This document shows positions 1-64,000 of a stretch of 64,000 nucleotides of DNA, piece after piece. The position numbers were made by a program, and so were the translations under genes. Source of the DNA: Thermodesulfobacteriota bacterium (lineage in GTDB: Bacteria > Desulfobacterota_D > UBA1144 > Nemesobacterales > JAJCZQ01); assembly GCA_965215275.1 (NCBI GenBank), contig OZ244044.1, positions 1,093,561 through 1,157,560 on the forward strand. Direction: 5' to 3'. The notes below the pieces were generated by a model that saw nothing but the letters and a program-made list of their open reading frames with translations, did not search any database and was not told the origin of the DNA. Within the stretch, counting starts at the first letter, position 1, and the number at the start of each line of letters is the position of its first letter.

Positions 1-456
1 GTACTGTTTTGCCCCGGTTGCACTTAAAGCACCATAAGTCCGTCCGTGAAAAGAGCCGTGCATGGACACGATGTTATGTTTTTTACCATTGAGAGTGCCC
101 CATTTTCTTGCAAACTTGATCGCACCTTCAACGGCTTCGGTACCCGTATTGCAGAAAAACACCTTGTCGCAGACGGAATTCTCAACCAGATCTCTGGCAA
201 GCCTTGCCTGCGGTTCCATATAAAAGAGATTAGACCCGTGGATGATCTCCCTGCTCTGCGAAGCTATTACGCTCAGAAGGGCAGGATGGGAATGTCCGAG
301 GCTCGTTACTGCAATACCCGTGGTAAAATCAAGCAGCCGCTTACCTTCACTGTTCCAGACCCAGCAGCCTTTACCTCTTTTGATCGCCAAGGGTATTCTT
401 CTGTACGTCCCAAGAACATACTTATCTACCTCGGAGATGATCTCATCGGAGTTCAC
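1..456 (-). CDS. argD: acetylornithine aminotransferase (class III aminotransferase), partial; C-terminus lies beyond the window start. A GTG start overlaps the argB stop.
   Basis: Minus-strand translation gives MNSDEIISEVDKYVLGTYRRIPLAIKRGKGCWVWNSEGKRLLDFTTGIAV...SMHGSFHGRTYGALSATGQNS, which contains class-III aminotransferase motifs. It is absent from the ORF track because there is no stop inside the window. Confidence 0.75.
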   Translation of the reverse strand, partial: MNSDEIISEVDKYVLGTYRRIPLAIKRGKGCWVWNSEGKRLLDFTTGIAVTSLGHSHPALLSVIASQSREIIHGSNLFYMEPQARLARDLVENSVCDKVFFCNTGTEAVEGAIKFARKWGTLNGKKHNIVSMHGSFHGRTYGALSATGAKQY

Positions 457-1334
457 AGCGTTATCTCCGTTCCTATTCCAGCATCGGTAAAAAGTTCAAG
501 TATCAATGCCCGTTCCAACGTACCATCTATAATATGGGTCTTTTCAACCCCTTCATGAAGTGCTTCAAGAGCGCAGACCACTTTCGGTATCATGCCCTGC
601 GAGATGATATTTTTTCCGATCAGGTTTCGTACCTCGGACTCGGTCAGAGAGGAAATAAGCTCCTTTTGTTCATCAAGTATCCCCGGAACGTTGGTAAGAA
701 ATATCAATCTCGTGGCATTTAAGGCACCTGCGATCTTACTTGCCACGTGGTCGGCGTTTATATTATACGTACTGCCTTCATCATCATATCCTACAGGAGC
801 GATCACGGGAATGTAACCTTTATCTTCCAGTGTCCTTATCAAACCGGGGTTTATCTTCTCTACTTCCCCGACCATGCCAATATCCGCATCTGGAGGGATG
901 TTTATTCCGTTCTTTTCAGCAAGCCTGTCAAGGTTTATTTTTTTAGCTGTTATTATCTTTCCTTCCTTACCTGAAAGTCCGACGGCTTTTCCGCCGTAAT
1001 GATTTACGCAGGAGATAATCTCCTGATTTACCTTGCCCACAAGGACCATCTCCACGATCTCCATGGTCTTTTCATCGGTAACCCTGAGACCCGCTATAAA
1101 TTCAGACTCAATACCCTGCTGATTGAGATATTCAGCTATCTGCGGACCACCCCCATGTACGACTACGGGCTTGATCCCAACGTACTTCATAAGAATAAGG
1201 TCGTGAGCAAAACTGGACAGTTCCTTCCTGTCGATGCTCCCGCCGTATTTTATCACCACGGTCCTGCCATGAAAGATCTTTATATAAGGCAGGGCCTCGA
1301 CTAGGATCTGTGCCTTGTTCATAAGCTGTTCCAT
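453..1334 (-). CDS. argB: acetylglutamate kinase
   Basis: 293 aa with the amino-acid kinase fold motifs VVIKYGGS and VVHGGGPQI; argB-argD arrangement. Confidence 0.9.
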   Translation of the reverse strand: MEQLMNKAQILVEALPYIKIFHGRTVVIKYGGSIDRKELSSFAHDLILMKYVGIKPVVVHGGGPQIAEYLNQQGIESEFIAGLRVTDEKTMEIVEMVLVGKVNQEIISCVNHYGGKAVGLSGKEGKIITAKKINLDRLAEKNGINIPPDADIGMVGEVEKINPGLIRTLEDKGYIPVIAPVGYDDEGSTYNINADHVASKIAGALNATRLIFLTNVPGILDEQKELISSLTESEVRNLIGKNIISQGMIPKVVCALEALHEGVEKTHIIDGTLERALILELFTDAGIGTEITL

Positions 1335-1380
1335 ATTTATCCAGCCGCCTTTAATTGTGAAAAAGATGAATATATATTAT

Positions 1381-2941
1381 GGGAATTATATACTCTGTTA
1401 GACAAAGACAGGCAAATAGCTTTGATAGTGCTGTAAAATTAGGGAATTATATATAGATATGGATAGTGAAGGAAGTGTGATCAGAAAGACGAGAGTAGAC
1501 CTCAGGGCGGTTAAGTTGGATCCGTCTGCTCATAAGAAACTGGAATCTATGTTAAACCAGCTTACCTATCTTTATAACCGAGCTCGTGAAGAAAGGATAA
1601 GATCATATGATAAATATGAGAAACTGATGAAATGGGGTTTATCAGAAAAGAGATTTAAGACGTATTTCTATCCCCACTGGAAGTCTGGACTTTCTTATAA
1701 TAAAGGTAATACAGTTAAACATATAGACAAGGTATATATAGCTCTTAACAGGGTTAGAAGTGAAGTCCGACCTTGTAACGACCCGTTAAACTGGAGAGAG
1801 TTATCAGAAAAAGAAATAGGAAAGAAGTCGATCAGTTACGAAGATCAGGCAAGATCACTGACGGAAATAAGGAACGACCTTTTACTGTCTGATGAGTTTA
1901 GTAAGGTTGACGCTCAAGCGCAACAGCGGACGTTACAAAGACTGGATAAGGCTTATAAAGAATATCTAAAAGGGATACGTGGTCGTCCGAGATATAAGAA
2001 CAGTAGCAGAAAGATAAAAAGTTTTGAAACTTACCAATGGAGTAGAGTTAAGAAACAAGACAGAAGAACTTCCTTGTCCGTAAAAGGAGCAGGCAGGATG
2101 AGTTTCAAAGGCAGGATACCGGAAGGAACTAAATACATAAGGATAGTAAGAACTGCTTTAAGAGTAGAGATACAGTTTGTATATGAAACAGTTGCAGGAG
2201 TGGACAGAGGGTCAGACAGACCGATAGGGATAGATCTCGGAGTGAAGAACAGAATTACCTTATCGGATGGAACTTTCTATAAAGGAACAGAAATAGACAG
2301 GAAGGAACTTAAAAGAAAGCAAAGAGCATTAAGCAGAGCTGAAAAAGGATCTAACAACAGAAACAAGAAGAAAACAGCTTATGCCAAAGAACGTGCAAGG
2401 ACCACTGAAAGGGAACATAATAAAATACATGAATTAACTACAGGGATAGTAAAGGGTCATGGTAATCATTTTATAGTAGAAGATCTGAAGTTAAAGAACA
2501 TGACAAAGTCCGCTAAGGGGACATTGAAAGATCCTGGCAAGAAAGTAAAGCAGAAATCGGGATTGAACAGGTCTATACAGGAGCAGCAATTGGGAAAGGT
2601 CATTAGTCAGCTTACTTACAAGGTTGAGAGCACTGGAGGTAAGATAACTAAAGTTCCATCCCAATACACAAGCCAGACCTGTTCTGCATGCGGATACGTA
2701 GCTAAAAATAACAGAAAAGGAGAGTTATTTAAGTGCATGTCCTGTGGTTATACAGGCCATGCTGACTTAAACGCAGCTAATAACGTTCTCAAAAGAGGTT
2801 TATTCTTTTTGTCGGGTGGGAATAAGGACGAGAGTCTCCCGATGCAAGCTGGGAACATGATATCAAAAGAGAACGGGGTCAGAGGGACTCTGCTTGCAGA
2901 ACAGTATATTTAGTATTTGTATAATAGAGTATATAATTCCC
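1381..2941 (+). mobile_element. TnpB-carrying insertion element bounded by 27-28 bp imperfect terminal inverted repeats (gggaattatatactct...)
   Basis: Left end 1381-1408 is gggaattatatactctgttagacaaaga. The reverse complement of 2914-2941 is gggaattatatactctattatacaaata. They match at 25/28 positions, and the first 16 nt are identical. Confidence 0.7.
1459..2913 (+). CDS. tnpB: TnpB (IS605 OrfB / IS1341-type RNA-guided nuclease-like transposon protein) with a C-terminal Zn-finger
   Basis: 484 aa. Central RuvC-like region GIDLGVKN and C-terminal CSACGY...CMSCGY Zn-ribbon, typical of the OrfB_IS605 / OrfB_Zn_ribbon family. Confidence 0.85.
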   Translation: MDSEGSVIRKTRVDLRAVKLDPSAHKKLESMLNQLTYLYNRAREERIRSYDKYEKLMKWGLSEKRFKTYFYPHWKSGLSYNKGNTVKHIDKVYIALNRVRSEVRPCNDPLNWRELSEKEIGKKSISYEDQARSLTEIRNDLLLSDEFSKVDAQAQQRTLQRLDKAYKEYLKGIRGRPRYKNSSRKIKSFETYQWSRVKKQDRRTSLSVKGAGRMSFKGRIPEGTKYIRIVRTALRVEIQFVYETVAGVDRGSDRPIGIDLGVKNRITLSDGTFYKGTEIDRKELKRKQRALSRAEKGSNNRNKKKTAYAKERARTTEREHNKIHELTTGIVKGHGNHFIVEDLKLKNMTKSAKGTLKDPGKKVKQKSGLNRSIQEQQLGKVISQLTYKVESTGGKITKVPSQYTSQTCSACGYVAKNNRKGELFKCMSCGYTGHADLNAANNVLKRGLFFLSGGNKDESLPMQAGNMISKENGVRGTLLAEQYI

Positions 2942-3087
2942 TTGCTTAATGACAAGGTTCAACGAACTTACGGTCTGAAAGGGATAAGGTCCGAGTAAAC
3001 AGTTCATCTGCTGAAGCAAATTGCTACAAATGTCCTTTATTTATAATTTAACTAAGGTGTACTTTTGTAACGGTTTTAGGAATTCCG

Positions 3088-4665
3088 ATGATTAAACTAT
3101 CTTCTCTGGTTCCATTTTTGATATTTTCCACCTGGCTGATGCTTTCAGGAGAGATGGCAATATCCCAGGAAAGGCTGACCCTGTCCTTGGAAGAAGCCAA
3201 GACGACCGCACTTGTAAACAACAGGAACATAGAACTGCAGAAACAGAGCATAGGCTATGCAGAAGGTGACATAATAAAAGAAAAAGGGGCTTTTGATCCA
3301 TTTCTGAGACTGAATACATCCTATTCCAATATTGAATCCCCCGTGATAAGTGCCTTTAATGAGAGCGGCAGATTAACAGAAAAAAGATTTAATATTGAAA
3401 ACAGCGTAACCGGCAGATTATCAACGGGTACCTTCTACGACCTGTACAGTTTCTCCGTTTCCAGAGTAGAGTCCGACTCGCCGGTAGAATCCCTGAACCC
3501 GGAGCTTTTTACATCTCTCGGCTTTGGGATTGGTCAGGAACTGCTGAAGAACTTCGGTGTAAGCGTGAACAGGGCACGGCTGTTCGTCGCCAGAAAAAAT
3601 CTGGAGATATCGAGGGTGCGGTTCGAGAAAGTCGTATCGGACGTTCTGTTCGAGACAGAACAGTATTACTGGGATCTGGTCGCTTCCATACAGAACGTAA
3701 AACTTGAAAAAAGTGCACTGGAACTGGCGGAAGACCTGGAACAAAGAAACACCGTTGAAGTAGAGGTCGGCACTTTACCGTCAGTAGCAATAACTCAGGC
3801 AAAGTCGGAGGTTGCTTTCAGGAACGTAAGTCTTTTAAATGAGAAAAATTTAATGGAAAGGGCCGAGGATAAGCTTAAAAACGCTCTTGGACTGGTCTAC
3901 AGCATCAAAGTCGTGCCGACCGAAAAGCCCGAGATCTACATCGAAGAGAACATAGATGAGAACGAGGCACTTGCAACCGCTTTTAAAAACAGACCTGAAC
4001 TTGCCGAAGTTTTGCTTGATATAGAGAAAAGTAAAAGACTGGTGAGATTTTATTCCAATCAGAAGTTGCCGAACCTGACAGTGAACGCCTTTTTGCAATT
4101 CCAGGGGGTGGGAGGGGACGAAAGATCAGACAGGTTGTTCTTTAATGCACAAAAGGAACCTATACAGGACAGTTTTCTGGGAGAATCAAAGGCGTTCAAT
4201 ACGCTTGTAAACAGGGATTTTCCCGGCTGGTCGGTCATGGGTACTTTCACCTATCCATTGTTCAACAGAGATGCCAAGGGGGATCACATAAAGGCAGTTG
4301 CAGAAATGAACAGACAGATGATCAGCTACAAGAAGGTAAAAGAGCAGATAGAACTTGAGGTCAGGGACGCCATAAGGGAGGTCAGGAACGGCAGAAAGAG
4401 AATAGACGCGACCCAGAAGGCCGTGGAACTGGCTGAAGAAGTGGTTATGAACGATGAAGAAAGACTTAAGGTCGGGATCGCTACCACAAGGGAAGTGCTC
4501 GAAGCACAGCGGGACCTGATCTATGCACAAACGGCACGGGTAGAAGCGATCGCTCAGTACAATATCTCTATCGCCGCTCTTGAAAAAGCCAAGGGAACGT
4601 TGCTGTTGAAAAACAACGTAGTGATCAAAGATAACGGCAACTTTAACGTAGGTCTGGTTCAGTAA
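3088..4665 (+). CDS. TolC-like outer membrane efflux protein (OEP family)
   Basis: 525 aa, N-terminal signal peptide, two-repeat coiled-coil architecture typical of outer-membrane factor proteins. Lies between two mobile elements. Confidence 0.7.
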   Translation: MIKLSSLVPFLIFSTWLMLSGEMAISQERLTLSLEEAKTTALVNNRNIELQKQSIGYAEGDIIKEKGAFDPFLRLNTSYSNIESPVISAFNESGRLTEKRFNIENSVTGRLSTGTFYDLYSFSVSRVESDSPVESLNPELFTSLGFGIGQELLKNFGVSVNRARLFVARKNLEISRVRFEKVVSDVLFETEQYYWDLVASIQNVKLEKSALELAEDLEQRNTVEVEVGTLPSVAITQAKSEVAFRNVSLLNEKNLMERAEDKLKNALGLVYSIKVVPTEKPEIYIEENIDENEALATAFKNRPELAEVLLDIEKSKRLVRFYSNQKLPNLTVNAFLQFQGVGGDERSDRLFFNAQKEPIQDSFLGESKAFNTLVNRDFPGWSVMGTFTYPLFNRDAKGDHIKAVAEMNRQMISYKKVKEQIELEVRDAIREVRNGRKRIDATQKAVELAEEVVMNDEERLKVGIATTREVLEAQRDLIYAQTARVEAIAQYNISIAALEKAKGTLLLKNNVVIKDNGNFNVGLVQ

Positions 4666-4823
4666 AATATATAAAAGCAGATAAACAGTGTTCAGTCAGC
4701 ACAAGCCGAATTATTTAATTTGGGAATTATATACAATAGTGACGAAGCCTCCAATAAATAGTTGACAAACTATAGATTTGTCATTATTACAGGTAAGAAA
4801 ATTAAATAACTGGAGGAAGTTAT

Positions 4824-5765
4824 ATGTCAAAGAAAGCACCTGGGAAATCATACAGGAAAGGGATATCGTTAGTAAAGTTATTCAGGAAATTCCCTTCTGA
4901 TGCTGTTGCAGAGGAATGGTTTGTAAAACAGAGGTGGGGAAAGGAACCCGTATGTCCGTATTGCGGGACAAGAAACGTTCAGACCGGGACTGGTCATAAG
5001 ACAATGCCGTACAGGTACAGGGAAAAAGGACGTTCGAAATGGTTCAGTGCAAGGAGCAGGACAGTTATGCAGTCTTCTAATATCAGGTATCAGGCTTGGG
5101 CAGTGGCAATATATCTTTTTGCCACGTCATTAAAGGGAGTATCAAGTATGAAACTGCATAGAGATCTGGATATTACGCATAGGTCAGCATGGCATTTATC
5201 GCATCGTATCAGAGAGGCGTGGAACAGAGAAGAACTGCAAGTGTTTACAGGCTCCGTGGAGGCAGATGAGACGTTTACAGGTGGAAAGGAGAGAAACAAG
5301 CATAACAACAGGCGTAGTCATACACGAGGACCTGGAGGGAAGTCCATTGTTGCAGGAATGAAGAACAGAGAGACAAACAGGGTAACAGCACAACCGGTTT
5401 CTGAACGTAGTAAAGAGGAAATACAGGGTTTTACAGTTAAGAACGCAGGTAGTGGAGTAAAAACATATACCGATGATCATAAAAGCTATACAGGGTTGCC
5501 TTATGAGCATGAGAGCGTGGATCATAGTGTAAGGGAGTACGTTAAAGAGCAGGCACATGTAAACGGAGTGGGATCGTTCCGGGCAATGTTAAAAAGAGGA
5601 TATACCGGCACGTACCACAGAATGAGTAAAAAGCATTTAAATCGTTATGTAAATGAGTTTTCGGGGAGGCATAATATAAGAAGACTGGACACGGAAGATC
5701 AGATGGGAACAACAGCAAGGGCAATGTATGGAAAGACCTTGCCTTATAAAGAACTGATAAGGTAA
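4824..5765 (+). CDS. ISXO2-like / IS1595-family DDE transposase
   Basis: 313 aa with an N-terminal Zn-finger (CPYCGT) and an ADETFTGGKERNKH motif, characteristic of ISXO2-like transposases. Confidence 0.85.
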   Translation: MSKKAPGKSYRKGISLVKLFRKFPSDAVAEEWFVKQRWGKEPVCPYCGTRNVQTGTGHKTMPYRYREKGRSKWFSARSRTVMQSSNIRYQAWAVAIYLFATSLKGVSSMKLHRDLDITHRSAWHLSHRIREAWNREELQVFTGSVEADETFTGGKERNKHNNRRSHTRGPGGKSIVAGMKNRETNRVTAQPVSERSKEEIQGFTVKNAGSGVKTYTDDHKSYTGLPYEHESVDHSVREYVKEQAHVNGVGSFRAMLKRGYTGTYHRMSKKHLNRYVNEFSGRHNIRRLDTEDQMGTTARAMYGKTLPYKELIR

Positions 5766-5817
5766 TATGAATAATGTTACAGGATAAAAAACAGACCAAA
5801 AAACAAAGAAACTTGCA

Positions 5818-6006
5818 ATGACGAACAGGAAAAAAACAATAGAGATCTTGCCAGGCAGTTATGAACCGACAGAAGAAGAGAAAGAGCATCCGTTTTCTAT
5901 TGATACAACTCCGCAAAAGTCAGCAAAAGCTATCCTCCAGCCTGTCAACGTTAAAAAGAAGGATGTAAAGAAACACGTTGCTGAACGTTCAAAAAACAGG
6001 AAATGA
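5818..6006 (+). CDS. small Lys/Glu-rich passenger ORF inside the IS1595 element (hypothetical)
   Basis: 62-aa ORF between the transposase stop and IRR. No recognisable domain. Confidence 0.25.
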   Translation: MTNRKKTIEILPGSYEPTEEEKEHPFSIDTTPQKSAKAILQPVNVKKKDVKKHVAERSKNRK

Positions 6007-6103
6007 TCCAGGTTTCGTCACTATTGTATATAATTCCCATTTAATTTAACTGTCTCAAATACTTTTATTTTTGATATAACTTACTGAAATAATTTAGTTT
6101 TTA

Positions 6104-6625
6104 TTGACAAAATGGTTATTATATAATATACTTTTATACATACTAATAATGAAACTTTTTAACAGACTGAATAAAAAAGTCACTAAGTTTTTGTCAAAAA
6201 AAGTCCTATTCAAAAGGTTTATCTCTAAAAAAAGAGATAAAAAAGACATATGTCAATTAATCCCTAATATAATAAATGCTGATAATAATTGCGCTCTTAT
6301 TGCACTTCATCTTTTGTTTCCAAAAATTCCGGAAGATAAAATATTAGACGCATTTTACCATTGTTGCGAAAAGTGGCCAAATGAGGGAGTTACAAACAAA
6401 GAGTTTAATATTGCTCTTAAATTTTTAAACCTGGACAAAAAAGTTTGTTATCACGGAAATGAAACAATTGTTCAATTACTATTAGCACATAAAGATAGAG
6501 CTTTTATAAGTTTAGTACACGGACACTTTTTGGTTATTTCGTTCGGTAGAATTTTAGAGTTTTTCAGTTGTTATTGGACTAACTGTAAAGAAGCAAAAGT
6601 CTATTGTTATTGGGAAAAACTTTAG
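6104..6625 (+). CDS. hypothetical protein; predicted papain-fold Cys peptidase (deubiquitinase-like Cys-box and His-box)
   Basis: 173 aa. NNCALIALHLL resembles a USP/papain Cys-box. HGHFLVISF resembles the USP His-box GHY. Lies in an AT-rich islet. Assignment by eye only. Confidence 0.35.
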   Translation: MTKWLLYNILLYILIMKLFNRLNKKVTKFLSKKVLFKRFISKKRDKKDICQLIPNIINADNNCALIALHLLFPKIPEDKILDAFYHCCEKWPNEGVTNKEFNIALKFLNLDKKVCYHGNETIVQLLLAHKDRAFISLVHGHFLVISFGRILEFFSCYWTNCKEAKVYCYWEKL

Positions 6626-7287
6626 CAAGGGGCATAGTTTCTGTATTTTTTATGACATTTGCGAAACTCTTTAGACTCTGGATTTTGCAAATGATGTAAC
6701 AGCATCATAAATCCAACTGAAGTTGCCTCCATTATTATTGCTGTATATGAACCGTAATCGCCATAACCATCATCGCCGGCGTTTTCTAAACTTAGAGGCT
6801 TTGGGTTCCAAAAGCAGGTATATTCTGAAAAGTGTTTTTTGATACCAACACCAATAGAAAGCGTTTTAATGATTTCTCCTGCTCTGCCAACTTCATTGCA
6901 CAACTCGCCACAAGTAATACGAGCATCATTGGTATCTGGAACATTAATAACAATCTGAGAATCACTTACAGTATCCCTCGCCTTTATAGCTTCTGAAGGA
7001 ATGTCTGGAGTGTGTCTTTTCAGATGATGGGGTATGATCTTGATTTCAATTTCTGAGTTAATAAGGTTTGTTAATTTATCTTTTAAAACATAAACTTTAT
7101 ATTTACCAATATCAGTCCGTATGAAATTTCCTCTGTTTAGGTTGCTTATATCAACTTTATCCCCATCTATAAGAGCTAAATGTTTAGCCCCAGTCCTTAC
7201 TAACATTTCAGCAAATACACTTCCAACGGCACCGCAACCAACAATACAAAATTTGGGAACTATATAGGAAAGTTGACAAAATCCCAT
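6622..7287 (-). CDS. ThiF/MoeB/E1-like adenylyltransferase (minimal E1)
   Basis: 221 aa. Rossmann motif VGCGAVGS followed by DGDKVDISNLNRG, matching the E1 hallmark DxDxVxxSNLNRQ. No adjacent thiS/moaD. Confidence 0.7.
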   Translation of the reverse strand: MGFCQLSYIVPKFCIVGCGAVGSVFAEMLVRTGAKHLALIDGDKVDISNLNRGNFIRTDIGKYKVYVLKDKLTNLINSEIEIKIIPHHLKRHTPDIPSEAIKARDTVSDSQIVINVPDTNDARITCGELCNEVGRAGEIIKTLSIGVGIKKHFSEYTCFWNPKPLSLENAGDDGYGDYGSYTAIIMEATSVGFMMLLHHLQNPESKEFRKCHKKYRNYAPC

Positions 7288-7295
7288 AACTCCCT

Positions 7296-7481
7296 TTAAT
7301 CATTAACTTCTTTTATAAGAGGATTTCCTTTAGGATCTACTACTAATTTAAACCTTTTTTTCAGTTCTTCTTTGGTTGGTTTTTTAGGTCGTTTATGCGG
7401 GATCGAACCCATTTTTAACAACATCTTTGATGCTTTATCTATTGCTTGTTCTTTTTCTTTTTTTGCTTTTAATCTTTTCAT
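7296..7481 (-). CDS. small basic protein (61 aa, Lys-rich), hypothetical
   Basis: ORF immediately upstream of the E1-like gene on the same strand. Highly basic. No GG terminus. Confidence 0.3.
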   Translation of the reverse strand: MKRLKAKKEKEQAIDKASKMLLKMGSIPHKRPKKPTKEELKKRFKLVVDPKGNPLIKEVND

Positions 7482-7535
7482 TATAAAACAAATAACTATT
7501 AAATATGATCAAGACTCCTCCATCATATGTCATCA

Positions 7536-8481
7536 TTACTGTGTTAACTCTTCAAAGGTTATAGTTTTTCCTGCCATATTTCTAAAAAGTGCATCCAGTT
7601 GATCTTGCGTGTCTGTTTTTACATTACCTTCATTTAACCTGAACGAAAACTCATCTATATATTTCTTAAGATGTTTTTTATTCCAATTGTGATATACACC
7701 TTTGTATCCACCCTTTAATACTGCCCAGACACTTTCAACCCCGTTTGTAGAAGCCATCGTATTTACAAACTCTTTTGCCCAATGATCGACCGTCTTATGC
7801 TCAAATTCTCTATCTGATAAACCTCTGTATCCTCTATGCTCATCTGTGTATATAATGGAACCTTCTGCAATGTTCTCTTTTATCTCTCTTGAAAGAGTTT
7901 CACTCTCTCTGTTCCGGATCACTTTTGCTCTGGTTCTGCCTCCCTTCTCCCTCATACCTGATATACAGACCTTTCCTGCAACTCCTCTGCCTTTATTTCG
8001 TTTCTTGCTCCCGTGCTTGTTCTTCTCAAGTCCACCTATGTATGTCTCGTCTATCTCTACTTCTCCTTTCAATAATACTTCCATATTACTTCCACAAGCA
8101 AGTCGCAACCTATGCAGCATATACCAGGCTGTTGTCTGGGTTACTTCTAACTCCTTGCTCAACTGTAAACTGCTTATTCCCTTTCGGGAAGTCATAAGCA
8201 AATATCCTGCAAATATCCACTTCCGCATACTCAAGTGGAGTGCCTGTTAAAGCAGTAAAATAACTCCGGCATTCCTTACACCAATACCTGCCATATGGTT
8301 TCTTCTGTCGTGTTATTTTCTTGCTGCTTCCACACTTTGTGCAGTTTATTTTCTTTCCCCAGCGTAATCCCTCAAAATACTTAATTACAGATTCTTTTGC
8401 AGGATACTTTTCCATTAACCCAAATAAACTGACCGTCTTCACATGTCTTTTTTTCATACAATAAATATGATCTTCTATCAT
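7536..8481 (-). pseudogene. IS1595-family (ISXO2-like) transposase disrupted by a frameshift; a second, divergent IS copy
   Basis: The N-terminal Zn-finger part (8110-8481) and the DDE part with GEVEIDETYIGGLEKNKH (7536-8234) sit in different frames and overlap at 8110-8234. Homologous to the intact 4824-5765 transposase. Confidence 0.75.
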
Positions 8482-8569
8482 CTCTTGTCAACTCTTGTGT
8501 CAATATATCCCCTGTTTTGTCAACTTCCCTATATAGTTCCCTAAGAAAGGAAAGAGAAAGACGTTATAC

Positions 8570-8599
8570 TTGACATTCGTTCATAATACCTGGTAAAAT
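8570..8599 (+). promoter_or_regulatory. sigma70-type promoter (TTGACA, 18-nt spacer, TAAAAT) for subtilase-family paralog 1
   Basis: TTGACA at 8570-8575 and TAAAAT at 8594-8599. The same block is conserved upstream of paralogs 2 and 3. Confidence 0.6.
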
Positions 8600-8645
8600 A
8601 AAAGAGTTATGAAAAGTTCAAACATAAAAACACGTAGTTCCATTA

Positions 8646-8657
8646 CCCCCCCCCCCC
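8646..8657 (+). repeat. homopolymeric C12 tract in the 5' UTR of paralog 1
   Basis: 12 consecutive C at 8646-8657. Paralog 2 has C11 at the equivalent site. Confidence 0.9.
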
Positions 8658-8703
8658 GTGTATACCTGACCTTTCAGCCTGGTATAAATATTTTGTAAGA
8701 ACA

Positions 8704-11700
8704 ATGTTTAAGATAATCCCCCCCCCATCTAAGTTATTACTAACCTTAGTCTTTATTCTACTGAGTATCATGGTCATAGCTGCAAAAGGGCAGAGCAGCC
8801 TGGAAGAAACATTATCTGAATGCAGAGATATCAGTGCAGGTCTGGAAGATCCGTTATACGGATGTCAGTGGCATCTGAATAACACTGGACAGTTAAGTAT
8901 TTCCGGAAAGAGAATAACAGCAGGAGAAGATATTAACGCAGAGGGAGTATGGAACGAAGAGGTATATGGTACTGGAATTAACGTAGCAGTTGTAAGTAAT
9001 GGAATAGACCTTTCACATGAGGACCTTTCTGCTAAGGTCCGTTCGGAACTGAACTACAACTTTTCTGGAAAAGATAATTCAGACAGTTCAGAGTTAAGTG
9101 GTACACGAGCGGCAGGAGTAACGGCAGCGGCTGGATATAACGGACTGGGAACAAGAGGAGTTGCACCTGGTGCGAGTATATACAGTAATAAGTTAACAGG
9201 AGATCTCAGGGAATCAGACGCAATGGAAGCAGGGGAAGCAATGGTGCGTAATAAAGAAATAACTGCAGTATCCGTCAGCGACCGGGGATCTGAGGACGGA
9301 GTTTTTCTTCAGGGTGCTTCGGCTGAGTGGGAAGAGGGAGTGGAAGAGGGTATAAGGGAAGGGTTTTACGGCAGGGGAATATTTTACGTCCTGGGAGCAG
9401 GGGACGGACATGAGAGCGGAGATCAGGCTAATTTTTCTGAATATTCCAATTACTACGGGGTAACAGCGGTGTGTTCAACGGACGGTTCTGGAAAGAAGAG
9501 CTTGTTTTCAGAAGAGGGAGTGAATCTGTGGGTATGTGCGCCTGGTCCTGATATAGCGACCACTGATAGCGACGACGATCACGCCGTGACGTCCGGAACT
9601 GTCCTTTCAGTTTCACGGGTCGCAGGTGTGGCGGCACTGCTGAGAGAGGTAAACGAAGACCTGAGCTGGAGGGATATAAAGCTTATACTTGCGGGTTCGG
9701 CACGGCAGAACGACGTTCCTGACATTAGCTGGGAGACTGGAGCGGTAAAATACGGTTCCGACGTGGAAAGATACAGATACAGTTCGAAATACGGTTTTGG
9801 CGTGGTGGACGCGGAGGCGGCCGCAGAGCTTGCCGGAAGCTGGAAAGGAGTGGGAGAAATGAGGACCGTTACAGCTTCCTCGGATAATGAACTGACGATC
9901 CCTGATGGAGAAGGAGAGGCGGACGGGGTCCTTACCTCCAGACTTATGATTTCGGACCTGGAGGAAATATTTACGGAGTTCGTTGAGGTAGAACTCGTTC
10001 TCTCGTGTGACTGCCTGCAGGACCTCAATATACGGATAACCTCTCCTTCCGGGACAGTATCGGAACTTGTGCGGGAGTCTGCCAGTGAGTTTGTAAGGGG
10101 ATCTTCGAATGAAGAAAACGACTGCGTCAGTTACCTGGGGAAAAAACATCGTTTCGGTTCGGCAAGACACCTCGGGGAAGACCCTTCCGGAGAATGGACC
10201 CTTAAGATATATAATACTGCTTCCGGAGATGAAGAAGATACAGAAAATACCGTTACCCTGCACTCATGGAGCATCAGGGTATACGGGCACGGGAAGGAAG
10301 ATACTTTAACGGACTTTGGCGGGGAGATCACTGCCAAGGCTTTAACTTTGGGTAATGTTCCTGGTGGTAGGCTGACCTGGACGCAACATAAGCTGGTAAA
10401 CGCAAGGTTATTCGAGGCAGCCGGAGGCAGGCCGCCGTATACTTACAGTTTAGCTCCTTTACCTCCTGGATTGAATTTTAACGGAACCACCAGAATTATA
10501 AACGGGAGACCGACCGCTGCAGGTGACACCGACGTTCAGTATACGGCAAGAGACGCAAATAACGATACGGCACGGAGTGACTTCGTTATAAGGATAACGG
10601 CGAACGCCGCGCCGGTTTTTGGCAGCAAGACGGTTGCTGCTCAGGTGTACACGGCAAGGAAAGCAATAGAACCATTGGAACTTCCCGAGGCAACGGGAGG
10701 GGATGGAACCTTGACTTACAATATAAGTGGTAACGTCAGGGGTATAGGGTTGAACTTTAACCGTAACACAAGGATACTGAGCGGAATGCCCACCAGTGTT
10801 ACGCCTGGTATTACAGCCGTTTATACCGCCACTGACGCAGATGGAGATACTGCCGAGCTGAGGTTCAATATACGGGTAAGACATCAGAACGACATACCGA
10901 CCTTCGGCAGTCAGATGGTAGATGATCAGAATTGGGTTAACGGCAGTGCGGTAAGGCTAACGCTGCCTCGTGCAAGAAACGGGAATGGAACGTTAACCTA
11001 CGGTATAACCCCTGCTTTGCCTGATGGACTGGACTTTGATCCTGGTACCAGAGTGCTGAGCGGAACACCGACCGCTGCGGCACCTGAGAACACTTACACG
11101 TATACGGTAACGGACAGTGATAACGATATTCATGAAAGTGATTCTGACAGTCTGACCTTCAGGATAAGAATAAAAGCTGCAACTGAAGTCCCAAGTTTCG
11201 GCAGTCAGACGGTAGGTAATAAGATTTATACAGCAGGGGTTCAAATATCACCATTCACGTTACCTCTTGCAACGCAAGGAACTGGAATTACACTCAGGTT
11301 AACCCCTCGTTTACCTTCCGGATTGAATTTTAACCATGCTACCGGAGAGATAAGTGGAATACCGACCACTGCAACGTCTGAGACTGATTATACATGGAGA
11401 GCAACGGACAGAGACGGATATACGGCTGAGATAACGTTCAGTATAACGATAAGAGCAGCAGACACGGAACCGACCTTCGGCGGTGAGACGACGGATGATC
11501 AGGAATACGTGGCAGGAAGTCAGATAACGCCGGTAACGCTGCCAGTGGCAACGGGAGGAAATGCTCCGTTAGCCTACGGTATAACCCCTGATCTGCCTGC
11601 TGGACTGGACTTTGATGAAAACGCCCGAGTGCTGAGCGGAACACCTACTACTGCAACGAGTAAGAATACCTATACATATACTGTAACGGACGAAGATGGA

Positions 11701-12483
11701 GACACGGATGAAATTGAGTTCGGTATCACCGTGTCGGAGGACACAATGCCGACCTTCGACGGTGAGACGATAGAAGACAAGGTGACCGTTAACGGCGTTA
11801 CAGAAGTAATGGAAACGCTGCCTCTTGCAACAGGAGGGAACGGAACGCTGACTTACAGTTTAACTGATGCCGGTTCAAATGCTTTGAATTTATTTGCCGG
11901 ACTGGACTGGGATGACAACACCCGGGTGCTGAGCGGAACACCCAATATCGGTTCAGCGCTGCTTCATCTGCTTCCTCGAACCGAGACTTACACGTGGACG
12001 GTAACGGACGAAGATGGAGATACAGCAGAGATAACGTTCAGTATAGTAATAGAAGAAGACAGCATGCCGGAATTCAGTGTGACGACGATAGAAGATCAGG
12101 TGTACAGGGGGAGATCAATAATGTTGCCGGTAGCAACGGGAGGGAATGCACCGTTAGTATACAGTATAACGCCTCCCTTACCTCCTGTATTGAGATTGAA
12201 CGAAAACACCGGGGTAATAAGCGGGACGTCCGTCCGTGCGTCATCTGCTGCTACTTACAGGTATACGGTAACGGACAGGGACGGAGACATGAAAGAGTTG
12301 ACCTTCAGGTTCAGTGCAGCGGCTCCGCCACCGACAAGTAGTAATTCAGGCGGAGGTGGAGGATGTGCTGTATCAGATCAGAGCATCGCCATTTTTGATA
12401 TTCTCGGAGTAATGGCATGTCTGATACTTATACCCGTGTCTGTAATTATCAGAAGGAAAAGAAGATCTCAGATAAAGACTTAG
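8704..12483 (+). CDS. large secreted kexin/subtilisin-like (S8) domain protein. Includes a P-domain, about 7-8 He_PIG (putative Ig / cadherin-like) repeats, and a C-terminal Gly-run/Cys–TM–basic sorting signal. Catalytic triad apparently substituted (pseudoprotease).
   Basis: 1259 aa. Signal peptide MFKIIPPPSKLLLTLVFILLSIMVIAAKG. Subtilase motifs are degenerate: VAVVSNGID (Asp→Ser), SGTRAAG (aligned with HGTRCAG of furin, His→Ser), TSGTVLS (aligned with GTS, Ser→Val). P-domain-like ITSPSGTVSEL...GEWTLKIYN. Repeats LPxATGGNGTLTY...LPxGLxFDxxTRVLSGTPT...TYTVTDxDGDTAE. C-terminus GGGGGCAVS...LILIPVSVII-RRKRRSQIKT. Confidence 0.8.
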   Translation: MFKIIPPPSKLLLTLVFILLSIMVIAAKGQSSLEETLSECRDISAGLEDPLYGCQWHLNNTGQLSISGKRITAGEDINAEGVWNEEVYGTGINVAVVSNGIDLSHEDLSAKVRSELNYNFSGKDNSDSSELSGTRAAGVTAAAGYNGLGTRGVAPGASIYSNKLTGDLRESDAMEAGEAMVRNKEITAVSVSDRGSEDGVFLQGASAEWEEGVEEGIREGFYGRGIFYVLGAGDGHESGDQANFSEYSNYYGVTAVCSTDGSGKKSLFSEEGVNLWVCAPGPDIATTDSDDDHAVTSGTVLSVSRVAGVAALLREVNEDLSWRDIKLILAGSARQNDVPDISWETGAVKYGSDVERYRYSSKYGFGVVDAEAAAELAGSWKGVGEMRTVTASSDNELTIPDGEGEADGVLTSRLMISDLEEIFTEFVEVELVLSCDCLQDLNIRITSPSGTVSELVRESASEFVRGSSNEENDCVSYLGKKHRFGSARHLGEDPSGEWTLKIYNTASGDEEDTENTVTLHSWSIRVYGHGKEDTLTDFGGEITAKALTLGNVPGGRLTWTQHKLVNARLFEAAGGRPPYTYSLAPLPPGLNFNGTTRIINGRPTAAGDTDVQYTARDANNDTARSDFVIRITANAAPVFGSKTVAAQVYTARKAIEPLELPEATGGDGTLTYNISGNVRGIGLNFNRNTRILSGMPTSVTPGITAVYTATDADGDTAELRFNIRVRHQNDIPTFGSQMVDDQNWVNGSAVRLTLPRARNGNGTLTYGITPALPDGLDFDPGTRVLSGTPTAAAPENTYTYTVTDSDNDIHESDSDSLTFRIRIKAATEVPSFGSQTVGNKIYTAGVQISPFTLPLATQGTGITLRLTPRLPSGLNFNHATGEISGIPTTATSETDYTWRATDRDGYTAEITFSITIRAADTEPTFGGETTDDQEYVAGSQITPVTLPVATGGNAPLAYGITPDLPAGLDFDENARVLSGTPTTATSKNTYTYTVTDEDGDTDEIEFGITVSEDTMPTFDGETIEDKVTVNGVTEVMETLPLATGGNGTLTYSLTDAGSNALNLFAGLDWDDNTRVLSGTPNIGSALLHLLPRTETYTWTVTDEDGDTAEITFSIVIEEDSMPEFSVTTIEDQVYRGRSIMLPVATGGNAPLVYSITPPLPPVLRLNENTGVISGTSVRASSAATYRYTVTDRDGDMKELTFRFSAAAPPPTSSNSGGGGGCAVSDQSIAIFDILGVMACLILIPVSVIIRRKRRSQIKT
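8718..8726 (+). repeat. homopolymeric C9 tract inside codons 5-8 (PPP) of paralog 1
   Basis: ATG TTT AAG ATA ATC CCC CCC CCA; the downstream frame is in-phase (ON). Confidence 0.9.
10330..12300 (+). repeat. array of about 95-aa He_PIG/cadherin-like tandem protein repeats within paralog 1
   Basis: Recurrent motif LP(V/L)ATGGN(G/A)(T/P)LTYxITPxLPxGLxFDxxTRVLSGTPT...YTYTVTDxDGDTxE seen at least 7 times. Confidence 0.7.
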
Positions 12484-12994
12484 TAATGAGGTCCTTTCAA
12501 AGGTATTGAACTAACCAAGATATTTCCCATCAGAATATTTGCTGGTTGCTTACGGGAGAAGAAGTGGTATCTCCATAGTTAAAGTCCTCTTTTTCTTTTG
12601 ATCTTCAATGTTCTTATTACCACAAGGTTTTCCACCCGATACAAATATGATACTGTTAAAAACGTCTTTTTTATTCATTTGGCGGAGTTAGCTATATAAT
12701 TTCCTAAATAATGTTTACTGTAAGCTATTCAAGGCAGAAATCAGTCCACAAATTACAGTTCCAATTATAAACACGCCTAGCCGGAGTGGAAAATCTTAAA
12801 CAAATTGTGGAAAAAACATGTTGTAATAGTTTGCAAAGTGATAGATTCATCACCTTCTCAACCCCTACATCAAAAACCAAAAACACAATAAAGGTCACTT
12901 ATAGGAACGAACCTGTTTTTGACATATACCTGATGATCTTCCTGAAACTAAAAACTTAAATCCTGATATAAACCATCAAGGTCCATTACAACTC

Positions 12995-14557
12995 CTAATG
13001 CTTGAAATGCCTCGTTCCTGTAAACACCATGGACATACCGTGCTCGTCAGCGGAAGCTATGGTCTCCTCGTCCCTGATAGAACCCCCGGGCTGAACGATG
13101 GCAGTGATCCCGGCTTTTGCAGCTTCATCGATACCGTCCTTGAACGGGAAGAAGGCATCCGACGCCAACACGGATCCCTGAACGTCGACCTGTGCTTTCA
13201 TCGTCGCGATCTTCACAGAGTCCACCCTGTTCATCTGACCAGCCCCTATACCAACGGTACGACCGTTCTTTGCAAAGATGATCGCATTTGATTTTACGTG
13301 TTTACAGACCTTCCAGGCAAACTTCATATCTTCTATCTCCTGCTCCGTGGGCTTGCGCTTTGAAGCAACGCTCAAACCCTTAAAATCCTGGTCCGACGTT
13401 GAATCGCTGTCCTGGATCAGCATACCTCCAACGACTTTCTTAAAATCAAACTCGGCAGAACTGGAAGCCTTCGACACGGGCACCTGCAATATTCTGACGT
13501 TCTTCTTGGACCTGAAGACCTGGAGTGCTTTTTCGTCATATCCCGGGGCTATAACCACCTCCACGAACATGTTCCCTATCTCCTGTGCCGTAGGTTCGTC
13601 CACTTCCTCGTTGAAGGCGATTATTCCCCCAAACGCACTGACGGGATCACATTCCTTGGCTTTGAGGAACGCCTGAAGGAGGACCTGATCGGTCGCCACG
13701 CCGCATGGATTGTTATGCTTTACGACCACGCACGCGGTCTCGCTGAACTCCTTGACCAGTTCAAGAGCAGAGTTGGCATCGTATATATTGTTCAATGAAA
13801 GTTCCTTGCCCCAGAGCTGTTTTGCATTCGATACGCAGGAGTAAGACAAGTCTGATCTTACATAAAAAGCCCCTTCCTGATGCGGATTTTCACCGTATCT
13901 GAGGTCCATCTTCTTTTCCAGATGCAGCGTATAGCTTCTCGGCAGTTTAGAACGCGTCCCATCTTCGTTCAGTACCGACAGGTAATTGGAAATTGCCGCA
14001 TCGTAGCGGGCAACATAGGAAAATGCCTTCGTGGCAAGTCTTAAATTGGTCCGGCTGGTAACGGAACCTTCGTTGTTCCTAATCTCCTCTATTATATTTT
14101 CATAATCCTTCGGGTCGGTCACAATGGATACGTCTTTATAGTTCTTGGCAGCCGCCCTGAGCATTGTGGGACCACCAATGTCAATGTTCTCGATCGCCTC
14201 TTCCAGCGTAACGCCGTCCTTCTTTATCACCTCTTCAAAAGGGTAAAGGTTAACGACCACCATATCTATTGGTCTGATATTATTGTCCTTCATCTGTTTC
14301 TGATGCTCTTTATTGCTCCGCACCGCAAGGATACCACCGTGTACCATCGGATGAAGCGTCTTCACCCTGCCGTTCAATATCTCGCTTGAGCGGGTGTATT
14401 CAGATATATCTGACACCTTGACCCCGGCATCCCTGATATGTTTTGCCGTACCGCCCGTTGAAAGTATTTCCACGCCCATTTCATCAAGGCTTTTCGCAAG
14501 GTCCGTCACGCCTTCCTTATCGGAAACACTTATTATAACTCTGTTGATCTTTGCCAT
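12995..14557 (-). CDS. purH: bifunctional AICAR transformylase / IMP cyclohydrolase
   Basis: 520 aa with an N-terminal MGS-like domain and a C-terminal AICARFT domain. Confidence 0.9.
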
Positions 14558-14722
14558 TTCACGCTCCTTTTTTTTATAAACAGTTAAGATATAACTCAGT
14601 TAATCTGATCATCAAATATAAGGCATTTATAAAGCAGGTTCAAATTAACGCCCCTTTGAGAAAATCATAGTTTAACGTATAATCATCTCAAAGCTATAAC
14701 TGTAAACGGGCTGGATTAGCTA

Positions 14723-15610
14723 ATGACATCTACGAGAGATAAGAGTTCTTTATACATAAAGGTCGGACTGTTCGTCTTTATAACCATAATGATATTCTTC
14801 ATCGGTATTTTTGTGGTTACCGGAGATAAGAAGTTCTTTGAAAAAGAGTATTATATAAAAACCCATTTTGAAAACACGTCAGGTCTTCTGCGGGGTGCCT
14901 ACGTAAGGCTTTCGGGAGTGAAGATCGGTACCGTGCACTCGATCGATTTTCCAGGCAGTACGAAAGAAAACTTCATTGAGGTCACGCTCAAGGTAAACGA
15001 ACAGGGAGCAAGACGTATCACCCCCGACTCCAAGGCCGTGATCCAGACGGAAGGGCTGCTTGGTGCGAATTACATAGAAATCGTCCGGGGAAAGCTTCCT
15101 TCTTTTACCGATATTGACAGGGAAATGGTAATTGAAAGCCGTACCCCTCCAGAACTTCAGGAACTGATCGGAAGTTCGGATCAGCTGCTTACGAACCTGA
15201 TAAAGATATCAGAAAATCTGAATAAGGTGTCCGGGATGTTAAGTGACAGACAGACCATGGATAAATTCAGCAAGACCCTTGATTCTGTCAAAAAAAGTAC
15301 AGATGAACTCAGCAAGACCCTGTCCGCCATTGAAAAAGGTGGTGTGCTCCATAAACTGATATACGACGAGAAACTGGCACAAGAACTGACCGCTGTAATG
15401 AACGATATCAGCAAGACCTCAAGCAACTTAAAAGACATTTCAAAAAGCCTGAAAGACGGAGAGGGAACCCTGGGAGCACTTCTGATCGACCCATCCGTTC
15501 ATGACAGGCTTAAAGGCGTTTTAGGAGAGGCGGAAAGAAGCAGATTTATAAGAGCTGGCGTTCGGTACCTGATGGAGAAACGTAAAAATGGAACGGACGA
15601 CAAGCCGTGA
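14723..15610 (+). CDS. MCE/MlaD-family protein (outer-membrane lipid asymmetry / Mce-like)
   Basis: 295 aa, N-terminal TM helix then an MCE domain (GVKIGTV...), C-terminal coiled-coil. Confidence 0.7.
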   Translation: MTSTRDKSSLYIKVGLFVFITIMIFFIGIFVVTGDKKFFEKEYYIKTHFENTSGLLRGAYVRLSGVKIGTVHSIDFPGSTKENFIEVTLKVNEQGARRITPDSKAVIQTEGLLGANYIEIVRGKLPSFTDIDREMVIESRTPPELQELIGSSDQLLTNLIKISENLNKVSGMLSDRQTMDKFSKTLDSVKKSTDELSKTLSAIEKGGVLHKLIYDEKLAQELTAVMNDISKTSSNLKDISKSLKDGEGTLGALLIDPSVHDRLKGVLGEAERSRFIRAGVRYLMEKRKNGTDDKP

Positions 15611-15713
15611 CCCACACGGTTATAAATTTTTATGAATTGACACTGTATACGATATCTTGCTACAGTATTCAGTAGATCGTAATAAAAAACCAATTATTAA
15701 GGAGGAAGAAAAA

Positions 15714-16499
15714 ATGAGATACTTAAACAGATCTTTAGTTATTTTTGCCTTGTCGCTTTCGGTGTTGCTCGTAAGTGCGGCTGCGTCCTCAGCGGGTCAC
15801 AAAAAACTGCCTGCTCCGCAGCTTGTGACCAACGCCTGGATGTTCATTGCGGCCTACAAGGCGGACCCGAAAGCCCTTAAAGAACTCCTGCCACCAGGAC
15901 TTGAACCAAGTCCGGACGGACAGGTGGTGATAAATATGTACACCGTGCCGAAAGCGGATCAGACCTCGGGGTTCGGTTCATACACCCTGACCTATTTAAC
16001 CATTGAACTGAAGGATCAGAACTCCTACGTCATGAATTCGGACATAACCTATCCCGGACGTTATTTCGTTCATTATTTCAACAGTTCCAAGGCTATGAGA
16101 AAGTTTACAAAAAAGATAGGTATTCCGGCACGAAAAGGTAAGACCACTACCGTGGTCAAAAACGGCAGGCTAACGGCAAAATTGACCGTCAAGGGAAAGC
16201 CTTTCATTGTGGCCAAGGCTGACGTGGGAAGCAAGCTCAGCCCCCCTAGCGGCGGACATCTGAACTACTTCGGTCTTCGCAAGGCACGCAGGATCGGAAC
16301 GTCTAAAAGTAAGGTGGTAAAATATCCCATTCCCTTTGTCGGACGGGTTGCCCAGGTCTCCAATGCCAGGATAGAGTTCAAGGCACCCAAGAAACATCCG
16401 ATATGGAAGATACAACCCACGGACCCATCTCCCGTCTGGGCAGTGTGGATGAAGGGAAGTTTCGTCTATCCTCAATATCAGGTCATAAAAGAGTTCTGA
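15714..16499 (+). CDS. exported hypothetical protein (signal peptide); start placed at the internal ATG with a strong SD
   Basis: AAGGAGG lies 9 nt upstream of ATG 15714. MRYLNRSLVIFALSLSVLLVSAAASSAG is a signal peptide. The longer ORF from 15657 lacks an RBS. Confidence 0.6.
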   Translation: MRYLNRSLVIFALSLSVLLVSAAASSAGHKKLPAPQLVTNAWMFIAAYKADPKALKELLPPGLEPSPDGQVVINMYTVPKADQTSGFGSYTLTYLTIELKDQNSYVMNSDITYPGRYFVHYFNSSKAMRKFTKKIGIPARKGKTTTVVKNGRLTAKLTVKGKPFIVAKADVGSKLSPPSGGHLNYFGLRKARRIGTSKSKVVKYPIPFVGRVAQVSNARIEFKAPKKHPIWKIQPTDPSPVWAVWMKGSFVYPQYQVIKEF

Positions 16500-16610
16500 C
16501 CCTGATACTATAAGCGTGATCTGCCAAAAGGCAGGTATTTTAAAGTACCTGCCTTTTCTCTAATATCTTCACTTTTAAAGCTGAAACGAACCAGGACTTA
16601 CCGGAAAAGT

Positions 16611-18911
16611 TCAGACCGTGGGGCTTGAACCGCTGTTCTCACCCTGTTTATCCTTTCTGCCGTAACTGAGAACGTCCATAGGGCACACGGTAACGCATAT
16701 TCCACAACCGATACAGGAGCTTGTCGTATTATCAAGCGTTTTTTGCTTTAACGCATAGTTCATCACGTCAATGCCCACCTGGCAGTTCCTTGAGCATTCA
16801 TTACACGCAATACACTTATTGTTCGCCTCTATTTTGAACTTACCTATTCCCAGTCTGGCAAAAAGTTGTGATTCCCACTGCATCAACTTTGCCAGCGGAC
16901 ACCAATAGCGACACCATACCTTACCTCCTAAAAACGGATAGAGGGTAACGGGCAGTATCCCCACCAGCCAGACATCCACCATTATTCTGTAAATATTGAC
17001 CGACCAGTCCGCAGGGTTCCTGAATATCTCAATGGTGTTCCTGGAAATAAAGATAACGGTAACGACCGCGGCAAATATAAGCACCGCGGTATTCATCCAT
17101 TCCCAGCTGATGGACCTTTTGCCTTTTGGCGCAAGATGTCTCCAGCGGTCCCCGAACGTTTCGGCCAAACCTCCGCATCCGCATATCCAGGAACAGTACC
17201 GCTTGCCATTGAATATCACGAACACGGGGATCACGACAAAGGTCAGTAATATACCCCAGATCACCCATATCTTGTTCGGGTCGTAAAAGAACGTATAGAA
17301 GAACAGGGGCCACGCATAAACGATCCCATAAGACCGCCACCCCTGTTCAGCGAACGACGGGTCGCTCGCAAGCTGCTGTCCTACCCACTGGTAATTGATC
17401 GCCCATTGAAAGAGAAATTCAGGAACAATGAAGAAAAATATCCATTGAAAGCTCAGCAGGCTCGCGTATCGCCATATCTGGTATTTATCCTTTCTGTCAA
17501 GTCCCCACCTTTTAAGTGCCTGTATTCCAAAAATGGTCATGAGCGCGGTATACATGACCGTATACCAGAACGACCAGGGTCTGTCCGCAAAGGACAGTAA
17601 TTTATATCCCCAGTCCTTATACGGCCAGAACTCCTGTCCTTCACCCACCTTGACGCCGTAGATCGTGTACCATACCAGAAAAGATATCCCCAGCCATGAA
17701 TAACGGTCTCCCTTGATCCCCATCTTTACAAGGACCGCAAGGGGAACAGCTGCAACCCCAAGCCCCAGCAGACTCGGTATGCTGGTCAGGTCGTTCCCGA
17801 ACAGCACCGCGTGTCCGCCAAACAACCACAGTCCGAACATCGTCAGGAGCGTAAGCGTAAGGGAGTGCAACAAGCTGCCGTTCCATTCGTTCTCGAGTTT
17901 AATTCCAAGTGATTTTAAAAACCTCTTTGGAATATCGGCACCGATCAGTACGAACGCGTGATCGTAAGGGACGTTCTCTGTCTGTTCATGTCCGCCCTTA
18001 TCAACGGAAAGAACGGCTTCTGTTCTTCCAAACTCCTTTACGGTGGAATTCAGTATCAACTTTACCCTTCCTGACGCGATCTTTTCGTTCAGTAATCTCT
18101 CATTGTCTTTAAATATCCGTGAGAACTCACCTTTTCTGTATGAAAGATATACCGTATTAAGTTCGCTGAGGGTTATGGCTGCCTCGACCGCGCTGTTACC
18201 GCCACCAACTATCAGAACGTTCTCACCGCTGTATTCTTTCGGACTGTAAAGCTGATGGTAAACCTGCTCCATCTCTTCCCCGGGTACATTGAGCTTTCTT
18301 GGATTACCCCGCATTCCGGTCGCAAGGATAACTCTTCTGGCCTGATAACTGGACCTGGGGGTCTTTACCTCAAATACATCACCGTATCTTTCTATACTCT
18401 CAAGGGGTTCCGCCAATCGCACGTCAATACCGTTGGAGTCTATTATATCGTTCCACCTCCTGACGAGGTCTTCCTTTTGTGCACCATCAAGCCAGAGCTT
18501 GCCTTTTGAAGGAACCTTGTCAGGTTCGGCGTATACCCACTTGCCTTCAGGAAAATTCTCTATCGTGTTGGCTATCTTGCCCTTTTCCAGAACTATACAG
18601 CTAAGCCCCAGGTCCTGAGCGGTCAAAGCGGCGTTCAATCCAGCCGCCCCTGCCCCAACTATCACAATATCAAAAACCCCCTTACGGTCATATTTCGCAT
18701 CGGGTAAGGAGGCTATGTGATTTACAACGTTAAACCCCTGCTCCATTGCCAGTTTTATTACAGGTGCTCCAGCCAGGTCGCCAATTATATAGATCCCGTC
18801 AATGTTGCTCTCAAAGTTCCTGTTTATCCGCGGCCGCTGCCTCTCTCCCGTGCCGGTGATCAGTATCGCTTCTGCTTTGGATTCTATGAAATGCGTTACT
18901 CTGTTGATCAT
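16611..18911 (-). CDS. fusion protein: FAD/NAD(P)-binding pyridine nucleotide-disulfide oxidoreductase fused to a NapH/MauN-like polytopic membrane 4Fe-4S ferredoxin
   Basis: 766 aa. GxGxxG (DIVIVGAGAAGLNAA) plus a second NAD-binding motif (VLIVGGGNSAVE). Multiple TM helices, CX3CP-type motifs (YCSWICGCGG, WCRYWCPLAK) and two C-terminal CxxCxxCxxxCP clusters. Confidence 0.65.
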   Translation of the reverse strand: MINRVTHFIESKAEAILITGTGERQRPRINRNFESNIDGIYIIGDLAGAPVIKLAMEQGFNVVNHIASLPDAKYDRKGVFDIVIVGAGAAGLNAALTAQDLGLSCIVLEKGKIANTIENFPEGKWVYAEPDKVPSKGKLWLDGAQKEDLVRRWNDIIDSNGIDVRLAEPLESIERYGDVFEVKTPRSSYQARRVILATGMRGNPRKLNVPGEEMEQVYHQLYSPKEYSGENVLIVGGGNSAVEAAITLSELNTVYLSYRKGEFSRIFKDNERLLNEKIASGRVKLILNSTVKEFGRTEAVLSVDKGGHEQTENVPYDHAFVLIGADIPKRFLKSLGIKLENEWNGSLLHSLTLTLLTMFGLWLFGGHAVLFGNDLTSIPSLLGLGVAAVPLAVLVKMGIKGDRYSWLGISFLVWYTIYGVKVGEGQEFWPYKDWGYKLLSFADRPWSFWYTVMYTALMTIFGIQALKRWGLDRKDKYQIWRYASLLSFQWIFFFIVPEFLFQWAINYQWVGQQLASDPSFAEQGWRSYGIVYAWPLFFYTFFYDPNKIWVIWGILLTFVVIPVFVIFNGKRYCSWICGCGGLAETFGDRWRHLAPKGKRSISWEWMNTAVLIFAAVVTVIFISRNTIEIFRNPADWSVNIYRIMVDVWLVGILPVTLYPFLGGKVWCRYWCPLAKLMQWESQLFARLGIGKFKIEANNKCIACNECSRNCQVGIDVMNYALKQKTLDNTTSSCIGCGICVTVCPMDVLSYGRKDKQGENSGSSPTV

Positions 18912-18941
18912 TGTTGTGATCCTCCTGCCTCTTCAGCTAAC

Positions 18942-19619
18942 TCACAGCCTCTCGATCTCAGAGGTCGTGCAGGGACTTAACACAGTACTGCAGCCTGAAC
19001 AGTTCTTTGCCGAAGGATGGTTCTGATGTCCGCAGCTTCGGCAGACGTTCGGTTCCATGGTCAGAGGGACCTTTTCAAGTCCCCTGGGAATTTCGCCGTG
19101 GGCTTCTGACCTTTTAACGGCAACGACAATGTACCCAAATATATTAAGAAAAAACCCTGAAAAGAACCATGGAATTGGCTTCAGACCTTTCTCAACCGCG
19201 CAGTGAGAGGTTATTGCTCCAAAAACCAGACCTATAAGAACGTAAATACCAAAAACAAACCATCCCATTGAAAGCCGTTCAGATAACGTTATATCTTCCG
19301 TGAATAACGCTCCTTTGGGTTCGAACTTTGAAAAATACTTATCTCTGCTGTCTAAAAATATGCTTAAGGCTTCTTTCTTCATAGGAACCCTCCTTCCTTT
19401 GACCAGAAGAACTATATCGTCGTGATCCAGGGACAGACCTGACACTACACAGCGGTCCCCGGAGTGTACTTCAACAACAGGGTAGGGATTTTCAACACAG
19501 CTGGCCTTTTGAGGATGATAAAGAAATAAAGAACAGAACACTAAAAGAAATACACCTGTCAGGAAACAGTTATTAAAACTTATAACATCAGACGGCATTG
19601 TTATCCCTTCTCTCATCAT
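18942..19619 (-). CDS. membrane protein with a C-terminal double zinc ribbon (hypothetical)
   Basis: 225 aa, TM segments, C-terminal CRSCGH...CSGCS. Confidence 0.45.
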   Translation of the reverse strand: MMREGITMPSDVISFNNCFLTGVFLLVFCSLFLYHPQKASCVENPYPVVEVHSGDRCVVSGLSLDHDDIVLLVKGRRVPMKKEALSIFLDSRDKYFSKFEPKGALFTEDITLSERLSMGWFVFGIYVLIGLVFGAITSHCAVEKGLKPIPWFFSGFFLNIFGYIVVAVKRSEAHGEIPRGLEKVPLTMEPNVCRSCGHQNHPSAKNCSGCSTVLSPCTTSEIERL

Positions 19620-20355
19620 ACTGATTATAATTATATCAGCATAAAGATTTACTTACATTTTTCGTTTTCTATAATTAGTTCCCCATATTGAGTATAATAC
19701 AGAGAAAATTATATAATTCAGCAACGAAAGCGAGCAAAGAACCTGATAGCACTATAAGTTTTGGTAATAATATATAGCAATATGTTAAACAAACAAGAAC
19801 ATACAGCTGAAATGAAAACTGATCGCAGAAAGGCTTGTCCGTACAGCTCAGCTTACAAGAGGTCAGACGGGTGTTTAAAATAACCTGTTTTTATAACCGT
19901 GCTTTACAAAAAATGAAGTTCACAGAATAACAAACAGTATGATCAGACAGAGTAACAGCATGGTAATGGAAGATCTGCAGGCAGATAAGATGATTAAAAA
20001 CGGACCTTTATCTGAAAGAGCATTTAACTGTGGTGATTCTGAAGATAAAGACATAAATGCCGATATAAATATCCTTAACGGGTATTTATCTGTATCGGGT
20101 GGGACAACTGAAGAACAGCTGCCGGCAGGTTCCAAGGATATAATGGGTCAAAAGAAAACGGGGACAGAGCAGTCCTGCGATCAAAACAGTATAATCAGTT
20201 GCTGCGGGTAAAACTGATCGTATATCCCTACAATATTGCATCTATGCAGGACACACGGGTGAAAGAAAAACAATAAGAACAGGTAACAGCATCCTTATCA
20301 CGGTTGACTATAATCACGCGTTTTTAAACTTAAGACTTCTTTTGAGATAACTCTA

Positions 20356-21366
20356 TTGACCATTTTTACAGCAGTTGCGATCATATTATCGGTTTTTCTC
20401 GCATTGAACATCGGAGCCAATAATTCGGCTGCCTCAATGGCTACATCCTACGGGGCCGGGGTAAGGTCCAAAAGACAGGCCGTTATACTGATCGCGATAT
20501 TCGCACTGCTTGGAGCCGTAGTTGCAGGTGCACCGGTAGTGCAGACGATCGGTAAGGGAATAGTCTCCACCGAAGTCCTGACCGCTAACTCGATCCTGAT
20601 CCTGATCGTGCTTCTGGTAGCAATTATATTCACTACGTGGGCAAACGTCGTGAAAACCCCCATTGCCACAACCCATGCGATCGTTTGTGCACTTGTGGGA
20701 GTGGGCCTTTATGCAAATTCTCTGAATGAAGAGAAATTCCTCTACATCGTTGCCTGGTGGGTCCTGTGTCCCATTGTAGCTTTTTTAATTAATTTCCTTG
20801 TGGCAAAATTTTTCTATTTCAAAATAGTTCAGTACCTTGCAAACAATTTTGCCGAGAAGAAAGTCAATACGATACTCACGGTCTTTGTAACGATATCGGG
20901 AGTGTTCCTTGCCTTTTCAGGCGGGGCCAACAACTCCGCAAACGCCGTGGGACCACTGGTGGGACTCGGTCTGGTAACCTCTTCGGACGGTGCTATACTG
21001 GCGGGATTTGCAATGAGCATCGGGGCTCTGCTCCTGGGAGGAAGAGTACTTGAGACCGTCGGAAAGGAAATTACCGAAATATGTCTTACAAGGGCAATTT
21101 CAGTGGAATTTACCGGGGCAACTATAATCCTTATTTCGTCACTTGCAGGAATTCCCGTCTCAATAGCTGAAATAATAACTTCCGGTATAATAGGTTTTTC
21201 ATGTGCACAGCATGGATTTGGGGTCACAGCTAAGAACAGACACGTTATGAAGATCGGATTTTTCTGGGTGGTAACTCCCTTTTTAGCTATCATATTAAGT
21301 TATGCCATGTCATTGTTATACTTTGACTACGGACTTGCAGAAGCTATCAATCTGGGACTCCCTTAG
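20356..21366 (+). CDS. cysP: PiT-family permease, probably sulfate permease CysP given the linkage to cysH
   Basis: 336 aa with duplicated PiT signature (NIGANNSAASM / GGANNSANAV). Immediately followed by a PAPS/APS reductase gene, as in the Bacillus cysH-cysP arrangement. Confidence 0.65.
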   Translation: MTIFTAVAIILSVFLALNIGANNSAASMATSYGAGVRSKRQAVILIAIFALLGAVVAGAPVVQTIGKGIVSTEVLTANSILILIVLLVAIIFTTWANVVKTPIATTHAIVCALVGVGLYANSLNEEKFLYIVAWWVLCPIVAFLINFLVAKFFYFKIVQYLANNFAEKKVNTILTVFVTISGVFLAFSGGANNSANAVGPLVGLGLVTSSDGAILAGFAMSIGALLLGGRVLETVGKEITEICLTRAISVEFTGATIILISSLAGIPVSIAEIITSGIIGFSCAQHGFGVTAKNRHVMKIGFFWVVTPFLAIILSYAMSLLYFDYGLAEAINLGLP

Positions 21367-21380
21367 GCTGGATTAAAACA

Positions 21381-22106
21381 ATGGAACTGAACACAGAACA
21401 CGTCAGACATTTGAACGACAGGTTTGCCAAAAGATCCCCTGAGAGCATTTTAAGCTGGTGTATTGACGAACTCCACCCCAAGGTTGCCCTTGCAACGAGT
21501 TTCCAGTCGCAGGGGATGGTACTTATCGACATGCTCATGAAAATAAACAAAGAAGCAAGGATATGCACAGTTGATACCGGAAGACTTAACCAGGAAACCT
21601 ACAACATCATTGACGAGGTCAGAATTAAATACGGCACGGACATAGAGGTGATCTTTCCCGATTATAACGAAGTGGAAAAAATGGTAAGTGAAAAAGGGAT
21701 AAATCTTTTTTATAAAGGTATGGAGAACAGGCTTCTCTGCTGCAGGATCAGAAAAACCAATCCCATTAACAGATATCTTGAATCTCTTGACGGATGGATA
21801 ACCGCGATCAGAGGAGAGCAGTCGGTTTCAAGGGCAAATACCCAGAAATTCGAAATCGACACCATACATCATAACATGCTGAAAATTAATCCACTCGTGG
21901 AATGGACCGAGGAGATGATCTGGGACTATATTAAATCCAATAACCTGCCTTATAACAAACTCTATGACAGGGGTTACAGAAGTATAGGATGTGAACCTTG
22001 TACAAGAGCGGTAAAAAAAGGAGAAGACGCCCGAGGTGGCAGATGGTGGTGGGAATCGGATTCCATCAAAGAATGCGGTATTCACTTTGATTACAACCAA
22101 GATTAG
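21381..22106 (+). CDS. cysH: phosphoadenosine phosphosulfate / adenylylsulfate reductase (thioredoxin-dependent)
   Basis: 241 aa, PAPS_reductase fold, C-terminal CEPC motif. Confidence 0.8.
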   Translation: MELNTEHVRHLNDRFAKRSPESILSWCIDELHPKVALATSFQSQGMVLIDMLMKINKEARICTVDTGRLNQETYNIIDEVRIKYGTDIEVIFPDYNEVEKMVSEKGINLFYKGMENRLLCCRIRKTNPINRYLESLDGWITAIRGEQSVSRANTQKFEIDTIHHNMLKINPLVEWTEEMIWDYIKSNNLPYNKLYDRGYRSIGCEPCTRAVKKGEDARGGRWWWESDSIKECGIHFDYNQD

Positions 22107-22151
22107 CCATTGGTCTATTTCAGATATTTAATGTAGACTGGGATACCTATT

Positions 22152-22733
22152 ATGAGCTTTGCTGAAAGTACAGCTATAGCCGGTGCGTTCTGGTCCCACT
22201 CTCCCGTTGTAGTTATAACAAGCAAGCACGACAAGGAGATAAACGGACAGGTTGCCGTAACCGTCGTGACGTCATCGATCGTTAACAGTATACCGAGGCT
22301 CATTGTGGGTATATGGAAAGGAAATTATACCCACGGCTTTATCTACAACAGTAAAAAGCTTAATATACACCTGCTAAGGCAGCAGCAGTTCGACCTTGTA
22401 AGGAATTTTGGATTCTACACGGGGAGAGAGGTGGAAAAATTCAAAAGCATCGACTACGGATCTGGCAACAACGGCTGCCCTGTTCTGGAAAACGTTCATT
22501 CATACATGGAGTGTGAAGTGCTTAATGCAATGGATGGTGGCGATATGACAGCGTTTCTGGTCAGCGTGACGGATGGAAAGATATTTAACGATGATAACTG
22601 GATGACGCTGAGCGATTTTTATAACCTCGCACCCCAGGAATGGATCGAAGAATACGGCAGGAAACTGGCACGGTCCGTACAGCATTCATTACCAATAATA
22701 CACAACATCAATTACAATCCGTTCAAAATTTAA
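22152..22733 (+). CDS. flavin reductase-like (FMN-binding split-barrel) protein
   Basis: 193 aa; weak flavin reductase-like domain similarity. Confidence 0.4.
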   Translation: MSFAESTAIAGAFWSHSPVVVITSKHDKEINGQVAVTVVTSSIVNSIPRLIVGIWKGNYTHGFIYNSKKLNIHLLRQQQFDLVRNFGFYTGREVEKFKSIDYGSGNNGCPVLENVHSYMECEVLNAMDGGDMTAFLVSVTDGKIFNDDNWMTLSDFYNLAPQEWIEEYGRKLARSVQHSLPIIHNINYNPFKI

Positions 22734-22968
22734 AAATAGAGCTTAAAAACCTCTAAAAACTAAATGCTCCGTAGAAAACTTATAGGTAAAAGTGGATATT
22801 AAACTGTCAATATATGGCTGTAAGAACGGAAATAGTCACTATATATAGTAGTTTCTTACGTTTTTTAAAAAATTAAGTTAAAAATTTAATTTTCTCTTGA
22901 CTTTTTGCTAAAACTGATTTATTTTTATAGTGAACATAAACAACATCATCCTTAATCCTCCTTTAACT

Positions 22969-23015
22969 AAACGGGAGCGTTTTCCGCTGTTCTCACTTTT
23001 AAAACGCTCCCGTTT
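22969..23015 (+). terminator. perfect 15-bp inverted repeat with a 17-nt loop (hairpin; possible terminator or protein-binding palindrome)
   Basis: aaacgggagcgtttt (22969-22983) pairs with aaaacgctcccgttt (23001-23015). No clear U-tract. Confidence 0.35.
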
Positions 23016-23148
23016 CTATTAACTCTGATAGACGTTCGGTGTAAATGTATCACCCGGCACTATGGTACTCACAACAGTAAATATCCGTAACGACCTTTAA
23101 AAATACCAGAAAATTATAGTAAAGTAATGCAAAGCACTAAATCAATAT

Positions 23149-23883
23149 TTGAGGATCTGCATGAAGACTAGACCAAGGATAAAATTCGCCATTCTGTTAT
23201 TTTCTCTGATCTTTCTGGTATCGGGTTGCAGGATCATAAAGCTTGCCAAAGTTAAGAACCAGATGGCAGATCCAAAAAATTTTAAAGTGACCGATGAGAA
23301 CGGACTTTCTCTGACCTTCCTAAAACCACTTATGAATAAAAAAGACGTAGCCTGGATTATGTCAACTGAACCAACCATAAGAAGTTCCGACGTATGGATA
23401 TATGAGATCAGAAAAAGGTACAGAGGAAACAGCAATGACAGAAATAACTTTGATATTCCCATCAAGCTGAACTTTACAAAAAACAAACTAAAGGTTGCAA
23501 CCTTGCCTGAACGATTTGCACAACACATTCCAAAACCTGTGTTTACTAAGTTCATTCAGTCATTTGGTAAGGGACGGCTGATCAAAAGGAAAAAAACCCT
23601 GCACGCTGTATATAAGGTCAACGATAAGTCGGAATTTCTTTCAACTCAAGACATTGTTGCTTTTTTGGGACTGCCGTACTACACGAAGGTGAAAGGAGAA
23701 AAAGAGAGTTTTGTCTTTCTATATAAAATACTGTCACCAGACGTTAATAAAAAGGTAGGGGTGAGATATGATTACCACTTCAACAGAAAAACTAAACTTC
23801 TGAGCAGTATCACTGCAAATATAAAGGGGTTTAACATCTTAATCGAATTCACTGAAGGTCAGGACGAAGGTATTTCGAAATGA
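23149..23883 (+). CDS. lipoprotein (hypothetical)
   Basis: Signal peptide plus lipobox LVSGC. The stop overlaps the ispE start (ATGA). Confidence 0.5.
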   Translation: MRICMKTRPRIKFAILLFSLIFLVSGCRIIKLAKVKNQMADPKNFKVTDENGLSLTFLKPLMNKKDVAWIMSTEPTIRSSDVWIYEIRKRYRGNSNDRNNFDIPIKLNFTKNKLKVATLPERFAQHIPKPVFTKFIQSFGKGRLIKRKKTLHAVYKVNDKSEFLSTQDIVAFLGLPYYTKVKGEKESFVFLYKILSPDVNKKVGVRYDYHFNRKTKLLSSITANIKGFNILIEFTEGQDEGISK

Positions 23884-24761
23884 GTTTCGTAACCCTGCTG
23901 TCTCCTGCAAAAATCAATCTGACCCTCAGAGTGCACGGAAGAAGACCCGACGACGGATACCATGAGATCACTTCCGTAATACAACCGGTCAATCTCTTTG
24001 ATACGGTTAAGATCGAGGCATCAGAAGGAAACGGCATTCTGCTGAATACACGGGGTATAGATATCCCGAGCGACAAAAGTAACCTGGCTTACAAAGCAGC
24101 AATGCTATACTTTAAAAAAGCCGATATACGGAAAAAAATAACTATCTCGATCGACAAGTCGATCCCCACTGGGAGCGGCCTTGGAGGTGGGAGTTCCAAC
24201 GCAGCGGCAGTGCTTGTCGGGCTTAACCGTCTGCTTAATGGATTAAGCGAAAATGAACTTATGAAAATATCTCCCAAGCTCGGTGCTGACGTGCCGTTTT
24301 TCATAAAATGCCGGTCCGCGGTCGTTGAAGGCATAGGCGAAAAAGTCACAATACTTAAAGACCTTCCACTGTTCCATTACGTGGTCATTTACCCTAAATT
24401 CGGAGTTTCAACCGTGGAAGTTTACAAAGAATGGGACAAACTGAACAGTGGAATCAATGACCAAAAACCTGAACGTGAAAAGTTAGAGCAGGTTTTTCTG
24501 GGTCCCGAACTGGAACCGCTCGTGTTTAACGACCTGGAAAGGCCTTCTTTCAATGTATGTCCTGCTCTGAAAAAATACAAGGAGTTGATGCATTCCCTGG
24601 ATACAAAGTTGGTAATGATCTCCGGGAGCGGTTCTTCCTTATTTGCCTTATTCAGAAAAAATAAGCCGGCCGAAGATCTATACAAATATCTATCTTCAAG
24701 CAAGGAAATCGATACCTTCTTGCTAAAGGGAATATCAGGCTGGCACCGTTTGGCGTATTAA
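23880..24761 (+). CDS. ispE: 4-diphosphocytidyl-2-C-methyl-D-erythritol kinase
   Basis: 293 aa, GHMP kinase motif PTGSGLGGGSSNAAA. Confidence 0.85.
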   Translation: MSFVTLLSPAKINLTLRVHGRRPDDGYHEITSVIQPVNLFDTVKIEASEGNGILLNTRGIDIPSDKSNLAYKAAMLYFKKADIRKKITISIDKSIPTGSGLGGGSSNAAAVLVGLNRLLNGLSENELMKISPKLGADVPFFIKCRSAVVEGIGEKVTILKDLPLFHYVVIYPKFGVSTVEVYKEWDKLNSGINDQKPEREKLEQVFLGPELEPLVFNDLERPSFNVCPALKKYKELMHSLDTKLVMISGSGSSLFALFRKNKPAEDLYKYLSSSKEIDTFLLKGISGWHRLAY

Positions 24762-24829
24762 AAGGGGAAATACTCCCCACATCCTGATATCATTATCATT
24801 GTAAGAAAGGAAAGAGAAAGACATCACAC

Positions 24830-24858
24830 TTGACATCCGTTCATAATACGAGTAAAAT
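24830..24858 (+). promoter_or_regulatory. sigma70-type promoter (TTGACA, 17-nt spacer, TAAAAT) for paralog 2
   Basis: Sequence block from about 24800 to 25090 is about 85-90% identical to 8540-8830. Confidence 0.6.
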
Positions 24859-24904
24859 ATCAATGTTATGAAAAATCCAAACATAAAAACACGTAGTTCC
24901 ATTA

Positions 24905-24915
24905 CCCCCCCCCCC
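24905..24915 (+). repeat. homopolymeric C11 tract in the 5' UTR of paralog 2
   Basis: 11 consecutive C. Confidence 0.9.
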
Positions 24916-24976
24916 GTGTATACCTGAACTTTCAGTCTGGTATAAGTATTTTGTAAGAACAATGTTTAAGATAATA

Positions 24977-24985
24977 CCCCCCCCC
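24977..24985 (+). repeat. homopolymeric C9 tract at codons 6-8 of paralog 2; the frame is broken here
   Basis: ATG TTT AAG ATA ATA CCC CCC CCC ATC TAA. There is one extra nucleotide relative to paralog 1 before the tract, and the homologous frame resumes at 24975. Confidence 0.85.
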
Positions 24986-26559
24986 ATCTAAGTCATTACT
25001 AACGTTAGTCTTATTTCTTCTGATTATTATGGTCATAGCTGCAAAAGGGCAGAGCAGTCTGGAAGAAACATTATCTGAATGCAGAGGTATGAGTTCAGAC
25101 ACGGAAGATCCGTTATACGGATGTCAGTGGCATCTGAAAAACACGGGGCAGTTTGGTTTTTCCGGAAAGAGAATAACAGCAGGAGAAGATATAAACATAG
25201 AGGGAGTGTGGAACGAAGACGTATACGGTACCGGAATTAACATAGCAATAGTAAGTAACGGCATTGACCTTTCACATGAGGACCTTTCTGCTAAGGTCCG
25301 TTCCGGACTGAACTATGATCTGTCTGACAGTTCATCTTTTAGTGGAACACGAGCGGCAGGTGTAATAGCAGCAACTGGATATAACGGACTGGGAGTAAGA
25401 GGAACAGCACCTGGTGCGAGTATATACAGTTACAGGTTATCCGGTGATCTCAGTGAAGCGGACGCGGTGGTCCGTAATAAGGAAATAACTGCAGTATTGG
25501 TTAACGGCCGGGGATATGAGGAAGGAGCTTTTTTTCAGGAGGCTTTGGCTGAGTGGGAAGAAGGAGTGGAACTTGGAATAAGAGAAGGGTTTTATGGTAA
25601 AGGTGTGTTTTACGTCCGGGGAGCAGGGGACGGTCATGAGAATAACGATCAGGCTAATTTTTCTGAATATTCAAACTATTACGGAGTAACGGCTGTGTGT
25701 TCAACGGACGGTTCTGGAAAGAAGAGTTTATTTTCAGAAGAGGGAGTAAATCTATGGGTATGTGCACCTGGTTCTGATATTGTGACCACAGATAATAACG
25801 ACGGCTACGTTGTAACTTCCGGAACATTTCTATCAGCTTCACAGGTTGGAGGAGTGGCAGCACTGCTGAGAGAGATAAATGGACAGCTGAGCTGGAGGGA
25901 TATAAAGCTTATACTTGCGGGTTCAGCACGGCAGAACGATTTTTTTGATATGAGCTGGGAGACTGGAGCTGTTAAATACGGTTCTGATACGGAAAGATAT
26001 AAATATAATCCTAAGTATGGTTTTGGCGTGGTAGACGCAGAAGCAGCTGCAGAACTTGCAAAAAGCTGGAAAGGCGTTGGAGAGATGAGGACCATTACAG
26101 CTTCTTCAGATAATGAACTGACAATTCCTGATGGAGAAGGAGAAGCAGACGGGGTCCTTGTTTCCAGACTTATGATCCCGGACCTGGAGGAAATATTTAC
26201 GGAATTCGTTGAGGTAGAACTTGTTTTCTCTCATGACCGCTTACAGGACCTTGATATAAAAATAACCTCTCCTTCCGGGACAGTATCTGAACTTGTAAGG
26301 GAGTTTTCAGGGGAAGCGGAAGACGCTGATATCAGTTACCTGAGAAGAACACATCGTTTCGGGTCGGCAAAGCACCTCGGAGAAGACCCTTCCGGAGAAT
26401 GAATCCTTAAAATATCCGATACTGCTTCCGGAGATGAAGAAGCAGAAGATGGAGAAGAAGTGGGGACCTTACACTCATGGAGCATTAAGGTATACGGGAA
26501 TTTTTATCAGGGACATGGCAGTGAGATCACTACTAAAGCTATAAGTCTGCCTTTTATTG

Positions 26560-28800
26560 CTAATAAGGAATACACACAAAATACTTCAGTAGAAGACACG
26601 TATCCTGAAGCAACGGGAGATAATCCGCCTTATACTTATAGATTTGTTCGCGGTACATTACCAGATGGACTAAGCTTTGATCCTGACACCCGGGTGCTGA
26701 GCGGAACACCAACTACTGTAGGTAGGAAAACTGCTCAATATTTAGCAGAAGACGCAAGTGGAGATATAGCAAGGAGGACCTTCTTTATAACTATAACAGC
26801 AGGACCGCCAACCTTTTCAGGAGCAACGGTCCCTGAACAGATATGGACGGAAGGGGTAAGGATACCAACATTACGTTTTCCTAATGCAACGGGAGGTAAC
26901 GGAACTTTAACATACTTTTTAAGTCCTGCGCAGCCAGTTGGTATCAGCAGACAGGACAACAGGTTATTCGGAACACCTACGGAACCTCAAAGAAGATCTC
27001 TTTATACATGGACAGTCAGAGACAAAGATAATGATGAGGATATTATTGAGTTCTATATTACTGTAAGAGAGAACGTCCCTACCTTCGGAGGTCAGACCAT
27101 ACCTCAGCAGAATTATATAGTAGGCAGAACAATACAAAGATTAGTATTTCCTCGTGCAACGGGAGAGGAACCGTTAACTTACAATTTAGAAGGAGGTCCG
27201 ACTAATTTACCAGGTGGATTGAACTTAGTAAGTAATCCAACAAGTATAATAGGAACACCAACTACAACGGCGGACATTAATTACAGATGGACAGTTACGG
27301 ACAAAGATGGAGATAAGACAGAACTTCCGTTCAGGATGAAGATAAGGTCTGCATCTGAAGTACCGGACTTCGGCAGTGAGACGGTAGAAGATCAGGTGTG
27401 GGGTAACGGCAGAGCAGTAACGTTAACTCTGCCTCAGGCAACTGGAGGGAATGGAACTTTAAATTACAGTTTAAGCGGTGTTATACCAAATGGACTTACT
27501 TTTAACCAAAACACCAGAACGTTAAGTGGAACGCTCAACATTGTTGATACAAGTATATTACCTGTAACTGGAACTTATACCTGGAAGGTAACTGACTCTG
27601 ACTCAGATGATGACGGTGATTCTGACAGTATTACCTTCTCTATTACTATAGAAACTGATTCAGAGCCGAGCTTCGGAGGTCAGACCATCCCAAATCAGAC
27701 ATATATTGAAAGGACAACCTTCGGTCTTCCAGTAACGCTGCCTGAAGCAGTTACAAATACAGGGAATGGGACTTTAATTTACAGTTTAAACCGTAGTTTA
27801 CCTAGTGGTTTGAGCTTTGATCCTGCTACCAGAGTGATAAGTGGAACTCCAACTCATAGGCAACCTATTTTTTCAACTTATACATATAGGGTAAGAGATA
27901 ATGATGGAGATACGGCTAATCTGAGTTTCCGCCTGCAAATAATCGGTAACACCCGGCCAAGCTTTCATAATACGATAACAGATAAGGTGTATTATACGTT
28001 TACAGCAGTAACGGAAACGTTACCTGAGGCAGCACAAAATAATAATCCACCTTCAACTTACAGTTTAACTCCTGCATTACCTGATGGACTGATCTTTACC
28101 CCTGCTACCAGAGAGATAACAGGAACACCAACTGCTGCAATGTCTGAGACTGATTACACGTATACGGTTGCTGATCTAAATGGAGATACGGACGAGTTAA
28201 CATTCAGTATCACTGTATTGGCAGTAGCAGACACGGAACCGACCTTCGGCAGTGAAACTATAGATAACAAGGTATATATAAACTACGGAGAAGCAGTAAC
28301 GGAAACACTGCCTGAAGCAACGTCAGGGAATGCACCATTAACTTACAGTTTAAAGAGGGACCATTTTGGTAGTTTCACTACTGCTTTATTTAAGGGATTG
28401 ACATTTACTGCAAACACCAGAGAGTTAAGCGGAACACCCAATCTTGATATTCATCCAAGTCTATTTCCTGTAACTGCTACTCATACATATAAAGTAAGAG
28501 ACAATGATGGAGATACAGCAGAGATAATGTTCAGTATAACAATAGAAGAAGACAGCGAACCGGACTTCAGCGGTGTGACAATACCAGATCGTGTGTACAC
28601 GGGGAGAACAATAGAGCTGCCAGAGGCAGCGGGAGGGAATTTACCAGTTACTTACAGTATAACACCTGATCTGCCAGCTGGATTGAGATTTAACGAAGTA
28701 ACGCGGGAAATAAGTGGGACACCCAGGAGTGCATCAACAAGAACTTACACGTATACGGTAACGGACAGCAATGGAGATACGGATGATGCGACTTTCATGC
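26560..28800 (+). repeat. He_PIG/cadherin-like tandem repeat array of paralog 2; repeat number and sequence diverge from paralog 1
   Basis: At least 8 copies of LPxATGGNGTL(T/N)Y...GL(S/T)FxxxTRxxSGTP...YT(Y/W)xVxDxDGDT. Confidence 0.7.
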
Positions 28801-29237
28801 TCAGTGTAGAGGTTACTTCTACTCCAGGACCAACACCACCACGAGGACCAAGAACGTCAGGTACTGATTCAGGCGGAGGTGGAGGAGGATGTGCTGTATC
28901 AGAGCAGAGCAGCGTTGATGAAGATATTCTCGGAGTAATGACATGTCTGATACTTATACCTGTGTCAGTAACGATAAGAAGAAAGAGAAGAGCTCAGGTA
29001 AAGACTTAGCAATGCACTTCTTTCAAAGGTATTTCTGAGAGAATTGGAGTCTGGTTTTCTTTTATAAGTTCGTTGAGGAGAACGGGTGTATTACCGTGTA
29101 TTGAGCTATAGTATGTAATTCCCTTTATATAACTGTCAGTTATATAAGTTATTTAATTTTTCTTATGTCTGGTTATCAAGATAATTCCGAAGCTATCTAT
29201 ACAGATTTGCAGGACAGAAAAACTTATTACTTGGCTG

Positions 29238-30197
29238 CTAAACTGGTGAGATCTCAAGCATTCTGTTAATGGACCTTCTGGCTTTTGCAGCAATTTCGCT
29301 TGGAACGTCAACTTCGTAAATTTCTTCCCTGAGCGATATCAGGACCTTTTCAAGCGTTATCATCTTCATGTACTCACAGACGGCGGATTCATTTGCGGCA
29401 AAGAAAGTTTTTTCCGGATTCTCCTTCCTCATTCTATGCAGAATGCCAGTTTCCGTTGCAACAATAAACTCATTTGCATCAGAAGAACAGGCGTGCTTTA
29501 CCATACCGCCGGTAGATAGGAATTTTATATCATCAGGTAGTTCCTTTCCTTCCTTCACGCTTTGATAAAGGTAAGTTGTAGTGCAGCCACATTCGGGATG
29601 AACTATCATATCCGCCTCGGGATGTTCTTTTTTCATGGTCTTAATGTCCTTAACCTTTATTCCGGCGTGCACGTGGCACTCGCCGGGCCAGATATGGATG
29701 TTATCCCTTCCAGTTACTTTTGCCACGTAAGCTCCAAGAAACATATCGGGCAGAAACAGTATCTCCCGATCACTTGGAATTGCCTTTACCACCTGCACGG
29801 CATTTGACGAAGTTACACAGTAATCAGTCTCAGATTTAACTTCCGCAGAAGTATTAACATAAGAAACCACTACCGCCTCCGGGTGTTCACTTTTCCATTC
29901 TTTGAGTTTTTTCATATCTATGGTCTCAGCAAGGGAGCATCCTGCATCCAGATCGGGAATTAAAACTTTTTTATCAGGAGATATTATAGATGCCGTTTCA
30001 GCCATAAAATGAACTCCGCAGAAAACTATCATCTCAGAATCAGTAACGGACGCCTTTTGTGACAGTCCAAGCGAATCCCCAACGTAATCTGCAACGTCCT
30101 GCACTTCGGGAAGTTGATAATTGTGTGCAAGAATAATGGCTTTTTTCTTAATTCTCAGCTCATTGATCTCTTCCACTATGCCGCTTATATCTTTCAT
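29238..30197 (-). CDS. nadA: quinolinate synthase
   Basis: 319 aa, NadA family, conserved Cys ligands. Confidence 0.85.
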   Translation of the reverse strand: MKDISGIVEEINELRIKKKAIILAHNYQLPEVQDVADYVGDSLGLSQKASVTDSEMIVFCGVHFMAETASIISPDKKVLIPDLDAGCSLAETIDMKKLKEWKSEHPEAVVVSYVNTSAEVKSETDYCVTSSNAVQVVKAIPSDREILFLPDMFLGAYVAKVTGRDNIHIWPGECHVHAGIKVKDIKTMKKEHPEADMIVHPECGCTTTYLYQSVKEGKELPDDIKFLSTGGMVKHACSSDANEFIVATETGILHRMRKENPEKTFFAANESAVCEYMKMITLEKVLISLREEIYEVDVPSEIAAKARRSINRMLEISPV

Positions 30198-30256
30198 TTT
30201 TGTTCAACCACCGCTTCTTGCAGAATAACAAGAAAAGTGGATCATTGTAAGGATTA

Positions 30257-31120
30257 TTATATCATATCAAGGCTTATATCTAAAGCCTGAGCCGAATGAG
30301 TTAAAGCACCCACAGAAATAAGGTTCACCCCCAACTCCGCCACCTGCCTTACTCTTTCTAAAGTAATTCCACCGGAAGCTTCTATAAGCGCTTTTTCTCC
30401 TATAATGCAAACCGCTTCCTTCATTAAGTTATCCGGCATGTTATCGAGCATTATAATATCCGCTCCTGCCTCCAGGGATTGCTCCACCTGATCCAATCTT
30501 GAAGTTTCAACCTCTATCTTATGGTCAGAACATAAGTTTCGCTTGATCTTTTCAACTGCCTGCTTAATACCACCTGCAAGTTTAATGTGATTGTCTTTTA
30601 TAAGTATCCCATCCGAAAGTCCTATCCTGTGATTATGTCCCCCTCCCACTCTTACCGCGTATTTGCTAAGTATTCGCATGCCTGGAACGGTTTTTCTCGT
30701 ATCAATTATCTTAACGTTGTATCCTTCCACCGCTTTTACGTACTTGGATGTGGCAGTTGCTATACCACTAAGCCTCTGAAGTATATTAAGTGCCAGCCTT
30801 TCTCCTGTAAGAATGTATTTTTGTGAACCCCTTATTTTCACTATCAAGTCACCAGCGTTCATCTTATCCCCGTCGCTTTTAGAACTTAAAAACTCGACAG
30901 AACTATCAAGTTTTCTGAATACTTCGCTTGCAACAGGAAGGCCTGCCAAGATTCCACCCTCCTTGCACCTGATCTCAGCGTTACACTCAATAGTTTTTGG
31001 AAAAAGCAACTCAGTGGTAATGTCACCTTTACCCACATCCTCTTCCAGTGCCAGATCTATGATCTTTTCAACCTTTGCCCAATCAAGACCGTAACTGCTC
31101 ATAATAACAGTATTATACAA
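30257..31120 (-). CDS. nadC: nicotinate-nucleotide pyrophosphorylase (carboxylating)
   Basis: 287 aa, QRPTase family. Confidence 0.85.
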   Translation of the reverse strand: MYNTVIMSSYGLDWAKVEKIIDLALEEDVGKGDITTELLFPKTIECNAEIRCKEGGILAGLPVASEVFRKLDSSVEFLSSKSDGDKMNAGDLIVKIRGSQKYILTGERLALNILQRLSGIATATSKYVKAVEGYNVKIIDTRKTVPGMRILSKYAVRVGGGHNHRIGLSDGILIKDNHIKLAGGIKQAVEKIKRNLCSDHKIEVETSRLDQVEQSLEAGADIIMLDNMPDNLMKEAVCIIGEKALIEASGGITLERVRQVAELGVNLISVGALTHSAQALDISLDMI

Positions 31121-31214
31121 CCCTGACGCTTTTATTGTAAATTAAATAACTATGCGAGGTTCCAGAAGACATAACTGTATATTCTCTTAAGAAGGCAAAA
31201 AAAGACGCGTCAGA

Positions 31215-32831
31215 CTAAAGGGATATCTTATAAGGAACGGAACCTTTTTTAACGGCAAAATGGAGATTTAGCTTTTTATCTTCCATTGGAAAATCAGCTC
31301 TGATATGAGAACCCCGGGATTCTTCCCTTATGTACGCCGACCTTGCGATCAGCATACTCACGTTCACCATGCTGGAGATCTTGTATTTTATCCACCCGGA
31401 CAGCTCTTCAACTTCCTTTGTAATATCCTCAAGTTCTTCCAGGTGTGAACTTATCCCGTTCCCGTCTCTCACGATCCCGAGTTTTTTATTGTTCTGGTCT
31501 AATATCCTGTCTCTCAACATACTGTATTTTTCCCCGTCACCTTCCGATATGGAAAAAATGAGGGTAGGGATGTCCGGCCGAAAAGACCTGCTCACTTCAG
31601 TTTTATTTCTTACGAACATATCAACTGCTCTTTTTGCAAATACCATACATTCCAAAAGAGAATTACTTGCAAGTCTGTTTGCTCCGTGAACTCCCGTACA
31701 TGCAGCCTCTCCACAGGCAAAAAAACCGCTGAGACTGGTTTCTCCGTTAAGTCCGGTCCTGACCCCTCCGATCGTGTAATGTGCTGCGGGAGCAACCGGG
31801 ATCAAGTCCTGCGTCAGATCAAAACCGTTCTGAAGGCACAGGCTGTATATATTGGTAAATCTTTTCTTTACAAATTCCGGGTCAAGATGTTCCAGGGTAA
31901 GGTAGACGCAGTCGTGTCCTGAACGCCTGATCTCGTTATATATAACTTTTGAAACCACGTCCCTGGGTGCAAGTTCTCCAAGGTCATGATGATCCTTCAT
32001 GAACCTTTTCCCATCTATATTCACAAGGTGTGCACCTTCACCTCTGACCGCCTCGGTTATTAAAAACGTTTTTCCTTTTTTTGTGTAAAATGCCGTCGGG
32101 TGAAACTGAATAAATTCCATGTCCATAAGTTCTGCACCAGCTCTGTAGGCAAGATCAATTCCCTCGCCGGTCGATCCTTCAGAATTGGTGGTGGGTTTGA
32201 AAAGTGCCGAAGCTCCCCCGGCTGCCAGTATTGTGGAACTTGAGCGTATAAGTACGTATTTTAACCTCTTCTGATCGTACGCCCAGGCACCGAAACAGCT
32301 TTTTTCATCGGACACGAGGTCCGTGACCGTTGTAAGTTCAAGCAGTCTGATATTTGAATTATTAACCACGGACGAAATTAGAAAGTTTACCGTTCTTTCC
32401 CCGGTTGAATTACCTCCCGCGTGTAAGACCCTTCTTCTTGAATGACCTCCTTCCAGACCAAGAGCAAGACCTTCCTCGTCGTAGTCAAACTTCATACCAA
32501 GGTCGATCAGGTCCAGTACCCTTTCCGCTCCATCTTTAACGAGTATGTTAACCGCTGCAATGTTACAAAGACCGCCGCCGGCGTTTACAGTGTCCATTTT
32601 ATGAAAAGCAGTTGAGTCTTCAGAATCGATCGCAGCTGCTATTCCTCCCTGTGCCCAGTAAGAGTTGCTTTCGATAAGGGTTGACTTTGTAACGACCACC
32701 ACGCTTCCGAAGCTTGAAGCGTAGCTGGCAGCGTAAAGTCCGGCTATGCCGCTGCCGATGATCAGAAAATCGGTGTTTAATTCTAAAAAGTCCAAATTTT
32801 CCAGTTTATCCGCCATAAATGTCCGATACAA
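31215..32831 (-). CDS. nadB: L-aspartate oxidase
   Basis: 538 aa, FAD-binding GSGIAGL, succinate dehydrogenase/fumarate reductase flavoprotein family, in the nadA-nadC-nadB operon. Confidence 0.85.
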   Translation of the reverse strand: MYRTFMADKLENLDFLELNTDFLIIGSGIAGLYAASYASSFGSVVVVTKSTLIESNSYWAQGGIAAAIDSEDSTAFHKMDTVNAGGGLCNIAAVNILVKDGAERVLDLIDLGMKFDYDEEGLALGLEGGHSRRRVLHAGGNSTGERTVNFLISSVVNNSNIRLLELTTVTDLVSDEKSCFGAWAYDQKRLKYVLIRSSSTILAAGGASALFKPTTNSEGSTGEGIDLAYRAGAELMDMEFIQFHPTAFYTKKGKTFLITEAVRGEGAHLVNIDGKRFMKDHHDLGELAPRDVVSKVIYNEIRRSGHDCVYLTLEHLDPEFVKKRFTNIYSLCLQNGFDLTQDLIPVAPAAHYTIGGVRTGLNGETSLSGFFACGEAACTGVHGANRLASNSLLECMVFAKRAVDMFVRNKTEVSRSFRPDIPTLIFSISEGDGEKYSMLRDRILDQNNKKLGIVRDGNGISSHLEELEDITKEVEELSGWIKYKISSMVNVSMLIARSAYIREESRGSHIRADFPMEDKKLNLHFAVKKGSVPYKISL

Positions 32832-32834
32832 ACA

Positions 32835-35474
32835 TCATCCCGCCAGAACTTCCATGAGCATATTCTTTATTCTCTCAAGCTTCCTGGCATCAAAGACTTT
32901 TTTGTTCCTGCCGTCAGATACATAAAATACATCAACGGCCTGATCGACCTTTGTTGAGATCTTTGCATAGTTTATATTAAGTCCGAGCTTGGTCAGCGTT
33001 TTTGTAATGTCATAAAGCAGACCCGTGCGGTCATGAGCATAGATATCGATTACGGTGGAATGATCTGATGAATCGTTATCAAACTCAATCCTGGCAGGAT
33101 ATTCAGGGATGCTTTTCTGATACAGGGACTGACTGGACATTCGTTTTCTGACCAGGTCTTCCACGCTGATCCTGTTCTCCAGTACGTCTTTGATGTTTGA
33201 ATCTATTTTATTCCACATCGTCTCGTTCCGGTCTGAGGTCAGTCTGCTCAGATAATCAATGTAAAACACGTCCAGCACTCTGCCGTCTTTGGTAGTGGAC
33301 AGTCTTGCACCCAGTATGTTTATGTCGCTTGCGCTTAACACCCCGCATATCTTATATATAAGGCCTTTTTGATCACTTCCCCAGAAGACAAACTCGTCAT
33401 GATCGTCCTTGGGATGAGGGATCAGATCGGTAACGGTCTTTGAACCGGCCCTGGTCGCGATCTGAATATGATGAGCGATGGACTTGGGAACATGAACGTA
33501 TAAGTATGAGAAAGGAAGCCTTTCAAGAAATTTTCTGACGTCTTCCTTTTCCATTTTACCTTTCAGGAACTTCATCGTCCTGTTCATCGTGTACCTGATA
33601 CGTTTCTCGATTGATTCGGTCGTATAGTCCCCTACTTCAAAATATTTTGAAGTCCTCAGGTACAGTTCTCTCAGCAGCATGCCTTTCCAGTTGGTCCAGA
33701 CGTCAGGACCGACGGACCTTATATCGGCAAACGTCAGCAGATAAAGCAGGTTCAGTGTTTCCATACTCCTTAACATGTGCGTTAATCTCTCTATAAGGCT
33801 TATATCGTGCAGGTCCCTTCTTTGTGAAAAGTGGGACATAACAAGATGGTTCTTAACCAGGAACTCAAGCTGCTCTGCATCCTGCTTCTGCAAGCCCATT
33901 CTTTTGGCGATCTTTGATGCCATTACAGCTCCTGTCTCAGCATGATTTCTACCCGAACCCTTACCGGCATCATGGATCAGGCACGCAAGGTACAGAACAT
34001 CCCGCTTTACCACGGATTCGGCGATCTTGGTCAAAAGAGGGAACTCCTCTTCATACTTATAGCTTATGAGGTCTTCTACTTCACGAACCATCATTATAGA
34101 ATGCACGTCGGTCGTATAAACGTGATAGGCGTCATGCTGTACCATACACACTATCTTGCCGAATTCCGGCATGTAGTGCCCGAGAACTCTGAGTTCGTTC
34201 ATTAAAAACAGGGTCTTTGCAACGTTGTTCCCGGTTCTCAAGATCCTGAGAAAAGCACTGTTAAAACGGCCGTTCCTTCTGGTCTTATCGTCTATACGAG
34301 CTGAATTTTCCCATATAAGCCACGTAAGATGTGTGCTCATTTCAACTTTATACTTATCCGCGTATTCGAACGCACGGATAAAATTAACTGGGTCTTCTCT
34401 GAATATATCTTTATCTTTCACCGACAGCTGGCCTCTTCTGATCACAAAACCATTATCTACGTGTCTGCTTCTTCTGAAAAAATGCCACCTGTTGGTAGCC
34501 AGACATTCATCGACTATTTTTTTAGAGTGCATGTGGCTTAATCTGGCCCTTAAATAATAAACCCGCATGAACTTCTCAACTGCCTTGATCTTGGAATCCT
34601 TGTAATTAAAGAACTTTGAAACTTTCTCCTGAAGTTCAAAGCTGAGCCTGTCATCCCTTCTGCCGGACTGATAGTGCATCTCGGACCTTACTGCAAGAAG
34701 GAAGTTATAGCACCTTTCAATTATCTGATACTCCTTTGAACTGATAACGCTTTTATTTAAAAGAGACAGCAGGTCCCGGCTCTTGTACTTTGCCTTGGCG
34801 ATCCAAAGAGCTGACTGTATATCCCTTAATCCCCCCTCTCCTTCTTTGACGTTAGGCTCCAGCAGATATAAGGAACCGCCGAACTTTTTAACCCGATTTA
34901 CAGTTTCATTGAACTTGCGCTTTATGAACTTTCCGGAAATTTTCGGCAGGACCTGACCGTATATCGTTGTATCAAGTTTGTCAGAGAGGAGCTTATCACC
35001 GTAAATGTGATGACAGTCCATCAGAGAGGTCAGGATGGTGGTATCTTCATCGTAGGACAGGTCTCTGCATTCCTCTATGGTCCTTACCGAGTGCCCGACG
35101 TCAAGATTTAAGTCCCATAAGAAATACACCAGTGATTCAACCATATTTTTAACAAGGGACCTGTTTTTCTTGGTATGAAGAAAGAGCAGGTCTATATCAG
35201 AATAAGGACAGAGTTCTCTGCGGCCGTACCCTCCAATGGCCACAACGGAAACCCCTTTGAGATCTTCAAAGCCAAACCCCTCTAAAACACGTATGATAAG
35301 CTGGTCATAGACCTTTGATCTTTCCTTGCAGAGTTCGATCCCAAAGCTGGACTTGTATTTCCTGTTCCTTTTATGCTTTGCATGCAGGCTGGACTTTGCC
35401 TGGTCAAAGTAAGTTTTTATATCTGCTGTAAAGTCTTCTTTTTCTTTTACGGACAGTGGGTTCTTTATCTTATC
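32835..35474 (-). CDS. glnD: [protein-PII] uridylyltransferase/uridylyl-removing enzyme GlnD. The track ORF starts at GTG 35243, but the conserved N-terminal about 77 aa is encoded upstream (35244-35474) with no canonical start.
   Basis: Nucleotidyltransferase GGYGRREL...DIDLL, HD domain, two C-terminal ACT domains. The upstream in-frame translation (DKIKNPLSVKEKEDFTADIKTYFDQAKSSLHAKHKRNRKYKSSFGIELCKERSKVYDQLIIRVLEGFGFEDLKGVSVVAIGGYGR) matches the GlnD N-terminal region. Confidence 0.75.
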   Translation of the reverse strand, partial: DKIKNPLSVKEKEDFTADIKTYFDQAKSSLHAKHKRNRKYKSSFGIELCKERSKVYDQLIIRVLEGFGFEDLKGVSVVAIGGYGRRELCPYSDIDLLFLHTKKNRSLVKNMVESLVYFLWDLNLDVGHSVRTIEECRDLSYDEDTTILTSLMDCHHIYGDKLLSDKLDTTIYGQVLPKISGKFIKRKFNETVNRVKKFGGSLYLLEPNVKEGEGGLRDIQSALWIAKAKYKSRDLLSLLNKSVISSKEYQIIERCYNFLLAVRSEMHYQSGRRDDRLSFELQEKVSKFFNYKDSKIKAVEKFMRVYYLRARLSHMHSKKIVDECLATNRWHFFRRSRHVDNGFVIRRGQLSVKDKDIFREDPVNFIRAFEYADKYKVEMSTHLTWLIWENSARIDDKTRRNGRFNSAFLRILRTGNNVAKTLFLMNELRVLGHYMPEFGKIVCMVQHDAYHVYTTDVHSIMMVREVEDLISYKYEEEFPLLTKIAESVVKRDVLYLACLIHDAGKGSGRNHAETGAVMASKIAKRMGLQKQDAEQLEFLVKNHLVMSHFSQRRDLHDISLIERLTHMLRSMETLNLLYLLTFADIRSVGPDVWTNWKGMLLRELYLRTSKYFEVGDYTTESIEKRIRYTMNRTMKFLKGKMEKEDVRKFLERLPFSYLYVHVPKSIAHHIQIATRAGSKTVTDLIPHPKDDHDEFVFWGSDQKGLIYKICGVLSASDINILGARLSTTKDGRVLDVFYIDYLSRLTSDRNETMWNKIDSNIKDVLENRISVEDLVRKRMSSQSLYQKSIPEYPARIEFDNDSSDHSTVIDIYAHDRTGLLYDITKTLTKLGLNINYAKISTKVDQAVDVFYVSDGRNKKVFDARKLERIKNMLMEVLAG

Positions 35475-36101
35475 TCACCTCTTGTAGCTTATGGATATAC
35501 CATCCCTGATCGTTACGAAATCAGTTATAAACCTGCGGTCACTGCATATCAGTTCATTAAAGGTCTTAACTCCCCTTGTGCCGGGTGAATCATCTTCCTG
35601 CAGTACCTTCCCGCTCCAGATCACGTTATCGGTTATAAGCAGACCGCCTTCGTTCAGTTTATCATAGGACAGGTCGATAACGTCCGGATAAAACTCCTTG
35701 TCAACGTCATTGAATATAATATCGAACCTGTCATCCGTTTCTCTCAGTATATTCAGTGAATCTCCCGTATGAAATTCCATCAGATCTTCGATGTCGGCCT
35801 TTTTAAAGAAATAAAGTGCTTTTTCCCTGTTCTTCTCCGAGTAATCGGTACAGAGCAGTCTGCCATCAGTTCCCAGTGCTTTTGCAAACCAGTAGGACGA
35901 ATAACCAAAGCCCGAACCGAGTTCGAATATCTTTCTCGCACGGCTCATCAGAGCGACCATGGAAAGAAAATGTCCGGCAAGTGGACCTACTATCGGAACC
36001 TCGTTCTCTGAGGCATAATCGTGCATTTCATCCAGTATCTCGGAAGCATCGATCGTCCTTTCCATGATGTATTTTTCTATCTTTGCGTCGATCAGGTTCA
36101 T
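35475..36101 (-). CDS. class I SAM-dependent O-methyltransferase (caffeoyl-CoA OMT-like)
   Basis: 208 aa, O-methyltransferase family 3 pattern (GSGFGYSS). Confidence 0.65.
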   Translation of the reverse strand: MNLIDAKIEKYIMERTIDASEILDEMHDYASENEVPIVGPLAGHFLSMVALMSRARKIFELGSGFGYSSYWFAKALGTDGRLLCTDYSEKNREKALYFFKKADIEDLMEFHTGDSLNILRETDDRFDIIFNDVDKEFYPDVIDLSYDKLNEGGLLITDNVIWSGKVLQEDDSPGTRGVKTFNELICSDRRFITDFVTIRDGISISYKR

Positions 36102-36679
36102 TTCAGTTCCTCCGGTCCCTTACCAAAATCAACTAATGTCTCATCGCAGCTGGCCCTTTTGTTCTCTATTCTTGCCATCATAAAAAGCAGGTCGGAAAGT
36201 CTGTTTAAATATTTTATTCCCATAGAGTTTACCGGGTGCTTCTCGGAAAGTTCCACAAGGTTTCTCTCCGCACGTCTGCAGACCGTTCTTGCATGATGTA
36301 TATAGGGAGTTCCATAAATCCCGGATGGAAGGATGAACTCCTTCAGATCCCCCACCTCCGCGTGAAATTCATCTATATGTTCCTCAAGCTGTCCGATCAT
36401 CCGCTCTGAGACCCTCGGGACCTTGCCCGCAAAGTCATCAGGGGTAGCCAGGTCACTGCCGAGTATAAAAAGATCGTTCTGCAACTGCGTTAAAATACTT
36501 TTCAAACAGGTGTTCCTTACGCGGCTTACAGCAATGCCAATCACCGAGTTCAGTTCATCCACGTCGCCATATGCTTTAACTCTGGGCGAGAACTTATCAA
36601 CCCTGCTGCCATCAGCAAGAGACGTTCTTCCCTTATCTCCCGTTTTTGTATAGACCTTTGTAATTCTTTTTTTAGCCAT
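36098..36679 (-). CDS. pduO: ATP:cob(I)alamin adenosyltransferase, PduO type
   Basis: 193 aa; N-terminal KVYTKTGDKGRTSL is the PduO-type signature. Confidence 0.8.
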   Translation of the reverse strand: MAKKRITKVYTKTGDKGRTSLADGSRVDKFSPRVKAYGDVDELNSVIGIAVSRVRNTCLKSILTQLQNDLFILGSDLATPDDFAGKVPRVSERMIGQLEEHIDEFHAEVGDLKEFILPSGIYGTPYIHHARTVCRRAERNLVELSEKHPVNSMGIKYLNRLSDLLFMMARIENKRASCDETLVDFGKGPEELK

Positions 36680-36907
36680 CTGTAAGATCAGAACAAGCTT
36701 TTTATTAAACCATGAGTTTTATATAAGATATAAAATTTCTGAGCAGTTCCTGCAGTTGTTACACTGCCACAAACCGCTGTGATACAAGGTTCATATCTTT
36801 TATCATTCCAGGCAAAACTTCCGAACAAAATAAGATTACTGATATTGAAGATAAAATTAAAGTATGTAGATTAGTAATCCAGTTTATATCTTGGTTAATA
36901 ACATTAT

Positions 36908-37390
36908 ATGCCTTTTCCAGAGGATTTGACAGAAAAGATAAATGAAGTGGTCAGTGGTCATGAAACCAGGCGGTCATCCCTGATACCAGTACTGCGAGAA
37001 GTCCAGGATCATTATGGCTGGATATCCAGCGGGTCAATGGAAAAAGTAGCGGATATCCTGGATATCTCACCTTCCGATGTTCAGGCCGTTGCCACTTTTT
37101 ACACGATGTTTTTCACAAAGCCAAAGGGAAAACACGTCATATGGGTATGCAGAACCCTGTCGTGTGCCCTCAAAGGGGCGGAACACGTTGAGCATTATCT
37201 GTGCGATAAACTGAACCTCAAGACGGGAGAGACAAGTAAAGACGGCAAAATAACTTTAATGGAAGCCGAATGCCTCGCGTCGTGCGGCACTGCACCGGCC
37301 ATGCTGGTTGACGACACCCTTCACGAAAACTTGACAAAAGAAAAAGTTGACAGAGTTATTGATAACCTGATCAAAAACCAGCCTGTTTAA
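36908..37390 (+). CDS. NuoE/HoxF-like 2Fe-2S thioredoxin-like ferredoxin (NADH dehydrogenase 24 kDa subunit family)
   Basis: 160 aa with four Cys (CRTLSC...CLASCGTAP) in the NuoE pattern. Confidence 0.7.
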   Translation: MPFPEDLTEKINEVVSGHETRRSSLIPVLREVQDHYGWISSGSMEKVADILDISPSDVQAVATFYTMFFTKPKGKHVIWVCRTLSCALKGAEHVEHYLCDKLNLKTGETSKDGKITLMEAECLASCGTAPAMLVDDTLHENLTKEKVDRVIDNLIKNQPV

Positions 37391-37405
37391 AATGAACTTA
37401 CTACC

Positions 37406-38443
<1,038 letters not shown>

Positions 38444-38481
38444 TCCTGAACAGACGATATTATACTTCTTTGCTCCCACCA

Positions 38482-38835
38482 CTAAAGGAAGTTGTAGATC
38501 AAATTAAAAACGTACTTCAGGTTGGGAGAGTTCTTTTGTAATTCAAGCTTGGGAGATAAAGTGCTGATGCTCGGGAACAGAAGTTCGTTGTATATCTCGG
38601 CTATTTTCTGAAACTCCTCGAACTCTATTCGCAATGAGTCATAGATCTTCAGAGGCCTTACGTTTTTTTCAGCACTGGATATCCTGATCCCTTCACCTTC
38701 CACCTTTGCCAGGAACCACCTCTCACAATCAGGGTCAGGAAGTTCAACTCCCTGACCGACCTTTTTCATTAGAATTTCCCATTCATCTTTTTTTGATTCG
38801 CTGAAGTCCAGCTTTCTGTCTGTTAATATCGGCAT
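38482..38835 (-). CDS. hypothetical protein
   Basis: 117-aa ORF, no recognisable motif. Confidence 0.3.
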   Translation of the reverse strand: MPILTDRKLDFSESKKDEWEILMKKVGQGVELPDPDCERWFLAKVEGEGIRISSAEKNVRPLKIYDSLRIEFEEFQKIAEIYNELLFPSISTLSPKLELQKNSPNLKYVFNLIYNFL

Positions 38836-38906
38836 CTTTTACTCCTCAAACCATTTTAAAACTAAGCATCAATTATACACCAATAATTTCTGAATTTATA
38901 CACAAG

Positions 38907-40013
38907 CTAGTTATAAACCCGTATCTCATTGTAAAGAGCATCTCTTTCCACGGGTGTGTAGCCGGAGTTCCTGATCATATTAACCATAAAATCCCTGCTG
39001 TGTCCGACCTCCGAGGGAGCACCTGCATCATGGATGATCTTTTCTCTCATGATCGTCCCATCAGCGTCACTTGCCCCGTAGTGAAGTGCCACCTGGGCCG
39101 CTTTTTCGCCCAGAGTGATCCAGTACGCCTTTATATGGGGAAAGTTATCAAGATAAAGCCTTGCAAGTGCGTGGATCTTCATATCATAAGAAGCGGGGAA
39201 TGGTCTGACATTTTTCAGTCCGGTGTTCTCAGGCTGAAACAACACGGGTATGAATGCAAAAAAGCCCGGCGATTCGTCTTCAACGTTCCTGAGCCTCTCC
39301 AGATGATCCACAACGTGAAACGGTTCCTCCACGTGACCATAGAGAATGGTCGCATTGGAAGGTATTCCCAGGGCATGAGCGATTCTGTGTATCTCTTCCC
39401 AGCGAGTGGCAACGGTCTTAGGAGCACATATCTTCCTTCTGACGTCGGGATGAAGTATCTCAGCCCCTCCACCGGTCAAAGCGTCTATACCGGCTTTCTT
39501 CAGACTCAAAAGCACGTCCTCTATGGAAGTACCGCTGATCTCGGTAAACCAGTCGATCTCGACCGCAGTAAAGGCCTTTACGTGAGTCTGGGGATATTTG
39601 TCTTTTATAGTGCTTACGATGTCAAGGTATCGTTCAAATTCCCAGTCGGGATGAAGTCCACCAACGATGTGAACCTCGCGTATCTCATCGTTCAGCATTG
39701 AAAGTATCTGTTCATGTGAAAGTTCATAGGCGTTTGCGGATTTTTTTGTAGTGCCAAACGCACAGAAACGACATGATATGGCACAGATGTTCGAAGGATT
39801 AATGTGTCTGTTAACCACAAAATAGACCTTGTCATCAGTTCTCTTTCTTTTAACGTAATCTGCCATCATGCCAATTGCGGCAAGGTCGCTTGAGTTCATT
39901 ATCTTTATGCCGTCGTCAAAGCTGATACGTTCATCGCACCTTATTTTTTCCACGATGGGCATAAGGGATACATCAGTACAAAACAGCTCTATATTTTCCA
40001 ATAACCGCTCCAC
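38907..40013 (-). CDS. radical SAM enzyme of the futalosine menaquinone pathway (MqnC/MqnE family)
   Basis: 368 aa, CxxxCxxC (AISCRFCAF), MqnC/MqnE-like length and layout. Clustered with UbiD/UbiX/UbiA-like genes. Confidence 0.65.
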   Translation of the reverse strand: MERLLENIELFCTDVSLMPIVEKIRCDERISFDDGIKIMNSSDLAAIGMMADYVKRKRTDDKVYFVVNRHINPSNICAISCRFCAFGTTKKSANAYELSHEQILSMLNDEIREVHIVGGLHPDWEFERYLDIVSTIKDKYPQTHVKAFTAVEIDWFTEISGTSIEDVLLSLKKAGIDALTGGGAEILHPDVRRKICAPKTVATRWEEIHRIAHALGIPSNATILYGHVEEPFHVVDHLERLRNVEDESPGFFAFIPVLFQPENTGLKNVRPFPASYDMKIHALARLYLDNFPHIKAYWITLGEKAAQVALHYGASDADGTIMREKIIHDAGAPSEVGHSRDFMVNMIRNSGYTPVERDALYNEIRVYN

Positions 40014-41764
40014 TTTTCAGTTACCTTGTCCTTTATATCATCAGACATTCTTATTACTTCAGGATACCATTTTTTCATCGTTGCATCTATTCCCATTCGC
40101 CCGTTGTAAACTACCGCCGAACCCTTCAGTTCAGTATGTTCGAATATAACGTCAAGATACGGGTCAAAACGGGTAAATATACCCCATATTAAATCCGTGT
40201 CATCACTTATATCAACATCCTGACTGACCACCGCTATAATCCTGACGTTCTTAAATCCCGGTGTTTCGAACATCTTTCCGATCAGCTCTTTTGGTTTATC
40301 CCTGGCCTGCAGTACTAAAAACCCTCCGTTCAGTAACCTGTAATTCAGGATCTCCGGGTGTTTTTCTCTCGGGTCAGGAACTCTTCTGGCATATTTTTTC
40401 TTCCCCGCTTCGGGCTTCCTGATCGCATTAATCCCCATCTTGCTTCCCACATTGAGCTTTCCACTTGTAAAATCCAGGGTATCAAGCGGTGCCCAGGGAA
40501 TGAGAAGAAAATCCTCGACGGGGTCAAAGTTCTCCCCGATCTCGTTCAGCACCGCACTGAAATCTCTGGGGTCAATGTCGCTTGACACGGTGATCATACA
40601 TTTTGTGAGAAGCAGCTGCCCTATGCCCCACAGTGCAAGCATGGCTTTTTTCCCGTTTTTTGGAAAACGTTCATCAACTGATACCGCAAGCAGATTATGA
40701 AAACCTGCCTCCGGATATGCCCACATGTCTTTTACTTCCGGCTGTATAATCTTAATAAGTGGAGAGAACATCTCCCCAGCTGCAATTCCAAGGAATATGT
40801 CTTCCTTAGGAGGCTTGCCAACTACCGTGGCGGGATAAACGGCATCGTTCTTATGGGTAATCGTATTTACTCTGAACACCGGAAAATCCGACTCCATTGA
40901 ATAATGACCAAAATGATCACCAAAAGGACCTTCCTCCCTTAAAACGTTCTGCGGAACGACGCCTTCAATCACTATATCCGCATTTGCAGGAACGAACTGA
41001 GATATCGTTTTTCCCTTGACCATGGGGATCGGCTTTCCTCTGAGAAAACTTGCAAATGCAAGCTCGTCCATACCTTCGGGAAGAGGTGCAATGGCACTGA
41101 ATATCATTTTAGGGTCTCCACCCAGTACCACTGCGGCTTCAAGGTCCTGATCAAGCTTTTGTGCCTCGTGGTAGTGTGCAGCACCACCCTTGTGAGGATG
41201 CCAGTGCATTCCCGTAGTTTCCTTATCGTATATCTGCAGCCTGTAAATACCCAGATTTCTCCTTCTGGATACCGGGTCCTGTGTCAGCACCAGTCCCAAA
41301 GTAATGAACTTTCCTCCATCCAGTGGCCAGCATTTGATGACCGGCAGTCTTGACAGGTCCGGAGTAAACTCATTGTCCTGTACGGGACCCGACCTTGTGT
41401 TCTTAGTCCGCATGTTTATCAGTTTGTAAGCTTTTGGAAGTATGGAAAAAAAATTCTTTATCGAAGGCGGGTTCAGCCTGTGAAATATATCCACCAGTTC
41501 ATTACCTACGTCTGACGGCTTTCTGCCCAGAGCCAACTCCACCCTTTCCTCCGTGCCGAACAGGTTCATTGCCAAAGGAAAATCCGCCCCTTTTACATTT
41601 TCAAATATCAAAGCAGAACCTTTTTCTTTTATAACCCTGTCCGCTATCTCGGTAACCTCAAGCACCGGATCAACTTCAGTTTTGATCCTGGTGACATCAC
41701 CTATTTTTTCCAAGTGGTCAATATATCCCTTTAGATCATAGAAACTCTGTCTGGACTTACACAT
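39989..41764 (-). CDS. UbiD-family (prFMN-dependent) decarboxylase, menaquinone/futalosine-associated (MqnL-like)
   Basis: 591 aa, UbiD family. Genomic context with ubiX and ubiA-like genes. Confidence 0.7.
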   Translation of the reverse strand: MCKSRQSFYDLKGYIDHLEKIGDVTRIKTEVDPVLEVTEIADRVIKEKGSALIFENVKGADFPLAMNLFGTEERVELALGRKPSDVGNELVDIFHRLNPPSIKNFFSILPKAYKLINMRTKNTRSGPVQDNEFTPDLSRLPVIKCWPLDGGKFITLGLVLTQDPVSRRRNLGIYRLQIYDKETTGMHWHPHKGGAAHYHEAQKLDQDLEAAVVLGGDPKMIFSAIAPLPEGMDELAFASFLRGKPIPMVKGKTISQFVPANADIVIEGVVPQNVLREEGPFGDHFGHYSMESDFPVFRVNTITHKNDAVYPATVVGKPPKEDIFLGIAAGEMFSPLIKIIQPEVKDMWAYPEAGFHNLLAVSVDERFPKNGKKAMLALWGIGQLLLTKCMITVSSDIDPRDFSAVLNEIGENFDPVEDFLLIPWAPLDTLDFTSGKLNVGSKMGINAIRKPEAGKKKYARRVPDPREKHPEILNYRLLNGGFLVLQARDKPKELIGKMFETPGFKNVRIIAVVSQDVDISDDTDLIWGIFTRFDPYLDVIFEHTELKGSAVVYNGRMGIDATMKKWYPEVIRMSDDIKDKVTEKWSGYWKI

Positions 41765-41834
41765 GATATGCTTTCAGTTCAGGCGGTCACCTTCACGGCA
41801 ACGATAAACTGTCCCCCTTATCGCTTAACTTGCA

Positions 41835-42107
41835 CTAAACGATGATATGAGGCTTATGACTTAAATCAATAACTGTATCGGCAACTTGCTGAACCGAGAA
41901 GCAACCTTCTCCATAGTCCCTCATGCCGATCTTAATAGCGTCATTTTCACTTTCGAAGAACTCTATAATTTTTTCCTTATGAAGCAGTGCAAATTCATTT
42001 AGATGCATTTTCTTCAGTTCGGGAAGATGGGATTGAAAATATTTAAAATTAGCACTTACTTCGGCCATCGCTTCACTCAACACTTCTTCCATAGTTTTGT
42101 CAGTCAT
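41835..42107 (-). CDS. small hypothetical protein (90 aa) within the quinone cluster
   Basis: ORF only. Confidence 0.3.
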   Translation of the reverse strand: MTDKTMEEVLSEAMAEVSANFKYFQSHLPELKKMHLNEFALLHKEKIIEFFESENDAIKIGMRDYGEGCFSVQQVADTVIDLSHKPHIIV

Positions 42108-42212
42108 CTGCCCTCTCCTCGCTTTTCAGACCTGTTCAAATTATATAACTCCTCTTGTCAAATCAAGGAGTAAAAACTTTTCTGCTGACGTAAAAGTTGC
42201 TATCTGGATTCA

Positions 42213-42764
42213 TCAATCCAGTTCTTCGCTCTTCCACCCACCACCGTTCTGCACGCCTACGGCACCAAGGAGCTTATCAACATAGGCTTTCACAAGATCA
42301 TCCACGTTGTCGGATTTTAAATAATGGGGAGGACTTATCGGAGCGATCACAACTCCTTCTCGCGAAAGTTTCAATGCGTTTTCAAGTGCTATGGAACTCA
42401 AAGGGGTTTCCCTTATTGCTATTACAAGCCGTCTTTTCTCTTTGAGTGCAACCTGGGCGATTCTTGTGATAAGAGAGTCCGCGACGCCGTTGGCGATCTT
42501 GGCAAGTGTCGATATCGTGCAGGGAACTATGACCATGGCGTCAAAATGGTTACTGCCGGACGAAAAAGGAGAAGCGAGGTCGGAGTCGCTGTATATCTCG
42601 TTGACCCAGGTTTTCATTTCATCAGCCTTTAGCCCAAGCTCCTCATTAAGAACGTGCTTGCCCCATTTGCTGACAATAAGGTATTTGTCATCCGGGCATC
42701 TTCTTGTAAAGTCCACTCCGTAAACAACGCCTGAAGCACCTGTAATTCCAACTATCGTTCGCAT
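42213..42764 (-). CDS. ubiX: flavin prenyltransferase UbiX (prFMN synthase)
   Basis: 183 aa; N-terminus IVGITGASGVVYG is typical of UbiX/Pad1. Confidence 0.85.
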   Translation of the reverse strand: MRTIVGITGASGVVYGVDFTRRCPDDKYLIVSKWGKHVLNEELGLKADEMKTWVNEIYSDSDLASPFSSGSNHFDAMVIVPCTISTLAKIANGVADSLITRIAQVALKEKRRLVIAIRETPLSSIALENALKLSREGVVIAPISPPHYLKSDNVDDLVKAYVDKLLGAVGVQNGGGWKSEELD

Positions 42765-42767
42765 AGG

Positions 42768-43607
42768 TCACAAGTATATACCACTTACAATAAAAAGGAA
42801 CACGGCTATTCCAACAAGTATATTGATCTTGAAAAATGCAAGATCGACGTCCGATGACATTCTGTGCTCAAAGAACAGAAGCAGACCAGTGGCAAGCAAT
42901 GCTGCACCGGGCATTATCCCGGTAAAATATCTGTAATAAAGTATAGCAAGGAATGCAAAAGCAAAGGCATGGCAAACGGCTGAAACCCTCATCGCTTTTT
43001 TTCTGCCGTAAACTGAAACCATTGAACGGATATTGTTTTTCAGGTCGAACTCCTCGTCCAGCGTGGCATATATAATATCAAAACCTGACACCCAGAACAT
43101 TGTAAACAGTACCAGGAGCAGTGGTTTTTCCAGTCCGTTCAGCGAACAGGTTACGGCAACCCATCCGCCAAGAGGAGCTAAGGCAAGGGCAAGACCGACC
43201 CCAAAATGACAAAAAGGCGTCCAGCGTTTCATATACGGATAAGCTATAAAAACGGCCAGCGGTACCGGAGAAAGGTAAAAAACCAGGTCACATATAAAAA
43301 AGCAGCTTACAAAGTAAAAAGCCAGACCAAGACCCATGACAGTGTAACTTTCGTTCAGGGATATTTTTCCAGCTGGCAGTTCCCTGTCCCTTGTTCGTGG
43401 GTTCAGAAAATCGATCTTTCTGTCAATTATCCTGTTCAGCCCCATTGCTGCGGTCCTTGCACCAGACGCAGCTGCCAGTATAAGCATAAGCAGATAGAAA
43501 GGTGGAACACCTTCAGCAGCAAGAAAGGAACCTGCAAGCACTACTGAAAAGGAAAACAGGGTATGCTCAACTTTGATGAACTTTCCGTAGCTGCTGATCT
43601 TATTCAT
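42768..43607 (-). CDS. UbiA-family polyprenyltransferase (MqnP-like)
   Basis: 279 aa, multi-TM, Asp-rich motif NRIIDRKID. Confidence 0.75.
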   Translation of the reverse strand: MNKISSYGKFIKVEHTLFSFSVVLAGSFLAAEGVPPFYLLMLILAAASGARTAAMGLNRIIDRKIDFLNPRTRDRELPAGKISLNESYTVMGLGLAFYFVSCFFICDLVFYLSPVPLAVFIAYPYMKRWTPFCHFGVGLALALAPLGGWVAVTCSLNGLEKPLLLVLFTMFWVSGFDIIYATLDEEFDLKNNIRSMVSVYGRKKAMRVSAVCHAFAFAFLAILYYRYFTGIMPGAALLATGLLLFFEHRMSSDVDLAFFKINILVGIAVFLFIVSGIYL

Positions 43608-43702
43608 AAAGATAGATAATGACTTCCTTATACTGAACTGAAACAGAGAAATGATCTGCCGGACAGGGTTGATAAAAAGTATAAAAAACGAAACTGTTTT
43701 TC

Positions 43703-44503
43703 CTAATTACCGAATAACATATCACCAGCTACGATCTTCTGCAGTTCGCCCCCGGACTCTTCTATGTATATATATCCATAACTATCCACTTTTCTAACGA
43801 CCCCGCTCACTGCCTTCCCTGACACGTTTATTGAAACAAACTCATTGAGCTTTCCCCACTTGTTTGTCCAGTCAGCCACGATAAAATGTGTCCCCAGCCT
43901 CATGAATTTTAAATAGTATTCATCAAGAACGCTTATAAGTCTTGAGGCAACCTGTTCTCTGTCAAACTTTTTTCCGCTCTCCAGAAAAAGCGATGTTACT
44001 TTATTAACTTCGCCGGAAAGATTTAGCTTTATAAGTTCCTCCGTGACATTTACATTTAATCCAATTCCAACAATTATATAATCTAACTTATCTTCTTTTG
44101 ACCGCATCTCGGTCAGAACGCCCGATACTTTCTTACCGTTTATCAATATGTCGTTTGGCCATTTAATTTCCGGAGCAAAATTAAGACCTTTCAGTGTTTT
44201 GACAAGAGCCAGGGAAGCAATGAAGGTAAACACGGGTGAATAAGAGGGATGTATATCAGGTCTGAACAACACGGACATATAGATATTAGAACCACCCGGA
44301 GAAAACCAGTTCTTTTCTCCTCTTCCCCTGCCACCCGTCTGCTCATCCGCGATCAGCACAATCCCTTCACCGGGATCAGAAAGCGCTATTTCCGACAACA
44401 CGGTGTTCGTTGAAGAGACACTGTCAAAAACCCTTACGTCTCTTCCAATTATCAGACTTCTTATGAGTTTACTTATCTTCTGTTTATCTATTTTACCCAT
44501 CAA
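43703..44503 (-). CDS. birA: biotin--[acetyl-CoA-carboxylase] ligase
   Basis: 266 aa, GRGRGEKNWFSPGG biotin-binding motif. Confidence 0.8.
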   Translation of the reverse strand: MMGKIDKQKISKLIRSLIIGRDVRVFDSVSSTNTVLSEIALSDPGEGIVLIADEQTGGRGRGEKNWFSPGGSNIYMSVLFRPDIHPSYSPVFTFIASLALVKTLKGLNFAPEIKWPNDILINGKKVSGVLTEMRSKEDKLDYIIVGIGLNVNVTEELIKLNLSGEVNKVTSLFLESGKKFDREQVASRLISVLDEYYLKFMRLGTHFIVADWTNKWGKLNEFVSINVSGKAVSGVVRKVDSYGYIYIEESGGELQKIVAGDMLFGN

Positions 44504-44630
44504 TAAAAACGTTTAGAGGGTCAGGTCTTGCGTTCTCTTGTAAAACAACCAGATCCCAACCTAAAATTATTGTTTCATAAATTGACAAAGTTTTCTTTTT
44601 AAATATTTTATTCCGTTTACAACATAAAGG

Positions 44631-44704
44631 GGGCCCATAGCTCAGTTGGTCAGAGCAGCGGACTCATAATCCGTTGGTCCCAGGTTCGAGTCCTGGTGGG
44701 CCCA
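44631..44704 (+). tRNA. tRNA-Met (anticodon CAT; elongator type, or tRNA-Ile2 if lysidinylated)
   Basis: 74-nt cloverleaf: acceptor GGGCCCA/TGGGCCC, D-arm GCTC/GAGC, anticodon loop CTCATAA, T-loop TTCGAGT. The anticodon stem has GGA rather than GGG, so it is not an initiator tRNA. CCA is not encoded. Confidence 0.85.
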
Positions 44705-44821
44705 GATAACACGGCAGTGAACATTTTAACGGTTAACACGATCATTAACGCTATAGCATCCTTAATACTGATCAGCATCATGAATTTAGATTATATTACA
44801 AACTAATAAAAGGAGAACAAT

Positions 44822-45538
44822 ATGCAAGACCAAATACTTGGTCTCCAGCAACTTCAGAGCGTTGACGCAGAATTAAAAGAAATAGAGGTCAATTTGGAAG
44901 AGTACCCAAAGAAAATTTCGAGCATTAAGGATGAGATTAAAAATGCAACTGATTCTATAGAGGAGAAAAAAAATAATCTGGCGGAGCTTGAAAAAACAAA
45001 ATCTGAAATTGAGACCAGAATACAGAATAATCTCGATTCAATAAAAAAAGCCGAAGAAAAACTGTTTGAGATAAAAACACACAAGGAATACGAAGCACTT
45101 CAGAAAGAAATAGCCGAAGTTAAAAGATCTAACTCCGAACTCGAAGAACAGGTCATTGAAAAAATGGAGGACACTGAAAATCTCACCAGCGAGATAGACA
45201 AAGAAGAAAAGGACTTTACAGATAACCAGATCAGTTACAAAGAAAAAATAGATGAATATGAATCACTGATCAAAGATCTTAATTCCAGGCTGGAACCCGT
45301 AATAACGAAAAAAGAAGAAATACTAAAAAAGATAAATTCCGACGTTTTACCTATTTATAAACAGGTCATAAACAGAAATGGCACGGCCCTGGCACTCGTG
45401 GAAAATGAAGTGTGCACTGGATGCAACATGAACATACCCCCTCAGCTGTACATTCAGGTACTGGCACAGAAAAAAATATATCAATGCCCGAACTGTAAAA
45501 AGATCCTCTACTCTAATTCATATAAAGAAGGGCAGTAA
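44822..45538 (+). CDS. COG1579-type coiled-coil protein with a C-terminal C4 zinc ribbon
   Basis: 238 aa, long coiled coil, then CTGCNM...CPNCKK. Confidence 0.7.
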   Translation: MQDQILGLQQLQSVDAELKEIEVNLEEYPKKISSIKDEIKNATDSIEEKKNNLAELEKTKSEIETRIQNNLDSIKKAEEKLFEIKTHKEYEALQKEIAEVKRSNSELEEQVIEKMEDTENLTSEIDKEEKDFTDNQISYKEKIDEYESLIKDLNSRLEPVITKKEEILKKINSDVLPIYKQVINRNGTALALVENEVCTGCNMNIPPQLYIQVLAQKKIYQCPNCKKILYSNSYKEGQ

Positions 45539-45539
45539 A

Positions 45540-45965
45540 ATCAAAGTTCTAGCCGGTTTATCACAACCTATTGACGCCTACACAGATGGAGCTTCCAGAG
45601 GTAATCCTGGTGATTCAGGAATAGGGATATTATTCAGAGACAACAATAACGTTCACAGAGAATATAAACGCTACATAGGTACCGGTACAAACAATAACGC
45701 CGAATATACCGCCCTGATCACCGCACTTGAGATCGCAAGCAAAGAAAAAGTAGAAAAGATAAACGTTTACACTGACTCTCAACTTGTAGCCAATCAGATC
45801 AACAGTCTTTGGAAGGTTAAGGACCCGAGCGTAAGGGTTTTATTTAATAAAGTCAAGAAGCTGGTCAAAAAATTCCGCCACTTTACAATCACTCACGTCA
45901 AAAGAGAAAACAATTCCGAAGCCGACAGACTTGCAAACGAGGCCATTAACGAATATTTTAGTTAA
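45540..45965 (+). CDS. rnhA: ribonuclease HI; no ATG/GTG/TTG start in frame. Provisional start at ATC 45540, directly after the upstream stop with GAAGGG as a possible SD.
   Basis: Frame open from 45432 to TAA 45963-45965. Translation ...IDAYTDGASRGNPGDSGIGILFRD...AEYTALITALEIA...VYTDSQLVANQIN...ADRLANEAI is an RNase H type 1 domain. Not in the ORF track. Confidence 0.7.
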   Translation: MKVLAGLSQPIDAYTDGASRGNPGDSGIGILFRDNNNVHREYKRYIGTGTNNNAEYTALITALEIASKEKVEKINVYTDSQLVANQINSLWKVKDPSVRVLFNKVKKLVKKFRHFTITHVKRENNSEADRLANEAINEYFS

Positions 45966-45966
45966 C

Positions 45967-46333
45967 GGCGAGTTAGCTAAGCGGTCGCTTGCTCAGGCAA
46001 GAGGAAAGTCCGAACTTCAAAGGGTAGTGTGCTGGTTAATGGCCAGGTACCGTGAGGTAACGGAAAGTGCCTCAGAAAAGATACCGCCTATGCATAATAT
46101 ATGCAGGTAAGGGTGAAATGGCAGTGTAAGAGACTACCGCTCTGATCGGTGACGATCATTGGCAAGGCAAACCCCGCACGAAGAAAGGCAAAATAGAGAA
46201 GCACCTGAAACTTTCGTTTCAGACTGGGCGACCCGTCCAATGCTTCCGGGTGTGCCGCTAAAGATATTCAGTAATGAATATTTTAGATGAATGACCGCTC
46301 ACGACAGAATTCGGCTTACAGGTTAACTCGCTG
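45967..46333 (+). ncRNA. rnpB: RNase P RNA (bacterial type A)
   Basis: P4 strand GAGGAAAGTCCG. AACGGAAAGTGCCTCAGAAA...ACCGCC. TAAGGGTGAAATGGCAGTGTAAGAGACTACCGC. 3' end GATGAATGACCGCTCACGACAGAATTCGGCTTA nearly identical to E. coli M1 RNA. P1 helix GCGAGTTA (45968-45975) pairs with TAACTCGC (46324-46331). Confidence 0.9.
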
Positions 46334-46369
46334 CTAAATTTCTCTAATACGTTTCAGGAGAACAACAGA

Positions 46370-47572
46370 CTATTTAATAACAGCCTTTACAAACTCCCTC
46401 TTTCCGATCTTGATCTCCAGTTCAGACCCGTCAGGAAGCGAACTTTGCAAATCCGAGAACTTTTGTCCGTTTATCGTAAGGCCTCCCTGGGCGATCAACC
46501 GCCTCATTTCCGCTTTAGACCTGAGCACCTCGGAAACTGCAGAGACAAGGTCCAACAGGGTCATAATTTCGCCTCCATCAATACTTACGACCCTTGCGTC
46601 ATCGGGAAAGGACCTTCGTGAAAATTTCGTTTCAAAATCCGATCTGGCCTTATCCGCCTCAACGTGGCTGTAAAGCCAGCTGGTTATTTCGTAGGCAAGC
46701 ATTTTTTTGGACTCCATGGGATGTGACCTTTTCAAAGACCCTATTTCTTCATCGGTCTTTGAGGTCAGCAGGTAGAAATACCTCCACATAAGTTCATCAG
46801 ATACTGACATTACCTTTCCATAAACGTCCATTGGGTCTTCCTCAATACCAATATAGTTCCCAAGGGACTTTGACATCTTCTTCACTCCATCAGTACCTTC
46901 AAGTATGGGTAAAAATACTGCAACCTGGGGTTCCAGTCCAAAATATCTCTGAAAGTCCCTGCCTAACAGTATGTTAAAGGTCTGGTCCGTACCGCCCATC
47001 TCCACGTCCGCACGCGTCTGGACAGAATCATAAGCCTGGATCAGCGGATACATAAACTCCTTTAAAGATATGGACGAACCGCTCTTGTACCTTTTACTGA
47101 AATCGTCCCTCTCCAGCAGTCTTGCAACGTTAACCTGAGAAGTGAGATTAAGGAGCTGATCAAAGCTCAGCTTGCCCAGCCAGGCCGAGTTGAAGATTAT
47201 ATCCGTCTTTTTCCTGTCAAGGATCTTAAAGACCTGCTTCTCGTACGTCTCTGCATTTTTAACTATCTCATCGGACATAAGCGCCGGACGGGTTTCCGTC
47301 TTACCGGTAGGATCACCTATCATAGCGGTAAAGTCGCCAATTAAAAACAGCACTTTATGCCCGAGGTCCTGAAAATCCCTCAGCTTTTTCAGCAACAGGC
47401 AGTGTCCAAGATGGAGGTCCGGAGCAGTAGGGTCAAAACCCGCTTTGATCCTGAGTGGAACGTTCCTGGCCTTCGAACTTTTAAGTTTTTCCAGAAGTTC
47501 CTCTTTGGATATGATCCCTTCCGTGCCTCTCTCTATTACTTTCAACTGCTCCCTGGGATCTATAAATTTCAT
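46370..47572 (-). CDS. tyrS: tyrosine--tRNA ligase
   Basis: 400 aa, HLGH and KMSKS motifs, C-terminal S4 domain. Confidence 0.9.
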
Positions 47573-47600
47573 TGTTTCTGAATGAAATCAAAGTTTGTTT

Positions 47601-49085
47601 TCAAGGAAGTGTGGAAGAACCCATAAGGTAACGGTCGCACTCTCTTGCGGCCTCTCTTCCTTCGTTTATCGCCCATACCACTAGGCTTTGTCCCCTTCTT
47701 GCATCACCTGCGGCAAAAACTCCTTCCACGTTAGTGGCATATTTGCCATATTCGGCCTTTGCATTGGTCCTTTCATCCGTCGTAAGGTTCATCTGCTGTA
47801 AAAGTCCCTGCTCCGGACCAAGAAAACCAAGTGCCAGAAGTACAAGCTGTGCGGGCCATATTTTTTCCGTGCCGGGCACTTCATTAAACGACATCTTCCC
47901 GTTTTCTGCCTTTTGCCACTCGATCTGTACCGTATGGAGTTCCTTAACGTTGTTTGAATCGTCACCAACGAATTTTTTTGTCATTATCTGATATTTTCTG
48001 GGGTCCCCTCCAAAAACTGCAGCCGCTTCTTCCTGTCCGTAGCCCAGGGAATAGATCTTCGGCCACTGGGGCCATGGATTATCTGCGGACCTTTCCAAAG
48101 GAGGCTGCGAAAGTATCTCAAACTGAACCAGGCTCTTACATTCATGTCTTACGCAGGTGGCAACACAATCCGTTCCCGTGTCTCCACCGCCAAGCACTAT
48201 TACATCTTTACCCTTTGCGGAGATATAATTTCCATCTTCCAGGTTGCTGTCCAGCAGGCTCTTTGTATTGCTCCTTAAAAACTGCATCGCAAAGTATATT
48301 CCGTTCAGTTCCCTGCCTTCAATTGGCAGGTCCCTGGGTACCGTGGCTCCCGTGCATATTACAACCGCATCGTTTTGACCAATAACGTCATCGGCTTTCA
48401 TATCCCTGCCCACTTCAACTCCCGTTACAAAATCAATTCCTTCCTTTCTGAGAATATCCACTCTTCTCTGAACGATGTCCTTATCCAGATGCGGGTTGGG
48501 GATCCCGTACATAAGAAGCCCTCCGATCCTGTCATCCCTTTCATAAACGGTCACGCTGTGTCCCGCCTTATTAAGCTGTGCGGCACATGAAAGTCCTGCG
48601 GGACCTGACCCGATGACCGCTACTTTCTTGCCCGTTCTGATCTCAGGAGGTTCAGGTACTATCCAGCCGGATTCAAAGCCCTTGTCCACGATCGCACACT
48701 CTATTGATTTGATCGTCACGGCTGGTTCGTTTATTCCAAGCACACACGAACCTTCACACGGTGCAGGACAAACACGTCCCGTAAACTCCGGGAAATTGTT
48801 GGTCTTATGTAATCTGTCAAGGGCATCTTTCCATAATCCCTTATATACAAGGTCGTTCCATTCGGGAATAAGATTGTTTACAGGACAGCCGACGGCCATA
48901 CCGGCAAGCATCTCGCCAGTCTGACAGAACGGTACGCCGCAATCCATGCATCTGCTGCCCTGCTCTTTCAGTTCACTTTCGGGAAGATGCTGATGAAATT
49001 CGTTCCAATCACCGGTCCGCTCTTCAGGGTCTCTATCAGGACCAAGTACGCGAGTATAGTTCATAAAACCTGTCGGATTACCCAT
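47601..49085 (-). CDS. gltD: glutamate synthase (NADPH) small subunit
   Basis: 494 aa, N-terminal Fe-S Cys cluster plus FAD/NAD-binding GSGPAG. Confidence 0.85.
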
Positions 49086-49108
49086 TCAGTTTTCTCCAAA
49101 GAACACGG

Positions 49109-52100
49109 TTAATTTCCACTCACCCGGGCAAGGTCGCTTTTATTCGCTTCAAAGGCGGCCATCATTGCTTCATCTCCACTAAGCCCGCTTTTTTCCACTC
49201 GTTTAATATTCTCGAGCATGCGTTTATAATCGTTCGGCATGACCTTCTTAAACTTCCTGACGCTCTCAGCCCAGTTATCAAGGAGCGTTCTTGCCACCTG
49301 GCTGCTCGTATAATCAAAATGTTTTCTTACCATGACGCTCAGGAAATTCTGGTCCTCGTCATCAACGGATCCGATGGAAACCATTCCCATGTTGCATTTT
49401 TCATCAAAATCTCCTTCTTCATCATACACGTAAGCAACCCCACCAGACATTCCCGCTCCGAAGTTCCTTCCCGTGGGTCCGAGCACCACGACTTTCCCGC
49501 CCGTCATATATTCACAGCCATGGTCCCCAACTGATTCTATCACGGCATGAACACCACTGTTCCTCACGCAGAACCTTTCACCTGCTTTTCCTCTTATATA
49601 TGCCTCTCCACCGGTCGCTCCGTAAAAGGCAACGTTACCAACTATAATATTTTCCTCAGGTCTGAACGTGGACTTCCTGGGCGGATACACTATCAGCTTT
49701 CCTCCCGATAACCCTTTTCCAACGTAATCATTTGCATCACCTTCAAGAAATAAGGTCATGCTCTTGGGAACAAAAGCTCCGAAACTCTGCCCGGCGGAAC
49801 CACTGAAACGGATATTGACGGTGTTTTCCGCAAGACCATTAAGACCATATTTTCTCGTCAGTTCGCTGCCAACTATGGTACCGACGGCCCTGTTGATATT
49901 CTTTATAGGTAAAGGCTCTTTTACATCAACCGGTTTACCGTCCGTGATCGCAGGTGCACATATATCCATCAAAACCGTTTCATCAAGCGACTTATCTATT
50001 CCATGATCCTGATCTATCTGACGGTAAGTTCCCCAGCTGCCCGGTACGTCCGGCTTTGTAAACACACCTGAAAGATCAAGCCCCCTGGCTTTCCAGTGAT
50101 CGATCGCTTTTTTTGTCGTTAACCTGTCCGTCCGTCCTATCATCTCGTTGACACTTCTAAAGCCCAGACCAGCCATGATCTCCCTGAGTTCCTGTGCAAC
50201 AAACCTGAGATAGGTCACCACGTCGGCGGGATCGCCAGTGAACTTTTTACGAAGTTCGGGATTTTGGGTCGCAACACCCACAGGACAGGTGTCTAAATGA
50301 CAGACCCTCATCATTATACATCCAAGAACGATCAGCGGAGCGGTTGAAAATCCATATTCCTCCGCACCAAGCAGAGCAGCAATCGCAACGTCCTTACCGG
50401 TCTTTAACTGCCCATCAGTCTCAAGAACGACCCTACTTCTCAGATTGTTCAACAATAAAGTCTGATGGGTCTCAGCTATTCCCAGCTCCCAGGGGAGACC
50501 GGCATGCTGAATGCTACTCTGCGGGGATGCTCCCGTACCACCGGAGGTACCGCTTATAAGGATCACGTCAGCGTGACCTTTGGCTACTCCGGCAGCAATT
50601 GTCCCTACCCCAACCTCAGACACTAGCTTTACATTAATTCTCGCATATTTGTTTGCATTTTTTAAATCATATATCAGTTCCGCCAGGTCCTCTATGGAAT
50701 ATATATCATGGTGAGGCGGGGGAGAGATCAGACCCACGCCCGGGGTGGACAAACGAACTTTTGCTATCCATGGATACACCTTTCTGCCCGGCAGCTGACC
50801 TCCCTCACCCGGCTTGGCCCCCTGGGCTATCTTGATCTGGATCTCGTCAGAATTCACCAGGTATTCACTGGTAACCCCGAACCTGCCAGATGCAACCTGT
50901 TTAATTGCACTTCTTCTTAAATCACCATTTGCGTCCGCTGTATATCTGTCAGTGTCTTCACCTCCTTCCCCTGTATTGCTCTTACCTCCGATCCGGTTCA
51001 TTGCTATGGCCAGGCTTTCATGGGACTCTTTACTGATGGCACCGTACGACATCGCACCGGTTTTGAACCTTCTGCATATGGATTCAACCGATTCTACCTC
51101 TTCAATGGGTATGGGAGCACCACTGTAGTTAAAATCCATCAGCCCCCGGAGCGTAAAATGCTCCCTGTCCTCATTGTTTGAAAGTTCTGAGAACTCTTTA
51201 TAGGACTTGTAGCTTTCTGACCTGGCAGCATACTGCAGCTTATGTACGGTCTGGGGATTCCACATATGCCTCTCACCGCCCGGACGCCACTGGTATATAC
51301 CTCCTTCCTCCAGCGTGTCTTCATCAACGTCACGGTCCGGATAGGCCTGTTCAGATCTTCGCAGTGCTTCCTCTGCGATCACCTCTATTCCAGCACCTTG
51401 AATCCTTGAAGGCGTCCACGTGAAGTACTTATCTATGAATTCATGATCAAGTCCTAATGCTTCAAAGATCTGTGCGCCGTGATAGCTCTGCACCGTGGAA
51501 ATACCCATCTTCGACATTATTTTGACAATTCCCTTCACAATACTGGCAATGTAGTTCGAGATCGCTTTATCCGGCAGAATATCGGGCAGCATACCGTCAA
51601 GGATCATATTTTTTATCGTTTCATACGCGAGATAGGGGTTGATGGCACTTGCACCGTAACCGATCAGCAATGCAAAATGGTGCACTTCCCTTGGTTCTCC
51701 CGACTCCAGAACAAGACTTACCTTCATCCTGTTGCCATTTCTGACCAGATGATGATGAAGTCCCGATACCGCAAGCAGGGCGGGTATTGGGATCTTTTTA
51801 TCACTAAACCCCCTGTCAGAAAGGATTACGATACTGATCCCTTCTGATATTGCTTTATCAACGTCCTTAAAAAGCTGATCAAGGGCTTTGATCAATCCTT
51901 CACTGCCGCCTCCGGGGTTAAAGTGAATTGGAAAGGTCCCTGATCTAAGGTTTTTCATATCAAGGGCTTTCAGTTTATTAAGGTCGCCGTTTGTCAGGAC
52001 CGGATAGTCCATCTCTATCTTTTCACAATGTTCAGGCATCGGGGATAGAATATTCCTGACAGGTCCCAACGTTACCTTCGTATCTGTTATAAGTTCCTCC

Positions 52101-53704
52101 CTGATCGAATCGATCGCAGGATTTGTCACCTGAGCAAAAAGCTGCTTGAAATAGCTGTACAGAAGTTTAGGTTTATCAGACAAAACGGCTATCGGTGTAT
52201 CCACGCCCATTGCCCCAACGGGCTCGACCGCGTTCTTTGCCATTTGACCGATCAGCAGCCTTAGTTCCTCAAAGGTATAACCGAACAACCTCTGAGCGGT
52301 CAGAAATGACCTGTCATCCGTTATTTCATCTTCTTCTCCGCAAGGCTTAAGGCTGTTAATGTGGACCAGGTTGTCCTTGATCCATTTGAAGTACGGCTTT
52401 TCATTCGAGAGGCTGTTCTTCAGTTCCTCGTCACCAACTATCCTTCCCTTTTTTGTATCGATCAAAAGCATCCTTCCAGGTTCAAGGCGGCCTTTGTAAG
52501 CTATGTTCTCAGGAGGGATCTCCAGCACTCCCACCTCGGACGCAAGAACCAGCAGATCATCTTTTGTAACGTAGTACCTGGACGGTCTGAGACCCTGTCT
52601 GTCTAAAACCGCGCCCACTTTCTCGCCATCGGTAAATCCAATTGACGCCGGACCATCCCATGGCTCCATTAAACAGCTGTGATAATTATAGAATGCTTTC
52701 TTGTTCTCAGGCATGCTTTCGTGCTTGGACCAGGGTTCAGGTATCATCATCATTACCGCGTGCTCTATCGAATAGCCTGATAGTGATAAAAATTCCAGTG
52801 CGTTATCAAAAGCGGCAGAGTCGCTCCCCTCGGGTGCTATGATCGGAAATAATTTTTCCAGATCGTCTCCATAAAGGTCGGATTTCAGCAGAGATTGCCT
52901 TGAGTGCATCCAGTTCATATTTCCTCTTAATGTATTGATCTCCCCATTGTGAATAACGTAGCGGTAGGGATGGGACCTGTCCCAGCTTGGAAACGTATTG
53001 GTGCTGAACCTGGAATGCACCAGTGCAATAGCGGTCTCCATACGTCCGTCACTAAGGTCAGGATAGTACGGCTCAAGCTGCCACGTGGTTAACATCCCCT
53101 TATACACGATCGTCTTGTAGGAAAGACTGCAGATATAGAAATTACTGTCCAGCGGCCTATCTGAAAATCTGATCTTGTTACCCGACCTTTTACAGATGAT
53201 ATAAAGCTTTCTCTCAAAGTCCATTCCCGGCTGAGTATCTTTCCCCCTCTTGATAAAGACCTGCTTCACGGCCGGTTCACACGACAGTGCCGTCTCGCCC
53301 AGTGACGTGTTATCAGTGGGAACGTCCCTCCATTTCAGGACTTCCTGTCCTTCTTCCTGTACCGTTCTTTCAAATATCTCCATAACCGAGGATGCTACTT
53401 TTTCATCAGGAGAGATAAAGAGCATTCCAACCCCGTAATCATCATGATCAGGCAGGTCCGCTCCTGTAACTTTTGCAAAAAAGTCATGTGGTTTCTGCAT
53501 AAGTATCCCGGCACCGTCACCGGTGTTTTTCTCACACCCGCATGCCCCCCTGTGCTCCAGGTTGTTCAGGATCTCAATAGCCTGGGCAACTATTCCGTTC
53601 GACCTTATGCCATTGATGTTAACAACAAATCCAATACCGCAGGAATCATGTTCAAAATCAGGGTCGTACAGTCCCTGCCTATACGGCAATTCAAAATTTT
53701 TCAT
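49109..53704 (-). CDS. gltB: glutamate synthase large subunit
   Basis: 1531 aa; N-terminal Cys amidotransferase (dipeptide Met-Lys precedes the Cys-Gly-Ile-Gly-Phe catalytic site), FMN and GXGXG domains. Confidence 0.9.
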
Positions 53705-53894
53705 AAGAGCAACCTCACAACGTGAACGTTAATTATAACATACTAAACGCCTTTTAAAAAAATGAGCATATTTATAACCCGTTTTCCAACGACCGGACTG
53801 CCTAAATACCGTACAGTTAGTCTTTGCAGGGAATTATTGCTGTCTTTTCATTTAGTGTTTTGCAAATTAGTGTTATAATACAGCAATTAATCTT

Positions 53895-54338
53895 GTGTTT
53901 CAGGAGGGTCGTATGGTTCAGATAATGTGCTGGTTGGATTCTGAAGATTACTGGTACCTAAACAGCATGCATGAAGGTGATCAGGCCATAGATTATTATG
54001 CGTACAGGTTCAACGTTGATGACAGTTCGGAAGCTCCCGACCCGACCCCGGTAAGTCTTATCGTGGTAGAGATGGTGAACGCAAAGCTCGCAATAGGGTT
54101 TGCCATGTCCCCGCATATTAAGATCGAGAAGGAATTCAAAGTCGGTTTTATATGTCAGGAAAGACCCGACAAGGATATCCCGCTCGTGTGTAAGCTCTCA
54201 GATGAGGTGAAACAGACCAAGTATGCCGGAACCGATATTCACAGACTTGAATACATAGGTTTTTCATTAGAAAAATTTTATGAGAACAAAGGTGCCAAAT
54301 TCTACCTTCATGACCTGAGACCTAAAAAGCGGATGTAA
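53895..54338 (+). CDS. hypothetical protein
   Basis: 147-aa ORF upstream of argG. Confidence 0.35.
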   Translation: MFQEGRMVQIMCWLDSEDYWYLNSMHEGDQAIDYYAYRFNVDDSSEAPDPTPVSLIVVEMVNAKLAIGFAMSPHIKIEKEFKVGFICQERPDKDIPLVCKLSDEVKQTKYAGTDIHRLEYIGFSLEKFYENKGAKFYLHDLRPKKRM

Positions 54339-54377
54339 AAAACAACCGTCCGCAAGTCATTATCAAGATACATCTCA

Positions 54378-55580
54378 ATGGTTAAGAAAAAAAACAAGAT
54401 CGTCCTGGCCTATTCCGGTGGACTTGACACGTCCATTATATTAAAATGGCTCATAAAGGAACACAGGGCCGAAGTTATAGCCTATGTAGCCGACCTGGGA
54501 CAGAACGAAAACATCGAGAAAATAAGGGAAAAGGCTTTTAAAACAGGTGCCAGCAAGGTATTCGTCGAAGATCTGAAAGAGGCATTCGTTAAGGATTTCG
54601 TCTATCCGGCCATTAAGTCAAGTGCTATATATGAAGGGTGTTATCTGCTCGGCACGTCACTGGCAAGGCCCCTTATTGCAAAAAGACAGATAGAGATAGC
54701 CGAGCAGGAAGGAGCTTCCTTCGTCTCTCACGGAGCAACGGGTAAGGGCAATGACCAGGTAAGGTTCGAACTGACGTTCTATTCATTATCTCCCGGTATT
54801 AAAGTGATCGCACCCTGGAGAGAGTGGAAGTTCAGATCAAGGAACGATCTTATAAAGTTCGCACGGAACAACGGGATCGAAGTACCCGTTACAAAAGAAA
54901 AGCCCTATAGTTGTGACAGGAACTTAATGCACGTCAGCTATGAAGGAGGGGTTCTTGAAGATCCCTGGACGGAACCACCGGAATCGATGTTTGAAATGAC
55001 GGTGTCCCCGGAAAACGCTCCGAACGAGCCGACTTTCATAGAAATTGAATTTAAAAAAGGGGAACCGGTAAAAGTTAACGGCAAGAAGCTGTCTCCCGCT
55101 AAACTACTGTCTGAATTAAATGACGTTGCAGGCAGGAACGGAATAGGCAGGGTTGACATAGTTGAAAACCGTTTTGTTGGTATGAAATCAAGAGGCGTTT
55201 ATGAAACTCCAGGCGGAACGCTTCTGCACGTAGCACACAGAGCGGTGGAATCACTGACCATGGACAGAGAGGTCATGCATCTAAGGGATTCCCTTGTACC
55301 AAAGATCGCCCAGCTTATATATAACGGACTGTGGTACAGTCCGGAAATGGATATGCTGATGGATGCAGTGACAAATTCGCAGAAAAACGTCGATGGAGTA
55401 GCCAGATTAAAACTGTACAAAGGTAACACGACAGTTGTAGGACGTAAATCGCCCAGGTCCCTTTATCTGGAAGACCTTGCAACTTTTGAAGAAGACGAGA
55501 TATACGATCAGTCGGATGCAACTGGTTTCATAAAGTTAAACGCACTCAGACTTAAAACAAAAAATGTATTCAGTAGATGA
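54378..55580 (+). CDS. argG: argininosuccinate synthase
   Basis: 400 aa, [11 protein letters not shown]-loop. Confidence 0.9.
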
Positions 55581-56569
55581 AAACAGGCGATTTTGACTAT
55601 CATCTTCCACAGGAACTCATTGCTGAATACCCGCTTAAAAAAAGGGACGGATCCAGACTGCTCGTCTTGAACAAGAGTAACGGCAGCATAACTCACGAAA
55701 GGTTCTTCAATATCGCTGACCATCTCAAAGAGGGAGATCTGCTTATTCTCAACGACACCAAGGTACTTCCAGTAAAACTTGTCGGACGAACAGCGGACAA
55801 GGAGGTCGAAGTACTTCTCACCCACAGGATCTCTGAAAAGCACTGGAAACTTCTGGTGAGAAATCCAAAAAACAACAGCGTGATACAGTTCAATGAAGGA
55901 ATAAAAGGAACGCTGTCAAAAAGCCCTTCAGATGAGTGGGTGATAAATTTCAACAGACCGGTCGAGAAATATATACACGACTTTGGAAAAATACCTCTTC
56001 CGCCATATATACACAGACCACCGGAAGAAAGGGACAGGGAAACGTATCAAACGGTCTTTGCAAGGAAGAAGGGAGCAATAGCAGCCCCTACGGCAGGACT
56101 TCATTTTACGGACAAGCTGCTTGAAAGGATCAGAGAAACAGGCGTGGAGATAAGGTTCATAACGCTCCATGTGGGAATTGGAACGTTCAGACCTGTCAAG
56201 TCAGAGAACGTTTCAGACCATGTAATGCACAGGGAGTTCGTGGAAATTCCCGAGAGGACGTTCAGTTCCGTATTAAAGGCAAAAAGGGACTTAAGAAGAA
56301 TAGTGGCGGTCGGTACAACGGTTGTCCGTGCGATCGAATCAGTTGTTAAATTCGATTCCTTAACTTTCGATACCGGTCTGTTCATCTATCCTCCTTATGA
56401 TTTTCAATTCATTGATGCAATGATCACCAATTTTCACATGCCAAGATCAAGTCTGCTGATGCTCGTATCAGCATTCTGCTCGAAAGATATGCTGTTTTCA
56501 GCATACAGAGAAGCTGTAAACAAAAAGTACAGATTTCTGAGCTATGGTGATGCAATGTTTATTTCTTGA
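55577..56569 (+). CDS. queA: S-adenosylmethionine:tRNA ribosyltransferase-isomerase
   Basis: 330 aa, QueA family; overlaps the argG stop. Confidence 0.85.
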
Positions 56570-56617
56570 CAAAATCAAGATAGAATTATACGACCTAAAC
56601 GTCTAACGGAGGTATAC

Positions 56618-57604
56618 ATGTCGTCACTAATTACAGGAGCTACCGGGTTCATTGGTTCTCATGTTGCACGAAAACTGATGGAAAGAGGAGAGAGGGTAAA
56701 GGTACTTCTAAGAAAAACGAGCAGAACAGATAACATTGACAACCTGAACGTTGACAAGGTTTATGGCGATATACTTGACAAAAGATCGATTATAAACGCC
56801 TTACAAGGTTGCAATACCTTGTATCACGCGGCAGGATTTGTCTCCTTCAAAAAAAAGGATTACGGCAAGATGGAGGAAATAAACGTTCAGGGTTCAAAGA
56901 CGGTACTTTCTGCCGCCGTTGAAGCGGGGGTCAAAAGGGTCGTCTTCACAAGCAGCGTTGCCGCACTTGGACCCGGACCGGAAAACGGCTGCGTGACCGA
57001 GGACACAGTAACGGATTTCAGTTCCGCGGGTATAGGGTACATGAACGTAAAGAGAGACGCTGAAAACGCAGCTTTGGATTTCTGCTCACAGGGACTTGAC
57101 GTCGTTATTACAAATCCTTCGGTCGTTCTTGGAGCAGGGGACATTTATATGTCCAGCGCCGGGTCTGTCCTGTGGTATTGTAAAAGACGGTTTCCCGGAT
57201 ATCTGGACGGAACGCTGAACGTCACAGACGTTGAAGACGTGGCAGAGGGACATATACTTGCAGCTGAAAAAGGAAGGTCCGGCGAAAGGTATATACTGGG
57301 TAATACCAATCTTATAGTAAAGGAATACTTCAATCTGCTTGAAAAGGTAACCGGTATCCCTTCCCCGAAACTGAAAATACCTTACGCTGCTGCTTACGCG
57401 ACCGCTTATCTGACCGAGCGGATTTTAGGATTTGATTTTCCCAACATGTCAACCATGGACGTGGACTCTGTCAAGCTGACCAGATACAACTGGCACGCGG
57501 ACAGTTCAAAGGCCGAACGCGAACTCGGATATACTAAAACGCCCATAGAAAAAACAGTAAAAAAAACCGTAGACTGGTTTAAAGCAAACGGTTACCTGAG
57601 CTAG
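56618..57604 (+). CDS. NAD-dependent epimerase/dehydratase family protein (HpnA / dihydroflavonol reductase-like)
   Basis: 328 aa, N-terminal TGATGFIGSH Rossmann motif. Confidence 0.7.
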   Translation: MSSLITGATGFIGSHVARKLMERGERVKVLLRKTSRTDNIDNLNVDKVYGDILDKRSIINALQGCNTLYHAAGFVSFKKKDYGKMEEINVQGSKTVLSAAVEAGVKRVVFTSSVAALGPGPENGCVTEDTVTDFSSAGIGYMNVKRDAENAALDFCSQGLDVVITNPSVVLGAGDIYMSSAGSVLWYCKRRFPGYLDGTLNVTDVEDVAEGHILAAEKGRSGERYILGNTNLIVKEYFNLLEKVTGIPSPKLKIPYAAAYATAYLTERILGFDFPNMSTMDVDSVKLTRYNWHADSSKAERELGYTKTPIEKTVKKTVDWFKANGYLS

Positions 57605-57725
57605 GTCGACATCATGATCATAAGTTCAACTGACCGTAAGGGGCTGAAAATTTGGCGATAATGTAAAACTGACGATTTACAGAAAGAAGCAGACCTATAA
57701 ATTACAGAGGAGTTATATTTATCTA

Positions 57726-58796
57726 ATGCCCGGCAACACATTCGGAAGACTGTTCAGAATAACAACCTGGGGAGAGTCTCATGGAAAAGCCGTGGGGGTG
57801 GTACTTGATGGATGCCCCGCCGGACTCGGTATATCGGAAGAAGAGATACAAGCAGAACTTGACAGAAGAAGACCAGGTCAGAGCAGTATAACCACTCAGA
57901 GAAAAGAACCGGACAAAGTCGAAATACTGTCCGGCGTTTTTGACGGCAAGACAACCGGGACCCCGATTTCCATGATAGTCAAGAACGTGGACGCTATATC
58001 CAGGTCCTATGAAGATATAAAAGACACATACAGACCGGGACACGCTGATTTTACCTACGATCAGAAATACGGACTCAGGGATCACAGGGGAGGTGGCAGG
58101 TCCTCAAATCGCGAGACAGTAGGAAGGGTCGCCGCGGCAGCAATAGCAAAAAAAATACTGAACATAGAGGGTATAAGGACAATTGGTCACGTAAAGCAGG
58201 TAGGAGATATAAAAGCTGAAAAATTCGACACCAGACAGATCGAGAAAAATCCCGTCAGATGTGCGGACAAAAAAAAGGCACTTGAAATGACGGCGTTGAT
58301 CGAGCAAGTCAGAAAAGAAGGTGATTCCATAGGGGGAATAGTTGAGATAATATCCACTGGTATGCCAAAGGGACTTGGCAGCCCCGTTTTTAATAAACTG
58401 GATGCCGACCTTGCAGCAGCATTAATGAGCCTTGGAGGTATCAGAGGTTTTGAAGCAGGTATGGGATTTACCGTAGCAGAAAAAAGAGGCTCCGAGGCAA
58501 ATGACCTGATGTATAAAAAGAAAGACGGTAAGCTGGGCTTTAAGACAAATAACGCCGGTGGCATGCTCGGTGGTATATCAAATGGCGAGGACCTCGTTGT
58601 CAGAATAGCGGTCAAGCCAACATCCTCAATATCAAAAGAACAAAGAACAGTGGATAAAAAAGGTCGTGCCAGAAAGCTGACAGTAAAGGGCAGACATGAT
58701 CCCTGCCTTTGCCCGAGGGCAGTACCAATTGCAGAAGCTATGGTTAACCTGGTCCTGATCGACCATCTGCTTGCATCCAGAATTACAAGGGTTTAG
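57726..58796 (+). CDS. aroC: chorismate synthase
   Basis: 356 aa, GESHG and RSSARET-like signatures. Confidence 0.9.
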   Translation: MPGNTFGRLFRITTWGESHGKAVGVVLDGCPAGLGISEEEIQAELDRRRPGQSSITTQRKEPDKVEILSGVFDGKTTGTPISMIVKNVDAISRSYEDIKDTYRPGHADFTYDQKYGLRDHRGGGRSSNRETVGRVAAAAIAKKILNIEGIRTIGHVKQVGDIKAEKFDTRQIEKNPVRCADKKKALEMTALIEQVRKEGDSIGGIVEIISTGMPKGLGSPVFNKLDADLAAALMSLGGIRGFEAGMGFTVAEKRGSEANDLMYKKKDGKLGFKTNNAGGMLGGISNGEDLVVRIAVKPTSSISKEQRTVDKKGRARKLTVKGRHDPCLCPRAVPIAEAMVNLVLIDHLLASRITRV

Positions 58797-58810
58797 CCTT
58801 TACAGCTACA

Positions 58811-59155
58811 GTGGATATTAATTTTAAGATCTTTGTGGACAATGAAATCATCTACTATGGAAATTTCAGTGAGCTTCCACAAGAACACAGAGAAAAAATC
58901 GTTGAGGCGCTGGATGAATGGGGTGAACTGCTTGGAAAAAGCGGCCTGAACGAGACAATATTTTCATTACTTGCATTGTGCGATCAAAGACAATACGAGT
59001 GCCCTAAGTGTGGAAAAACCGGCAACGAAGATACCACCTGTCCTGACTGTGGAGACAAGACGGCTCAAAAAGACACATATCCGCATAACGAAAAAATATT
59101 GACGCTGCTCAACTGTATTGGAATGATAACTCACCTGGAGATTGAACGACCGTAA
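58811..59155 (+). CDS. small Zn-ribbon protein (hypothetical)
   Basis: 114 aa with CPKCG...CPDCG. Confidence 0.4.
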   Translation: MDINFKIFVDNEIIYYGNFSELPQEHREKIVEALDEWGELLGKSGLNETIFSLLALCDQRQYECPKCGKTGNEDTTCPDCGDKTAQKDTYPHNEKILTLLNCIGMITHLEIERP

Positions 59156-59442
59156 TGAAAATTACCGTGGAAGGACAGATATTTCCGAAAGTATGGGACA
59201 TTGCAAGCAACGTAAAGAAGATCGGAAATCGCCGTAAAGGCTGGAATCTCGGCAGTGGAACAATGAGTTATCCGGTTTATGAAGTTACTCTTCCGGAAGA
59301 CACTAAAAAAGAGGGGATATACTTCATCACTCCTCAGGGCGTAAAACTCTACTTCAGCCAAGGCAGCCAATATGAGATCGGTTATCTGATCTCAGACCTG
59401 GACAGCGGTTCACTTGCCTGTAAATATTTTCAGGAGAATTAA
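59155..59442 (+). CDS. hypothetical protein (95 aa), start overlapping the upstream stop
   Basis: ATGA overlap with 58811-59155 suggests a two-gene operon. Confidence 0.35.
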   Translation: MKITVEGQIFPKVWDIASNVKKIGNRRKGWNLGSGTMSYPVYEVTLPEDTKKEGIYFITPQGVKLYFSQGSQYEIGYLISDLDSGSLACKYFQEN

Positions 59443-59458
59443 TATACTCGGATTTTGC

Positions 59459-60601
59459 TTATAACGAGTCGTTTAAAATCTCAGTTGCTTTTGTAACACC
59501 CGCCCCAAAGTTAAAACTGTGACCTAGATTTTTAAGAGTGGATTCCAGCGCAGATATAACTGCTATCGTATCGGTTGCTTCTATATCTCCAATGTGAGAA
59601 AATCTGAATATCTTACCCTTTGCATGATCCTGTCCACCCGCGATCGTCATACCGAACCTGTCTTTTAGTTCCTTGATTATCTTCGCCGCGCCGATCCGCT
59701 CTGGTGCAATTCCCACCGTTAACGCAGTGCTTGGAGAACCTTTGGCAAATAACCCTATGTTCATGGCGGTCAAGGCTCCCCTGGATGCTCTGGACAGACT
59801 GTCATGTCTTTTGTACATATTTGCAAGGCCTTCACTTGAAAATCTTTTCAGAACCTCCGCAAGACCTATAATAAGGGTGACCGCCGGGGTGTATGGAGTG
59901 GTATTCTTAGCAGCACTCGTTCGGTAATTTTTCAGGTCGAAGTAGAACCTGGGAAGGTCGGAAGTCTCGCTGAATTTCCATGCTTTTTCACTAAGAGCGA
60001 TGAACGCCAGTCCCGGAGGCATCATAAATGCCTTTTGTGAACCTCCCACCAGAACGTCAATACCAACTTCATCAAAACCTAAAGAAAATACGCCAACGGC
60101 AGTTATTCCATCCACGATCAATAATACATCTTCCCTTTCATTGGTTATTTCAGCTATTTTCTCCGTCGGGTGTCTAACACCAGTTGACGTTTCGCTTGCC
60201 TGTAACAGAACTGCCTTTATGGATGGATCATTATCAAGTGCCTCTTTAATTAAGGAAGGATCAACGGCAGTACCCCATTCCACTACGATCTCCTGTACTT
60301 TAAGCCCGTATGATCTTGATATCTTTGCCCACCTTTCTCCAAATTTGCCGCCGTTCACCACCAACACCTTATCGCCACTGGACATGGTGTTGGAAATAGC
60401 AGCGTCCATTGCTCCCGTGCCTGATGAAGCCAGTATTAAAACCTCCTGCTCCGTCTGATACACATGTTTCAGCCCCTTTCTTACCTCTTCAAAAATAGCT
60501 TCAAACTCTTCCGTTCTATGATGAATAATGGGGTTTGCCATCTTGATCAGAATCTCGCTGGGCACTGGAACGGGACCGGGGGTAAATACGTATTTTTTCA
60601 C
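59459..60601 (-). CDS. class V aminotransferase (serine-glyoxylate / alanine-glyoxylate aminotransferase-like)
   Basis: 380 aa, PLP-lysine region SGSQKAFMMPPG, AGXT/SgaA-like. Confidence 0.7.
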   Translation of the reverse strand: MKKYVFTPGPVPVPSEILIKMANPIIHHRTEEFEAIFEEVRKGLKHVYQTEQEVLILASSGTGAMDAAISNTMSSGDKVLVVNGGKFGERWAKISRSYGLKVQEIVVEWGTAVDPSLIKEALDNDPSIKAVLLQASETSTGVRHPTEKIAEITNEREDVLLIVDGITAVGVFSLGFDEVGIDVLVGGSQKAFMMPPGLAFIALSEKAWKFSETSDLPRFYFDLKNYRTSAAKNTTPYTPAVTLIIGLAEVLKRFSSEGLANMYKRHDSLSRASRGALTAMNIGLFAKGSPSTALTVGIAPERIGAAKIIKELKDRFGMTIAGGQDHAKGKIFRFSHIGDIEATDTIAVISALESTLKNLGHSFNFGAGVTKATEILNDSL

Positions 60602-60765
60602 TTCTTAATTCTCCTTAAATTATGAATATTGGATGAACCGGAAAGAGGCAATTTACCTGAAAGCAAATTAAAATCAAAATTGACATAGACAGAACAATGA
60701 GTTAAACAACATAGAACTTGAAAGAACACTTTATATCAGCAACGACTTTTTATAAGGTATATACA

Positions 60766-61876
60766 ATGAGCGAAGATAACAGACTGGATGTAAACCAGCT
60801 TCAGAGCAGAATCAAATCTATCTGGGACTCTCTTTGACATCGCAGATAAAAATTCACGGTTGAACGAGATAGAATCTCTGATAAACGCCCACGATTTCTG
60901 GAACGATAAGACCGAAGCACAGTCAATTTTAAAAGAGCAAGCACGTATCAGGAACTCACTAAATACGTGGGAATTGCTGCGTTCTGAGCTTGAAGACCTG
61001 GAAGTTCTGATAGAACTTTGTGATGAATCCAACGACGAAGAACTGCAGAGTGAAATTGATATAAAGCACGGTAATCTGGTCTCCAAGATCGAGGAACTTG
61101 AGTTTAAAAAGGTCCTCAGTGCCACCGACGACGAAAGAAATGCAATAATGTCAATAAATTCCGGTGCCGGAGGCACGGAAGCACAGGACTGGGCGGACAT
61201 GTTGTTCAGAATGTACTTAAGATATGCTGAAAGCAAAGACTATAAGACGAACATATTAGATCTGCAGGACGGAGATGAAGCAGGAATTAAAAATGTAACC
61301 TTTTTAATAGAGGGAAGTTATGCATTTGGCTATTTAAAAGGTGAAAGCGGTGTCCACAGACTTGTAAGAATTTCGCCATTTGACTCTAATAAGCGTCGAC
61401 ACACCTCTTTTGCCTCGGTTTTCGTATCTCCCGAAGTGGACGATCTGATTGAAGTGGAAATTGAGGATAAAGATTTAAGGGTCGACACTTTCAGGGCAAG
61501 TGGTAAAGGTGGTCAGCATGTTAACAAAACAGACTCCGCCATAAGGATCACACATATGCCAACAGGTATGGTTGTCAGCTGTCAGAACGAAAGATCCCAA
61601 CATCAAAACAGGATTAACGCTATGAAGATACTGAAGGCAAGGATCTATGAAATGGAAAGAGAGAAGAAACAAAAGTTAATTGAGGAGATGAACTCAAGTA
61701 AGATGGAGATAGGCTGGGGCAGTCAGATACGTTCTTATGTAATGCATCCATACAGAATGGTCAAAGACCACAGAACGAACTTTGAAGAAAGCAACATAGA
61801 TGCGGTAATGGATGGAGATATTGACAATCTGATCAAAAAATATCTACTGTATCAAGCTGACAATAGAGTAAACTAA
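60766..61876 (+). CDS. prfB: peptide chain release factor 2, expressed via a programmed +1 ribosomal frameshift at CTT TGA C (60832-60838)
   Basis: Frame 0: ATG 60766 ...TCT CTT TGA (25 codons). The +1 frame continues GAC ATC GCA... into ORF 60860-61876, which contains the GGQ-region SGAGGQHVNKT and the SPF-like RF2 domain. Confidence 0.85.
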
Positions 61877-61894
61877 ACAATCCGGAGGCAATCA

Positions 61895-62767
61895 TTGAAA
61901 ATTGGCATCATAGGTAAAAGAGATACAAAAGAAGTTTATTCCGTTGTAAGTGATCTCATTAAATGGTTTGAAAAAAAGGAAATTGAGTTCTGGGTGGATG
62001 AAGAACTTGCACAGAACATCAAGGTTAAAAGATTTTTCAAGCAGAATGACCTGCCTAAAGAGATTGAACTCGTTGTCGTCTTCGGTGGAGATGGTACTTT
62101 CCTCAGTGCCTCTCAACAGGTAAACAAAAACAATATCCCGATACTCGGATTCAATCTGGGAGGGCTTGGTTTTCTTACCGAATTTACCGTAAATGAGATC
62201 TTTCCTATAATGGAGAAGGTCATTGAAGGTGATTATGAGATTGAGGAACGGGAGATGGTGTTGGCGTCTGTGGTCAAATCGGGAAGAAAGCCAGAGGAGT
62301 ATCATATCCTGAACGAATTAGTTATTAACAATGGCGCAGTTTCAAGAATTATTGATCTTGCAATATTCATAGATGGTAATAAGATCACGACTTTCAAGGC
62401 AGATGGAGTTATTTTTGCTACTCCTACCGGTTCAACCGCTTATTCTCTATCCGCTGGAGGTCCTATCGCATATCCGACCTTACCTGTAATCTTAATTACA
62501 CCAATTTGCCCACATATTCTGACAAACAGACCTTTGGTGGTATCAAACAATATGGAGATCAAGGTTAAAGTACTAACTGAAGATCAGAATGCATACGTAA
62601 CGCTAGACGGACAGAAAACATTAACACTAGGTATGAACGATGAAGTGATACTAAAAAAATCCAGATCCAAAGTCAAGTTAATTAAGTCGCCCTTTAGAGA
62701 CTATTTCTCTATACTTAAAACAAAGCTTATGTGGGGTGAGAGATATGGAACAATCAATGAAAAATAG
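61895..62767 (+). CDS. nadK: NAD+ kinase
   Basis: 290 aa, GGDGT motif. Confidence 0.85.
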   Translation: MKIGIIGKRDTKEVYSVVSDLIKWFEKKEIEFWVDEELAQNIKVKRFFKQNDLPKEIELVVVFGGDGTFLSASQQVNKNNIPILGFNLGGLGFLTEFTVNEIFPIMEKVIEGDYEIEEREMVLASVVKSGRKPEEYHILNELVINNGAVSRIIDLAIFIDGNKITTFKADGVIFATPTGSTAYSLSAGGPIAYPTLPVILITPICPHILTNRPLVVSNNMEIKVKVLTEDQNAYVTLDGQKTLTLGMNDEVILKKSRSKVKLIKSPFRDYFSILKTKLMWGERYGTINEK

Positions 62768-62911
62768 ACTTTTCCACCGTTGTAGTGCCAAGACAAGGAA
62801 TCGTGGTAGTTTGATTTATGGAGATTATCTGCTTAATTACCAAAAAACTTACATCGCTTCCCTGCACTGACTTTAAAGGTTTGAACAGATTGTTTAGCAT
62901 AAAAATTATTC

Positions 62912-62941
62912 TTGACATTCATTAATAATACAAAGTAAAAT
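62912..62941 (+). promoter_or_regulatory. sigma70-type promoter (TTGACA, 18-nt spacer, TAAAAT) for paralog 3, same block as paralogs 1 and 2
   Basis: cttgacattcattaataatacaaagtaaaat, compared with cttgacattcgttcataatacctggtaaaat. Confidence 0.55.
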
Positions 62942-62951
62942 AGAAAAAGTC

Positions 62952-64000
62952 ATGAACATCCTGTTTAGAGTAACACCCCCCCCCATAAGTTATTAATTCC
63001 CTTTTTCTTTCTTCTGTGCTTTGTAAACGTTGGTGCATATGGTCAGACCAGCGTTGATAACTGCGACTCCAGTGCAACGACAGAAGCTACATTGACAGTA
63101 GCCGGAAGTACACGTAGTGGAAGTTTAGCTGCCGGTGCTGATCCGCATTACTTTCAGATAGACGTGAATGAAAGATTGATCGTGGCTATAATAGTAACCT
63201 TCCCCTTCTCCAATGATCAGGGATACAGTTTACAGGTATGTGACAGCAATAATTATCTGATAGCAAGTGCTGCTGGAGTTCGTATTGAGGATGAGGGTAT
63301 AGTGAAGGTCACTATAGAAACCCGCCTCAGACCTGGAACGTACTATATAGTAGTGGGAAGCCGTGTTGCCACGTCCTACAATGTTGCAGTTGTGGTATCT
63401 GATCTTAATACTGTATTTGATGATGACTGCCCGGAAAGTAGTACTACAAATTATCCAAACGACACCTTATACGGTTGTCAGTGGTATCTGAAACGTCAGG
63501 CGGGTGAGTTTATATTAGGTGAAAAGACAATACCCGATACGGAATATGCAGACATAAACATAGAAGAGGTCTGGGATGATAACGTATTTGGAGCTGAGAT
63601 TAACGTAGCGGTGGTAGATCATGGCATGGACACAGATCATGAGGACCTTGCTGATAACGTGGATACTACACTTTCTCATGATTACTCAGGAAGCGGTGAT
63701 CTGTACAGTCCTTTCAGTGGTCGCGGCACACGTGTGGCAGGCATTATAGCAGCAGTGGGTGATAACAGCCTTGGAGTAAGAGGTGTAGCACCTCAGGCAA
63801 GCATCTACAGTTATAATTTAGCTGATAACTTCAGTGATACTAATGCAAAGGACGCCATGGTCCGTAATAAGGATATAACGGCTGTATCTGTCAACAACTG
63901 GGGACCGAAGGACCTGCCGGTTCTTACAGAGGCTTCATCAGAGTGGGAAGAAGGAGTGGAAACTGGTATAAGAGAAGGATTTGGTGGTAAAGGAGTATTT
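62952..64000 (+). pseudogene. paralog 3 of the kexin-like surface protein family (5' part only, continues beyond the window). Currently frameshifted at the C9 tract. Encodes a signal peptide, an extra N-terminal about 140-aa β-sandwich-like domain, then the subtilase-like domain (Asp retained in VVDHGMD, His→Arg in GRGTRVAG).
   Basis: Frame 62984-64000 has no stop and translates HKLLIPFFFLLCFVNVGAYGQTSVDNCD...YGCQWYLKRQ...VAVVDHGMDTDHEDL...SGRGTRVAGIIAAVGDNSLGVRGVAPQASIYSY...MVRNKDITAVSVNNWG...EWEEGVETGIREGFGGKGVF, homologous to paralogs 1 and 2. Confidence 0.75.
62976..62984 (+). repeat. homopolymeric C9 tract at codons 9-11 of paralog 3; out of phase
   Basis: ATG(62952) AAC ATC CTG TTT AGA GTA ACA CCC CCC CCC ATA AGT TAT TAA. 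The long open frame begins at 62984 (+1 relative). Confidence 0.85.

Follow-up and report, generated by a model that had tools for sequence, protein, structure and literature searches.

A tnpB gene between IS1595-type terminal inverted repeats: a probable non-autonomous insertion sequence carrying TnpB and a predicted guide RNA

TnpB is the ancestor of Cas12, and the role usually given to it is to assist IS605 and IS607 transposons, which excise without a scar. Within the window analysed here (one contiguous stretch of 64,000 nucleotides, to which all coordinates refer), a tnpB gene lies between two inverted repeats, which raises the question of what kind of element this is and which enzyme would move it. 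Elements of the IS200/IS605 type have neither terminal inverted repeats (TIRs) nor target-site duplications (TSDs), possess subterminal hairpins, and insert beside a fixed 4-5-nt motif (PMC13565253); none of these IS200/IS605 hallmarks was seen in the tnpB unit. Here we propose that positions 1381-2941 are probably a non-autonomous insertion sequence (IS) with IS1595-family ends, the sole cargo of which is a TnpB gene and a predicted 3' RNA scaffold.

The tnpB unit spans 1381-2941 (1,561 bp), and its sole gene encodes an intact TnpB of 484 amino acids (1459-2913, plus strand) with matches to Pfam OrfB_IS605 (PF01385, 4.5e-12) and Cas12f1-like_TNB (PF07282, 9e-20). The inverted repeats by which the first-pass annotation had bounded the gene were borne out: the left TIR (1381-1408, plus strand; GGGAATTATATACTCTGTTAGACAAAGA) and the reverse complement of the right TIR (2914-2941; GGGAATTATATACTCTATTATACAAATA on the minus strand) are identical at 25 of 28 positions, and an inverted-repeat search returned the pair (I4) as 29 nt with 90% complementarity. 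The claimed identity of the first 13 nt, GGGAATTATATAC, with the tip of a neighbouring element at 4722-6038 is likewise exact and holds for both perfect 25-nt TIRs of that element. Allowing up to two mismatches, this tip occurs 10 times in the window versus 1.7 times expected, a count reached by none of 100 shuffles; the interior of the tnpB-element TIR reads ...TCTGTTAGACAAA.

A TIR profile was derived from metagenome IS1595 elements that encode a transposase: 39 elements of 1.6-4 kb, which supplied 62 distinct arms and 31 of which have perfect TSDs of 8 bp, the length typical of the IS1595 family (PMC8101967). It is important to note that profile positions 1-11 are partly fixed by the regular expression with which the arms were collected, and position 12 only loosely, leaving the interior positions 12-26 free of it (12 nearly so). 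Against this profile the two highest scores in the window are those of the tnpB termini (27.0 bits on the left, 24.3 bits on the right), with the top non-TIR site in 128 kb (both strands) at 11.8 bits. The interior positions contribute 8.1 bits to the score of the left TIR and 5.4-13.5 bits in window-clade tnpB arms, which over 26 nt fit the profile at least as well as bona fide IS1595 elements. The same profile gave no match at 17 related loci with TIR-less TnpBs. The TIRs of the unit start with GG and match those of transposase-bearing members; a terminal GG is also found in the TIRs of Merlin, the eukaryotic relative of the prokaryotic IS1595 family (PMC8101967). Judged from their sequence, the ends are of IS1595 type, in the subgroup with GGGAnyTATATAC tips and 8-bp TSDs. 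IS1595 transposases combine a DDE_Tnp_IS1595 domain with an N-terminal zinc ribbon, and no such protein is encoded in the unit; because its only ORF is tnpB, it cannot be an autonomous IS1595 member, only an enzyme-borrowing derivative.

Related elements were found well beyond this locus. Nine distinct sites hold tnpB-only elements with GGGAnyTATAT tips, which represent at least three TnpB lineages; they measure 1.23-1.56 kb, have a single ORF and TIRs of 24-30 nt, and a transposase gene is found inside none of them. They are inserted at AT-rich sites with 8-bp TSDs of variable sequence, and their left flanks have no common motif. The TSD is perfect at six of the nine sites (TAAATAAT at L039, TATACTTT at L248, TTATTCTA at L008, TTATAATA at L009, TTAATTTG at L012 and TTTAATCA at L013) and matches at 7 of 8 positions at one more (L011); it reads TATATTAT / TAT(T)ATTAT in orthologues of the window copy, and the paralogous site L037 has none. 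The window copy itself has no TSD, its right TSD having been lost. Similarity between copies ends exactly at the GGG/CCC tips. The first-pass annotation had looked to further copies of the termini, and to TSDs around them, as a check on its reading, and had considered that the TIR similarity might be peculiar to this one locus or that the termini might belong to a larger IS. The related copies at other sites dispose of the former, and the latter was rejected, the boundaries of paralogues coinciding with the tips.

Variable 8-bp duplications are the mark of staggered cuts by a DDE transposase, and on sequence grounds the tnpB-element family is multi-copy and distributed across several phyla, its hosts including Rhodothermales/Bacteroidota MAGs and, probably, a Thermodesulfobacteriota genome. 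For P0121, a protein 100% identical to the TnpB of the window, and for each of seven paralogues, the longest contig on record measures 1,990,023 bp; the genome of the window appears to hold eight TnpB copies, and close paralogues in the same genome have 95-98% identity. A contig search with the window TnpB protein gave relatives at only 28-45% identity. Empty sites for tnpB elements were not recovered, and scans of viral contigs with TIR patterns yielded single chance matches only, one of them inside a phage ORF. Taken together, four independent lines (the end profile, the 8-bp TSDs at other sites, the multiple copies ending at the tips and the lack of IS200/IS605 hallmarks) support the earlier proposal of a non-autonomous TIR element, derived from IS1595, by which tnpB is carried.

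The window copy is common to four assemblies, at the same argB-OEP site. It is an old insertion that has become fixed, its ends are slightly decayed, and its tnpB is still under purifying selection (dN/dS 0.24 versus the L001 orthologue; range 0.22-0.24). Conceivably, then, this copy is no longer mobile and has become a fixed gene, possibly exapted and retained by the host for some separate role, as its common site, its dN/dS, its imperfect TIRs and its lost right TSD would allow. We consider this unlikely: the D-E-D triad of the protein is intact, in contrast to the exapted TnpBs of the literature, which have usually been inactivated (PMC10691335); orthologues differ neither in the two TIR tips nor in the 3' RNA-like region; and the identity of the paralogues in the same genome suggests fairly recent copying. 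Such a reading concerns what one copy is today and does not conflict with an origin as an element with IS1595-type ends. The RuvC residues D259/E341/D436 and the CCCC zinc finger (C408/411/426/429) are intact in the window TnpB and invariant, all the TIR-type TnpBs that were compared having kept them. The protein aligns to ISDra2 TnpB (8h1j) over residues 113-453, has an insertion of approximately 70 amino acids (residues about 54-121) relative to a sister clade, and is, by prediction, apparently active.

Because no tnpB element encodes a transposase, we infer that an IS1595 DDE enzyme mobilises these elements in trans; since related copies carry the 8-bp scars of IS1595, TnpB seems to be carried along by a transposase whose gene lies elsewhere in the genome. 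The first-pass annotation suggested the adjacent element, IS-A (4722-6038, plus strand), for this role. IS-A is an autonomous IS1595-family element that has perfect 25-nt TIRs and encodes a transposase of 313 aa (4824-5765); a further ORF of 62 aa lies at 5818-6006, and the 9-bp direct repeat ATTTAATTT stands on either side of the element (4713-4721 and 6039-6047). Its transposase ORF matches DDE_Tnp_IS1595 (1.3e-30), with a weak zinc-ribbon match of 22.8 bits that lies below the Pfam cut-off of 25.4. While the 13-nt tip is common to both elements, their TIRs agree at only 16-17 of 24 positions overall, and IS-A sits in an 8.15-kb insertion that is missing from sister strains already possessing the tnpB element. 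The adjacency is thus recent and incidental, and the partner may be an element other than IS-A; that an IS1595 enzyme acts in trans stays probable, whereas the attribution to this neighbour is not borne out. A second IS1595-family element, IS-B (7255-8541, minus strand), has a frameshifted transposase and TIRs reading GGGAACTATATAGG(A/G)AAGTTGACAAAA, and a solo IS1595-type TIR arm (12679-12704, minus strand; 18.0 bits) lies near the end of the 8.15-kb strain-specific insertion. tnpB was found at none of 80 metagenome IS1595 loci, and five plasmid IS1595 relatives (30-38% identity) gave no clear TIRs by script. As no element was found with both genes, the link between tnpB and IS1595 is drawn from ends and TSDs only, and gene-neighbourhood surveys would miss it for the same reason.

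With no transposase gene ever inside the tnpB elements, one could also suppose a DDE-type TIR transposon served by a transposase of another family that generates 8-bp TSDs, its ends resembling those of IS1595 by convergence; the Rhodothermales-type and L248 ends, which have the tip alone in common with the main profile (no more than 12.4 bits), fit this supposition. It is nevertheless very unlikely, given that the window-clade ends fit the IS1595 profile over 26 nt, that the Rhodothermales-type TIR is identical at 20 of 24 positions to GGGAACTATATAGGAAAGTTGAC, the TIR of IS-B and hence of an IS1595 transposase element, and that both the length and the AT-rich composition of the TSDs are the same as in IS1595. 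Barely tenable is an ordinary IS1341-group (IS200/IS605) tnpB-only element moved as single-stranded DNA by a Y1 TnpA, with incidental repeats, for although tnpB is the sole gene, as in that group, and TnpB is classically tied to IS200/IS605 and IS607 (PMC13565253), the family has TIRs of 24-30 nt, left flanks without a common motif and, at six of nine sites, 8-bp TSDs that vary in sequence, the converse of IS200/IS605 on each count, and the 17 TIR-less TnpB loci give no IS1595-profile match.

The element with IS1595-type ends would carry, besides tnpB, a region at 2810-2941 (plus strand; 5' boundary approximate) that is probably the scaffold of an omega (guide) RNA; it begins within the 3' part of tnpB and stops at the right TIR tip. 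Between orthologues, the tnpB ORF has zero substitutions in its last 154 nt, and the 3' ~130 nt up to the right repeat are conserved at the nucleotide level across two reading frames, as expected of a guide-RNA scaffold: GTCGGGTGGGA...TCCCGATGCAAGCTG is kept though read in different frames, and in subfamily 2 the stretch matching this region falls after the stop codon, its identity of 83-85% being among the highest along the element. Hairpins are kept with changed sequence, and the consensus folds contain 5 and 6 pairs in which both partners have changed; a MAFFT alignment of three lineages, in which the first hairpin is mis-registered, does not enter into these counts. The z-scores of single-sequence folding are weak and not significant (-0.55 to -1.66). 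An Rfam search at gathering and permissive thresholds gave no match for the region, and a metagenome scan with its conserved 24-mer found nothing. By established TnpB biology, the guide would be templated by the flank at 2942-2961 (plus strand). The window flank after 2941 is without the 9 nt TATTATTAT that sister assemblies have there.

These observations are consistent with the following course of events. Transposase would be supplied in trans by an autonomous IS1595-family element of the same genome, two such elements lying within 6 kb, one of them intact. Transcription of tnpB would start from the left end, and cutting of the transcript at its 3' end would yield the omega RNA, with a scaffold that stops at the right TIR tip and a guide read from the flank, that is, from the TSD and the next bases. 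TnpB and the omega RNA would then cut an allele that has the flank without the element, as in IS605/IS607 systems, and the break at the empty allele would set off recombinational restoration or homing. An occupied site would escape cutting, because the TIR tip (...CCC) stands where the TAM would be.

DDE-associated TnpBs have precedents. Branches DDE-1 to DDE-6 were published in 2023 by Altae-Tran et al., together with solo TnpBs whose ends are nearly identical to those of transposase-bearing relatives, implying mobilisation in trans (PMC10691335), and a 2026 review lists ISL2, IS630 and IS1031 as the transposase families concerned (PMC13565253). The first-pass annotation called the coupling unusual, which holds in so far as IS1595 is named in the main text of neither paper, but less so given the DDE-associated and solo TnpBs with inverted ends reported in 2023. 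As in those branches, a prokaryotic TnpB here lies inside an inverted-repeat transposon, with its 3' end no more than 250 bp from one end, and solo forms imply mobilisation in trans; unlike them, the transposase family is IS1595, and the DDE transposase gene that they have in the same element is missing from the tnpB unit. With IS1341-group elements the family has in common a lone tnpB, the protein family and an RNA encoded 3', but that group has subterminal hairpins and a fixed target motif in place of TIRs and TSDs. IS1595 elements with passenger genes, and IS1595 MITEs, among them a 258-bp MITE (L245) with GGGAnyTATATAC-type tips and an 8-bp TSD, resemble the tnpB-element family in their tips, in their AT-rich 8-bp TSDs and in their tolerance of cargo; the passenger-gene elements keep their transposase, whereas in the tnpB element it has been wholly replaced by tnpB and the RNA.

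The eukaryotic parallel is Fanzor. Fanzor1 and Fanzor2* occur in eukaryotic and viral TIR/TSD transposons, and a non-autonomous element with Fanzor1 only is present in Spodoptera frugiperda ascovirus (PMC10711439). In both cases a non-autonomous cut-and-paste element with TIRs and TSDs has a nuclease of the TnpB family as its only cargo, and the Fanzor guide-RNA scaffold passes through the TIR (PMC10711439), as the scaffold predicted here would. The present element differs in being bacterial, in encoding a TnpB of ordinary length, and in its TSD, which is 8 bp and variable and would therefore have to be part of the guide and not of the scaffold. Merlin is not mentioned in the 2026 OMEGA review.

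More tentatively, and with the odds somewhat against it, solo TnpB/omega-RNA modules and IS1595 transposases may form a widespread, trans-only partnership that arose more than once and is unseen by gene-neighbourhood surveys, a bacterial counterpart and possibly forerunner of Fanzors in TIR transposons, in which the first 8 nt of the guide would be the fresh TSD and a short motif just 5' of the TSD the TAM. GGG stands just before the TSD in four of five Rhodothermales copies. The association of prokaryotic TnpB with DDE transposons has been described as rare, and what TnpB gains from it has been questioned (PMC13565253). If a tnpB family with IS1595 ends, never accompanied by a transposase, does extend over several phyla, such associations have been under-counted, and it would offer both compact bacterial examples for testing a guide RNA against a variable TSD and a bacterial model of the transposon-capture step behind eukaryotic Fanzors. 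For annotation, 'IS605 OrfB' genes of the tnpB-only family would receive definable boundaries from their TIRs and TSDs.

A further copy of the tip, reported earlier just before the tnpB ATG, does exist, with one mismatch (GGGAATTATATAT); it starts at 1442 rather than 1443 (1442-1454, plus strand) and matches the tip but not the interior of the TIR profile, and for this reason falls outside the profile matches above 8 bits. It is found in orthologues L001, L036 and L040 and missing from subfamily 2, and was rejected as a functional inner TIR on account of its misfit to the profile interior and its absence from that subfamily. The copy overlaps the -10-like hexamer of a putative promoter, TTGATA-17-AATTAT (1422-1450, plus strand), just 5' of the ATG, which matches at 9 of 12 positions, a score not above shuffle expectation; at the equivalent place, paralogue L037 has TTAATA-17-TATAAT.

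The tnpB element at 1381-2941 is enclosed by terminal inverted repeats (TIRs) at 1381-1408 and 2914-2941 (-), the left arm matching the reverse complement of the right at 25 of 28 positions. The sole open reading frame (ORF) between them (1459-2913, +) encodes a 484-aa TnpB with Pfam OrfB_IS605 and Cas12f1-like_TNB domains, which aligns to ISDra2 TnpB across residues 113-453; D259, E341, D436 and four zinc-finger cysteines are present in this protein and in all TIR-type relatives. The TIRs begin with the 13-nt tip GGGAATTATATAC, which recurs unchanged at either end of IS-A, an IS1595-family element at 4722-6038 (+) with perfect 25-nt TIRs, confirming the first-pass annotation's observation that tnpB is bounded by repeats sharing their tips with the IS1595 neighbour. 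Tip matches in the window number 10 against 1.7 expected, and at least 10 were obtained in 0 of 100 shuffles. An insertion of ~70 aa in the N-terminal region of TnpB (residues about 54-121, window 1618-1821) gave no match in Pfam; it is common to the three tnpB subfamilies of this genome, and absent from ISDra2 TnpB and the sister clade of P0008 described below.

To assess the nature of these ends, metagenomes were scanned using the two window transposases, aligned, as query; this returned 80 IS1595 loci (36-66% identity to IS-A). Nearly all have TIRs starting GGGAnyTATATAC, and perfect 8-bp target-site duplications (TSDs), AT-rich and with no flanking preference, surround 31 of the 39 elements having both ends on the contig (sizes 1.6-4 kb). 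These tips fit ggnnatTAT, the ISfinder consensus of the ISNwi1 subgroup. When a position weight matrix built from 62 distinct arms of those 39 elements was run over the window, the left and right ends of the tnpB element ranked first and second, with IS-A's own ends lower and the top unrelated site at 11.8 bits; interior positions, which are unconstrained by arm selection, contribute 5.4-13.5 bits in tnpB arms of the window clade. Several transposase-bearing elements have the TIR GGGAATTATATACGAAACTAGACAAA, with which the window left TIR agrees at 19 of 24 positions, and one Rhodothermales tnpB TIR agrees with that of IS-B, a second IS1595-family element (7255-8541, -), at 20 of 24. Agreement between IS-A and the tnpB TIR (16-17/24 overall) is confined to the tip, so IS-A is not necessarily the partner. 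Duplications of 8 bp are a feature of the IS1595 family, whose eukaryotic relative Merlin has TIRs with terminal GG (PMC8101967).

Further copies with these termini were found at other sites and in other lineages. A protein search recovered one cluster at 96% identity and another at 63-67%, and P0121 is 100% identical to the window TnpB. The longest contig listed for P0121, P0122, P0123, P0002, P0003, P0126, P0127 and P0128 is in each case 1,990,023 bp, from which we infer that a single chromosome carries eight tnpB copies in three subfamilies. Copies of subfamily 2, with TIRs beginning GGGAYTTATATACTTTAGTAC, lie at a pyrF-priA site (L037/L038), with no TSD, and beside coaBC (L039/L041), with the perfect 8-bp TSD TAAATAAT. 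Among tnpB copies, the GGG and CCC tips are the exact limits of similarity.

In Rhodothermales/Bacteroidota metagenome-assembled genomes (MAGs), five tnpB-only units of 1.36 kb (L008, L009, L011, L012 and L013; genome-contig relatives at ~32-34% identity) are enclosed by GGGAATTATATGGGATAGTTGAA-type TIRs. Four have 8-bp TSDs, namely TTATTCTA (L008, left flank GGGG|TSD), TTATAATA (L009, TGGG|TSD), TTAATTTG (L012, TAGG|TSD) and TTTAATCA (L013, AGGG|TSD), and that of L011, ATCCATCA/ATCTATCA, matches at 7 of 8 positions. The same tips occur on two copies at contig ends (L022 and L023), and the Rhodothermaceae MAG of L012 also contains one end of an additional tnpB subfamily (L012:1-513), whose right TIR, GGGAATTATATTCCATACTAACAATATGG, shares the tip and differs in its interior. 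The sister-clade protein P0008, 46-48% identical to the window TnpB, is encoded by a 1,226-bp element (L248:2463-3688) whose TIRs, GGGAWTTA..., are degenerate and whose TSD, TATACTTT, is perfect. Perfect duplications accompany the coaBC, L248 and four Rhodothermales copies; L037 has none. Such ends were sought at seventeen other TnpB loci and were present at none. In a rough neighbour-joining tree, which is weak evidence, the Rhodothermales and window groups are not sisters, and tnpB may therefore have been captured more than once.

Taken with the matrix ranks, the 8-bp TSDs and the multiple copies support the proposal that tnpB rides in a non-autonomous, IS1595-derived element, the caveats being the specific partner and the age of the window copy. 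No tnpB was found in the 80 IS1595 loci, and no transposase gene in the tnpB elements; mobilisation in trans is accordingly inferred from ends and TSDs. Non-autonomous derivatives of this IS1595 subgroup do move, as indicated by a 258-bp MITE (L245:5252-5509) with IS1595-type tips and the 8-bp TSD AAAACAAA, nested in a transposase-bearing IS1595 element. An empty site was recovered for none of the tnpB elements.

The window copy is old. It occupies an identical argB-OEP site in three sister assemblies (L001, L036 and L040), and the insertion therefore predates their divergence; the tnpB copies at this site differ at 41-47 of 1,452 nt (dN/dS about 0.24), and argB beside the element has 78% identity to proteins labelled as deriving from Thermodesulfobacteriota MAGs. 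The three sister assemblies have a 9-nt segment, TATTATTAT, exactly at the right TIR junction, which the window lacks (2941/2942 versus L001:7484-7492). Since this 9-mer equals the left-flank 8-mer TATATTAT plus one extra T, it is probably a decayed TSD. The polymorphism falls where the guide would begin and where the right TSD copy is expected. By comparison, window 4720-12868 (8.15 kb), which includes both IS1595 elements, is absent from L001 and L036, so tnpB and IS-A became neighbours recently.

The ~130 nt at the 3' end, running to the right tip, are conserved in the manner of a functional nucleic-acid element and not of coding sequence. Orthologues are identical over this region and over the final 154 nt of the ORF, and in comparisons of subfamilies the region ranks with the best conserved parts (83-85%), though subfamily 2 is already past its stop codon there; GTCGGGTGGGA...TCCCGATGCAAGCTG is kept in both frames, reading S-G-G-N... 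in subfamily 1 (the window type) and C-R-V-G... in subfamily 2. In the Rhodothermales elements (L008-L013) the tnpB frame continues through the RNA-like region (ORF ends about 5077) to a TAA within the right TIR, which lies 5 nt short of the tip of the element. A 6-8-bp hairpin, unrelated in sequence, is retained in three lineages directly 5' of GUCGGG, and after it comes a GUCGG/CCGAC stem whose loop varies; consensus folds contain pairs changed on both sides (6 in the window clade, 5 in Rhodothermales). Folding energies of the region were not significant on their own, and an Rfam search of it gave no match. These features fit a putative omega RNA, the TnpB guide RNA, whose scaffold would run to the TIR tip and whose guide would be the flank, a layout likewise found in published DDE-associated TnpBs and Fanzors.

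In the mechanism we propose, an IS1595-family DDE transposase encoded elsewhere in the genome would recognise the shared ends and insert the element into AT-rich sites by 8-bp staggered cuts. TnpB would be expressed from a weakly supported promoter-like site within the left end, the omega RNA guide would consist of the TSD plus downstream flank, and the complex would cut alleles having the flank without the element, favouring retention or homing; this final step draws on what is established for TnpB in IS605/IS607. Where the element is present, the three bases 5' of the TSD are the CCC of the TIR tip. A GGG or AGG triplet lies 5' of the left-flank TSD in four of five Rhodothermales insertions, a bias absent among the 31 transposase-bearing IS1595 insertions; it may represent the TAM, the motif beside a TnpB target, a sample of five being too small to say.

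A 2023 paper (PMC10691335) reported TnpB within inverted-end DDE transposons, as well as solo TnpBs with ends of that kind, and a 2026 review (PMC13565253) regards the association as rare, naming ISL2, IS630 and IS1031 as the DDE families. The present case differs in its DDE family (IS1595), in being in trans only, as far as seen, and in having a variable 8-bp TSD at the start of the predicted guide. Literature searches pairing TnpB with IS1595 or ISXO2 found nothing relevant in the papers covered, and IS1595 is named in neither main text.

The 313-aa transposase of IS-A matches DDE_Tnp_IS1595 strongly and a zinc ribbon weakly, the latter just under the Pfam cut-off. The 8.15-kb segment further contains an unknown 173-aa ORF, a ThiF-like gene, IS-B (tips GGGAACTATATAG) with a frameshifted transposase, a 1,259-aa repeat-rich ORF (8704-12483) and a solo TIR arm of IS1595 type that ends at 12704 (18 bits), and may be an IS1595-assembled island. 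IS-A is surrounded by a 9-bp direct repeat, ATTTAATTT (4713-4721 and 6039-6047), where the family usually has 8 bp, and its inverted repeat can be extended by one base (T...A).

Follow-up and report, generated by a model that had tools for sequence, protein, structure and literature searches.

Between two insertion sequences (ISs) in the 64-kb stretch of DNA analyzed here (the window) lies a short islet that encodes an E1-like (ThiF-type) enzyme and a convergent protein with Cys and His motifs. Is it a stripped-down module of E1, DUB-like peptidase, and small basic protein, delivered by IS activity, as a preliminary description of the sequence had proposed, or the remainder of something larger? 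Comparison with related loci identified the islet (Table 1) as the remaining half of a four-gene cassette acquired by horizontal transfer. The overall explanation, which we consider reasonably likely, is that it is an IS-truncated relic of that cassette, the intact form of which would, by analogy, carry out Bub-like conjugation.

Table 1. Features of the islet and its flanks (positions in the window)
Feature	Position	Strand	Basis or remark
Left IS1595-family element	4721..6039	+	Pfam DDE_Tnp_IS1595 1.3e-30 and Zn ribbon; inverted repeats
Promoter-like site of Y	6104..6132	+	TTGACA-17-TATACT, 11/12 consensus matches; 17 nt upstream of ATG 6149
Cassette remnant	6147..7254	.	Part of islet homologous to intact cassettes elsewhere
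Y, 158-aa Cys/His protein, putative thiol peptidase	6149..6625	+	Homologues P0036-P0044; gene looks intact
5'-truncated ThiF-type E1 gene	6622..7254	-	Pfam ThiF (PF00899) 5e-24; residues ~25-236 of full-length family
Right IS1595-family element	7252..8544	-	Pfam DDE_Tnp_IS1595 6.8e-44, Zn_ribbon_IS1595 3.2e-07; inverted repeats
IS-derived 5' end of hybrid E1 ORF	7255..7287	-	Within inverted-repeat arm 7252-7281 and adjacent IS sequence
61-aa Lys-rich ORF	7296..7481	-	Within right IS, between transposase gene and inverted repeat

The GC content was 0.26 to 0.33 across about positions 5800 to 7600, compared with 0.44 to 0.50 on either side, and was 0.329 in the cassette remnant, compared with 0.443 in the rest of the window. 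The islet was therefore AT-rich as originally described, but its right end is at 7251 rather than 7530, with the inverted repeat of the right IS starting at 7252. DNA homology to intact cassettes covered exactly the remnant, with positions 583 to 1684 of one related locus (L004) aligning by blastn to window positions 7254 to 6147 at 78.6% identity. The neighbors of the remnant were argB, TnpB, a TolC-like protein, a subtilase, and purH.

An IS1595 element and a frameshifted second IS had been reported beside the islet, and Pfam searches placed transposases of the IS1595 type on both sides. Both elements share with this family (ISXO2-like DDE transposase) the DDE_Tnp_IS1595 domain, an N-terminal Zn ribbon, and terminal inverted repeats of ~30 nt, and each contains a small Lys-rich ORF (61 to 62 aa) downstream of the transposase. 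The left element, which contains a 313-aa transposase (4824 to 5765) and a 62-aa ORF (5818 to 6006), has 30-nt terminal inverted repeats at 4721 to 4750 and 6010 to 6039 (97% complementary; I2) and has the direct repeat TTTAATT on either side, read from the sequence at 4714 to 4720 and 6040 to 6046. It is a simple, clean insertion upstream of Y with a 7- to 8-bp target duplication, whereas the right element, with 30-nt inverted repeats at 7252 to 7281 and 8515 to 8544 (93% complementary; I3), has a frameshifted transposase (8481 to 8110 and 8234 to 7536) and no target-site duplication, its flanks ATACAAAA and GAAAGGAA being different. The ends of the two ISs (D2) shared 83% identity, and the transposases shared 41%. 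The right IS was not found in a search of plasmids.

Judged from the terminal inverted repeats of the right IS, the element includes the 61-aa ORF and also 11 codons at the start of the E1 ORF. The Lys-rich ORF noted earlier just upstream of the E1 does exist, but it is IS cargo and no part of the cassette; it had no homologue in any cassette locus, no gene call in the collection searched corresponded to it, and exact-sequence look-ups yielded no record of it or of the window E1. Scans of the 61-aa and 62-aa ORFs against Pfam, NCBIfam, and PADLOC gave no match, and homology between the two could not be demonstrated (E = 0.028).

The 221-aa ORF described as an E1/ThiF adenylyltransferase (6622 to 7287, minus strand; ATG at 7285 to 7287) belongs to the ThiF family but is a hybrid. 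The 11 codons at its start (MGFCQLSYIVP) extend through the IS inverted repeat, and these IS-derived residues aligned to nothing in relatives. Homology to all relatives began at base 7254, corresponding to residues 23 to 26 of the full-length proteins, and tblastn matches with seven relatives started at 7251 to 7260, at the same residues. In family numbering, positions 7 to 23 are deleted and positions 1 to 6 are IS derived, with the Pfam profile matched only from position 23. The window E1 thus does not contain a complete adenylation domain including the helix before the GxGxxG strand; the conserved N-terminal helix R-T-x-x-A-L-G-x-x-L-I-x-K-I, present in full-length relatives, is missing. 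Conserved residues of this helix include R8 (19 of 27 family members), T9 (22/27), L13 (23/27), and L17 (22/27), and in ThiF and MoeB an Arg of the corresponding N-terminal segment contacts ATP. Membership in the ThiF/MoeB/E1 superfamily was indicated by the Pfam ThiF match (5.1e-24, above the 28.1-bit cutoff) and by the presence of GxGxxG, the NLNRQ-type Arg, and the Mg-binding Asp, and all invariant residues downstream of the break were retained (G30/G32/G35, N62-L63-N64-R65, K78, and D131). The ATG of the hybrid ORF lies 8 nt past the stop of the 61-aa ORF, with an SD-like GGGAG, supplied by the IS, just upstream.

About 30 related loci from more than 10 phyla carried the E1 and Y in a conserved cassette; seven cassette loci were found by searching contigs encoding relatives. 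The intact order is a tandem-DUF1508 (YegP-like) protein, a protein of ~135 aa (here called X), the ThiF-type E1 (~235 aa), and convergent Y, and all four HMMs were matched in this order at about 25 of 29 genome loci from at least 10 phyla. Across the approximately 30 relatives, E1 and Y always occurred with DUF1508 and X, except in visibly disrupted copies or on short contigs, and no further conserved gene beyond the four was found in the cassette. These cassettes are single, tightly coupled operons, with the DUF1508 gene translationally coupled or fused to X; natural DUF1508-X fusion proteins formed more than 65 clusters, the first two genes being either fused or split. The family module accordingly has four parts and not the three first supposed, and the window has lost two of these and the E1 N terminus. 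The 61-aa ORF as a leftover of X was ruled out, there being no similarity.

Cassettes were more AT-rich than their flanks in 20 of 27 hosts. One was situated within a type I restriction-modification (RM) operon, and others were flanked by genes for AbiEii, Zeta toxin, DUF3800, AbiTii, HEPN-Toprim, BsobI and Eco57I RM systems, or TraC/TraG. Directly upstream in L002, L005/L006, L011, L014, and L017 was an HTH_3 plus Peptidase_M78 pair or fusion (CapH/CapP type). This association with regulators and with RM, Abi, toxin-antitoxin, and ICE genes did not hold for the window copy. A check of E1 neighborhoods, which the preliminary description had called for, thus revealed a conserved cassette, often beside CapH/CapP-type regulators, and its observation that the E1 has no cofactor biosynthesis context held for the relatives, which occur in defense islands, ICEs, and RM operons and not in a thiamine, molybdopterin, or microcin context; no ThiS, MoaD, ThiG, ThiH, or Moa genes were present in ~30 neighborhoods. 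Among viral contigs, 48 ThiF-bearing loci were found, none with DUF1508, X, or Y, and a phage-borne origin of the cassette was therefore rejected. The cassette was not found on plasmids, where only distant ThiF proteins, belonging to true Bub operons, were recovered. A literature search found nothing joining DUF1508 with ThiF, DUF1508 being linked with ubiquitin only in work on Bub Ubls (and in an unrelated phage genome), and found no published description of the four-gene cassette.

Neither the DUF1508 gene nor the X gene had a tblastn match anywhere in the 64 kb; the entire window lacks both genes as well as the ~24 codons at the start of the E1. The right IS joins the E1 at codon ~24 without a target-site duplication, and this arrangement, together with the absence of the upstream genes, indicates an IS-associated adjacent deletion. 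The islet was therefore damaged rather than delivered by IS activity, the left IS being a simple insertion and the right IS abutting the deletion. The event was probably recent, since Y and the remainder of the E1 are otherwise undecayed. From the missing helix and the two missing upstream partners, we infer that the window copy cannot perform the function of the cassette alone. In this genome, the islet would be a dead or dying relic, one that shows IS1595 elements eroding acquired islands.

The first protein of the intact cassette contains two DUF1508 repeats (Pfam, 4.6e-14) followed by a conserved tail of ~28 aa (W-x-N/P-P-E/D-x-D-P-A...D-x-T-E/P-x-x-G-x-P-G-S). The G-x-P-G-S is invariant at the DUF1508-X junction in fused forms or at the DUF1508 C terminus in split forms, where the last residue is Ser, not Gly. 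An AlphaFold2 (AF2) model of a natural fusion contained two DUF1508 units, then one strand, a short helix, and a disordered tail, with no beta-grasp; the invariant GS falls on a linker modeled as disordered (pLDDT 41). X has an invariant Ser in the motif F-x-P-Y/F-S, no conserved Cys, His, or Lys, and a predicted alpha-beta4-beta2-alpha topology. X matched no Pfam, NCBIfam, or PADLOC family, and a DUF1508-X profile compared with PDB sequences matched only UPF0339 proteins. The intact E1, of ~235 aa, is standalone and consists of the adenylation domain only, with invariant Cys171 and Tyr188 in the crossover region, both Cys and Tyr being kept after the Mg-binding Asp.

Y and the E1 are convergent, with overlapping stop codons, as had been described, and the Cys-box and His-box recognized earlier are the best-conserved positions of the family. 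The protein is, however, 158 aa long and not 173; it starts at the ATG at 6149, relatives in databases are called at the same length, and the presumed TTG start at 6104 is part of the -35 hexamer of a near-consensus promoter. Only 72 representatives were found among 1.84 billion proteins. Y has a basic N-terminal helix, with a basic or hydrophobic N-terminal extension in 37 of 49 members, and a core with Cys48 and His126, each at least 90% conserved. This pair was present in 46 of the 49 members and was lost as a pair in the other 3; an Asp, Glu, or Asn followed the His by 11 residues in 35/49. In an AF2 model (core pLDDT about 90), C48 is the first residue of a helix (48 to 56) and H126 is the first of a strand (126 to 131). 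With papain-like and C39 cysteine peptidases, Y shares the near-invariant Cys at a helix N terminus and His at the start of a beta-strand, but no peptidase family matched it significantly in sequence or fold. A fold search placed staphopain, a C39-like domain, and USPs among the top matches, all nonsignificant, and the papain/USP-like fold attributed to this ORF was not substantiated. Y matched no Pfam, NCBIfam, or PADLOC family, its profile had 0 matches to PDB sequences, and its members did not match PF20137/DUF6527. The conserved, covarying Cys-His pair is as expected of a thiol peptidase and suggests that Y is a putative peptidase, although it may instead be a transferase.

A mechanism for the intact cassette can be proposed by analogy, in which the DUF1508 protein would be the modifier in place of a Ubl. 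Y would cleave at the invariant G-x-P-G-S, separating DUF1508 from X in fused forms and trimming the terminal Ser in split forms; either way, a Gly-containing tail would be exposed. The E1 would adenylate this tail and take it onto the invariant crossover-region Cys171 or Tyr188, and X, as a UBC-like E2 without Cys, would carry the modifier on its invariant Ser to a target. The upstream HTH and M78-peptidase (CapH/CapP-type) pair may induce expression upon DNA damage or phage infection, and the role of the cassette, judged from parallels with known systems, is probably antiphage defense or a stress response. A modifier without a beta-grasp and with Ser as its last residue is unprecedented for an E1 substrate. 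It is only tentatively that we put forward the intact cassette as a fourth kind of bacterial ubiquitination-like conjugation pathway, comprising a YegP/DUF1508 pseudo-dimer as modifier, a new Cys-His peptidase family, a minimal E1, and a cysteine-less UBC-like E2; if so, E1-E2 chemistry would have been recruited to tag targets with a nonubiquitin fold. If the DUF1508 protein is conjugated, the substrates of E1s would extend beyond beta-grasp proteins, and there would be a function for the long-uncharacterized YegP/DUF1508 family. A role as a single-strand nucleic acid binder resembling sPC4/Whirly proteins has been proposed for tandem DUF1508, and the pseudo-dimer of the proposed pathway could possibly be such a binder with a short disordered G-x-P-G-S tail.

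Other explanations were weighed for the window copy. The three ORFs are adjacent with intact reading frames, the truncated E1 keeps its downstream invariant residues, its start codon 8 nt from the 61-aa stop with GGGAG upstream would permit coexpression, and IS1595 elements lie on both flanks, all of which would suit a self-sufficient minimal module (E1, DUB-like peptidase, and 61-aa basic protein) moved between the two ISs as a composite transposon. Such a module is very improbable: the 61-aa ORF falls between the IS inverted repeats and lacks homologues in relatives, E1 and Y are paired elsewhere with DUF1508 and X (disrupted or short-contig copies aside), the window E1 lacks the conserved helix, and the two ISs differ in transposases and ends, with the left IS having its own target duplication. 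It is quite unlikely that the window's E1 and Y retain function, whether by working with DUF1508 and X homologues encoded at another site in the genome or by having taken on a new role once the E1 was truncated. Neither remaining gene contains a frameshift or stop, Y has its own strong predicted promoter, and the hybrid E1 ORF has an IS-supplied start codon and SD-like sequence, but family members conserve the helix that was lost, no partner gene occurs within the 64 kb searched of a ~2-Mb genome, and cassettes elsewhere are single coupled operons.

For the family as a whole, an ordinary cofactor biosynthesis ThiF or MoeB with an unrelated neighbor is hardly credible. The best NCBIfam E values did belong to ThiF models (1.8e-20), yet at 73.5 bits against a curated cutoff of 159 bits, and all scores were under equivalog cutoffs; the neighborhoods were without thiamine or molybdopterin genes, and the cassette is patchily spread across phyla and AT-skewed relative to its hosts. 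An unlikely reading, though less so than the foregoing, dispenses with protein conjugation: the E1 would behave as MccB, PaaA, or TcdA does and modify the DUF1508 tail (adenylation, cyclization, or peptidyl-nucleotide formation) or a nucleic acid, with Y as a maturation protease and X as an adaptor or immunity protein. MccB, TcdA, and PaaA match the E1 profile as well as or better than BubCD does, the modifier lacks a beta-grasp and has a terminal Ser, no sequence similarity links X to E2s, and the proposed nucleic acid binding of tandem DUF1508 would also agree. Against it stand the size of the E1, which at only ~235 aa has no N-terminal peptide-clamp (RRE) domain; a tail that ends in G-S, not Asn; the agreement of gene order, fused or split first genes, junction Gly, and regulators with Bub operons; and the fold match of the fusion model to BubB. 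The IS-truncated relic of a cassette with a Bub-like intact form remained the preferred explanation.

Among known systems, Bil and type II CBASS Cap2/Cap3 share with the cassette an E1-type adenylation domain, a defense island context, and an operon-encoded candidate peptidase. PADLOC E1-E2 models matched the E1 at 1e-17 to 1e-19, in the Rossmann part only, and Cap2 structures matched at 2e-11. The cassette, however, has no E1-E2 fusion, CD-NTase, JAB peptidase, beta-grasp Ubl, or IAD-AAD-CYS architecture, and no JAB, CD-NTase, or Ubl family was detected in any cassette protein. The likeness to a Bil or CBASS Cap2/Cap3 conjugation module suggested earlier is therefore apt as a parallel to a ubiquitination-like pathway, but in the absence of a JAB, an E1-E2 fusion, and a beta-grasp Ubl, Bub is the closer comparison. 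MccB and PaaA use an N-terminal peptide-clamp (RRE) domain. The cassette E1 has no such clamp and neither a precursor ending in Asn (as MccA) nor a RiPP context, the MccB match covers only E1 residues 111 to 206, and the candidate substrate ends in G-S; the DUF1508 tail as an MccA-like precursor was ruled out on the same grounds, ending in Ser and not Asn with an E1 lacking the clamp. [quoted passage not shown]

Type I Bub systems, formerly "6E.1"/DUF6527, consist of BubAB, BubCD, and BubE; an operon-encoded peptidase cuts the Ubl-E2 fusion behind a conserved Gly, the E1 is minimal and ThiF/UBA5-like, and the E2 has a diverged UBC fold with a catalytic Ser replacing Cys; the protease has a hydrophobic extension, CapH and CapP occur in 31% of operons, CapW is another associated regulator, all Bub operons possess bubE (a DUF6527 serine protease), and phage protection has not been demonstrated so far (Ye, Gong, Chambers, and Corbett, bioRxiv 10.1101/2024.11.21.623953). 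With DUF1508 and X as the putative modifier and E2, the cassette shares the order of modifier, E2, and ThiF-type E1 with 4-bp overlaps, the occurrence of the first two genes as fused or split, a conserved Gly on an exposed segment at the junction or C terminus, and a minimal E1 without an inserted Cys domain. Further parallels are an E2-sized protein without a catalytic Cys (in X, the invariant Ser is ~29 residues from the C terminus), an operon-encoded peptidase with a hydrophobic or basic terminal extension, for which Y is the candidate counterpart, and frequent CapH/CapP-type regulators in mobile-element and defense island settings, also seen in the cassette relatives. Real Bub operons on plasmids had the same order of Ubl, E2, and ThiF and the same fused or split variation; those taken for comparison had an annotated DUF6527 gene. 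Some true Bub Ubls contain an N-terminal tandem DUF1508.

In Foldseek searches with the whole DUF1508-X fusion model, the best non-YegP match was BubB (chain 9eae_C; prob, 1.00; TM, 0.58; E, 0.03), and a CBASS E2 ranked 38th. An hhalign comparison of X with an 11-sequence BubB profile placed Ser on Ser but was not significant (P = 0.46, the same as DUF1508, Y, and E1 controls), nor was that with 2 BubB sequences. The E1 profile matched MccB (3e-19), TcdA (8e-18), PaaA (5e-13), and BubCD (4.5e-12), and by sequence UBA6, UBA5, MccB, and TcdA are all nearer to the E1 than BubCD is. Whereas the Bub modifier is a beta-grasp protein (1 to 3 domains) ending in a conserved Gly, that of the cassette would be a tandem DUF1508 with a tail ending in G-S; in place of the JAB/JAMM peptidase and the DUF6527 BubE, there is one unrelated convergent Cys/His protein, and the S-x-H and Asp signature that marks Type I BubB is missing from X. 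Without a beta-grasp Ubl, JAB peptidase, or DUF6527, the cassette is therefore not a Bub member, and by analogy it appears to parallel Type I Bub operons. The family is a compact, widely transferred cassette that has the operon logic of Bub, yet no ubiquitin fold, JAB, or DUF6527, and with only about 2 kb in three or four genes it lends itself readily to experiment.

GC content fell to 0.26 to 0.33 across window positions ~5800 to 7600, compared with 0.44 to 0.50 on both sides, bearing out the AT-rich dip between two IS elements that the preliminary description had reported. This islet, flanked on the left and right by IS1595-type transposases, contains a ThiF-family adenylyltransferase ORF (E1) and a convergent plus-strand ORF encoding a Cys/His protein and putative thiol peptidase (Y); the two stop codons overlap.

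Features of the islet and its flanking IS elements
Feature	Position	Strand	Details
Left IS direct repeat TTTAATT	4714-4720 and 6040-6046		Flanks element
Left IS	4721-6039		30-nt terminal inverted repeats, 97% complementary
62-aa ORF	5818-6006		In left IS, mirror position of 61-aa ORF
ThiF-family ORF, 221 aa	6622-7287	-	Pfam PF00899, E=5.1e-24
Right IS	7252-8544		30-nt inverted repeats 7252-7281 and 8515-8544, 93% complementary
61-aa Lys-rich ORF	7296-7481	-	ORF call

Full-length relatives numbered ~30 for E1 and 9 for Y, often on shared contigs. Neighborhood conservation, proposed earlier as a check, was borne out, with one four-gene cassette shared by the E1 and Y homologues in 7 of 7 neighborhoods. 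It consists of a tandem-DUF1508 (YegP-like) protein of ~150 aa, a protein of ~135 aa (X), a ThiF E1 of ~235 aa, and Y on the opposite strand, with few-base overlaps at the gene boundaries. A scan of species-representative genomes produced 29 further loci; HMMs derived from the initial seven cassettes recovered the full gene set, identically ordered, in ~25 of them. The hosts were MAGs of Thermodesulfobacteriota, Bdellovibrionales, Bacteroidota, Arenicellales, Pseudomonadales, Binatia, a Bathymodiolus symbiont, Alphaproteobacteria, Acidobacteriota, Latescibacterota, Spirochaetia, and Gemmatimonadota. DUF1508 and X formed a single ORF in six loci, and a profile search returned >65 clusters of ~270-aa DUF1508-X fusion proteins, all unnamed. 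Several cassettes were damaged: IS66 and DDE_Tnp_1 elements separated E1 from Y in loci L011 (7793-10099) and L014 (7900-11045), a 2.2-kb insert occupied the gap from X to E1 in L023 (4718-6982), E1 was split in L037 (6087-6901), and Y was fragmented in L020 (7669-7955). Apparently, the cassette is often hit by IS elements or often loses its function.

The window copy is itself incomplete. Assignment of the 221-aa ORF to the E1/ThiF family held, but its first 11 codons run through the IS end. Its alignment to relatives started no earlier than KFCIVGCG, tblastn matches of seven relatives began at window 7251-7260 (their residues 23 to 26), and DNA homology to the closest relative, L004, covered exactly 6147-7254 (78.6% identity). 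The missing segment is a conserved helix (consensus R-T-x-x-A-L-G-x-x-L-I-x-K-I). All E1 invariant residues past the break were kept, including D131, R136, C171, W173, Y188, and S194, and partners for the window E1 and Y may be encoded elsewhere in the genome. Neither the DUF1508 gene nor the X gene was found anywhere in the window by tblastn; because of this absence, the window copy is a relic from which cassette genes 1 and 2 and the 5' end of gene 3 are gone. The module in the window is incomplete and most likely inactive, and the locus is an ordinary IS-damaged relic.

The left IS is a simple insertion. Target duplication was absent at the right IS (flanks, ATACAAAA and GAAAGGAA), making IS-associated adjacent deletion the simplest cause of the loss. 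The ends of the two elements were 83% identical, their transposases were 41% identical, and the right transposase was frameshifted (8481-8110 and 8234-7536). The 61-aa basic protein, first taken as an islet component, lies inside the right IS between transposase and inverted repeat; it had zero family matches, no counterpart in any related locus, and no called gene anywhere in the collection searched, and its kinship with the 62-aa ORF was not demonstrable by comparison. It is IS cargo, outside the islet proper. The hybrid E1 ORF has its ATG 8 nt past the stop codon of the 61-aa ORF, with GGGAG before it (7285-7300, minus strand), and therefore IS read-through transcription could express the truncated E1. 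Just outside the right IS, a 12-C run (8646-8657), which could be a slipped-strand phase-variation tract, preceded by ~50 bp the start (8704) of the gene for a 1259-aa subtilase/mycosin-like surface protein.

The convergence of Y on E1 stood, but its length was revised from 173 to 158 aa, starting at ATG 6149; database relatives were called at the same length. TTG 6104 was rejected as a start, since it forms the -35 element of a promoter close to consensus (TTGACA-17-TATACT). A search of 1.84 billion proteins placed Y in a small family of standalone proteins with 72 representatives; matches in Pfam, NCBIfam, and PADLOC were zero. Cys48 and His126 were both present in 46 of 49 diverse members, the three members lacking the Cys also lacked the His, and 35 of the 49 carried Asp, Glu, or Asn 11 residues past the His. 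Structure prediction gave a core pLDDT of ~90 (AF2), with the Cys at a helix N terminus and the His where a strand begins. This family-wide Cys/His conservation is what a thiol peptidase would show; Foldseek matches to papain folds (staphopain, C39-like domain, USPs) were nonsignificant. Most members had a basic or hydrophobic N-terminal extension, five of which were TM-like.

At its C-terminal end, the DUF1508 protein carries a conserved tail, W-x-N/P-P-E/D-x-D-P-A-x-x-x-K-x-x-D-x-T-E/P-x-x-G-x-P-G-S, with an invariant final G-S. Most split-gene forms had this G-S at the C terminus or a few residues from it; fusions had it at the X junction. When a natural fusion was modeled with AF2 (pLDDT 81.6), the motif was the sole disordered segment (pLDDT 41). 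In a Spirochaetia MAG cassette (L028, 5369-6580), the first gene product was 403 aa long, with several DUF1508 repeats instead of a tandem pair, and still ended in ...PPGS. X, with alpha-beta4-beta2-alpha topology in the fusion model, had invariant Tyr, Pro, Ser, Trp, and Phe residues and no conserved Cys, His, or Lys in the alignment.

A complete cassette was found within a type I RM operon in a Pseudomonadales MAG (L008/L015, OY843767.1, 5116-7175), with hsdR on one side, hsdS/hsdM on the other, and a Schlafen/AlbA_2-HATPase gene alongside. Other cassettes adjoined AbiEii, Zeta toxin, DUF3800, CTD10, and MC6 domains (L007); AbiTii, HEPN-Toprim, and a BsobI RM system (L002); an Eco57I methylase and ABC/AAA ATPase (L003); or TraC/TraG conjugation genes (L005 and L035). 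A divergent HTH_3 and Peptidase_M78 pair or fusion, a CapH/CapP type of DNA-damage regulator, was directly upstream in L002, L005/L006, L011, L014, and L017. AT content exceeded that of the flanks in 20 of 27 hosts, and neither search found the cassette on viral contigs or plasmids. The window's own setting (argB, TnpB, a TolC-like protein, subtilase, and purH) is no defense island. The 484-aa TnpB-type RNA-guided endonuclease (1459-2913, plus strand; NCBIfam guided_TnpB, 4.6e-51), between argB and the TolC-like gene, is the third mobile element in 8 kb. The 3' ends of the 1259-aa ORF and an 849-aa ORF (12411-12497 and 28937-29109) encode a common C-terminal tail (Gly-rich stretch with Cys, hydrophobic helix, and RRKRR cluster), also matched by a gene adjoining the L004 cassette (L004 1912-2057), which looks like a lineage-wide sorting or anchor signal.

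By analogy with type I operons of Bub, a bacterial ubiquitination-like pathway, Y would cleave at G-x-P-G-S, E1 would adenylate the exposed DUF1508 tail, and the tail would pass from E1 Cys171 or Tyr188 to X, at its invariant Ser, and then on to a target, with expression putatively controlled by DNA damage. The main alternative is MccB- or TcdA-like nonconjugating chemistry on the tail or a nucleic acid. The E1 profile matched UBA6, UBA5, MccB, and TcdA (1e-22 to 1e-17) more closely than BubCD (4.5e-12). A 265-aa "THIF-type NAD/FAD binding fold domain-containing protein" (PDB 9EGB/9EGC/9EGD; 1e-17) also matched it better than ThiF, MoeB, or BubCD did.

For the conjugating, Bub-like reading, the best fold matches of the fusion model were YegP (2k8e and 2k49) and 9EAE chain C ("Citrobacter BubCD-BubB"; probability 1.00, TM 0.58), with a CBASS E2 ranked lower. 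Because the complex is given as two BubCD protomers and one BubB (bioRxiv 10.1101/2024.11.21.623953), chain C is presumably BubB, the E2. According to the Bub papers, the operon peptidase cleaves a Ubl-E2 fusion after a conserved Gly, the E1 forms a ThiF/UBA5-like homodimer that has no catalytic Cys, an invariant Ser replaces the E2 Cys, and BubE, a Ser-His protease of the DUF6527 type, carries a hydrophobic extension. Bub operons are located in mobile or defense loci, and 31% of them come with CapH+CapP regulators; a role in phage protection is yet to be demonstrated. Plasmid Bub operons resembled the cassette in their Ubl, E2, ThiF order and in fused/split variation: Ubl and E2 were separate in L090, L093, and L096 and fused in L091, L094, L095, and L097-L099, the same polymorphism as that of DUF1508/X, and Ubl as a separate gene ended exactly in ...TEG. 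The hhalign comparison of X with BubB was nonsignificant (P = 0.46, equal to controls); in this colinear alignment, the X invariant Ser lay opposite the BubB catalytic Ser. On paper, therefore, the cassette would work like a Bub operon, yet it does not qualify as a Bub member, with no DUF6527, JAB, or beta-grasp in the cassette by family scans or in the fusion model. A 2026 paper (PMC13373217) recorded, but did not analyze further, 57 capK+capS regulator pairs with a yegP homologue after them, and a literature search found no description of the DUF1508-X-E1-Y combination. These results confirm the original observation in part and lend partial support to its interpretation. The cassette family is an undescribed variant of bacterial ubiquitination-like systems, and its main oddity is a putative modifier without a ubiquitin fold.

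Follow-up and report, generated by a model that had tools for sequence, protein, structure and literature searches.

Kexin/furin proprotein convertases (MEROPS S8B) and the ASP protease of Aeromonas sobria (3hjr) share a subtilase fold followed by a P-domain, and one proprotein-convertase member, PCSK9, acts by binding rather than by substrate proteolysis. Contingency gene families switched through homopolymers are exemplified by the poly-G/C genes of Campylobacter, Helicobacter and Neisseria and by the Vlp family of Mycoplasma. The Csp subtilases of Clostridioides difficile retain a prodomain. In the parts of two reports drawn on here, CspC and CspA of this organism are described as pseudoproteases that control the active CspB (PMC6636752, PMC7200643). 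We show here that a 64-kb stretch of bacterial DNA (64,000 nucleotides, the window) contains exactly three copies (tblastn) of a kexin/furin-like family, which the initial annotation had taken to be complete but which comprises at least 20 loci in four subfamilies, intact-triad paralogues included, on a single 1,990,023-bp contig (a 2-Mb genome). Most copies have lost catalytic residues, and we consider it fairly probable that they constitute a lineage-specific, phase-variable family of non-catalytic proteins for envelope or surface display.

Copy 1 occupies a paralogous unit (8542–12507; the features given for the three copies are all on the forward strand) made up of a promoter, a leader with an upstream open reading frame (uORF), the coding sequence and a short tail, as delimited by blastn against copy 2, where homology begins at 8542/24802 and stops at 12507/29033, with 82% identity over the 5' block 8542–10287. 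The unit is flanked by IS1595 and IS605-type elements. Its intact, in-frame coding sequence (8704–12483, 1259 aa) encodes a predicted signal peptide (MFKIIPPPSKLLLTLVFILLSIMVIAAKG, 8704–8790) with a basic N-terminus, hydrophobic core and small-residue end, a subtilase (S8)-like pseudo-catalytic domain (aa 45–385, 8836–9858), a P-domain that aligns with those of Kex2 and furin (aa 386–530, 9859–10293), a run of seven Ig/cadherin-like He_PIG repeats, each about 95 aa long (aa 545–1205, 10336–12318), and a tripartite C-terminal signal (12337–12480) consisting of GGGGC-AVSDQS, a transmembrane segment (IFDILGVMACLILIPVSVII) and RRKRRSQIKT. The domain assignments proposed initially are borne out by significant Pfam matches to Peptidase_S8 (aa 89–344, E 5.5e-20), P_proprotein (PF01483, aa 426–525, E 1.7e-12) and He_PIG (PF05345, seven stretches, E 3e-57). 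No DNA-level tandem repeat was found in the copy 1 array, which indicates that its repeats are old and diverged.

The proposed kexin/furin relationship is likewise upheld, as phmmer searches of the PDB rank Kex2 (2id4, 9.6e-33) and furin (about 1e-30) highest, with matches over both domains, and an AlphaFold2 model of aa 31–545 (pLDDT 89.8, pTM 0.92) superposes on the catalytic and P domains of Kex2/furin in Foldseek (E 3e-44, TM 0.82/0.88). In the phmmer alignment with Kex2, VVSNGID lies beneath IVDDGLD, SGTRAAG beneath HGTRCAG, GAGDGH beneath ASGNGG and SGTVLS beneath GGTSAA, placing Ser98 (8995–8997) at the position of the catalytic Asp, Ser132 (9097–9099) at that of the catalytic His, Asp234 (9403–9405) at that of the oxyanion Asn and Val300 (9601–9603) at that of the catalytic Ser, with SDRGS (aa 192–196) where the substrate-binding SWGP strand is expected. 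A MAFFT alignment of copy 1 with 120 database homologues identifies the same four columns, which read D-H-N-S in 94 of the 120, and shows no alternative conserved Asp, His or Ser at columns near the triad. The triad substitutions first noted fall at homologous columns, with no shifted catalytic residue.

Copy 2 (unit 24802–29033 by blastn and frame analysis, promoter 24830–24858, coding sequence from ATG 24962 to a stop at 29009) has eight He_PIG repeats and is out of frame (OFF) at its C9 tract (24977–24985), the frame being reopened by C8 or C11. It also carries an in-frame TGA (26400–26402) in place of the Trp of GEWTL, which is a genuine stop, since the window contains a prfB gene with a CTT TGA C frameshift site (about 60767–61876); its two ORF fragments correspond to database proteins P0002 and P0130. 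Copy 3 (62912–64000, promoter 62912–62941, ATG 62952) begins with a PPC-like domain followed by the start of the S8 domain, exceeds the window, and is OFF at C9 (62976–62984), with C10 or C7 needed; its full product is represented by database protein P0025 (785 aa, D-R-D-S), to which it shows complete identity across the 302 residues compared. Its VVDHGMD and GRGTRVAG motifs, and hence the retained Asp, had been read correctly, with the amendment that the catalytic Ser is kept as well. Copy 1 is indeed the only in-frame (ON) copy in the window: its C9 tract (8718–8726) encodes the PPP codons of the signal peptide and leaves the frame open at this length only, C8 or C10 leading to a stop within 12 codons.

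Across the family, a near-consensus promoter (TTGACATYC...TAAAAT) lies upstream of 8/8 pseudo-type loci examined and 0/3 intact-triad loci, and a C8–C9 tract within the signal-peptide codons follows the same 8/8 versus 0/3 distribution. The sigma-70-type promoter of copy 1 (8570–8599) combines TTGACA, an 18-nt spacer, TAAAAT and a TG extension, with 11/12 consensus matches. Within the window, C runs of at least eight are confined to the three family loci (15 overlapping C8 matches versus 1.6 expected). By frame, two of the eight tracts are ON and six OFF; gain or loss of a single C opens five of the six, and the sixth, scored from a wrong ATG, matches copy 3 in its tract and flanks. On the 1.99-Mb contig, the start called for pseudo-type proteins mostly lies 3' of the signal peptide, as expected if the tracts are OFF, and tract-length variation is seen only between different paralogues and assemblies. 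Judged from sequence, the contingency-locus design suggested earlier for these genes is real. Subfamily A (copies 1 and 2) may carry an additional layer of regulation: in copy 1, a promoter-proximal uORF of 29 codons (MKSSNIKTRSSITPPPRVYLTFQPGINIL followed by a stop codon, 8609–8698) stops 5 nt short of the main ATG and includes another poly-C tract (C12, 8646–8657), which at C13 would fuse the uORF in frame with the main ORF; its copy 2 equivalent has C11 (24905–24915) and an earlier uORF stop.

The subfamilies are defined by their catalytic sets: intact D-H-N-S in the basal subfamily D, D-R-D-S in C (copy 3), D-R-D-A in B, which lacks His and Ser, and S-S/T-D-V/F in A. The SWG substrate strand and an S1 Asp are lost in A; in B and C an SWG-type strand (NNWGP) persists along with much of the S1 region. 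Phylogenetically, the pseudo subfamilies group as a single clade nested next to subfamily D, and active paralogues occur together with dead ones in the same genomes, on a common stalk and anchor. We propose a model where the ancestor was a constitutively expressed active protease with a signal peptide, PPC-like domain, S8 domain, P-domain, a few He_PIG repeats and a C-terminal anchor, an architecture still extant with the intact D-H-N-S set, and where the monophyletic pseudo clade would have lost its catalytic machinery stepwise, first by His-to-Arg and oxyanion Asn-to-Asp changes and then by Ser-to-Ala, the losses in subfamily A being Asp-to-Ser, His-to-Ser/Thr and Ser-to-Val/Phe replacement together with that of the SWG strand. 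The heads would persist as folded non-catalytic modules whose most plausible role is to bind ligands or act as antigens, carried at the membrane-distal N-terminal tip of an Ig-like He_PIG stalk tethered through the Cys-containing C-terminal signal. As every pseudo-type gene pairs the same strong promoter with a C8–C9 tract in its signal-peptide codons, replication slippage by slipped-strand mispairing would flip each gene ON or OFF independently, such that any one cell would show a random selection out of about 18 variants, as in classical contingency loci, with a likely benefit in evading, or tuning recognition by, host or phages.

The proteins bear a C-terminal transmembrane anchor or sorting signal and hence, in contrast to the initial annotation, are not simply secreted. 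Across 18 tails, the positions G-G-G-C, S, Q, LxLI, S and R do not vary, and the GGGC...S.Q motif with transmembrane segment and RRK is present in all subfamilies. The tail resembles, at the level of sequence, the Cys-type MYXO-CTERM class; none of the NCBIfam CTERM models reaches its cut-off, the weak best matches being the Cys-type Synerg-CTERM and JDVT-CTERM models. Only 16 clusters among 1.84 billion representatives match the motif, and the cargo of the GGGGC-x2-S-x-Q tail is almost exclusively the kexin-like family. In a related MAG, the gene directly upstream of one family member encodes a CPBP protease with myxosortase models as its best NCBIfam matches, a single-locus adjacency that fits the Cys-CTERM/CPBP pairing proposed previously (10.1101/2023.06.07.544157). 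No CPBP gene was found in the window, nor an orthologue from the 1.99-Mb contig in the best 120 of 151 CPBP matches, and that CPBP family is far more widespread than the tail motif. A TolC-like OEP gene in the window and a TonB-dependent receptor gene in a relative mark the organism as diderm; the signal peptide and C-terminal transmembrane segment with basic tail would, unless further sorting followed, fix the proteins in the inner membrane facing the periplasm.

If the family were made of pseudogenes decaying after a duplication burst, the frameshifts and the TGA would be ordinary inactivating mutations, a reading to which the six of eight poly-C loci out of frame, the copy 2 nonsense codon, the N-terminally truncated calls of several database members and the insertion elements around copy 1 all lend themselves. 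Head dN/dS, however, is 0.22 between copies 1 and 2, 0.30–0.42 in subfamily C and 0.41 in B, a range that does not lie above the 0.38 of the only intact-triad pair measured, and dead heads keep 85–92% of the 109 core columns (conservation of 95% or more among 90 active outgroup proteins), with 93/109 retained in subfamily A, whose losses include D98, H132, N192/S193/W194, N234 and S300. The promoter is conserved at every pseudo-type locus examined, the frameshifts sit in a homopolymer at the same codon position with five of six OFF loci one base from ON, and copy 2, its tract aside, has one stop in 1344 codons. We conclude that the triad-less heads are under purifying selection, which argues for a retained non-catalytic function, and that wholesale decay is quite improbable, even if some members, such as copy 2 with its nonsense codon plus OFF tract, may be dying. 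The He_PIG arrays diverge faster (49% amino acid identity, dN/dS 0.50, seven versus eight repeats between copies 1 and 2, whose signal peptide, head and tail are conserved). Homopolymers being error-prone and all tracts being C8–C9, within one base of ON, miscalled lengths or RNA-polymerase slippage restoring the frame could instead mean near-constitutive expression of all copies. Three of the OFF/ON calls, however, lie on independent contigs with SPAdes-style names, which we take to be short-read assemblies and which are thus probably free of long-read homopolymer errors; tract length relative to frame varies among loci, and the tract association with pseudo-type genes is independent of exact length, making this the least probable of the readings considered.

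Among functional alternatives, the dead heads could primarily regulate, chaperone or shield the active subfamily D proteases as partners or decoys, for instance by soaking up host protease inhibitors, holding substrates or exerting CspC/CspA-like control, rather than serve as variable antigens. Such a role is compatible with the coexistence of active and dead paralogues on a common stalk and anchor and with peptide or inhibitor binding by the NNWGP strand and S1 region of subfamilies B and C, and the portions of the Csp reports cited provide a precedent for regulatory subtilase pseudoenzymes (PMC6636752, PMC7200643). We nevertheless regard it as unlikely, as canonical cleft binding is improbable for subfamily A, stochastic switching of about 18 genes is better suited to generating a heterogeneous population than to stoichiometric regulation, and none of the loci examined showed dead and active copies linked in an operon. 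Some members, especially of subfamily C with its Asp, Ser and NNWGP strand, might still perform non-canonical cleavage or a single autoprocessing event, and in PC2 an oxyanion Asp does not preclude activity. To our knowledge, however, no S8 enzyme uses Arg as general base; none of the three triad residues remains in subfamily A and neither His nor Ser in B, and nearby columns offer no substitute, so that we hold continued proteolysis to be very unlikely. The favoured reading remains that of switchable display: these proteins resemble a non-enzymatic coat of the envelope or surface more than they do enzymes. Overall, the observations of the initial annotation, including its conserved family of dead heads, are confirmed and its interpretation is partly supported, the binding, decoy or surface-structural role it envisaged being one that such heads might fill.

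Compared with known systems, the copy 1 head is closest to Kex2, furin and ASP (TM 0.79–0.88), sharing with Kex2 and furin an N-terminal signal peptide and a C-terminal transmembrane segment with basic tail, and with ASP the lack of an N-terminal I9-type prodomain; it differs from kexin/furin in the replacement of all catalytic residues and the oxyanion Asn, and in subfamily A of the SWG strand, as well as in the long He_PIG stalk, poly-C control and at least 20 members. PCSK9, in contrast, is encoded by one eukaryotic gene and has preserved the triad for autoprocessing. CspC and CspA share the bacterial S8 fold, substituted triads and non-catalytic retention beside an active paralogue, but are spore germination proteins described in the cited portions as soluble and without a P-domain, repeat stalk or membrane anchor, are not phase-variable and number few per genome (PMC6636752, PMC7200643); the NCBIfam CspC model scores a negligible 14 bits against copy 1 (cut-off 675). 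With the Cys-type MYXO-CTERM class the family shares an invariant-Cys motif followed by a transmembrane helix and a C-terminal Arg/Lys cluster, differing in its GGGGC-x2-S-x-Q signature, in scores below cut-off for all curated CTERM/Mrt models and in an enzyme link consisting of a single CPBP adjacency. Finally, like classical contingency families, this one combines a simple-sequence tract, located in or ahead of the first codons of putative surface-protein genes, with numerous paralogues that each appear ON or OFF by themselves and with rapid divergence of the presumably exposed parts, but here switching is predicted from sequence, the promoter-proximal uORF of subfamily A contains a further tract, and the cargo is a pseudo-protease on an Ig-like stalk in an uncultured bacterium with a 2-Mb genome.

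The 1259-aa product of copy 1, encoded by an intact ORF on the plus strand (8704-12483), combines in Pfam searches a Peptidase_S8 domain (PF00082, aa 89-344, E 5.5e-20), a P-domain located directly C-terminal of the catalytic module (PF01483, aa 426-525, E 1.7e-12) and seven stretches of He_PIG (PF05345, E 3e-57), an array that comprises eight repeats in copy 2. The closest solved structures by sequence are those of Kex2 (2id4, E 9.6e-33) and furin (E about 1e-30), with both the catalytic and the P domain aligned by phmmer. An AlphaFold2 model of aa 31-545, computed with 89 homologues as input (pLDDT 89.8, pTM 0.92), is consistent with this relationship: the predicted structure retrieves Kex2 and furin as its top Foldseek matches (E 3e-44, TM 0.82/0.88), followed by ASP, a bacterial kexin-like protease of Aeromonas sobria. 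Tandem Repeats Finder detects no DNA-level tandem repeat in the copy 1 He_PIG array, only small duplications of 9-18 nt, and the repeats are therefore old.

Within this kexin-like scaffold the catalytic signatures are replaced. In the phmmer alignment Kex2 IVDDGLD corresponds to VVSNGID in copy 1, HGTRCAG to SGTRAAG, ASGNGG to GAGDGH and GGTSAA to SGTVLS, so that Ser98, Ser132 and Val300 occupy the triad columns and Asp234 the column of the oxyanion-hole Asn. MAFFT alignment with the best 120 database homologues recovers identical columns, reading S-S-D-V in copy 1, S-S-D-F in copy 2 and D-H-N-S in 94 of the 120. The conserved substrate-binding strand SNNSWGP is likewise altered in copy 1 to SVSDRGS, with SDRGS in place of SWGP, and one S1-pocket Asp is a Ser. 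Because non-catalytic residues fill all three triad columns, copy 1 is a non-peptidase homologue. A shifted triad was considered and rejected, as no alternative conserved Asp, His or Ser lies near the triad columns; the sole His between the Asp and His positions belongs to an HEDL motif and is conserved in active homologues too. The initial annotation, which had assigned the S8, P-domain and He_PIG modules and described triad substitutions in copies 1 and 2, is thus borne out by three significant Pfam matches, by the predicted fold and by agreement of the two alignments (Kex2 for copy 1, the 120 homologues for both), and neither displaced catalytic residues nor a lack of significant matches was found on checking.

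Inside the window, tblastn agrees with the three copies originally described and finds none beyond them. The proposal of a three-member family, however, falls well short at the genome scale: in a census covering protein matches, 19 of the best homologue matches derive from a single contig of 1,990,023 bp, which carries the window because the database proteins P0002 and P0130 (fragments of the copy 2 ORF) and P0025 (copy 3) are window ORFs. Together with copy 1, this contig therefore holds at least 20 loci. In the Asp, His, oxyanion Asn and Ser columns, the family separates into subfamily A (S, S/T, D, V/F; copies 1 and 2, P0001, P0003 and P0006, the last an N-terminally truncated call in which the Asp and His columns are missing), subfamily B (D, R, D, A; P0004, P0005, P0009 and others), subfamily C (D, R, D, S; copy 3 and eleven others) and the intact subfamily D (D, H, N, S; P0007, P0008, P0010-P0013 and P0030). 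Homologues at 36-50% identity retain the triad Asp, His and Ser in all cases but P0038, where Gly replaces Ser, and two others in this range have a substituted oxyanion Asn. Neighbour-joining groups A, B and C in a single clade next to D, a pattern that fits a stepwise loss in which the His and the oxyanion Asn went first, followed by the Ser, with the Asp and the substrate strand lost as well in A. We further compared the head, i.e. the S8 plus P-domain part, over 109 core columns that are at least 95% conserved among 90 active outgroup proteins. Subfamily A retains 93 of these, B 100, C 91 and the intact D 105, and the columns lost in A include D98, H132, N192/S193/W194, N234 and S300; judged from these columns, the loss is targeted to the catalytic site.

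Sequence variation of another kind is found around the former active site. P0128 (1293 aa, subfamily A) carries HEDLS five times in tandem directly after the strand of the former catalytic Asp, as well as a duplicated GVEE, and copy 1 itself contains small tandem duplications of 12-18 nt at 9108-9143 and 9325-9350. In-frame repeat variation seems to have hot spots in the loops that border the dead cleft. In P0129 (1431 aa), reading of the sequence places an N-S-D-A site after about 640 residues of repeated N-terminal modules. Elsewhere, locus L085 of a related assembly holds two family genes in tandem (259-1044 and 1501-2973), and two independent assemblies (L086 and L087) have the intact-triad protein P0030 split off from its P-domain and He_PIG portion.

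Intact-triad S8 plus P-domain homologues at 39-47% identity (loci L001-L078) occur in many phylogenetically unrelated MAGs, among them Dehalococcoidia, Binatia, Acidimicrobiales/Poriferisodalis, Spongiisociaceae and Gammaproteobacteria, and many of their protein-database counterparts contain FN3, cadherin or LRR domains. These distant homologues come overwhelmingly from sponge-associated MAGs, with sponge hosts indicated by several taxon or bin names, which hints at a horizontal spread of kexin-like surface proteases within the sponge habitat; record titles and homologue names suggest that the present organism, too, is possibly sponge-associated, and that it may have its affinities with Dadabacteria or Thermodesulfobacteriota. 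The organism is diderm, as the window encodes a TolC-like outer membrane efflux protein and a relative has a TonB-dependent receptor. Copies 1-3 are scattered among housekeeping genes (purH, ispE, nadA/nadB, glnD, GOGAT, futalosine-pathway genes, argG, tyrS and the RNase P RNA). Upstream of copy 1 lie a TnpB/IS605 OrfB-like gene (1459-2913), an IS1595 transposase (4824-5765) and a second IS1595 transposase (7536-8481), frameshifted into two overlapping ORFs and ending about 60 nt before the paralogous unit. Rfam matches are confined to an ordinary class A RNase P RNA (45969-46334, 285 bits) and one ordinary tRNA-Met (44631-44704), with no rRNA in the window.

Expression of the pseudo-type genes, i.e. 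those of subfamilies A, B and C, may be coupled to a homopolymeric tract. C runs of at least 8 nt occur in the window at the three family loci only, with 15 overlapping C8 matches versus 1.6 expected. Every tract encodes a signal-peptide PPP within codons 5-11 (the C9 of copy 1 spans codons 5-8), and the frame stays open at one tract length in three. Upstream lies a near-consensus promoter conserved among the paralogues (TTGACA, 17-18 nt, TAAAAT), which in copy 1 matches the consensus at 11 of 12 positions and carries a TG extension. Among eight further loci taken from related assemblies, the five pseudo-type ones (L079, L083, L084, L085 and L088) all share this promoter box and contain a tract of C8 or C9, and the three intact-triad ones (L080, L082 and L086) have neither, which with the window loci amounts to 8/8 pseudo-type versus 0/3 intact-triad. 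The readable N-termini of P0008, P0011 and P0030 from subfamily D also lack a Pro run. A scan of JGI metagenomes for the promoter-plus-tract pattern gave 0 matches. Across the three window loci and the five loci from four other assemblies, copy 1 (C9) and L079 (C8) are ON, with the reading frame left open by the tract, and the other six are OFF; no pseudo-type locus among those fetched shares flanks with another, so this ON/OFF comparison is one between loci. In simulation, one C more or less is enough to open the frame at 5 of the 6 OFF loci; for L084 the simulation began at the wrong ATG, and its tract and flanks match copy 3. A length-dependent frame, tracts restricted to family loci in the window and mixed ON/OFF states all agree with the poly-C phase variation proposed initially.

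In subfamily A the leader contains an additional element. Copy 1 has a 29-codon uORF between the promoter and the main ATG (8609-8698, with a C12 tract at 8646-8657), whose stop lies 5 nt before that ATG, and copy 2 has its counterpart at about 24868-24927 (C11 at 24905-24915); the insertion is absent from copy 3 and from the subfamily B/C loci. A C13 tract would fuse the uORF in frame to the main ORF and C11 leads to an early stop, suggesting that this tract could act as a second switch layer through translational coupling.

The C-terminus is common to all subfamilies and consists of GGGGC-x2-S-x-Q, a hydrophobic segment (…LMLIPVSV…) and IRRKxR, with G-G-G-C, S, Q, LxLI, S and R invariant over 18 aligned tails. 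It thereby displays the tripartite layout of Cys-type sorting signals, namely an invariant-Cys signature, a TM helix and, at the very C-terminal end, a basic cluster. Against the NCBIfam CTERM models the tail stays below every cut-off: the best single tail scores 15.4 bits with Synerg-CTERM versus a cut-off of 22.5 (best E over the 18 tails 0.0035), and JDVT-CTERM gives at best E 0.02. Both models represent signals with an invariant Cys, a class for which cleavage by CPBP 'myxosortases' has been proposed (10.1101/2023.06.07.544157) and of which the tail is a candidate new member. A tail profile retrieved 16 clusters among 1.84 billion representatives, 15 of them at E<=1e-10 and all 16 with the motif at the C-terminus; a word-index search with the 48-aa tail returned no candidates. 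Family domains (S8, P_proprotein, He_PIG or PPC) are present in nine Pfam-scanned clusters and in P0020, P0001 and P0028, and the three short-fragment clusters outside the Pfam scan have family-type motifs in their sequence. A beta-helix/NosD-like protein from another assembly (P0133, L081:8001-9461) bears a related tail (GGGC, 13 residues, LLMLIPFVVVFRRRK; E 7.5e-4), so that the signal may also be used by other proteins of related lineages.

In a related MAG, a 211-aa CPBP/Rce1-like protease is encoded directly upstream of P0020 (L084:543-1178; GCA_964348445.1, CAYGCP010000010.1). Its EExxxR, FxxxH and HxxxN motifs are intact, and the NCBIfam models it matches best are those of myxosortases (MrtP, Mrt_core, MrtC and MrtS), with no score reaching the respective cut-off. 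Motif regex and tblastn searches find no CPBP gene in the window, the best 120 of 151 matches include no orthologue from the 1.99-Mb contig, and homologues, found in many MAGs of about 1.5-2.7 Mb, are far commoner than the tail; the named ones come from Thermodesulfobacteriota (52% identity) and Candidatus Dadabacteria (41%). For these reasons, and as the adjacency is a single one, we regard the protein as a lead only, an enzyme that might sort proteins bearing the GGGGC tail.

On the sequence evidence, the best-supported reading is that the family consists of non-catalytic kexin-like display proteins subject to phase variation, in which a conserved dead head would be carried on a fast-evolving Ig-like stalk, the stalk would be tethered via the Cys-type C-terminal signal, and each gene would be switched independently through poly-C slippage. 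A much less likely alternative is that the genes are decaying relics, for which copy 2 (24962-29009) speaks: its frame is broken at a C9 tract, and an in-frame TGA (26400-26402) stands where copy 1 has the Trp of the conserved GEWTL. As prfB (RF2, about 60767-61876) contains the classical programmed +1 frameshift site CTT TGA C at about 60832-60838, UGA is read as stop in this genome, and copy 2, disabled twice by an OFF tract and a nonsense codon, may be a recent pseudogene. Set against decay are the substitution rates. Between copies 1 and 2, Nei-Gojobori dN/dS amounts to 0.22 over the S8 domain and 0.25 over the P-domain, rises to 0.50 over the He_PIG arrays (49% identical, seven versus eight repeats) and is 0.37 in the tail, and the divergence of the two copies postdates the loss of catalysis, because both share the triad-less state. 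Head values are 0.30-0.42 in subfamily C and 0.41 in B, compared with 0.38 for the one intact-triad pair measured (P0010 versus P0013), and no sign of relaxed constraint is seen in the dead heads. Recent gene conversion between copies was rejected, as there are no long near-identical tracts and identity in the best block is 82%.

Residual catalysis in subfamily C is another unlikely alternative, to which the preserved Asp and Ser columns lend weight and against which the Arg in the His column speaks. The window member of this subfamily, copy 3, begins at 62952, has its frame shifted by the C9 tract and continues past the window end, with a product identical to P0025 over the 302 residues compared. 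Dead heads could also, with low probability, act as partners or decoys for active paralogues. Homopolymer or transcript-slippage artefacts, finally, might account for the frame states at the tracts, although those of L079, L083 and L088 are probably not long-read homopolymer artefacts, since their SPAdes-style contig names are taken to denote short-read assemblies.

Extending the display-protein reading, we tentatively propose, as a possibility on the doubtful side of even, that loss of catalysis was coupled to the acquisition of a portable cassette made up of the promoter and the poly-C signal peptide. Together these steps would have converted a housekeeping kexin-like surface protease of an uncultured small-genome bacterium into about 18 stochastically expressed non-catalytic display proteins, with a two-tract switch (uORF and CDS) in subfamily A and a Cys-type CTERM sorting signal not described before. 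Were this so, the family would represent the first case of antigenic or phase variation built on pseudo-proteases, and a sign that marine invertebrate microbiomes have symbiont-host or symbiont-phage interfaces shaped by contingency loci. Confirmation of switching would carry contingency-locus biology beyond classical pathogens into an uncultured environmental or symbiotic lineage. One genome would moreover provide a natural series, from intact through His lost and His plus Ser lost to everything lost, with selection apparently kept at each stage and regulation shifting from no tract to poly-C control, and comparison of these paralogues makes the use of a dead protease fold directly testable.

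To our knowledge, few bacterial pseudoenzymes have a demonstrated biological role; for subtilases, our literature search returned the Csp germination proteins only, and no relevant work on sponge symbionts came up for kexin-like proteins, He_PIG or phase variation. The single components have precedents, namely CspC and CspA as pseudoenzymes among subtilases, contingency loci based on homopolymers, and sorting signals of the Cys type. Of the present combination, a kexin-like pseudo-protease multigene family in which the gain of a poly-C switch goes with the loss of catalysis, we found no description. Copy 1 differs from the bile-acid germinant receptor CspC, scoring 14.4 bits against its model NF040808 (cut-off 675) and residing in a diderm organism, whereas CspC belongs to a spore-former context. 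It resembles the kexin subfamily S8B in its subtilase alpha/beta fold and its P-domain, but departs from it in the Asp-His-Ser triad, the oxyanion Asn and the SWG strand, all of which are replaced.

Follow-up and report, generated by a model that had tools for sequence, protein, structure and literature searches.

A 64-kb window (the whole stretch of DNA analysed, 64,000 nt) of a bacterial genome contains three paralogous genes, each carrying poly-C tracts at its 5′ end. Here we report that these tracts are best explained as simple-sequence contingency switches operating by slipped-strand phase variation, which we consider their probable function on the evidence of frame, conservation and family-wide distribution. 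The genes are predicted to encode secreted kexin-like pseudo-proteases with an S8 domain, a P-domain, He_PIG repeats and a C-terminal sorting signal. The contingency-locus reading, first made from the sequence alone, gains from a family-wide, tract-gated ON/OFF pattern and from the presence of both states in related assemblies, but it had to be amended in several details; in particular, one of the three paralogs is dead and the protein domains are not new.

The window contains five G/C homopolymers of at least 7 nt. All are poly-C, with no G runs among them, and all lie on the coding strand less than 100 nt from the start codons of the three genes (Table 1), exactly at the positions and lengths at which the sequence-only reading had placed them. 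In 200 shuffles of the window, C/G runs of at least 9 nt occurred 0.145 times on average and at most twice, against five observed. Outside the tracts, none of the 24 Pro-Pro dipeptides of the window is encoded as CCC-CCC, with CCC accounting for 23.5% of the Pro codons; thus, the homopolymer is not a by-product of codon usage. These codon data bear on the proposal that the conserved element is a Pro-Pro-Pro peptide, serving in EF-P-dependent stalling or as a signal-peptide feature, and that the C run is merely its encoding. PPP is indeed kept in every tract-bearing N terminus. However, the tracts consist entirely of CCC codons where Pro-Pro elsewhere shuns CCC-CCC, PPP lies in most copies in a frame that stops at once, a further tract occupies the leader within an upstream ORF (uORF) whose peptide has no evident role, and PPP is absent from the signal peptides of the subfamily that retains its catalytic triad. 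We therefore regard a peptide-level explanation as very improbable.

Table 1 Features of the three paralogous loci in the 64-kb window.
Feature	Coordinates	Strand	Description
Sigma-70-type promoter, paralog 1	8570..8599	+	TTGACA, 18-nt spacer, TAAAAT, TG extension; 11/12 matches
uORF, paralog 1	8609..8698	+	9 nt past the −10 box; spans C12; TAA 8696–8698
Leader poly-C tract C12, paralog 1	8646..8657	+	Within ~86-nt insertion
Paralog 1	8704..12483	+	1,259 aa: predicted signal peptide, S8, P-domain, 7 He_PIG, GGGGGC-TM-RRKRR
Coding poly-C tract C9, paralog 1	8718..8726	+	Codons 5–8 (I-P-P-P), signal-peptide n-region
Promoter motif, paralog 2	24829..24858	+	Pattern match
uORF, paralog 2	24868..24927	+	At C11: 19 codons, stop 35 nt upstream of ATG 24962
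Leader poly-C tract C11, paralog 2	24905..24915	+	One C fewer than paralog 1; leader otherwise near-identical
Paralog 2	24962..29009	+	Frameshift at tract plus in-frame TGA 26400–26402
Coding poly-C tract C9, paralog 2	24977..24985	+	Out of frame; C8 or C11 required
Promoter motif, paralog 3	62911..62941	+	Pattern match
Paralog 3	62952..64000	+	Ends at window edge; database protein P0028
Coding poly-C tract C9, paralog 3	62976..62984	+	Out of frame; C10, C7 or C13 gives MNILFRVTPPPHKLLIPFFFLLCFVNVGAYGQ...

Contingency loci are characterized by a homopolymer or short tandem repeat of mutable length (for G/C runs, some 7–8 nt or more) within an ORF or its expression signals, with the repeat number switching expression through the frame or the promoter. 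In the window, C9–C12 runs occupy the 5′ ends of all three paralogs, and tract-length variants generated in silico switch their frames. ATG 8704 of paralog 1 continues in frame across its C9 tract into the 1,259-residue ORF, whereas ATG 62952 of paralog 3 terminates after 14 codons at TAA 62994–62996 and ATG 24962 of paralog 2 meets TAA 24989–24991 after nine codons, reproducing the frame assignments made from the sequence alone. In the tract simulation, paralog 1 was ON at C6, C9 and C12 and paralog 3 at C7, C10 and C13, the latter bearing out the earlier proposal that C10 or C7 would join its ATG to the long open frame; paralog 2 was restored to frame at C8 and C11. Off-class lengths yielded only peptides of 8–15 residues across the three paralogs (8–13 residues for paralog 1). 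In the databases, paralog 3 is a 785-residue protein called from an internal Met and uninterrupted up to the C-terminal sorting signal.

Paralog 2 departs from this pattern. The one-nucleotide shift ascribed to it is real, but it is caused by an extra A on the 5′ side of the tract (ATAAT-C9 versus ATAATA-C9), both tracts being C9. In addition, the sequence-only reading overlooked an in-frame TGA at a position occupied by Trp in paralog 1. This codon ends the product at just 479–480 residues at C8 or C11, so that paralog 2 is a pseudogene whatever its tract length, and it is annotated as fragments (P0004 with 457 residues and an 849-residue ORF). The description 'one ON, two OFF' accordingly applies to paralogs 1 (ON) and 3 (OFF), with paralog 2 dead; additional lesions throughout the OFF copies had been named as a sign of simple pseudogenes, and paralog 2, for its own copy, in part shows that sign. 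As for paralog 1, no family gene lies between purH and the TolC-like gene in relatives with 80–86% PurH identity, the contig of the 86% relative stopping at purH, which makes paralog 1 a lineage-specific insertion.

To place the three genes in their family, we consider the 1.99-Mb source contig, which contains about 28 family ORFs, five of them with the signal peptide (..IIPPP..). At least 17 copies are called from an internal Met, without a signal peptide, and remain open for 570–950 residues through the C-terminal sorting signal; the lesions thus cluster in the first ~100 nt and not along the 2.4-kb genes. Most family copies carry 8–12 C just past the start codon. Among paralogs, OFF copies included, the module formed by promoter, ATG and tract is 82–96% identical, as compared with 68–70% for the gene bodies, and dN/dS is 0.32–0.56 for ON/OFF and OFF/OFF pairs. 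A scan of genome contigs retrieved only homologs of 38–44% identity, from Dehalococcoidia/Chloroflexota MAGs, and these are without 5′ poly-C tracts. The nearest family homologs come from MAGs whose isolate names, and names only, resemble those of sponge-metagenome bins.

These family data allow the switch to be weighed against ordinary decay, in which the OFF copies would be pseudogenes of a recently expanded family and the poly-C runs fragile indel sites with no adaptive switching. Decay is consistent with the nonsense codon of paralog 2, with six further copies (P0001, P0002, P0023, P0027, P0031 and P0256) that begin deep inside the S8 domain or are without the C-terminal signal, and with the repetition of OFF states across assemblies: P0018 and P0249 share one internal-Met call, as do P0020 and P0250, the OFF state at the DNA level being seen for P0018 in the first pair and P0250 in the second only. 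An ON state is also shared, by P0017, P0247 and P0248; such agreement in state, frequent between assemblies, counts against the switch. However, a decaying family would fit poorly with the many copies open from tract to C-terminal signal, with 5′ modules of OFF copies better conserved than their gene bodies, with dN/dS values below 0.6 and with tracts that stay pure CCC codons across diverged paralogs. On balance, we consider decay without switching unlikely.

Related assemblies contain both states. L081 has C8, which is in frame, whereas L098 and L101 have C9, which is not; these assemblies have contigs with SPAdes-style names (NODE_..cov_..) and 11–15× coverage. An out-of-frame C9 also occurs in L083, L097 and L100 of a related MAG, the C9 copies amounting to four further paralogs. 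In L101, the signal peptide of a different secreted protein likewise includes a C9 tract. Within one 90% cluster, P0123 of the source genome is ON and its orthologs P0124 and P0010, from two other assemblies, are OFF, the flanks of the tract differing as well. In L083, a tract in the middle of a gene is C10 and lies out of frame, truncating P0033, whereas in the source-genome ortholog P0256 this stretch is 17 nt long and in frame (S-P5-D), as deduced from the protein. A homolog search with the 186-residue ON-type N terminus returned one match and no in-frame length variants.

Homopolymers of C9–C12 are error-prone on long-read platforms, and the accession style of related MAGs resembles that of long-read symbiont-genome projects, which raises the question of whether the apparent frameshifts are sequencing or assembly errors in copies that are all truly in frame. 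We consider this highly unlikely. Out-of-frame C9 copies also occur, beside an in-frame C8 copy, in the SPAdes-named contigs, whose short-read origin is suggested by these names; all A8 and T8 runs of the window lie inside intact housekeeping ORFs; and the shift of paralog 2 is due to the extra A, not to the C count.

The encoded proteins had been described as a new family, a claim that, at the level of domains, did not survive comparison with Pfam and the PDB, which revealed known domains of the S8/kexin-like, P-domain and He_PIG types. Paralog 1 matches PF00082 (5.5e-20) followed by PF01483 (1.7e-12), the arrangement of S8 then P-domain, and its best PDB matches are kexin and furin (E about 1e-32). 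In an alignment with kexin (2id4), paralog 1 has Ser at the position of the catalytic Asp, a gap or Ser at that of His, Val at that of Ser and Asp at that of the oxyanion Asn. All four catalytic residues are likewise replaced in paralog 2, and the paralog-3 subfamily has Arg in place of His; Asp, His and Ser are retained only in a subfamily that lacks the tract. Judging from these substitutions, the triad-less copies are very probably binding modules and not proteases. The C-terminal motif GGGGGC-TM-RRK is nearly invariant across the family. No NCBIfam CTERM model scored above its cutoff for the paralog 1 C terminus, the best being Synerg-CTERM (E 0.023; 14.8 bits, cutoff 22.5) and JDVT-CTERM (10.2 bits, cutoff 27). 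A CPBP protease resembling the Mrt core adjoins the family member P0026 in L083 (E 9e-18, under every Mrt cutoff); no Mrt-like CPBP protease was found within the 64-kb window.

A 30-nt motif, CTTGACATYC..GTAAAAT, occurs three times in the window, once upstream of each paralog, and not at all in shuffles; a metagenome scan with this family promoter motif returned ten loci, every one an unrelated chance match. In paralogs 1 and 2, an alignment revealed a specific insertion of ~86 nt that carries the leader tract. ATG 8609, which opens the uORF of paralog 1, aligns with the start codons of paralog 3, L081, L083 and L097 and represents the ancestral ATG of the family. The leader tract, which had been assigned to a 5′ untranslated region, is thus located 3′ of the ancestral start codon. 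The uORF itself, proposed in the earlier reading, is real (29 codons plus stop), although it ends 5 nt, not 6, before ATG 8704. Reducing the leader tract of paralog 1 to C11 shifts the uORF stop to 8667–8669, and at C10 or C13 the uORF and the main ORF become a single reading frame (1,290–1,291 residues). From this geometry, translational coupling of the uORF to the main ORF through C12 is plausible. A Bordetella fim-type role of C12 in promoter spacing was rejected because the only good promoter match is upstream of the tract. An Rfam search of the leaders identified no known RNA element, the only elements elsewhere being RNase P RNA and a tRNA, and the predicted folds of the leaders and of the regions past the tracts were no better than those of shuffles.

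We propose the following mechanism. Each family member would be transcribed from its own strong sigma-70 promoter, with the ATG 9–10 nt past the −10 box, so that the mRNA would be almost leaderless. The run of 8–10 C would lie at about codons 6–9, within the n-region of the cleavable signal peptide, and slipped-strand mispairing at replication would gain or lose one C. One frame class would then give the complete secreted surface protein, with its kexin-like binding module, He_PIG repeats and C-terminal anchor signal, and the two other classes would stop translation within 8–14 codons; changes of 3 nt would only add or remove prolines in the part that is cleaved away. If each paralog switches independently, a population would express shifting subsets of about 25 antigenically distinct proteins. 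Paralogs 1 and 2 would have gained the insertion with the C12/C11 tract, which separates a new ATG from the ancestral one, and the length of the leader tract would set the end of the uORF: 5 nt before the main ATG at C12, permitting coupling, 35 nt upstream at C11, and fusion at C10 or C13. We infer slippage as the cause, together with its reversibility and rates, the coupling and the biological purpose, which may be evasion of a host, phages or grazers.

One feature fits this mechanism less readily. Across at least three assemblies, five distinct paralogs have a tract of exactly C9, one C short of ON, a uniformity that is unexpected for freely drifting tracts and calls for a further cause, such as contraction bias or gene conversion of the 5′ module. 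The same uniformity, with all five copies needing a −1 (or +1 nt) correction, could point to a fixed recoding site, at which a −1 ribosome shift on C CCC CCC (tRNA-Pro slippage) or a C added by RNA polymerase would give constant low expression of the OFF genes from unchanged DNA; a run of C allows slippage in any frame, and translation in the zero frame meets a stop within four to five codons. A programmed −1 frameshift combines a slippery heptamer with a downstream stimulatory structure at a conserved distance, and here we found the slippery C run only, as folding of the 80 nt past the tract was no more stable than that of shuffled sequence (z = −0.57 and +0.47). Moreover, paralog 2 requires the opposite shift, in-frame C8 and C9 copies exist, and the leader C12/C11 tract is left unexplained. 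In transcriptome-wide data, every homopolymer insertion fell within an A/T run, and G/C runs had none (PMC5574713). Fixed recoding thus seems quite improbable.

A different view of the same data is that the tracts are not simple independent switches. The tracts in series of paralogs 1 and 2 would form a combinatorial translational device, in which C12 in the leader would provide termination–reinitiation coupling, C11 uncoupling and C10 or C13 an N-terminally extended fusion, and the uniform C9 would be a held state, which might be kept up by gene conversion among copies with a common 5′ cassette or be decoded at a low level by tRNA-Pro slippage. If so, about 25 surface variants would be sampled without committing the DNA. 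We judge this arrangement distinctly unlikely, and slipped-strand switching of the individual tracts continues to account best for the family as a whole.

The proposed switches have counterparts in well-known systems. In Neisseria, the 4–12 opa paralogs encode eight-stranded β-barrels and carry CTCTT repeats in the signal-peptide coding region. The present family is likewise a multigene surface family with a promoter per copy, a repeat in the cleaved signal peptide and few copies ON and most OFF, and the same logic would apply, in that in-frame changes would be harmless because the repeat lies in a cleaved peptide and the copies would switch independently. It differs from Opa in having a mononucleotide C run in place of a pentamer, kexin-like/He_PIG proteins of about 600–1,260 residues, about 28 copies and switching that is predicted from DNA sequence. 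In Bordetella pertussis, poly-C runs lie between the −35 and −10 elements of the fim promoters. As there, the leader tracts are poly-C runs that lie beyond the main ORF and could tune the level of expression, but C12 and C11 lie in a uORF downstream of the predicted promoter and would affect translation, not promoter spacing.

An experimentally shown mononucleotide precedent is the nanH3 sialidase gene of Gardnerella piotii, in which clone sequencing showed that a poly-C run of 8–14 varies within cultures (bioRxiv 10.1101/2020.09.16.300947). As in our family, that tract lies about 100 nt from the start by the signal-peptide region of a surface protein with a C-terminal TM helix, and out-of-frame lengths yield short peptides and an annotation without the signal peptide; however, nanH3 is a single gene with the tract after the signal peptide, whereas here many paralogs have it inside and are known from assemblies. 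In Neisseria meningitidis (for its phasome, PMC5084427), Campylobacter jejuni and Helicobacter pylori, surface-structure genes similarly carry G/C runs of at least 8 nt at their 5′ ends, whereas the rest of the genome is depleted of such runs, and the runs turn translation ON or OFF by frameshifting, as proposed here; one example is pilC, with poly-G in the signal-peptide region. The three species are host-restricted pathogens with measured switching rates, whereas the source bacterium belongs to an uncultured, Deltaproteobacteria-like lineage, its PurH being 63–66% identical to that of named relatives. A literature search on the source organism, on its accession numbers and on phase-variable symbionts of sponges found nothing.

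The proteins can be compared in the same way. Kexin and furin (S8B plus P-domain) are the best solved-structure matches over the catalytic and P-domains (E 1e-30 to 1e-32), but the family differs from them in the replaced catalytic residues described above. The C terminus resembles the MYXO-, Synerg- and JDVT-CTERM signals in its Gly-rich motif with an invariant Cys, TM helix and basic cluster, and the CPBP protease beside the L083 family member, of the myxosortase family, recalls myxosortase (Mrt) systems; unlike the known CTERM signals, it scores below their cutoffs and has about 15 residues between the Cys and the TM helix.

To our knowledge, nearly all contingency loci driven by homopolymers have been described in host-restricted pathogens. 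The design described here is familiar from those pathogens, but the lineage, uncultured and Deltaproteobacteria-like, is new, and the example is a very large one, as a genome of 2 Mb contains about 28 paralogs, every one with a promoter and a tract of its own. As gene callers shorten these genes and remove their signal peptides, the family is mis-annotated in public databases. The catalytically dead kexin-like domain and the unclassified, Cys-containing C-terminal sorting signal are each worth study alone. If the tracts switch, the surface of this bacterium would be under strong fluctuating selection, from a host, phages or grazers, and stochastic surface variation would be more widespread as an ecological strategy than work on pathogens has implied.

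To identify the homopolymers in the window, we scanned it for runs of at least 7 nt, and detected 22 A runs, 17 T runs and 5 C runs, with no G runs. The five poly-C tracts lie exactly where the sequence-only reading had placed them, all on the plus strand and each less than 100 nt from the start codon of one of three homologous genes, paralogs 1 to 3. The window contains five G/C runs of at least 9 nt, as compared with a mean of 0.145 and a maximum of 2 in shuffled sequences (n = 200). None of the 24 other Pro-Pro pairs in the window is encoded by CCC-CCC, and codon bias therefore does not account for the pure C run. This codon purity, together with the presence of a tract in the leader, argues against the PPP peptide being itself a functional element, which we regard as very improbable.

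Poly-C tracts and other features of the window (nucleotide positions), and coding tracts of family proteins at loci (L) in other assemblies
Feature	Position or locus	Strand	Context
TnpB-family gene and two IS1595-type transposases	1459-2913, 4824-5765, 7536-8234		between TolC-like gene and paralog 1
C12	8646-8657	+	paralog 1 leader
C9	8718-8726	+	paralog 1 coding region
C11	24905-24915	+	paralog 2 leader
C9	24977-24985	+	paralog 2 coding region
tRNA-Met(CAT)	44631-44704
RNase P RNA, bacterial class A	45969-46334		285 bits
C9	62976-62984	+	paralog 3 coding region
P0017	L081		ATA-C8-GTCTAAG, in frame
P0026	L083		ATA-C9-ATAAG, out of frame, one C short
P0250	L100		ATA-C9-ATAAG, out of frame, one C short
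P0018	L101		ATA-C9-ATAAG, out of frame, one C short
P0124 / P0010	L097 / L098		ATA-C9-ACCATAAG, out of frame, one C short

We examined the reading frames by translation and simulated tract lengths. Paralog 1 is in frame (ON), as had been proposed: ATG 8704 gives MFKIIPPPSKLLL... and continues across C9 into a 1259-aa ORF, and the frame is kept at C6, C9 or C12. The proposal that paralog 3 needs C10 or C7 also holds, as ATG 62952 gives MNILFRVTPPPISY and then a stop, and simulated tracts of C10, C7 or C13 give MNILFRVTPPPHKLLIPFFFLLCFVNVGAYGQ..., a typical signal peptide with the frame open to the window end. For paralog 2, the one-nucleotide shift was correctly recognized (ATG 24962 gives MFKIIPPPI and then a stop, and C8 or C11 is needed), but an in-frame TGA (26400-26402), at a position occupied by Trp in paralog 1 (GEWTLKI versus GE*ILKI), had been overlooked. 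The gene is split by this TGA: the first part is P0004, annotated as a 457-aa fragment, and the other is an 849-aa ORF. Tracts of C8 or C11 would yield a product of no more than 479-480 aa that lacks the repeats, the anchor and most of the P-domain; paralog 2 is therefore a pseudogene at every tract length. Both paralogs 1 and 2 have C9, and the frame is shifted by an extra A on the 5′ side of the tract (ATAAT-C9 versus ATAATA-C9).

A protein search of the 1,990,023-bp source-genome contig revealed about 27 family ORFs, or about 28 with paralog 1, which is perhaps missing from the list because all listed proteins are shorter than 1000 aa; P0028 agrees with the within-window portion of paralog 3. 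Classified by their N- and C-termini, paralog 1 and four ORFs are ON, with an M..(I/V)IPPP..K N-terminus followed by a hydrophobic core, three ORFs have N-termini without a tract, and at least 17 have an internal Met as their annotated start and no signal peptide, yet are open for 570-950 aa through the C-terminal GGGGC-TM-RRK signal. The disruptions cluster in the first ~100 nt of these 2-3-kb genes, a pattern not expected of random decay. Moreover, dN/dS is 0.32-0.56 for ON/OFF and OFF/OFF pairs, and the promoter-ATG-tract module is 82-96% identical between paralogs, even where the gene bodies are 68-70% identical. Along with the pure C run, these are signs that the out-of-frame (OFF) copies may still be maintained. 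The TGA of paralog 2 fits the view that frameshifted copies are plain pseudogenes, as do a few truncated copies, but the 5′ clustering, the ORFs open to the C-terminal signal and these signs of maintenance make it unlikely. The most probable explanation is DNA-level phase variation at the poly-C tracts.

We compared carriers of the family in a related metagenome-assembled genome (MAG; GCA_964348445.1) and two ENA metagenome assemblies (ERZ21848999 and ERZ21849000; SPAdes-style names, 11-15x coverage). The out-of-frame copies in L083, L100, L101 and L097/L098 all have intact ORFs of 640-804 aa. The source-genome protein P0123 is ON (MKQVMNILFRIIPPPFPSKSV...), and its orthologs P0124 and P0010, which share a 90% cluster with it, are OFF in other assemblies, although the tract-adjacent sequence differs as well. 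A mid-gene C10 (L083 19371-19380) lies between the S8 and P-domains of a family member whose catalytic triad is intact, and breaks the gene into P0033 (540 aa, ending ..IIIPSPPPIT) and an ORF of 956 aa. The ortholog of this gene in the source genome, P0256, gives ..IIIPSPPPPPDHLDG... at this position and reads through; the P0256 protein sequence implies 17 nt instead of 10, so that the frame is restored by a 7-nt difference. Frameshifts arising from assembly error are hardly credible, as SPAdes-named contigs contain both states and A8/T8 runs sit in intact housekeeping ORFs.

Three ortholog sets show an identical state across assemblies, which counts against easy switching. Furthermore, five paralogs have exactly C9, each one C short of in frame. 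This unexpected uniformity is the best argument that C9 is fixed and is decoded through -1 slippage by the ribosome or during transcription. Such decoding is nonetheless quite improbable: no downstream structure is present (z = -0.57 and +0.47), paralog 2 would require the opposite shift, in-frame copies exist, and transcriptome-wide data indicate that G/C runs are not prone to slippage (PMC5574713).

In the phase-variation mechanism, slipped-strand mispairing at the poly-C tracts would switch each paralog ON or OFF independently at translation, and placing the tract in a cleaved signal peptide would render 3-nt changes harmless. The switch itself is textbook, with the same design in Neisseria opa and pilC and in homopolymeric G/C genes of Campylobacter and Helicobacter. 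In Gardnerella nanH3, a poly-C tract of 8-14 beside the signal peptide varies within cultures and causes the annotation artefact also seen in the poly-C family here (bioRxiv 10.1101/2020.09.16.300947).

Tracts also occur elsewhere. Just upstream of the family gene P0018, a C9 (L101 9256-9264) encodes PPP, in frame, within the signal peptide of a 172-aa secreted protein that is unrelated to the family and matches no Pfam or NCBIfam model; it suggests that poly-C gating may extend beyond the kexin-like family. In L081, a plus-strand C9 (6188-6196; G9 in the sense of the gene) is in frame (MGGGIL) in a 587-aa PF03601 membrane-protein gene, and in L079, from a Dehalococcoidia MAG, a C13 (65-77) precedes a distantly related S8 homolog (41%) by 2.4 kb.

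Alignment of the 5′ regions of the three window paralogs and three relatives placed the ancestral start codon of the family at ATG 8609 in paralog 1 and 24868 in paralog 2, 9-10 nt downstream of the -10 box. In these two paralogs, the ancestral ATG is followed by an ~86-nt insertion that holds the leader tract and ends in the new ATG, which lacks an obvious Shine-Dalgarno sequence; apart from C12 versus C11, the leaders are near-identical. In simulations, translation from the ancestral ATG terminates 5 nt upstream of the main ATG with C12 and 35 nt upstream with C11, and fuses in frame with the main ORF with C10 or C13. The previously noted upstream ORF (8609-8698) does exist, as 29 codons plus TAA, although the gap to ATG 8704 is 5 nt rather than 6. 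The second tract would thus set the end point of translation from the ancestral ATG, making translational coupling plausible, if entirely inferred.

Every paralog has the same strong upstream promoter (TTGACA, a 17-18-nt spacer and TAAAAT), and shuffled sequences never contain the 30-nt promoter motif, of which the window has three copies. A purine-rich block, TAAGAAAGGAAAGAGAAAGAC, directly upstream of the -35 box in paralogs 1 and 2 (8541-8563 and 24803-24823), and not in paralog 3, could be a UP element or regulator site. Comparison of the 5′ module, from the promoter to the signal-peptide start (window 62912-63020 versus L081, L083, L097, L100 and L101), revealed that identity between paralog 3 and P0017 drops from 93.6% in the body to 83.5% in the module, whereas between P0124 and other copies it rises from 68-70% in the body to 86-91% in the module. 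This mosaicism suggests that 5′ cassettes may be exchanged between copies by recombination or gene conversion.

The paralogs are dispersed among housekeeping genes (for example purH, nadA, GHMP kinase, NAD kinase and release factor), and paralog 1 adjoins IS1595 and TnpB elements. Relatives with 80-86% identical PurH lack the entire TnpB/IS1595/paralog 1 block, indicating that paralog 1 resides in a lineage-specific, IS-rich insertion. This region includes a low-GC stretch (6001-8000) and a repeat common to both genomes (window 7252-7674 and L082 958-1380, 97.9% identity). Rfam and ARAGORN searches of the window found nothing besides RNase P RNA and tRNA-Met(CAT).

Paralog 1 comprises a Peptidase_S8 domain, a proprotein-convertase P-domain and seven He_PIG repeats, and its closest solved structures are kexin and furin (E about 1e-32). 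Aligned to these enzymes, paralog 1 retains neither the catalytic Asp, His and Ser nor the oxyanion Asn; it is thus a pseudo-protease, and most likely a binding module. An alignment of family proteins (window 8990-9000 and 63560-63700) distinguishes three subfamilies: the paralog 1/2 type lacks all four residues, the paralog 3 type retains Asp and Ser with His replaced by Arg, and the third retains Asp, His and Ser and has ordinary signal peptides without a 5′ poly-C tract. The C-terminus of paralog 1 (window 12340-12483) consists of GGGGGC, about 15 residues, a TM helix and RRKRR, and this signal is nearly invariant in the family alignment, with an RRK(I/R)RS tail. Together with the signal peptide, it points to cell-surface proteins. 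The signal resembles the Cys-containing MYXO-, Synerg- and JDVT-CTERM models of NCBIfam, each scoring below its cutoff, and may represent an undescribed sorting-signal class. A candidate sorting enzyme is a 211-aa CPBP/Rce1-like protease (L083 9043-9678) directly upstream of the family gene P0026 in the related MAG, which matches myxosortase models below their curated cutoffs (MrtP 1.7e-18, Mrt core 8.7e-18) and has no homolog in the 64-kb window.

Although the switch mechanism is already known, its setting is new in the uncultured, Deltaproteobacteria-like host lineage (by PurH similarity), the scale of about 28 copies in 2 Mb, the tandem arrangement of leader and coding tracts, and the type of protein, which combines a dead kexin-like domain, He_PIG repeats and an unclassified Cys-containing C-terminal signal.
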